Source: Candidatus Diapherotrites archaeon CG10_big_fil_rev_8_21_14_0_10_31_34 (GTDB lineage: Archaea; Iainarchaeota; Iainarchaeia; Iainarchaeales; 1-14-0-10-31-34). From it: a stretch of DNA of 16,803 bases. Location of the stretch: positions 1-16,803 of the forward strand of contig PFAI01000010.1 of NCBI GenBank assembly GCA_002763225.1, given 5' to 3'. The translations under genes were made by a program, and so were the position numbers. The number at the start of each line of letters is the position of its first letter. Position 1 is the first letter of the stretch. Below the pieces are notes generated by a model that saw only the letters and a program-made list of their open reading frames with translations, did not search any database and was not told where the DNA came from. Below, one piece after another: positions 1-16,803 of the stretch.

Positions 1-94
1 ATTTAAATGAAAAAAAACAAATTTAATGAGATCAAAGGAATTTAAATGAAAAAAAACAAATTTAATGAGATCAAAGGAATTTAAATGAAAAAAA
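1..94 (+). repeat. 39-bp perfect tandem repeat (~2.4 copies) overlapping the dxr start
   Basis: Unit ATTTAAATGAAAAAAAACAAATTTAATGAGATCAAAGGA at 1-39 and 40-78, plus a partial copy at 79-94 that contains the dxr ATG (85). Confidence 0.9.
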
Positions 95-1248
95 TAAGTT
101 TATTGGGTTCAACCGGAAGCATTGGAACACAGACACTGGACGTAATTAAAGGACATCCAAAAGAATTCAAAGTAATTGGCTTGGCTGCATTCAATGAAAC
201 AGAAAAAATTCTTGAACAAATAAAAGAATTCAGACCGGAAAAAGTTTGTTTGTTTGAAAAAAAAGCAGCAGAAGAATTAGAAAAAAAAATTGGAAAAGAA
301 GTTGAGGTTGTAAGCGGAATAAAAGGATTGGAAGAAATTGCAGTAATGCAGGAAGCTGAACAAGTTGTTGTTGCGGTTGTTGGGGCAATTGGGATAAAAC
401 CTACAATGAAAGCAATTCAAAAAAAGAAAAATGTTGCTTTAGCTAATAAAGAGACTTTGGTTGCAGCAGGACAACCAATAATGAAAGCAGTCAAAAAAAC
501 AGGAATTACTTTAATGCCAATTGATTCAGAGCACTCAGCTTTATTCCAGTGCTTAAACGGAGAAGAAAGAAACAAAATTTCAAAAGTATTAATTACTTGT
601 TCTGGAGGCCCATTCAGAGGAAAAAAAATTTCAGAATATTATAATTCCACTCCAGAACAGGCTTTAGGGCACCCGACATGGAGCATGGGATCAAAAATAA
701 CAGTTGATTCCAGTACTTTAATGAATAAAGGGCTGGAAGTAATTGAAGCAAAATGGCTTTATGATTTAAGTTTTGAAGAAATAAAAGTAATAGTTCATCC
801 TCAAAGCCTGATTCATTCAATGATAGAATTTGTTGACGGAAGCATTATGGCCCAGATTGGAACACATGACATGAGGACCCCGATTCAATATGCTTTAAGC
901 TATCCGAAAAGAATTCCAAATAATTTTCCAAGGCTTGACTTGTTTAAAGACAATAACCTGACTTTTGAAAAGCCTGATTTAGAAAATTTTCCCTGCTTAA
1001 AATATGCTTTTGAAGCAGGAAAAAAAGGGGGAACTTTGCCTGCAGTAATGAATGCAGCAAACGAAATTGCAGTCTGGAGTTTTCTGGATAAAAAAATTGC
1101 TTTTGGGAAAATTCCTGAAATAGTTAAAGAAGTGATGGATGAGCATAAAAACAGAAAAGCCGATTCAATTGAAACAGTTTTAGAAGCAGACAAAAAGGCA
1201 AGAGAAACAGCAAAAAAAATAATTGAAGAAACACAAAAAAAACAATAA
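85..1248 (+). CDS. dxr: 1-deoxy-D-xylulose-5-phosphate reductoisomerase
   Basis: 387 aa with the canonical motifs LGSTGSIG (NADPH), LANKE, PIDSEH, SGGPF, HPTWSMGSKITVDS, MNKGLEVIEA, HPQSLIHS and NAANE. Confidence 0.98.
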   Translation: MKKISLLGSTGSIGTQTLDVIKGHPKEFKVIGLAAFNETEKILEQIKEFRPEKVCLFEKKAAEELEKKIGKEVEVVSGIKGLEEIAVMQEAEQVVVAVVGAIGIKPTMKAIQKKKNVALANKETLVAAGQPIMKAVKKTGITLMPIDSEHSALFQCLNGEERNKISKVLITCSGGPFRGKKISEYYNSTPEQALGHPTWSMGSKITVDSSTLMNKGLEVIEAKWLYDLSFEEIKVIVHPQSLIHSMIEFVDGSIMAQIGTHDMRTPIQYALSYPKRIPNNFPRLDLFKDNNLTFEKPDLENFPCLKYAFEAGKKGGTLPAVMNAANEIAVWSFLDKKIAFGKIPEIVKEVMDEHKNRKADSIETVLEADKKARETAKKIIEETQKKQ

Positions 1249-1277
1249 AAGTAATTGAAGAACTGAACTGATAAAAA

Positions 1278-1439
1278 ATGGTTGAAAAAATTGAAATTTC
1301 AGCTGAATTAGTTGAAAGAGTTACCAGAACTTTTCTGAAAAAAATGACAGGGCATTTAAGAGGAACAAAAGTAGCAATAATGAATGCTACAATACAAGAA
1401 GGTTATAATCAATTTGTTGGGTTCCCCCAGAAAAGTTAA
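1278..1439 (+). CDS. Small hypothetical ORF, 53 aa (possibly the 5' half of a split gene with 1445..1723)
   Basis: Hand translation gives MVEKIEISAELVERVTRTFLKKMTGHLRGTKVAIMNATIQEGYNQFVGFPQKS*. It fills the gap after dxr on the same strand and is below the ORF-track length cutoff. Confidence 0.4.
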   Translation: MVEKIEISAELVERVTRTFLKKMTGHLRGTKVAIMNATIQEGYNQFVGFPQKS

Positions 1440-1444
1440 CTAAA

Positions 1445-1723
1445 ATGAATATCATACAGAGAATTGGAAGAGAAATTTCAAGAGAAATGGGAATAAACCC
1501 AAATGGTTCAACTAAAGAAAGGGAAAAATATAATAAAATAAAAATCAAGCTAAGGGGAAACGCAGCCACTGTTATACTAAACAACCCTGATTTAAGCAAA
1601 AAACTTGAAAAAATAATTAAAAGAAAAAAGTTTAAGTGGAGCACACAAATAGGGAATCATAAAAAATGGGGGCCAAGATTTGCAAAAGCAAGCAAATGGA
1701 TCAAAAAGAGAAGAAATTTATAA
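1445..1723 (+). CDS. Lys/Arg-rich hypothetical protein
   Basis: 92-aa ORF co-oriented within the MEP cluster; no recognisable motif. Confidence 0.55.
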   Translation: MNIIQRIGREISREMGINPNGSTKEREKYNKIKIKLRGNAATVILNNPDLSKKLEKIIKRKKFKWSTQIGNHKKWGPRFAKASKWIKKRRNL

Positions 1724-1755
1724 TTGAAAGCCATTAATAATAAAAGAGTGAAAAA

Positions 1756-2457
1756 ATGAATTATGCAGTAATTTGTGCCGGAGGAAAAGGAACCAGAATA
1801 AACGCAGGAAAAAACAAGGTGTTTGTTAAAATCAAAGGAAAAGAAATTATTTCAAGAACTATTCAGGTTTTTGAAAACGCAGAAAACATTAACGGAATAA
1901 TTATTTCAGCTGCAAAAGAAGATGAAAAAGAAATAAAAAAAATAATTGAAAGAGAAGGATTCAAAAAAGTTAAAGCAGTAGTTGAAGGCGGAAAACAAAG
2001 GCAGGATTCAGTCTGGAATGGAATAAAAAAATTAAAAGAAACAGCAAAAAAAGAAGACATTGTTTTGATTCATAATGCAGCAAACCCTTTTTTAGAAGAA
2101 AAAACAATCAATGAATGCATTAAAGAAGCAGAAAAATTCGGGGCAAGCGTTGCAGCACAAAAAGTTAAAGACACAATAAAAAGAGTTAATGAAGATTTGC
2201 TTGTAAAAGAAACTTTGAACAGAAAAGAATTATGGCAGATGCAGACGCCACAGACAATAATATTCCACATAGCATTAAAGGCATTTGAAAAAGCCTATAA
2301 AGAAAATTTTTACGGAACAGATGACGTGCAGTTAGTTGAAAGAATTCACGGAAAAATAAAAATAGTTGAATGCCCTTATGAAAACATCAAAATCACAACA
2401 CAAGAAGACATTGATTTAGCAAAAAAAATAATAGAAGAAAAAGAAGGGAAAAAATGA
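1756..2457 (+). CDS. ispD: 2-C-methyl-D-erythritol 4-phosphate cytidylyltransferase (IspD/TarI family)
   Basis: AGGKGTR..NK, GGKQRQDSV, KDTIK, QTPQ, TDD and NIKITT motifs; the usual HDxARP reads HNAANP; MEP gene context. Confidence 0.93.
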   Translation: MNYAVICAGGKGTRINAGKNKVFVKIKGKEIISRTIQVFENAENINGIIISAAKEDEKEIKKIIEREGFKKVKAVVEGGKQRQDSVWNGIKKLKETAKKEDIVLIHNAANPFLEEKTINECIKEAEKFGASVAAQKVKDTIKRVNEDLLVKETLNRKELWQMQTPQTIIFHIALKAFEKAYKENFYGTDDVQLVERIHGKIKIVECPYENIKITTQEDIDLAKKIIEEKEGKK

Positions 2458-2879
2458 ACAAAGGAAGAAAACCCTTTAACCCAAGAAAAAAGAAAAAAAC
2501 AAAAATTCCTTTTGATGTTGAATTAGCAAAAAAAATGAAAAACCTCGCACAGCAAAACGCAAAAGAAAAAGCAATGGGAATTAAAATAACAAACCAAAAA
2601 GCCAAAAACAAGTATTCAATAAAAGAACATTACCCTAAAACATTAAACTCCATCAGGCTGATTGAAAAAAGGAATGTTATTGCAAGAATAAATTACAATG
2701 GAATTGAATTATTAGTGGAACCAACACCATACCGAAACGGCCCAAAAATATTTGTTCAAACCCCTGAAGGAAAACACGTTGAAATAACAAGAAAAACAGA
2801 GAAGAAAATTATTGACCAAGTTTCAAAGATATATTATGACACCACCAGAGGAGGCGGAGTAGAGACAGCCACTGTATAA
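2454..2879 (+). CDS. Basic hypothetical protein
   Basis: 141-aa ORF with an ATGA overlap on the ispD stop (translational coupling) and a K/R-rich N-terminus. Confidence 0.65.
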   Translation: MNKGRKPFNPRKKKKTKIPFDVELAKKMKNLAQQNAKEKAMGIKITNQKAKNKYSIKEHYPKTLNSIRLIEKRNVIARINYNGIELLVEPTPYRNGPKIFVQTPEGKHVEITRKTEKKIIDQVSKIYYDTTRGGGVETATV

Positions 2880-2934
2880 AAATATTTTTATACATAAATA
2901 GTTTAGGAAAAAATTTACGAAAAAAAGTGATTTT

Positions 2935-3468
2935 ATGCCGTTTAAAGTAGGATTAGGACAGGATTCGCATAGGTTTTCTCATGTGCACGAAAAAAGAGAC
3001 TTATTTTTAGGCGGAGTGAAAATCAAAGGAGAAAGAGGATTAAAAGGGAATTCTGATGCAGATGTAATACTTCACGCATTATTTAATTCTCTTGCACAGA
3101 TTATCAGCTGGAAAAGCCTTGGAAACCACGCAGACAAAATGTGCAAAGAACAAGGAATAACTGATTCAAAAGAATATTTAAAAGAGCCATTAAAAAAACT
3201 AAAAGAAATGGATTATTTTATTACTACAGTAGGAATAACAATTGAATGCCAGAAACCAAAAATCGACCCTGTTTCAGATGAAATCAGGGAAAGCATTGCA
3301 AACATTCTGGGAATAAAACCAGAACAAGTCGGAATAATTGCTACCACAGGAGAAAGATTAACTGCTTTTGGGAAAGGAGAAGGAATACAGGTTTTCACTG
3401 TAATAACTGCAATACACAAAAACGTAAAAGATTTTGCAGAAAACAAAACAAAAAAGAAAAAAAAGTAA
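2935..3468 (+). CDS. ispF: 2-C-methyl-D-erythritol 2,4-cyclodiphosphate synthase
   Basis: VGLGQDSH (Zn ligands D and H), LGGV, SDADVILHA, PKI and ATTGE..GKGEGI motifs. Confidence 0.95.
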   Translation: MPFKVGLGQDSHRFSHVHEKRDLFLGGVKIKGERGLKGNSDADVILHALFNSLAQIISWKSLGNHADKMCKEQGITDSKEYLKEPLKKLKEMDYFITTVGITIECQKPKIDPVSDEIRESIANILGIKPEQVGIIATTGERLTAFGKGEGIQVFTVITAIHKNVKDFAENKTKKKKK

Positions 3469-3500
3469 TTCGTCTTTTGCCGAACTGCTGTTTTTATATT

Positions 3501-3517
3501 AACGTAAGCTTTAAATA
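3501..3517 (+). promoter_or_regulatory. Putative archaeal TATA-box promoter for dxs
   Basis: TTTAAATA at 3510-3517 preceded by purine-rich AACGTAAG; SD-like AGGAG at 3556-3560 ahead of the ATG at 3570. Confidence 0.4.
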
Positions 3518-3569
3518 CTTTGAGCTAGATTATTGATAGATAGAATAGCAAAAAAAGGAGCGTGTTTTA

Positions 3570-5363
3570 ATGGAATTAAAAGCAATTAAAACAGAGTTAC
3601 TGGAAAAAATTGACAGCCCAAAAGACTTAAAAAAATTAAAAGTAGAACAATTAAAGGAATTGTCTGATGAAATCAGAAGAGTTCTATTAAACACTTGTTC
3701 AGTTAACGGAGGCCATATTGGAGCAAATTTAGGGGTAGTGGAATTAAGTGTTGCACTGCATTATGTTTTTAATTCACCTGAAGACAAGTTTTTGTTTGAT
3801 ACAAGCCACCAAAGTTATACTCACAAAATTTTAACCGGAAGAAGAAAGTATTTTCACACTATCTGCATTCCAAAAGGAATTCCAAGGTTTACTGTAAGAG
3901 GAGAAACAGAACACGATCATTGGAGTGCAGGCCATGCTTCAACTGCTTTAAGCGGGGCAATGGGAATGGCTGAAGCAAGAAAAACAAACAAAAAAGAATA
4001 TGAAGTAATTGCAATTACAGGAGACGGAGCATTAGGAGGAGGAATGTGCTATGAAGCATTAAACAACATTGGCTATAATCAGACAAACATGATAATTATT
4101 TTAAATGACAATAAAATGAGCATTTCGTCTAATGTAGGGGCAATGTACAAGCATTTAAAAAAACTTTCAATGATTACAGATGAAAACAGGGGCAGAAGAG
4201 AAGTCGGAACAATCTTTGAAAAAATGGGAATACAATATTATGGGCCATTTGACGGGCACAACATCGAAAAATTAGTTGAAGAACTGGAAAGAATAAAGGA
4301 TTTGTCTGGGCCAAGATTAATTCATGTATTAACCATTAAAGGAAAAGGAATGGATTACATGGAAAACGATAAAGCAAACTGGCACGAGCATTCAGCTTTT
4401 GATATTGAAACAGGAGAGCCAACAAAAAAAAGTCCTGTTTCAATTGAAAAAATTGCAGTAGAAGACTTAATTAAATTAGCTGAAAAAGATTCAAAAGTTG
4501 TTGCAATAACTGCCGCAATGCCTGCAGGAACAGGCTTGCTAAAATTCGGAGAAAAATTCCATGAAAGATTTTATGACGTGGGAATAGCAGAAGAACACGC
4601 AGTTACTTTTGCAGCAGGATTAGCAGCAGAAGAAACAAAACCTTTTGTAGTAATTTACAGTCCTTTCCTGCAAAGAGGATTTGACCAGATAGCACATGAT
4701 GTTGCATTACAAAAACTTCCTGTAAGATTTATGATTCCAAAAGCTTCAATTACCGGAGACGGCCCAACACAAGGAGGAATACTTGATTTCAGTTATCTGA
4801 GAATTATTCCTAATATGGTTGTAATGGCACCAAAAGATGAAAACGAATTAGGGAACATGGTTGTAACAGCCTATGAATACAATGACGGCCCAATAAGTGT
4901 AAGATACCCAAAAGGAACTCCAATAGGAGTAGAAATAAAAGAATCAAAAGCATTAGAAATAGGAAAAGGAGAAATGATTAGAAAAGGAAAAGACATTTCA
5001 CTGATAAGCATTGGTTTTATGTTAAAAGAAACAAATGAAGCAGCAGAAATTTTAAAGAAAGAAGGAATTGAAGCAGAAGTAATTAATGCAAGATTTGTAA
5101 AACCATTAGATGAAAAAATGATTTGTGATTCACTGAAAAAAACAGGAAAAGGAATTACAATAGAAGAAAATATTTTACCTGGCGGGTTTGGTTCAGCTGT
5201 ATTAGAAATGCTTGAAGATAAAGGATTAAATGAAGTTGAACTGCACAGAATTGGCGCACCAGATGCATATATTGATTATGATGCTCCTGCAGAAATCAAG
5301 AAAAGCTTTGGAATGGATTCAAAAAGCATTGCAAAAAAGGCAAAAAAAATGCTGGGAAAATAA
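3570..5363 (+). CDS. dxs: 1-deoxy-D-xylulose-5-phosphate synthase (divergent, short-linker type)
   Basis: GGHIGANLGVVEL, HQSYTHKILTGR, GHASTA, ThDP motif GDGA..EALNN..ILNDN, ITAAM, DVGIAEEHAV, FLQR.FDQ, DGPT, and C-terminal ARFVKPLD / EEN..GGFGS. Confidence 0.95.
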   Translation: MELKAIKTELLEKIDSPKDLKKLKVEQLKELSDEIRRVLLNTCSVNGGHIGANLGVVELSVALHYVFNSPEDKFLFDTSHQSYTHKILTGRRKYFHTICIPKGIPRFTVRGETEHDHWSAGHASTALSGAMGMAEARKTNKKEYEVIAITGDGALGGGMCYEALNNIGYNQTNMIIILNDNKMSISSNVGAMYKHLKKLSMITDENRGRREVGTIFEKMGIQYYGPFDGHNIEKLVEELERIKDLSGPRLIHVLTIKGKGMDYMENDKANWHEHSAFDIETGEPTKKSPVSIEKIAVEDLIKLAEKDSKVVAITAAMPAGTGLLKFGEKFHERFYDVGIAEEHAVTFAAGLAAEETKPFVVIYSPFLQRGFDQIAHDVALQKLPVRFMIPKASITGDGPTQGGILDFSYLRIIPNMVVMAPKDENELGNMVVTAYEYNDGPISVRYPKGTPIGVEIKESKALEIGKGEMIRKGKDISLISIGFMLKETNEAAEILKKEGIEAEVINARFVKPLDEKMICDSLKKTGKGITIEENILPGGFGSAVLEMLEDKGLNEVELHRIGAPDAYIDYDAPAEIKKSFGMDSKSIAKKAKKMLGK

Positions 5364-6209
5364 TTACAGGAAATCCCTTGTTTTTTTCCAATCTAAATTT
5401 AGTTCTTCACAAAAAGAAATTATTTTATTTCTTTGTTCTGCAATTAAGCCTTTCCAGTCAATCAAAACAAGAGAAACAGGTTCAAAAGTTTTTTCAATCA
5501 TTTGCCTGAACAAATTTAAGTCAATTTCATCAACATAATATTTTGAAAGGATATGAGATAAAGCTAATTCAGTTCTTTCCTCTATTTTAGAGAATTCAGG
5601 GCAATAATGAGTTCCTCCAATTCCAATAGCTGTTTTGAAACCTGAATTAAAATTTGAAAAAGAATTCATTATTGTTTCAGCTAAAATTTTGCCTGCTGAT
5701 TGGTTTTGCCATTGTTCTTCTGAACTTCCAATTTCAATGTAAACGCATGGTTTTGATAAGAAAGGGCCGTGATGGGTTTGCTCCATTAAAACAGGAAAAT
5801 CAAATTTTTTTTCTTTTACTTTTTTAACTAAATTCAAATAAAAGTTTTTCAGCACAAGAGAAGAAGTTTTTACAAGAGTTTTGTCTTTTCCCCCTAATTC
5901 TGCTTTGGAAAAGTTTCCGATTGAATGCACTGAAAGGCAGGGCTTTTTTGTTTCACTTGAATGCTTTGAAGCAAAAACAATTAAGTCAGTTTCCAGTTCA
6001 TTTAAGTAATCAGCAAAAACCTGTTTCTGGTTAATAAAAACTAAATCAAAAGAATTTTTTTCATTTGAAAAAGAATAAACTGAATTCAAGTCAAAAGACT
6101 TTTCTGTTTCCTTGAAATTAAATTTTTTAATTAAATGCCCTGCAATATTTATTCCGGCTGGATCAGTTTTGGAAACAATAACTGAAATTTTTTTAAACTG
6201 CATAAACAA
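5364..6209 (-). CDS. dtdA: D-aminoacyl-tRNA deacylase, archaeal DTD2 type
   Basis: SKTDPAG, FASKHSS, LSVHSIGNF, EQTHHGP, IEIGS and GIGGTHY motifs of the archaeal/plant DTD2 (GEK1) family. Confidence 0.93.
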   Translation of the reverse strand: MFMQFKKISVIVSKTDPAGINIAGHLIKKFNFKETEKSFDLNSVYSFSNEKNSFDLVFINQKQVFADYLNELETDLIVFASKHSSETKKPCLSVHSIGNFSKAELGGKDKTLVKTSSLVLKNFYLNLVKKVKEKKFDFPVLMEQTHHGPFLSKPCVYIEIGSSEEQWQNQSAGKILAETIMNSFSNFNSGFKTAIGIGGTHYCPEFSKIEERTELALSHILSKYYVDEIDLNLFRQMIEKTFEPVSLVLIDWKGLIAEQRNKIISFCEELNLDWKKTRDFL

Positions 6210-6243
6210 AAAAAAGAAGAATTGTTTTTTTATAGCTTGTTAA

Positions 6244-6726
6244 TCATTTTTTATAGCTTGAAGCTAACTCAAAAAAAACTTCTTCTAAATGAGTTAAAGT
6301 AGAAGAAATGTTTTTTGTGATATAATGATTAAAAGAGGCTTTCAAATCATCTCTTTCAGCTAAAGGTGCTGGGTTGAATAAATACATTTGATTTTTCCTG
6401 ATTAATAAATCTGTTTCTTTCATCCGATTTAAATGATAATGCAAAAGCTTTTCTGAAATGTTTTTTGAATGCTTTTTTTTAATATAAGATTGGATTTCGG
6501 AAACCGTTGGATTAGAATTCTTTGAAAGGTTTAGATAAAAAAGTGCGTCAAGAACATCTAAAACAGTTGTGCGAGATTCTTTTTCCGAGATTAAGCCAAA
6601 AGCCAAAGCAAACCAGCGAAGCATTGAACGCCTTGTAAGTTTTACATTTGGAGGCAAATCCATTGTTCTGATTGTGAAAGTTTTTCTAATTAAAGAGCTT
6701 TCAGGCAGTTCAGACATAACAATCAC
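6244..6726 (-). CDS. Conserved archaeal hypothetical protein with a winged-helix-like domain
   Basis: RWFALAFGLI..ESR followed by the HTH-like TVSEI...SEKLLHYHLNRMKETDLLIR; the real start is probably the ATG at 6717. Confidence 0.7.
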   Translation of the reverse strand: MIVMSELPESSLIRKTFTIRTMDLPPNVKLTRRSMLRWFALAFGLISEKESRTTVLDVLDALFYLNLSKNSNPTVSEIQSYIKKKHSKNISEKLLHYHLNRMKETDLLIRKNQMYLFNPAPLAERDDLKASFNHYITKNISSTLTHLEEVFFELASSYKK

Positions 6727-6894
6727 TAAGGAAAAAATGTTTTTCCTTCAGAAATAAAGTGTTTTCAAGTATTTATTTGTTTTTGTTTTTAAGTAAACAG
6801 GAAAAAACTGAAAAAGACTAAAAAATAAAGTTTAAATTAAGTTCATGTCATATAATTTAACTGATTCTTTGTTGATTAAAAGGGGGAGAAGTTT

Positions 6895-7257
6895 ATGAGT
6901 ATTGCAATTAATACAAATTTTGTGCCGTTTAAACTGGATTTGCAGGAAAAAAAGCCTGTCAGAATGGATATAGAAGTAATTAACCGTTACCTGGAACCAA
7001 AAAAAATCAGAATAGAAATTGTTGCAGGAAGCCAATTAGGATTAAATAAAACCAGTTCAGAAAAAGAAAACTTTGAATTAGGAGTATTAAACCCCGGAGA
7101 AAACAAAATGATTAATCTGGATGTATTCCCAAAAAATTTTGCAATAAAAGGAGAACAAAAAATAGGAATTATTGCAACAGAAATAACAATAGAAAAATCA
7201 GGTTATGCATATCCTTCAAAAAAATTCAGAAAAATAGTTGAACTGCAGATAAAATAA
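6895..7257 (+). CDS. Hypothetical protein, probable beta-sandwich (Ig/CARDB-like)
   Basis: 120 aa with SD GGGGAG upstream, alternating beta-strand pattern and an LGVLNPGE motif. Confidence 0.65.
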   Translation: MSIAINTNFVPFKLDLQEKKPVRMDIEVINRYLEPKKIRIEIVAGSQLGLNKTSSEKENFELGVLNPGENKMINLDVFPKNFAIKGEQKIGIIATEITIEKSGYAYPSKKFRKIVELQIK

Positions 7258-7280
7258 AATTATTTTGTTTTAAAATAAAA

Positions 7281-7481
7281 TTATTTTTTTCCTTTTTTGC
7301 CTTTTGGTTTTTCCAAGTCAGTGTCTTCAAAAAAGTCTTCCCTGTCTTCTTCATCTAAACCAAGTTTTGCAAGCATGTTATTGTGGTCTTCTGGAGTAAG
7401 TTTGTTATACCATTCCTGCCATACTTTGTCTTCGGCTTTGGAAATCACTTTTCCTTCAACAGGTTTTTTTCTTCTAAGCAT
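7281..7481 (-). CDS. Small hypothetical protein
   Basis: 66 aa with natural-looking composition: basic termini, acidic core, WQEWY and LAKLGL. Confidence 0.6.
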   Translation of the reverse strand: MLRRKKPVEGKVISKAEDKVWQEWYNKLTPEDHNNMLAKLGLDEEDREDFFEDTDLEKPKGKKGKK

Positions 7482-7572
7482 AATAAAAATCCTAAAATAA
7501 ACGTTTAAAATACTTTCTGATAAAGGCAGGTTAATAAAAAGTATTTAAAGGTATTAAAACAATCATAATAAC

Positions 7573-8181
7573 ATGGATAAAATCATTTCAGACATTCAAA
7601 AAAAACAAAACATTATTTTGATTATTCCGGAAGAAAAATACCAGAATACTTTAATGATGTTATTAGAGCAACTGGAAAAAGAAAAGAAAAACATTTGTTT
7701 TGTTTCAGCAAACAAAACAAAAGATGCATTAGAAAAAGAATTAAAAGAAAAAAAGATTTCAACAGAAAAAATCTTTTTTGTGGATTGTGTAAGCAAAAGC
7801 ATTTCAAAAGGAAAAATTTCCTGGAGCGATGAAAAAACACAATATATTGATAACCCTACTTCTTTAACTCAAATAAGTTTAGCTATATTCAAATTAATGG
7901 AAAATACTAAAATAGATTTTCTTGTATTGGATTCAATTAACACTTTATTGATTTACAACGAAGAAAAAGAAATACTGAAGTTTGTTCACCATACTACGGC
8001 AAAATTAAAGGCAAACAATATAACAGGAATTTTTACTTCACTAAAAGAAGGGATAAATGAAAAATCATTGAAAAATTTCTCCCAGTTTGTAGACAAAATA
8101 ATTGAATCAGATCCTCCAGTGCAAAAAGAATTTGTAAGAAAAAAAGGCCCGCTGGATTCGTTCGAAGAAATCAAATTGTGA
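7573..8181 (+). CDS. RecA/KaiC-superfamily ATPase-like domain protein (probably inactive, archaeal type)
   Basis: CFVSANK, FFVDCVS, P.SLTQIS, Walker-B-like FLVLDSINTLLIYN and FVDKII; no Walker A; TTTAAA TATA-like element upstream. Confidence 0.75.
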   Translation: MDKIISDIQKKQNIILIIPEEKYQNTLMMLLEQLEKEKKNICFVSANKTKDALEKELKEKKISTEKIFFVDCVSKSISKGKISWSDEKTQYIDNPTSLTQISLAIFKLMENTKIDFLVLDSINTLLIYNEEKEILKFVHHTTAKLKANNITGIFTSLKEGINEKSLKNFSQFVDKIIESDPPVQKEFVRKKGPLDSFEEIKL

Positions 8182-8948
8182 AAAAACGTGAAAAACTCTC
8201 TAAAAAAATGCGCAGCAGAGTAACCAGATTTTTTACCCCAAAATGGAAAAAAGAGATATATCCAACCGCACACAAAGAGATTAATTTAACTCAACAAGAA
8301 AGAGCTGCTTTGGCAAGGAACATAAGGAAAACAAGAACATTGGACAGAAAACATGCCAGATCAGGAATACTTGAAAACAAACCTGTTTTTTATTCTGTAA
8401 GCAGAAACCTTAATCAAGTAAGTTCCCTTCATCGATTAGATGTTGCAGGAGTGCTTAATTACTTAATAGAATTATACAAAAAGAAATCAGCTGATGTGCT
8501 GGATATTGGGTGTGGAGAAGGAAAAGCTTTGGCTGAACTAAAAAAGAGTGCAAAAGCAAAAATAAGAACTTATGGATTAGCCCTAACAAGGCTGGGGGAA
8601 CAGAGCAAAAATATTGATAAAATAATAATTGGCGCAGCTGAAACAAAAAAACTTCCTGAAAAAAGATTTCTATTGGTTTATTCGGCTGAATCAATTTTTT
8701 TTGATCAGCTTCCTCTACAATCCATTGAAAGAATAATTAACTCTCTTGAAACAGGAGGGGTTATTATAACACAAATGGCTCCAAGCAGAGCAATAGAAGA
8801 AAAGCTAAAAAATCTAGAAAAAGAAAATAAAATAGAGTATTCTATTACAAAAATAAGGCGGCCCAGCCAGCACATATTAGGCCCGCCTATAGAAATAAAT
8901 ACGTTAATAATAACGAGAAAAACAGAAAAGCCAATTAGTTTTTCGTAA
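8178..8948 (+). CDS. Class I SAM-dependent methyltransferase with a basic N-terminal extension
   Basis: Motif I VLDIGCGEG, FLLVYS and LETGG; GTGA overlap with the upstream stop. Confidence 0.8.
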   Translation: MKKREKLSKKMRSRVTRFFTPKWKKEIYPTAHKEINLTQQERAALARNIRKTRTLDRKHARSGILENKPVFYSVSRNLNQVSSLHRLDVAGVLNYLIELYKKKSADVLDIGCGEGKALAELKKSAKAKIRTYGLALTRLGEQSKNIDKIIIGAAETKKLPEKRFLLVYSAESIFFDQLPLQSIERIINSLETGGVIITQMAPSRAIEEKLKNLEKENKIEYSITKIRRPSQHILGPPIEINTLIITRKTEKPISFS

Positions 8949-8964
8949 AAAAAAGATCTTAATT

Positions 8965-9759
8965 CTACATAACTCGCTCTTGGTTTATCATTTCAAGCAT
9001 TTTTTCATGAATTAAGCCGTTTGAAGCAAAACAATCAATTGGTAAAGGTTTCAAAGAAGAGCCTGTTGGGTCAGAGACTTTTCCTCCTGCTTCTTCAACC
9101 ATTAATGCTCCTGCACACAAATCCCAGGGCTTTAAATGATATTCTAAATAAGAGTCAACTCTGCCACAAGCAACATAAGCTAAATCTAATGCAGCTGAAC
9201 CGCTTCTTCTGATGTCTTTTATTTTGTATAACATTCTTTCAATTGCATTAATAGTAAAACGCATTTTGTCTCCGCGGTTATAAGAAAAGCCAGTGTTTAA
9301 TAAAATACGAATTAAATCAGAGTTCTTTGAAACAAACACTTTTTTTCCATTCAAATAAGTTCCTTTGCCTTTAACTGAAGTGAATAATTCGTTTAACACT
9401 GGATCAAAAATTACGCCTAAAACAGTTTGTTCCTGTTGTTTTAATGCAATTGAAACACAGAAATGAGGGTAATCATGGGAAAAGTTTACTGTTCCATCCA
9501 ATGGGTCCACTACCCATAAGTAATCAGCTAAATCATATCCTTTAGGAGTTTCTTCTGCAAGAATTTCATGAGAAGGAAATTTTTTGAGAATGGTTTCTTT
9601 AATGATTTTTTCTGCTGCAAAATCCACTTTAGTTACAATATCTCTTTCTCCTTTGTATTTCACTTTATTTAAATCAGTGAATTTTCCTCTGTTAGAAGAA
9701 ATTATTTTTCCTGCTTTTTTTGCGGCAAGAATTCCTATGGATAAAAAATCTTTTTGCAT
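8965..9759 (-). CDS. suhB: Inositol monophosphatase family protein
   Basis: DIVTKVD..AE, ILAEE, WVVDPLDGTVNF, RRSGSAALDLAYVACGR and WDLCAG..VEEAGG. Confidence 0.93.
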   Translation of the reverse strand: MQKDFLSIGILAAKKAGKIISSNRGKFTDLNKVKYKGERDIVTKVDFAAEKIIKETILKKFPSHEILAEETPKGYDLADYLWVVDPLDGTVNFSHDYPHFCVSIALKQQEQTVLGVIFDPVLNELFTSVKGKGTYLNGKKVFVSKNSDLIRILLNTGFSYNRGDKMRFTINAIERMLYKIKDIRRSGSAALDLAYVACGRVDSYLEYHLKPWDLCAGALMVEEAGGKVSDPTGSSLKPLPIDCFASNGLIHEKMLEMINQERVM

Positions 9760-9821
9760 GAAAGAAAAAAAGAACGAAAGGAATTAAAACAAAACTAAAA
9801 TAAAAAAGAAGAAATAATCAA

Positions 9822-10391
9822 TTAAATTACTTCAATTAAAACTGAAGGAGAAGTTCTGGCATCATCAGCTGTTTCCATTATAACCATAATATGATTAAAA
9901 CCAGAAGGCAATTCAATTGAAAATTCCCATAAGTTTTCAGGGCTTGGCCCAACTGTTTGCAAATAAATCCAATCGACATCATCAACTGAATAATAAATTT
10001 TTACTGCATGAACTTCAGAAAAATCAGTAAGGCCATGGTTTTCCACAGCAACATAAACTGGATTGCTTACAATGTTTCCGTCTTCCGGATGAATAATAAT
10101 TGGCTGAATTGTCAAACAACCTGGTTCAGGACCTTGTTTAAACAAATAATTAACTAAAAAAGTTAAATCATCAACAAAAACATATCCATCTCCATTGACA
10201 TCAGCAACATATAATAAAAAAGGAGCAGGGCCCTGTTTAAACAAATAATTAACTAAAAAAGTTAAATCATCAACAAACACGTGTCCGTCTTGGGTAACAT
10301 CACCACAAACAAGCGAAGCATTAGTAAAAGAACCAAAAAATAAAAATAAAACTAAAACACTGAAAAATTTTTTATTCATTTCAAAAACCAA
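9822..10391 (-). CDS. Secreted dockerin type I-like domain protein with an Ig-like C-terminus
   Basis: Signal peptide (likely start ATG 10379, MNKKFFSVLVLFLFF) and two EF-hand-like repeats, GDVTQDGHVFVDDLTFLVNYLF and ADVNGDGYVFVDDLTFLVNYLF. Confidence 0.8.
   Translation of the reverse strand: MVFEMNKKFFSVLVLFLFFGSFTNASLVCGDVTQDGHVFVDDLTFLVNYLFKQGPAPFLLYVADVNGDGYVFVDDLTFLVNYLFKQGPEPGCLTIQPIIIHPEDGNIVSNPVYVAVENHGLTDFSEVHAVKIYYSVDDVDWIYLQTVGPSPENLWEFSIELPSGFNHIMVIMETADDARTSPSVLIEVI
10135..10277. repeat. 44-bp identical direct repeat within the dockerin gene
   Basis: TGTTTAAACAAATAATTAACTAAAAAAGTTAAATCATCAACAAA at 10135-10178 and 10234-10277 (99-bp offset). Confidence 0.9.
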
Positions 10392-10500
10392 TAAATTTAT
10401 ACATACTAAATGAAAATAAACAATTAAAAACTGTTTCTATTTGGAAAAGACAAAAAAGAACAGTCTAAAAAGACAAAAAAAACAGCCCCACAAGATTACA

Positions 10501-10528
10501 AGTTATGTAGCTAATCATATACATAACT
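10501..10528. repeat. Inverted repeat AGTTATGTA-N10-TACATAACT
   Basis: Perfect 9-bp arms at 10501-10509 and 10520-10528. Confidence 0.8.
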
Positions 10529-11077
10529 AGCTATTTATTGGCATTAATCCCCCCACACAACTAAAACACGCTTCTTTCAAACCCCTAAATATGGCTTTAA
10601 TTTACCCCCAAAAAACAACTAAATTGGCTTAAAATACAGTTGAAAACAGCTTGAAAAACAACCTAAAAAAATAGATTTTAGGAAGTTTCAGCAAATACAC
10701 AAAGAAACTAAGGGAATCTGATGCAATTAATACATGCCAATTGCCTCAAACTATCCCTGTCAATCTCTTGTTTTTTCTATCAGATTTTTCTGATTTTTTC
10801 CTTGATTTTTAGCTGTTTCAATTAAGGAAAATTTATAATTATTTTTATTTTTTTTAGCAATCCTGCAAAGTTTTCTGGATTTTTTTAAGCCAGTTCATAA
10901 AGTAATTTCAGGCCAGTTCAAGCCATTTTTTAAGCCACCTCTTATTTGACCTAAGTTGTATACATAACTCATAATCTGCCGGTCGGGCACATCTGCTCTG
11001 CCTATTTTTTCAAGCCACCCCCACACTTCCACTAAAACTCGGTTTTTGATGGTTTTTGAAAAATCTCCCTCTACAGA

Positions 11078-11105
11078 AACACGTATAATGTTGATTATAC
11101 GACAT
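11078..11105. other. dif-like (Xer/tyrosine recombinase) 28-bp core site
   Basis: AACACGTATAA-TGTTGA-TTATACGACAT: 11-6-11 layout, ATAA-N6-TTAT core and perfect 7-bp inner palindrome CGTATAA/TTATACG. Confidence 0.65.
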
Positions 11106-11442
11106 TACAGAGGGCTGAAAACAGGCTAAAACAAGCTAAAATATAATTTAGAACAGGCAAATCTGCTGTGCATACGCGGGGTATTGGCGGTTTGACGGAT
11201 TTTAAGCCAGTTTTTGGTTTTGCTGGCTGAAAAATAGAAATTAAAATAGAAATTAACTTTGAATAGTTAATATTGTTTTTGATTAATTAAAGGGATTAGC
11301 GGAGCGCAGATAATGATACAGAAGATCCTGAGTTATGTATAAGTTAGAGTTCTTTTGTTGCTAGAACTGATTTTTCAGGAGTTCTGGTTTGTCTGGCTAA
11401 AGGCTTATTAATCCAGAAAAACAACCTTTTGCTGTTGATGTT

Positions 11443-12765
11443 ATGAAACAAAAAGTTTTTTTGTTTGGATTTCTTTTTATCTTGCTGTTTTTTTCTGGCT
11501 GCACTGATTTTCTGAAGGAAATTGAATCCGGACCAGGCAAATTTGATTTTTTTAATTCAAATTTTTTTGGAAGCGACATTAATTTTTTTGATGAATTCAT
11601 TGAACAAGGTTTTTGCCCTGAAGGCCGGAGAAGTTTTGAAGGAAAATGCATTCCAATAATTGAATGCATTGACGGCACTCTTGAACCTGATTGTTCCGCA
11701 GAAAAACCTTTTCAATGCATTAATGAAGTGCTTGTTGAAAACAGTTTTTTGTGCGGCTGCCCTTTTAATTTTAAGCCTGATGCAAATAAATGCGTTGAAA
11801 TCCAGCGCTGTGTTGATAATACAGAATATGGAAGCTGCAGTTCAGTTAAGCCTGTTTTCTGTGAACAAGGAAACCTTGTAAACAAAGCCAGTTTTTGTGG
11901 CTGCCCTGAATTCAACAAAACACGCAAGGAAGCCTGTGAATTTGATTTTAGCATAACTTCAATTCAAAGAAAACTTGATTTTGTGTTAAGAGGAGAAAAA
12001 AAAGTTTTATTGTTTTCAATGCAGTCTGAGCTAAAAAAAAATCTTGCAGGAATTTCAAGAACATATTATTGTAATTCTGGCTGTCCGACAGACAAAAAAC
12101 TGATTTTAAGGTTTTTAGATGAAAAAAACCAGAAAAATGAGTTGCTGAAGCTGGTTGAATTGATTAAAATGCATTCAACTGAACCGGATGACAGGGCAAG
12201 AATTGCTGTCAGTTTAGTGCAAAGAATTCCTTATGACTGGACAAAATTCACTGAAGAAAGATCCCAGGAAAGATATCCTTTTGAGGTTGTCTTTGATTAT
12301 GCAGGAGTATGCGGGGAAAAATCCAAACTGCTTGTTTTTTTGCTGCGGGAATTAGGTTATAATACTGCAATATTTGATTTTAAAACAGAAAACCACCGGG
12401 CTGTTGGAATAAAATGCCCTTTAAAATACAGCTACAATAATTCAGGTTATTGTTTTATTGAATCAACTGCCCCCACAATAATAACTGATTCCAGTGGAGA
12501 CTATGTGAACACAGGAAAACTTCTGTCAGAGCCAAAAATAATTGAATTAAGTGAAGGAAATTCTTTTGACAGTGTTTCAGAAGAGTCCCTTGATTTAGCT
12601 GAACTAACAAAACTTAATGAACTGAAATCAATGAACCAAAAAGAATATGCGAGATGGAAGGAAATAACCAAAAAATACTTTTTAGTGGATTCAGAAGAAC
12701 TTTCAAGTGAAAGCCCTGAAAACATCAAAGCATTAATTGAATCAATTAAATCAAAACTAAACTGA
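11443..12765 (+). CDS. Lipoprotein with Cys-rich repeats and a transglutaminase-like (Cys protease fold) domain
   Basis: Lipobox-like LFFSGC; two CxDxTxxxxCSxxKPxxC...LV....CGCP repeats; SLVQRIPYD, RYPFEV..GVCGEKS..LRELGY, NHRAVGI and FIEST (Cys-His-Glu triad). Confidence 0.8.
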   Translation: MKQKVFLFGFLFILLFFSGCTDFLKEIESGPGKFDFFNSNFFGSDINFFDEFIEQGFCPEGRRSFEGKCIPIIECIDGTLEPDCSAEKPFQCINEVLVENSFLCGCPFNFKPDANKCVEIQRCVDNTEYGSCSSVKPVFCEQGNLVNKASFCGCPEFNKTRKEACEFDFSITSIQRKLDFVLRGEKKVLLFSMQSELKKNLAGISRTYYCNSGCPTDKKLILRFLDEKNQKNELLKLVELIKMHSTEPDDRARIAVSLVQRIPYDWTKFTEERSQERYPFEVVFDYAGVCGEKSKLLVFLLRELGYNTAIFDFKTENHRAVGIKCPLKYSYNNSGYCFIESTAPTIITDSSGDYVNTGKLLSEPKIIELSEGNSFDSVSEESLDLAELTKLNELKSMNQKEYARWKEITKKYFLVDSEELSSESPENIKALIESIKSKLN

Positions 12766-12881
12766 AATATTTTATTCCTTTTCTAAGCTGAATTATTTTG
12801 TTTCTTTTGGATTCTGTGCTTTTGTTCCCTTTGATTCTGCGGTTCAAACAATATTTATTTTTTTCCTGCAATAAAATATTA

Positions 12882-13247
12882 ATGCAGATAGGAAAAACAA
12901 AATCTTTCAGGAACAGAAATCAGTGGAGAAATTGGCTGGAAAAAAATCATTTAAAGAAAAAAGAAGTCTGGTTAGTTTTTTTTAAAGTCAGCTCAAAAAA
13001 AAGAAGCAAATTCATGCTTTTGGCTGAAGCAGTTGAAGAAGCATTATGTTTTGGCTGGATTGATTCAACCCTGAAAAAGCCTGATGAAGAAAGCTATGCA
13101 GTTCGATCCAGCAAAAGAAGAAAAAACAGCGTCTGGGCTGAATCAAACAAAAAAAGAGCGTTAAAGCTGATTAAAGAAAAAAAGATGACTGGATTTGGAA
13201 AAAAATTAATTCCTGAAAGCATACTGAAAAAAGCCAGTTATGTATAA
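12882..13247 (+). CDS. YdeI/OmpD-associated family protein (N-terminal domain only)
   Basis: FRNRNQWRNWLEKNH..EVWLVF, AVEEALCFGWIDS and W..SNKKR..LI...MT..G. The ATG at 12882 is preferred over the track's 12798. Confidence 0.85.
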   Translation: MQIGKTKSFRNRNQWRNWLEKNHLKKKEVWLVFFKVSSKKRSKFMLLAEAVEEALCFGWIDSTLKKPDEESYAVRSSKRRKNSVWAESNKKRALKLIKEKKMTGFGKKLIPESILKKASYV

Positions 13248-13259
13248 AACTAATTTTTT

Positions 13260-13709
13260 TTATCTTCTTGTGTATTTTCCCATTAATTGTGCTTTTGCAA
13301 TGGTTTTGCCTTGCAGTGCTTCTTCCAGTTCTTTTCTTGCTGTGCCATCTCTTAACAAAAGTTTTTCTTTTAATGCAAACACTTTGAAGTAATACCTGTG
13401 AGTTCCTGTTGGCGGGCACGGGCCGATGTAACCTGTTTTTCCTGCTGAATTTTTTCCTTGTGTTCCGGGAACAGAATTCTCTGGAATAGTTTTTTTACTG
13501 CCTTCTGTTTTGATGTTCCATACAATCCAGTGAATAAAAGTTTCGTTTGGCGCATCAGGGTCATCCATTATTAATGCAAGGAATTTTGCTTCTTTTGGAA
13601 TATCAGATATCATTAATTCTGGGTTAACTTCCTGCCCTTCACAGGAAAACTTTGCCGGCATAAAAGCATTTGCAATAAAACTGTTGCTTTCTATTTTCAT
13701 TTCAACCAC
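13260..13709 (-). CDS. YbhB/YbcL family Raf-kinase-inhibitor-like (PEBP) protein
   Basis: ALIMDDPDAP, FIHWIVWNI and YIGPCPPTGTHRYYFKVFAL; the real start is probably the ATG at 13700 behind SD GGGGTGG. Confidence 0.93.
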   Translation of the reverse strand: MVEMKIESNSFIANAFMPAKFSCEGQEVNPELMISDIPKEAKFLALIMDDPDAPNETFIHWIVWNIKTEGSKKTIPENSVPGTQGKNSAGKTGYIGPCPPTGTHRYYFKVFALKEKLLLRDGTARKELEEALQGKTIAKAQLMGKYTRR

Positions 13710-13803
13710 CCCTCATAAAAAAATAATTATTAAGCAAAAGAAATAAATTCTGTTCGTGAATTGCCTGCAGTTTAATCTTTAGCAGAATAACTGCAAAAAA
13801 GGC

Positions 13804-14280
13804 TTAGTTTAGAATCCATACAGCAAAGTTTAATGCTGCGACAAAACTGACCCATAAAATATATGGGATTAACAAATAAGAAGCTTTTTTGTCTATTGAA
13901 TAAAATTCTTTTATTGTTAAAGCAATAAAAACCCATAAAACAATTATTTCAATTAAGCCAGGCAAAGGGCTTCTTAAGCCAAAAAACAGAATTAACTATA
14001 AAGCATTCAAAACTAATTGGATCGAAAAAAACTGTAAAGCCAATTTGTTTTTGTTTTCCGTTAAACCTTTTTCTAAAGCCAGATATAATGAAATTCCCAT
14101 TAAAGTATACAACAAAATCCAGACTGGAGCAAACAGCTAGTTTGGAGGAGAAAAAAATGGCTTGTTTAGAAACAAATACCATTCAGGGATAGCAGAAAAA
14201 GTAAAAACTGAACCAATTATTCCTGCTGACTGGCAAACCAGAATTGAAAGAATTAATTTACTTATTTTATTTATTTCCAT
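13804..14280 (-). pseudogene. tspO: TspO/MBR (CrtK) tryptophan-rich sensory protein with two in-frame TAG codons
   Basis: Hand translation: MEINKISKLILSILVCQSAGIIGSVFTFSAIPEWYLFLNKPFFSPPN*LFAPVWILLYTLMGISLY...QLVLNAL*LILFFGLRSP...LLIPYILWVSFVAALNFAVWILN-TAA. 158 codons before the terminal TAA, no frameshift; TAGs at 14137-14139 and 13996-13998. Confidence 0.9.
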
Positions 14281-14333
14281 ACAAAAGACAATGAAAAACA
14301 AGAATAAAAGCTTTTAGCTTATTTTATTATTTA

Positions 14334-15254
14334 ATGAAAGAAGAGTATTCTGATATAGCAAAAAAACTTGATTCAAATCAAATCCAGAACAAGCCGATTT
14401 TAGATATTTCTGCAAAATTTTGGGATGAAGAAAGATATCTTGCTTCAAAAAAATTATACAAGCCAATGAGGTTGATGGATGATTTAGTTGACAACAGGAA
14501 AGCTTTAAGCGAAATAAGTGAAACAGAAAAAGAGCAATTCTCTGGAGTAATTAATGCTTGGGTTGAATCAATTAACCAGGGAAAGCCTCAGGATGAAATC
14601 CAAAAACAATTAATTGAAACAATAGAAGAATTCAGAATCCCTTTTTGGCCTTGGCAGGATTTCGCCAAAGCAATGGTTTATGACATAAAAAATAATGGAT
14701 TTAAATCTTTTCAGGATTTTCTGGATTACACTGAAGGCGCAGCAGTTGCGCCGGCAGCAATTGCATTGCATTTAGCTGGAGTAAAAAAGCATAATGGAAA
14801 TTTTATACCCCCAAGTTATAATATAAAGAAAGCCGCAAGGTCTATTGCAACTTTTTGTTATTTGGTCCATATTATCAGGGACTTTCAAAAAGACCAGTCA
14901 AGCAACTTAAATTATTTTGCTGAAGACTTAATTTTAGAAAATGGCTTAACTAAAAAAGCTTTAAAGCAAATGGCTAACGGAAAGAAAAAAAGCAAGCAAT
15001 TCAGGAATTTAATGAAAAAATATTATTCTTTTGCTGAAGACTACAAAAACAAGGCAGTCCATGCAATAAATGAAATAAGCAGTTCAATGGAGCCAAGATA
15101 TAAGTTAAGTTTAGAAATTGCATTTAATTTGTATTTACAGGTATTTGAAAAAATCAATATTTCTAAGGGAAACTTTACTTCGGAAGAATTAAATCCTTCT
15201 CCTCAGGAAATAAAAGAAATAATTAACAAGACAATCACAGAAACAAAAGAATGA
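14334..15254 (+). CDS. Squalene/phytoene synthase family protein (head-to-head isoprenoid synthase)
   Basis: First Asp-rich motif MRLMDDLVD, F..AM.YD, F.DF.DY.EGAAVA and second motif LVHIIRDFQKD. Confidence 0.85.
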   Translation: MKEEYSDIAKKLDSNQIQNKPILDISAKFWDEERYLASKKLYKPMRLMDDLVDNRKALSEISETEKEQFSGVINAWVESINQGKPQDEIQKQLIETIEEFRIPFWPWQDFAKAMVYDIKNNGFKSFQDFLDYTEGAAVAPAAIALHLAGVKKHNGNFIPPSYNIKKAARSIATFCYLVHIIRDFQKDQSSNLNYFAEDLILENGLTKKALKQMANGKKKSKQFRNLMKKYYSFAEDYKNKAVHAINEISSSMEPRYKLSLEIAFNLYLQVFEKINISKGNFTSEELNPSPQEIKEIINKTITETKE

Positions 15255-15334
15255 TTTTGCCCAGCAAATTCCTGAAAAACTTTTTTTCCGGAAAATCAAA
15301 AAAAAGTTTTCTTTTTTCTACTGAGATTCAATAA

Positions 15335-15760
15335 TTAAACCCCGCAAACTGTTTCAATTACTGTTCCGTCTGCAGCAACAGTTAAAACTTGTTCTCCGTT
15401 TTCTGTTTCAAAAAACACGTTCCAGAAAACTGAATTCAGTTTAACTGCTTTAGTTACTTCCAGCTGGCTTGTTCCTGTTATTTCATCCCTTTTTTCTTCA
15501 AAATAATCTTTTATTTCTTCTTCTGTTTGCAGTGAAGTAAATCCATCTAATACAATCATTTCCGGCCCCTGCCTGCACCAGCATTGATCAGCCATGCAGG
15601 CAAATAATTCACAGGCATTGTCTTGTTTATCTGCACAATTATCAGGAACCGGTGCAAAATCAATTCCTTTATACAAAATCTCATTTTTTGTGGCTGGTTC
15701 GCTTGTGCAACCAAAAAGAAAAACTAAAACAAACAAAAATGCCAATAATTTATTATTCAT
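15335..15760 (-). CDS. Cys-rich lipoprotein, hypothetical
   Basis: MNNK + hydrophobic stretch + LFGC lipobox; Cys cluster; PepSY-like C-terminal W.V...V.ADGTVI. Confidence 0.75.
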   Translation of the reverse strand: MNNKLLAFLFVLVFLFGCTSEPATKNEILYKGIDFAPVPDNCADKQDNACELFACMADQCWCRQGPEMIVLDGFTSLQTEEEIKDYFEEKRDEITGTSQLEVTKAVKLNSVFWNVFFETENGEQVLTVAADGTVIETVCGV

Positions 15761-15839
15761 ACTAAAATAAAGTTTTTGTTATTAATAAGTTTTGTTGTTT
15801 GTGTGGCGGTGTAGAAATCCTTTGATTTTTTAAGTGAGA

Positions 15840-15873
15840 AACTCCTACTAGTATAATAAAACTAGCAGGAGTT
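15840..15873 (+). promoter_or_regulatory. Hairpin sequestering the transposase SD
   Basis: AACTCCTACTAGT (15840-15852) and ACTAGCAGGAGTT (15861-15873) pair at 12 of 13 positions around an 8-nt loop; the 3' arm contains AGGAG. Confidence 0.6.
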
Positions 15874-15882
15874 GTGTTTCTC

Positions 15883-16803
15883 ATGAATATGTTGTGCCCA
15901 ATAATTAATAATGATTTTGGAAAACTTGTTGAGCGAGTTTTCAACGAGTGTAGAGTTCCTTTCAGGAACTCAAAGTACTCAAACCATGTTTATAGCAACT
16001 TTGTGCATGTGTACTGTTTAGTGTACAAGGAAAGACTAAATGTTTCTTATCGAAGATTTGAACGCATAGCAAAAGACTTGCAGTTAAACAGACTGTTAGC
16101 AGTCAAAAGTGTTCCTCATTTTAGTACTTTGCAAAAGTTTTTGCAAAGAATGCAAAAAGATTTATTCAGAAAACTGGTTAGAGTTTGTCATAAACTTTTA
16201 AAACTCAAAAACTTGCAGTGCTCAATAGATTCAACTGGAATCTCTTTGACTAATCCTTCTGCTCATTATCTTAAAAGAGTTGATTCAGTGAAAGTCAAAA
16301 ACTTCACTAAAACCTCGTTAAATGTAGAAAACAACCATAAAATCATTTTAGACATTCAAACGCATACTGAAAGATGTCACGACACTAAAGACTTTATTCC
16401 TCTGCTGAAAAACTTGTGTTCTGTTTCTTTGGTTTTGGCCGATAAAGCGTATGATTCAACAAAAAACTTGAAATATGTTTTAGAAGAACTTAAAGCTGAA
16501 CCTCAGATTCCAGTTAGACAATGGAAACAACAAAGATACAAATATGGGTTTAAGCCTTTAGTGCATGGAAAACTCAGAAGAAAAATGCTTGAAGAGTTTG
16601 ATGAAAAAAAATATTCTAAAAGAAACATAGTTGAAAGCATCAACTCAGCTTTAAAAAGAACTTTAGGTTCTTGGGTTTGCTCACGCAAACCAAAAAACCA
16701 AGAAAAACAAGTAATAATAAAAGCACTGGCTTACAACTTGGAAATCATAACAGTCAAAGGCTTACTCAAAATAAAAGCATTGTTCCTGTGCTTCCGCACA
16801 GGA
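15883..16803 (+). CDS. IS5-family (DDE_Tnp_1-type) transposase, 3' end beyond the window
   Basis: Open frame of 307 codons from ATG 15883 with no stop: SYRRF, VPHFSTLQKF, IDSTG (D1), HD, LADKAYDS (D2) and YSKRNIVESINSALKR (Y-R-E-K, E). Confidence 0.93.
   Translation, partial: MNMLCPIINNDFGKLVERVFNECRVPFRNSKYSNHVYSNFVHVYCLVYKERLNVSYRRFERIAKDLQLNRLLAVKSVPHFSTLQKFLQRMQKDLFRKLVRVCHKLLKLKNLQCSIDSTGISLTNPSAHYLKRVDSVKVKNFTKTSLNVENNHKIILDIQTHTERCHDTKDFIPLLKNLCSVSLVLADKAYDSTKNLKYVLEELKAEPQIPVRQWKQQRYKYGFKPLVHGKLRRKMLEEFDEKKYSKRNIVESINSALKRTLGSWVCSRKPKNQEKQVIIKALAYNLEIITVKGLLKIKALFLCFRTG

Follow-up and report, generated by a model that had tools for sequence, protein, structure and literature searches.

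A bacterial-type MEP gene cluster at the slot of the mevalonate operon in a genus of Iainarchaeota

Gene clusters of the MEP isoprenoid pathway were reportedly described in Woesearchaeota by Castelle and Banfield in 2018. A complete MEP pathway has been published for Woesearchaeota (PMC8204110, PMC8421398) and, in 2025, for the Micrarchaeota orders Norongarragalinales, Zaosheniarchaeales and Micrarchaeales, where horizontal transfer later than the diversification of the orders is held responsible; the same work infers that the common ancestor of Micrarchaeota and Iainarchaeota had lost G1P dehydrogenase (PMC12892359). The archaeal-type mevalonate (MVA) pathway uses the phosphomevalonate dehydratase AcnX, a UbiD-type decarboxylase and IPK (PMC11052028). 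For Diapherotrites, the supplement to Castelle et al. 2021 reports the IspH family at a frequency of 0.12 among 25 genomes (Table S3), and its Table S4 assigns ispE, ispH, dxr and ispD to scaffold S_p1_S3_coassembly_k141_2249774 (PMC8204110), which is our locus L007 (genome G178). The phylum and the genes in these rows are those considered here, and the suggestion of a first-pass annotation that the pathway might be undescribed in Diapherotrites was too strong. In the part of that source available to us, the Diapherotrites appear as table rows while the main text credits a Woesearchaeota clade (PMC8204110); MVA loss, gene position and distribution, which stand there without analysis, are analysed below. 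MEP in DPANN archaea is already published, and what is added here is the identity of the slot, a second swap, the exclusivity of the two pathways across the phylum and a Dxs motif.

The gene cluster and its genome

The window, that is, the whole stretch of 16,803 nucleotides analysed, is one entire contig of a 1.04-Mb Iainarchaeota (Diapherotrites) genome, G000, which is 81% complete with a contamination estimate of 0.55%. The source habitat was groundwater. We call its genus g1 and the three sister genera g2-g4; other assemblies and genomes are labelled G011, G012, G017 and so on. Five of the six g1 species are 90-96% complete. G012, a g1 genome, is named 'Candidatus Micrarchaeota archaeon' at NCBI and shares its order with a genome assigned to Diapherotrites. 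The identity of MEP genes was tested against curated NCBIfam equivalog cut-offs, and the following features were read from the window:

1..84, no strand: 39-base tandem repeat of about 2.2 copies, read directly from the sequence
85..1248, plus strand: dxr, encoding Dxr (NF009114, 528.1 bits, cut-off 461)
1445..1723, plus strand: orf92, a small and strongly basic ORF of doubtful gene status
1756..2457, plus strand: ispD, MEP cytidylyltransferase, step 3 (TIGR00453, 206.6 bits, cut-off 181.3; PF01128, 199.9 bits)
2454..2879, plus strand: orf141, a small ORF rich in lysine, which forms a variable insert between ispD and ispF
2935..3468, plus strand: ispF, MEcPP synthase, step 5 (TIGR00151, 148.1 bits, cut-off 116.45; PF02542, 140.4 bits)
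3570..5363, plus strand: dxs, DXP synthase, step 1 (TIGR00204, 714.2 bits, cut-off 465.95)
5364..6209, minus strand: DTD2, archaeal-type D-aminoacyl-tRNA deacylase (PF04414, 218 bits)
6244..6726, minus strand: orf160, a conserved Iainarchaeota protein and anchor gene, present in 163 of the phylum's 215 genomes
6895..7257, plus strand: orf120, an anchor gene, syntenic in g1, g2-g4, f11, f12 and f32 loci
7573..8181, plus strand: KaiC/DUF7504-like ATPase, an anchor gene (PF24336, 38.2 bits), syntenic in g1 and G017

The ORFs of the MEP region lie at the positions that the first-pass annotation gave, and its view of them as four true MEP genes of an archaeal DPANN genome, with Iainarchaeota/Diapherotrites guessed as the lineage, was correct. 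In line with its remark that these genes are mostly scattered in bacteria, clustering is unusual among the nearest bacterial Dxs loci, with dxs alone in 75/77 loci not titled archaeal, within the stretch examined. Dxr was also matched by TIGR00243 (508.7 bits) and three Pfam Dxr domains, and its translation shows GSTGSIG, DSEH and NKGLE, which we take to be motifs with roles in Dxr. The start region of dxr is repeated in every unit of the 39-base repeat, and it is this repeat that caused the contig break at the window start. Contig C20 adjoins that start, because its final ~90 bases are identical to positions 1-90; it carries a PfkB kinase, orf134, orf90 and PPDK on the minus strand.

The cluster also contains two additional small ORFs. 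Neither a family match nor a tblastn match across related loci was obtained for orf92, and contigs from three other runs have a 40-base insertion variant inside it, at 1605. No family matched orf141, and the sole homologue found was in G014 (36%); G011 and G015 have no orf141, with an ispD-ispF gap of ~77 bases, and in G013 the gap is filled by a different insert of ~960 bases. On the right, the best NCBIfam model for DTD2 was NF003072 (237.3 bits, under its cut-off of 272). The product of orf160 possibly has a winged-helix fold, as hinted by a weak HTH_12 match (17 bits), and its nearest ESM Atlas clusters are annotated 'commonest Candidatus Iainarchaeota'. This gene adjoins MVA genes in some genomes and MEP genes in others; phylum linkage counts (44 genomes; 16 genomes) came from coordinate tables compared by hand.

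MEP is usually bacterial, and a similar seven-gene cluster exists in the Parcubacteria loci L010 and L011 between bacterial flanks (YceG, Pth, EngA, LytR and signal peptidase I), so it must be asked whether the contig is bacterial (e.g. CPR) and mis-binned, or chimeric at 5363/5364, the two outcomes that had been named as fatal to an archaeal MEP cluster. Neither was found, and we regard such an artefact as extremely improbable. The complete order of dxs, convergent DTD2 and orf160, and orf120 recurs in four other g1 assemblies (G011, G013, G014 and G015), and the 2-kb fragment L008 of G012 shows only dxs convergent with DTD2. The dxs/DTD2 junction is also spanned by contigs of two other groundwater runs (X3, 5301-7300; X4, 5199-7300). 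Furthermore, G179 carries the MEP cluster and RNA polymerase on a single 1.05-Mb contig, and contig C1 of G015 holds the MEP cluster, GGGPS and IDI2 together. Mis-binning is likewise at odds with the low contamination estimate and with the uniform composition already remarked upon in the first-pass annotation: G+C is 0.30-0.35 across the cluster, the same as in the remaining window and the other 64 contigs (0.287-0.336).

Pathway completeness and the missing mevalonate genes

All seven MEP enzymes were found over their curated cut-offs in G000. Dxr, IspD, IspF and Dxs are encoded in the window, IspG and IspE on contig C16 and IspH on C5, and therefore all seven steps are present. The genome thus encodes a complete, predicted MEP pathway of bacterial type, the activity of its enzymes being assigned by homology. 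The locus turned up in no RNA run. The missing ispE, ispG and ispH had been expected upstream of the window, where PPDK was found instead; their absence from the genome, which would have pointed to a partial pathway, was not observed. Both contigs carry them beside archaeal genes, with NMD3, a beta-CASP nuclease and an intein-bearing GARS near ispG/ispE, and Fur, peroxiredoxin, SOD and ferritin near ispH.

The searches for mevalonate genes proposed by the first-pass annotation yielded no hallmark gene in g1: HMGR, MVK and IPK were each found in 0/6 species, the weak MVK matches being ispE itself. IDI2 is present in 6/6 species, at another genome location than the MEP slot, and was the sole match when the 13 MVA-operon proteins of G017 were searched against G000 by tblastn (E <= 1e-3). 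No MVA relic was seen in the slot of G000, where the best E-value was 0.01. The sister genera g2-g4 show the opposite pattern, with HMGR (3/3), IPK (3/3) and MVK (2/3, the third at 127 bits) over cut-off, and with ispG, ispH and dxs (the last at E <= 1e-60) each in 0/3.

Among the lipid enzymes, a GGPP-synthase-like prenyl synthase, a DGGGPS-like UbiA and CarS are kept. The GGGPS/DGGGPS search suggested earlier had a mixed outcome: the DGGGPS-like UbiA was recovered, together with GGGPS in 5/5 other g1 species, but GGGPS was not found in G000 itself (81% complete). Since, in addition, G1P dehydrogenase was found in only 1/6 g1 species, the archaeal lipid route is incomplete on paper. One could therefore suppose that the MEP genes are partial or repurposed, yielding DXP or MEP intermediates for thiamine, pyridoxal or signalling, with isoprenoids scavenged from a host or made by hidden MVA genes. 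Lipid scavenging is frequent in DPANN archaea, 19% of G000 is unassembled, and the Dxs motif described below is unusual. However, all seven genes exceed their cut-offs, the hallmark MVA genes are missing from six species of which five are nearly complete, the slot that relatives use for MVA is filled by MEP genes, and the genes for GGPPS-like, GGGPS, DGGGPS-like and CarS proteins are retained, which makes this supposition very doubtful. We favour a functional pathway, in which MEP would supply IPP and DMAPP in g1 in place of MVA, and these would feed the prenyl synthase, GGGPS, the DGGGPS-like UbiA and CarS, with a presumed flow into lipids.

One slot, alternative pathways

The g1 cluster dxr-ispD-ispF-dxs sits between PPDK and DTD2-orf160-orf120, and the same slot in g2-g4 holds a 12.6-kb, 13-gene operon encoding the whole archaeal-type MVA pathway. 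In G017 this operon reads HMGR-HMGS-thiolase-DUF35-x-x-MVK-UbiX-UbiD-AcnX large-AcnX small-IPK-IDI2 and ends at the convergent DTD2. Both flanks are syntenic. DTD2, the right-hand anchor, converges on the last MEP gene in g1 or on the IDI2 that ends the MVA operon in the sister genera; on the left, G017 and g1 have in common a PfkB kinase, orf137 and orf90, and PPDK lies divergent upstream of HMGR in G083, the same placement as upstream of dxr in g1. That the cluster occupies the ancestral mevalonate operon's slot had escaped the first-pass annotation.

The MEP genes thus stand in the MVA-operon position of close relatives, and therefore point to a pathway swap at a single chromosomal site. 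Other Iainarchaeota of the MEP clade have six or all seven genes at this anchor or close to it, and IDI2 persists between the MEP cluster and orf160 in four f32 loci. A second swap separates two species of one other genus, G148 with eukaryote-type MVA and G149 with MEP, between shared flanks of 65-90% amino-acid identity. Within one order, three alternatives (archaeal-type MVA, eukaryote-type MVA and MEP) occur at one locus.

From gene order and trees, we consider it likely that MVA was replaced in place by MEP in g1, through transfer between Iainarchaeota, the g1 genes being nested in an Iainarchaeota-specific MEP clade. Lateral acquisition, as proposed in the first-pass annotation, agrees with this reading. 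The donor was most likely another Iainarchaeote, because the g1 genes nest in that clade and its other members are clustered at the anchor; the direction and mechanism are conjectural. The genes would have been taken up via recombination at the conserved flanks, and ispG/ispE and ispH would have moved elsewhere afterwards. In a tree of RNA polymerase from 29 genomes, obtained by a quick search only, g1 is nested among MVA genera of its family (SH-aLRT 95-100), and at least five changes of the MEP/MVA label are required. The Dxs tree unites 12 Iainarchaeota rows in one clade (94/84) and joins g1 to G173 and G178, leaving g73 outside (98/96); the AU test of this nesting was marginal (p 0.034), for a group named after the first tree was seen.

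The single Dxs clade, the identical anchors adjoining MVA and MEP and the IDI2 common to both would also fit an ancestor of the order with the two operons side by side, followed by differential loss without any transfer between Iainarchaeota. The phylum-wide survey of 215 Iainarchaeota genomes bears on this reading. It found ispG in 32 genomes and HMGR in 131, and both together in only three, a trio which could be taken as a trace of coexistence but has no dxs match at E <= 1e-60. Where ispG, dxs and ispH are all over cut-off (23 genomes), HMGR is found in 0/23, against 131 of the 192 genomes outside this set. Ancient coexistence would need both operons to have been retained until very recently, followed by at least five separate losses, and is hard to reconcile with the different states of G148 and G149 within one genus. 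Moreover, the Dxs tree places g1 with f30/f32 members, against the RNA polymerase tree, and g1 IspH shares 55% identity with its G173 counterpart and 28-30% with those of g72/g73. We hold this history to be unlikely, and retain replacement by transfer.

The MEP genes of g1 are ultimately bacterial in origin, which prompts one to ask whether the four-gene cluster passed directly from a bacterium to g1, separately from other Iainarchaeota. The dxr-ispD-ispF order is common to the Parcubacteria loci, and Parcubacteria Dxr is 50-55% identical to that of the window, as high as Iainarchaeota of other families. Dxs tells otherwise: g1 Dxs is 58-65% identical to f27/f30/f32 proteins, while among 1.84 billion no other 50%-cluster representative exceeds 51%, Dxs clade support is 100/100, and Parcubacteria Dxs groups elsewhere. 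In addition, g1 has the motif specific to the clade. The Dxs of G000 retains GDG..NDN, GGH and AEEH, and at residues 388-407 reads PKAS..DGPTQGG, where the bacterial rows (from the best 80 Dxs matches) have DR[AG]G..DGxTHHG in 73/73; PK..TQGG was seen in only 1 of the 150 best 50%-identity representatives. Judged by its residues, this is a clade-specific variant with an unusual PK..TQGG for DR..THHG. Two nearly invariant residues of DRAG..THHG are changed in the g1 clade (R to K, H to Q), and kinetics or even substrate could therefore differ. A direct bacterial donor is accordingly given very little credence, and transfer from another Iainarchaeote is preferred. The Iainarchaeota MEP genes may share their origin with other DPANN groups, the trees containing no named Woesearchaeota or Micrarchaeota sequences.

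Comparison with known systems

The Woesearchaeota/Woesearchaeales resemble g1 in having a bacterial-type MEP pathway in DPANN, with co-located genes, inferred horizontal transfer and a role in membrane-lipid precursors (PMC8204110, PMC8421398). In Woesearchaeota subgroup J, ispD and ispF are fused in most (Huang et al. 2021, PMC8421398), whereas they are separate in g1. The g1 genus further differs from Woesearchaeota in belonging to a different phylum, in having its MEP genes split over three places, in the lack of UbiA or fatty-acid genes beside the cluster in the window, and in that its cluster is shown to occupy the former MVA slot. Micrarchaeota are a DPANN lineage near Iainarchaeota with complete MEP, and replacement at a single locus is claimed here and not in the part of that account available to us; its inferred loss of G1P dehydrogenase agrees with the scarcity of this gene in g1 (PMC12892359).

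The archaeal-type mevalonate pathway is the one displaced in g1; in the sister genera, a single operon at this slot encodes all of it. Its enzymes and the MEP enzymes are not homologues, and g1 keeps only IDI2. Non-orthologous gene displacement in situ puts unrelated genes with a common role between flanks that stay conserved. The case of g1 would differ in that an entire multi-gene pathway, and not a single gene, was exchanged.

MEP genes of the window and their archaeal host

The G000 assembly comprises 1,044,951 bases in 65 contigs, with an estimated completeness of 81.49% and contamination of 0.55%, and the window is the entire contig C36. Genes were called from an ORF listing and two family scans of the window, with curated NCBIfam cut-offs. 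The first-pass annotation had described a dxr-ispD-ispF-dxs cluster of the bacterial-type isoprenoid-precursor (MEP) route, and this was borne out, each of the four genes scoring above its cut-off. It had also proposed HMM searches for ispE, ispG and ispH; all three were recovered, ispE and ispG side by side on contig C16 and ispH on contig C5, and all seven steps exceeded the family cut-offs.

MEP genes of G000 and the adjoining DTD2 gene, with family scores
dxs (step 1): window 3570-5363; TIGR00204, 714.2 bits, cut-off 465.95
dxr (step 2): window 85-1248; NF009114, 528.1 bits, cut-off 461
ispD (step 3): window 1756-2457; TIGR00453, 206.6 bits, cut-off 181.3
ispE (step 4): G000:C16:22596-23420; TIGR00154, 248.1 bits, cut-off 138.7
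ispF (step 5): window 2935-3468; TIGR00151, 148.1 bits, cut-off 116.45
ispG (step 6): G000:C16:21365-22543; TIGR00612, 378.5 bits, cut-off 280.25
ispH (step 7): G000:C5:4549-5382; TIGR00216, 326.1 bits, cut-off 187.85
DTD2: window 5364-6209, strand opposite to the MEP genes; PF04414, 218 bits

The archaeal setting proposed earlier was likewise upheld, as Iainarchaeota, by archaea-specific genes that share contigs with the MEP genes: DTD2 lies in the window and NMD3 beside ispG and ispE, and the genome further carries CarS (148.6 bits) and an RpoB split into B'' and B'. No SSU rRNA gene for classification was present in the G000 assembly, and its membership of Iainarchaeota (Diapherotrites) was established through a relative of the same order that others have so classed. 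Among the best 80 Dxs matches, the closest relatives in named genomes were at loci L008 (83% identity) and L007 (64%). The two loci were assigned to genomes by the identity of their match coordinates. The L008 genome (G012) is titled Candidatus Micrarchaeota archaeon and belongs to the genus of the window (g1); L007 is titled Candidatus Iainarchaeum archaeon, its genome (G178) falls in the same order as G000, and its scaffold is classed as Diapherotrites in Table S4 of Castelle 2021 (PMC8204110). The G+C content was uniform, at 0.27-0.355 along the window and 0.287-0.336 among contigs. Genes for NMD3, a beta-CASP nuclease, an ATP-grasp protein of the ADP-forming acetyl-CoA-synthetase type and a GARS into which a LAGLIDADG domain is inserted are among the neighbours of the MEP genes on C16 and C5; next to ispH are genes for Fur, peroxiredoxin, SOD and ferritin. 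The GARS (purD-like, 791 residues, L004:16818-19193 on G000:C16) carries the LAGLIDADG domain in mid-protein, and this domain is probably an intein.

The MEP enzymes are predicted from their sequences to supply IPP and DMAPP and to feed the lipids. A look for RNA runs carrying the locus gave none. A UbiA protein of G000 had DGGGPS as its best model (178.9 bits, below the cut-off of 296), and a GGPPS/IdsA-like synthase was cut by a contig end. GGGPS was found in all five other g1 species (143-151 bits) and was not found in the 81.49% complete G000 assembly; a weak match on contig C22 (18.8 bits) was excluded from the count, the ORF being HisF-like by eye. G1P dehydrogenase was detected in one of the six g1 species, which agrees with the loss inferred in the available text of PMC12892359.

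Further features of the window
1-84: 39-base unit in about 2.2 tandem copies, directly preceding dxr
1445-1723: orf92, small, highly basic (Lys/Arg-rich), within the MEP cluster
2454-2879: orf141, small, highly basic (Lys/Arg-rich), within the MEP cluster
6244-6726, minus strand: orf160, 160 residues
9822-10391, minus strand: dockerin-domain protein, adjoining the next
11443-12765, plus strand: Cys-rich, secreted-looking protein of 440 residues, without family match, kept in G014 of the same genus (77%)
14334-15254, plus strand: divergent squalene/phytoene-synthase family gene (PF00494, 75.6 bits)
15874-16803: IS5 transposase at the contig end

Neither orf92 nor orf141 had a match in the family scans. 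Among the related loci examined, orf141 had a single weak homologue (G014, 36%) and orf92 had none; the ispD-ispF gap is merely about 77 bases in the g1 genomes G011 and G015, and a 40-base insertion variant within orf92 was seen in contigs from three other runs. Both ORFs were treated as inserts that vary between species and strains and have no pathway role. The squalene/phytoene-synthase family gene, which lies near the transposase, shows two DxxxD motifs in translation. In G015 its neighbours PEBP and orf141b stand about 400 bases apart without this gene between them, and the putative synthase is therefore an accessory user of prenyl diphosphates.

One slot for MEP and mevalonate genes

Four other g1 genomes (G011, G013, G014 and G015) match the order of the window, with (dxr) ispD ispF dxs followed by DTD2 and orf160 in leftward and orf120 and a KaiC-like gene in rightward orientation, and their genes share 58-86% amino-acid identity with those of the window. 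The left side was recovered on contig C20 of G000, where a PfkB kinase, orf134 and orf90 are found together with a PPDK of 904 residues on the minus strand; in G013 and G015 a single contig shows these same genes immediately upstream of dxr, and in G014 orf134, orf90 and PPDK take that place, the kinase appearing as a short fragment at the edge of the stretch examined. The terminal bases of C20 (about 90) are identical to the first bases of the window, both being made of the 39-base tandem repeat, and this repeat, common to both ends, accounts for the contig break. Every copy of the unit has a TTTAAA box and an ATG resembling the dxr start, and the repeat may have arisen by duplication of a promoter or of the start region.

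The three sister genera in the same family f1 (g2-g4; genomes G016, G017 and G018) have DTD2, orf160 and orf120 on the right and the kinase, orf137 and an orf90-like gene on the left. Between these flanks lies a co-oriented 12.6-kb operon, which corresponds to the archaeal-type mevalonate (MVA) pathway as outlined in the available text of PMC11052028.

Genes of the sister-genus MVA operon, in order (NCBIfam)
Early: class II HMGR (455 bits), HMGS (523), thiolase (548), DUF35-like
Middle: two genes without family match, MVK (230), UbiX (209)
Late: UbiD-family decarboxylase (361), AcnX large and small subunits, IPK (220), IDI2 (393)

The two unmatched genes in G017 (L136:8087-10151, between DUF35 and MVK) encode 231 and 448 residues, and the 448-residue gene recurs in the operons of G148 (48%) and G018 (34%, opposite strand).

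A second exchange was found between G148 (MVA) and G149 (MEP), which belong to one genus, g48. They have in common a left flank of a 469-residue protein (77%), a 361-residue protein (75%) and IDI2 (81%), and, on the right, six genes with 65-90% identity, DTD2 among them. The intervening stretch measures about 15 kb in G148, with GltD-like, HMGR, HMGS, thiolase, DUF35, MVK (215 bits), diphosphomevalonate decarboxylase (309), GHMP kinase and PMK (234), which is a eukaryote-type MVA route. In the same position G149 has about 10.3 kb with ispE, ispH, IMPase, dxr, ispD, ispF, dxs, ispG, Pta and TIM. In this MEP cassette Pta and TIM occupy L128:5821-7510, Pta being a bacterial-type phosphotransacetylase (TIGR00651, 335.5 bits) and TIM a triose-phosphate isomerase; when 40 kb of the syntenic G148 region was compared by tblastn, neither gene was matched. 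Taken with g1 and its sister genera, three alternative routes therefore occupy one locus within the order. A single contig of G083 (family f12) shows PPDK upstream of HMGR in divergent orientation, the same placement as upstream of dxr in g1. Homologous flanks thus enclose unrelated genes of the same role when g1 is compared with g2-g4 and with G083, and G149 with G148, as expected of in-situ displacement of the MVA genes.

Hand comparison of coordinates showed HMGR and orf160 sharing a contig in 44 genomes from 17 families, with 2-21 kb between them; for dxs and orf160 the spacing was 1-7 kb in 16 of the 28 genomes that have dxs. The orf160 gene is present in 163 of 215 Iainarchaeota genomes, nearly always a few kb from whichever IPP pathway operon the genome carries; it gave faint winged-helix hints only, and Candidatus Iainarchaeota was the commonest taxon in its nearest ESM Atlas clusters. 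Its role may be regulatory, or it may simply be a neighbour that has stayed in place. An MEP-specific regulator was ruled out, as MVA-bearing genomes are among the 163.

HMGR, MVK and IPK were missing from g1 beyond the slot as well, with completeness at 90-96% in five of its six genomes.

MVA-route genes by species, g1 against its sister genera
HMGR: g1 0/6; g2-g4 3/3
MVK: g1 0/6 (weak matches are ispE); g2-g4 2/3 above cut-off, the third at 127 bits
IPK: g1 0/6; g2-g4 3/3
IDI2: g1 6/6, distant from the MEP cluster; g2-g4 3/3

When the 13 proteins of the sister-genus operon were searched against all of G000 (tblastn, E <= 1e-3), IDI2 alone matched. No MVA relics were detected by tblastn in the g1 slot, the best E-value being 0.01.

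The survey was extended to 215 species representatives of the phylum, the three-gene overlap being counted by comparing match tables. Matches to ispG were obtained in 32 genomes (31 above cut-off), to dxs and to ispH above cut-off in 28 each, and to HMGR in 131. All three MEP genes were above cut-off in 23 genomes, none of which has HMGR. Only G072, G077 and G125 combine ispG (above cut-off in all three) with HMGR, and none of them had a dxs match at E <= 1e-60; both ispG and HMGR are missing from 55 genomes, for example in families f2 and f8. The IspG of G125 is an orphan; within locus L134 (G125:C1:636000-655999) the distance between its gene and a second HMGR-like gene, which is divergent, is 3.5 kb. 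The pathway state is mixed within three families, namely f1 (g1 against g2-g4), f30 (g69 against g70) and f14 (G149 against G148).

Trees, gene order and the Dxs variant

A species framework was built from concatenated RpoB'', RpoB' and RpoA' of 29 genomes (1286 columns, LG+G4, quick search, SH-aLRT only). It gave (g2,((g3,g4),g1)) with supports of 99, 95, 97 and 100, and a clade of f28, f30 and f32 (96), and it paired G149 with G148 (100). The MEP/MVA label required seven changes on this tree, at least five of them forced by well-supported branches.

For Dxs, a quick tree of 86 rows was made after the partial rows L133, L008, L066, L034, L036 and L085 had been dropped, and a careful tree of 24 rows. 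The bacterial rows came from the best 80 Dxs matches, and no named Woesearchaeota or Micrarchaeota sequences were among the rows. In the careful tree all 12 Iainarchaeota rows formed one clade (94/84) with a core of 10 at 100/100, inside which g1 grouped with G173 (f30) and G178 (genus g72 of f32) to the exclusion of g73 (98/96). Forcing the f30 and f32 rows together without g1 was 19.0 log-likelihood units worse (p-AU 0.034), which is suggestive only because the tested group was named after the first tree. The g1 IspH has 55% identity to the G173 protein and 28-30% to the g72 and g73 proteins. No supported bacterial sister to the Iainarchaeota Dxs clade was found with the best 80 matches. Together, the Dxs tree, the IspH identities and the lack of a bacterial sister favour the view that the core Iainarchaeota MEP set came from bacteria once, long ago, and would then have spread among Iainarchaeota lineages into the homologous slot. 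The MEP sets of G149 and G022 are more divergent than the core.

Gene order was compared across the other MEP loci. G022 has ispH, dxr, ispD, ispF, ispE, ispG and dxs inside 7 kb; in G173 the block dxr-ispD-ispF-dxs-ispG-ispH points towards orf160 and ispE is divergent; in f32, G179 and G182 have ispE and ispH on the minus strand and then dxr, ispD, ispF, dxs and ispG, and G186 and G178 (L007) show subsets of this order in the DNA examined. These genomes keep the genes clustered, and the g1 arrangement therefore looks like a derived, split version of the Iainarchaeota layout. IDI2 adjoins orf160 in all four f32 loci; it has 45-53% identity to the gene that closes the MVA operon and was read as a relic left behind at the slot.

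Among the best 80 Dxs matches, dxs stands alone in the DNA examined at 75 of the 77 loci not titled archaeal. Two Parcubacteria loci carry ispH-dxr-ispDF-ispE-ispG-uppS-dxs (the ispH end of L010 lies beyond the DNA examined) between bacterial flanks (YceG, Pth, EngA, LytR, S26 peptidase). Parcubacteria were considered as specific donors on account of this similar order, but were rejected as their Dxs falls outside the Iainarchaeota clade. L012, from a 2.3-Mb MAG titled 'archaeon' (G217), has a contiguous ispG-dxs-dxr-ispD-ispF-ispE-ispH; at its end IspH is fused to a polyprenyl synthase (L012:10416-12317, 633 residues, PF02401 and PF00348), and a UPP synthase gene follows about 1.3 kb beyond on the opposite strand.

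The alignment revealed that the window Dxs keeps the ThDP-binding GDG...NDN motif as well as GGH and AE(E/Q)H. The nearly invariant DR[AG]G...DGxTH[HQ]G, however, was replaced by PKAS..DGPTQGG. The segment DR[AG]G[LI]VGxDGxTHHG was kept in all 73 bacterial rows, in Parcubacteria, L012 and G022; the core clade (g1, G178, G173 and g73) has PKA[AS]ITG-DGPTQGG, and the G149 segment is intermediate. In E. coli Dxs the changed positions presumably correspond to an Arg and a His close to where glyceraldehyde-3-phosphate binds. Out of 1.84 billion representatives at 50% identity, a single one (P0001, 81%) was more than 51% identical to the window Dxs, and it has the same variant. A regular-expression survey of the best 150 Dxs representatives found the motif in 142, with its His changed in two, P0001 of the core clade and P0141. 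HMM membership holds despite the motif change, and the protein was thus filed as a Dxs variant. The variant is conserved in the three families sampled (f1, f30 and f32) and the genomes concerned are without MVA, so the enzyme is probably active, but its properties may differ.

A possible exchangeable locus and its relation to known systems

The bare presence of MEP in DPANN archaea is already known. Within the available texts, the route was attributed to horizontal transfer in 'a few DPANN archaea' (PMC6107057), co-located MEP genes were described for a 52-genome Woesearchaeota clade (PMC8204110), Woesearchaeota subgroups F and J were found to have MEP, with ispDF fused in J (PMC8421398), and a 2025 report added three Micrarchaeota orders to an earlier detection in Woesearchaeales only (PMC12892359). 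The Iainarchaeota are called MVA users in the accessible portions of PMC6107057 and PMC10936187. The expectation in the first-pass annotation that MEP may be undescribed in this lineage held in part: the genes are real, but the supplement of PMC8204110 already gives a frequency of 0.12 for the IspH family among 25 Diapherotrites genomes and names MEP genes on the L007 scaffold. Two named relatives had no mention in the PMC12892359 supplement. Beyond the papers cited, literature searches found no discussion of MEP in Iainarchaeota or of an MVA-to-MEP swap in archaea.

What is added here, from comparison of the loci, is the position: at a single conserved slot, MEP genes took the place of an entire MVA operon. 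Two independent cases of the swap were seen between close relatives, the two pathways exclude each other almost perfectly across the phylum, and the core clade has its own Dxs variant. We tentatively suggest, as a reading with slightly less than an even chance of being right, that the IPP locus of Iainarchaeales is an exchangeable cassette. Archaeal-type MVA, eukaryote-type MVA and bacterial-derived MEP genes would swap at a slot beside IDI2, DTD2 and orf160, likely via homologous recombination between related cells at the common flanks, so that congeneric species come to differ in pathway, and in the Dxs of the MEP cassette the acceptor site would have been remodelled (R to K, H to Q).

The MVA/MEP split is a textbook difference between archaea and bacteria and is used in lipid divide and LUCA arguments; if the cassette reading is true, exchange at the slot has left even congeneric species with different versions of a trait that is usually taken to define a domain. 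Inside one archaeal order the route to IPP can switch again and again, with at least five changes among 29 genomes. The locus offers a natural, replicated before/after comparison in which sister genera, and even two congeneric species, differ in the slot pathway alone, and such close pairs make archaeal pathway displacement directly testable. The divergent motif of Dxs gives enzymology a concrete target.

The window cluster also differs from the Woesearchaeota-type MEP cluster (PMC8204110; PMC8421398). UbiA or fatty-acid genes lie near the latter, whereas none of the 19 ORFs of the window is of UbiA or Fab type; and ispD and ispF are fused in subgroup J (PMC8421398), whereas in the window they are separate ORFs with an insert between them.
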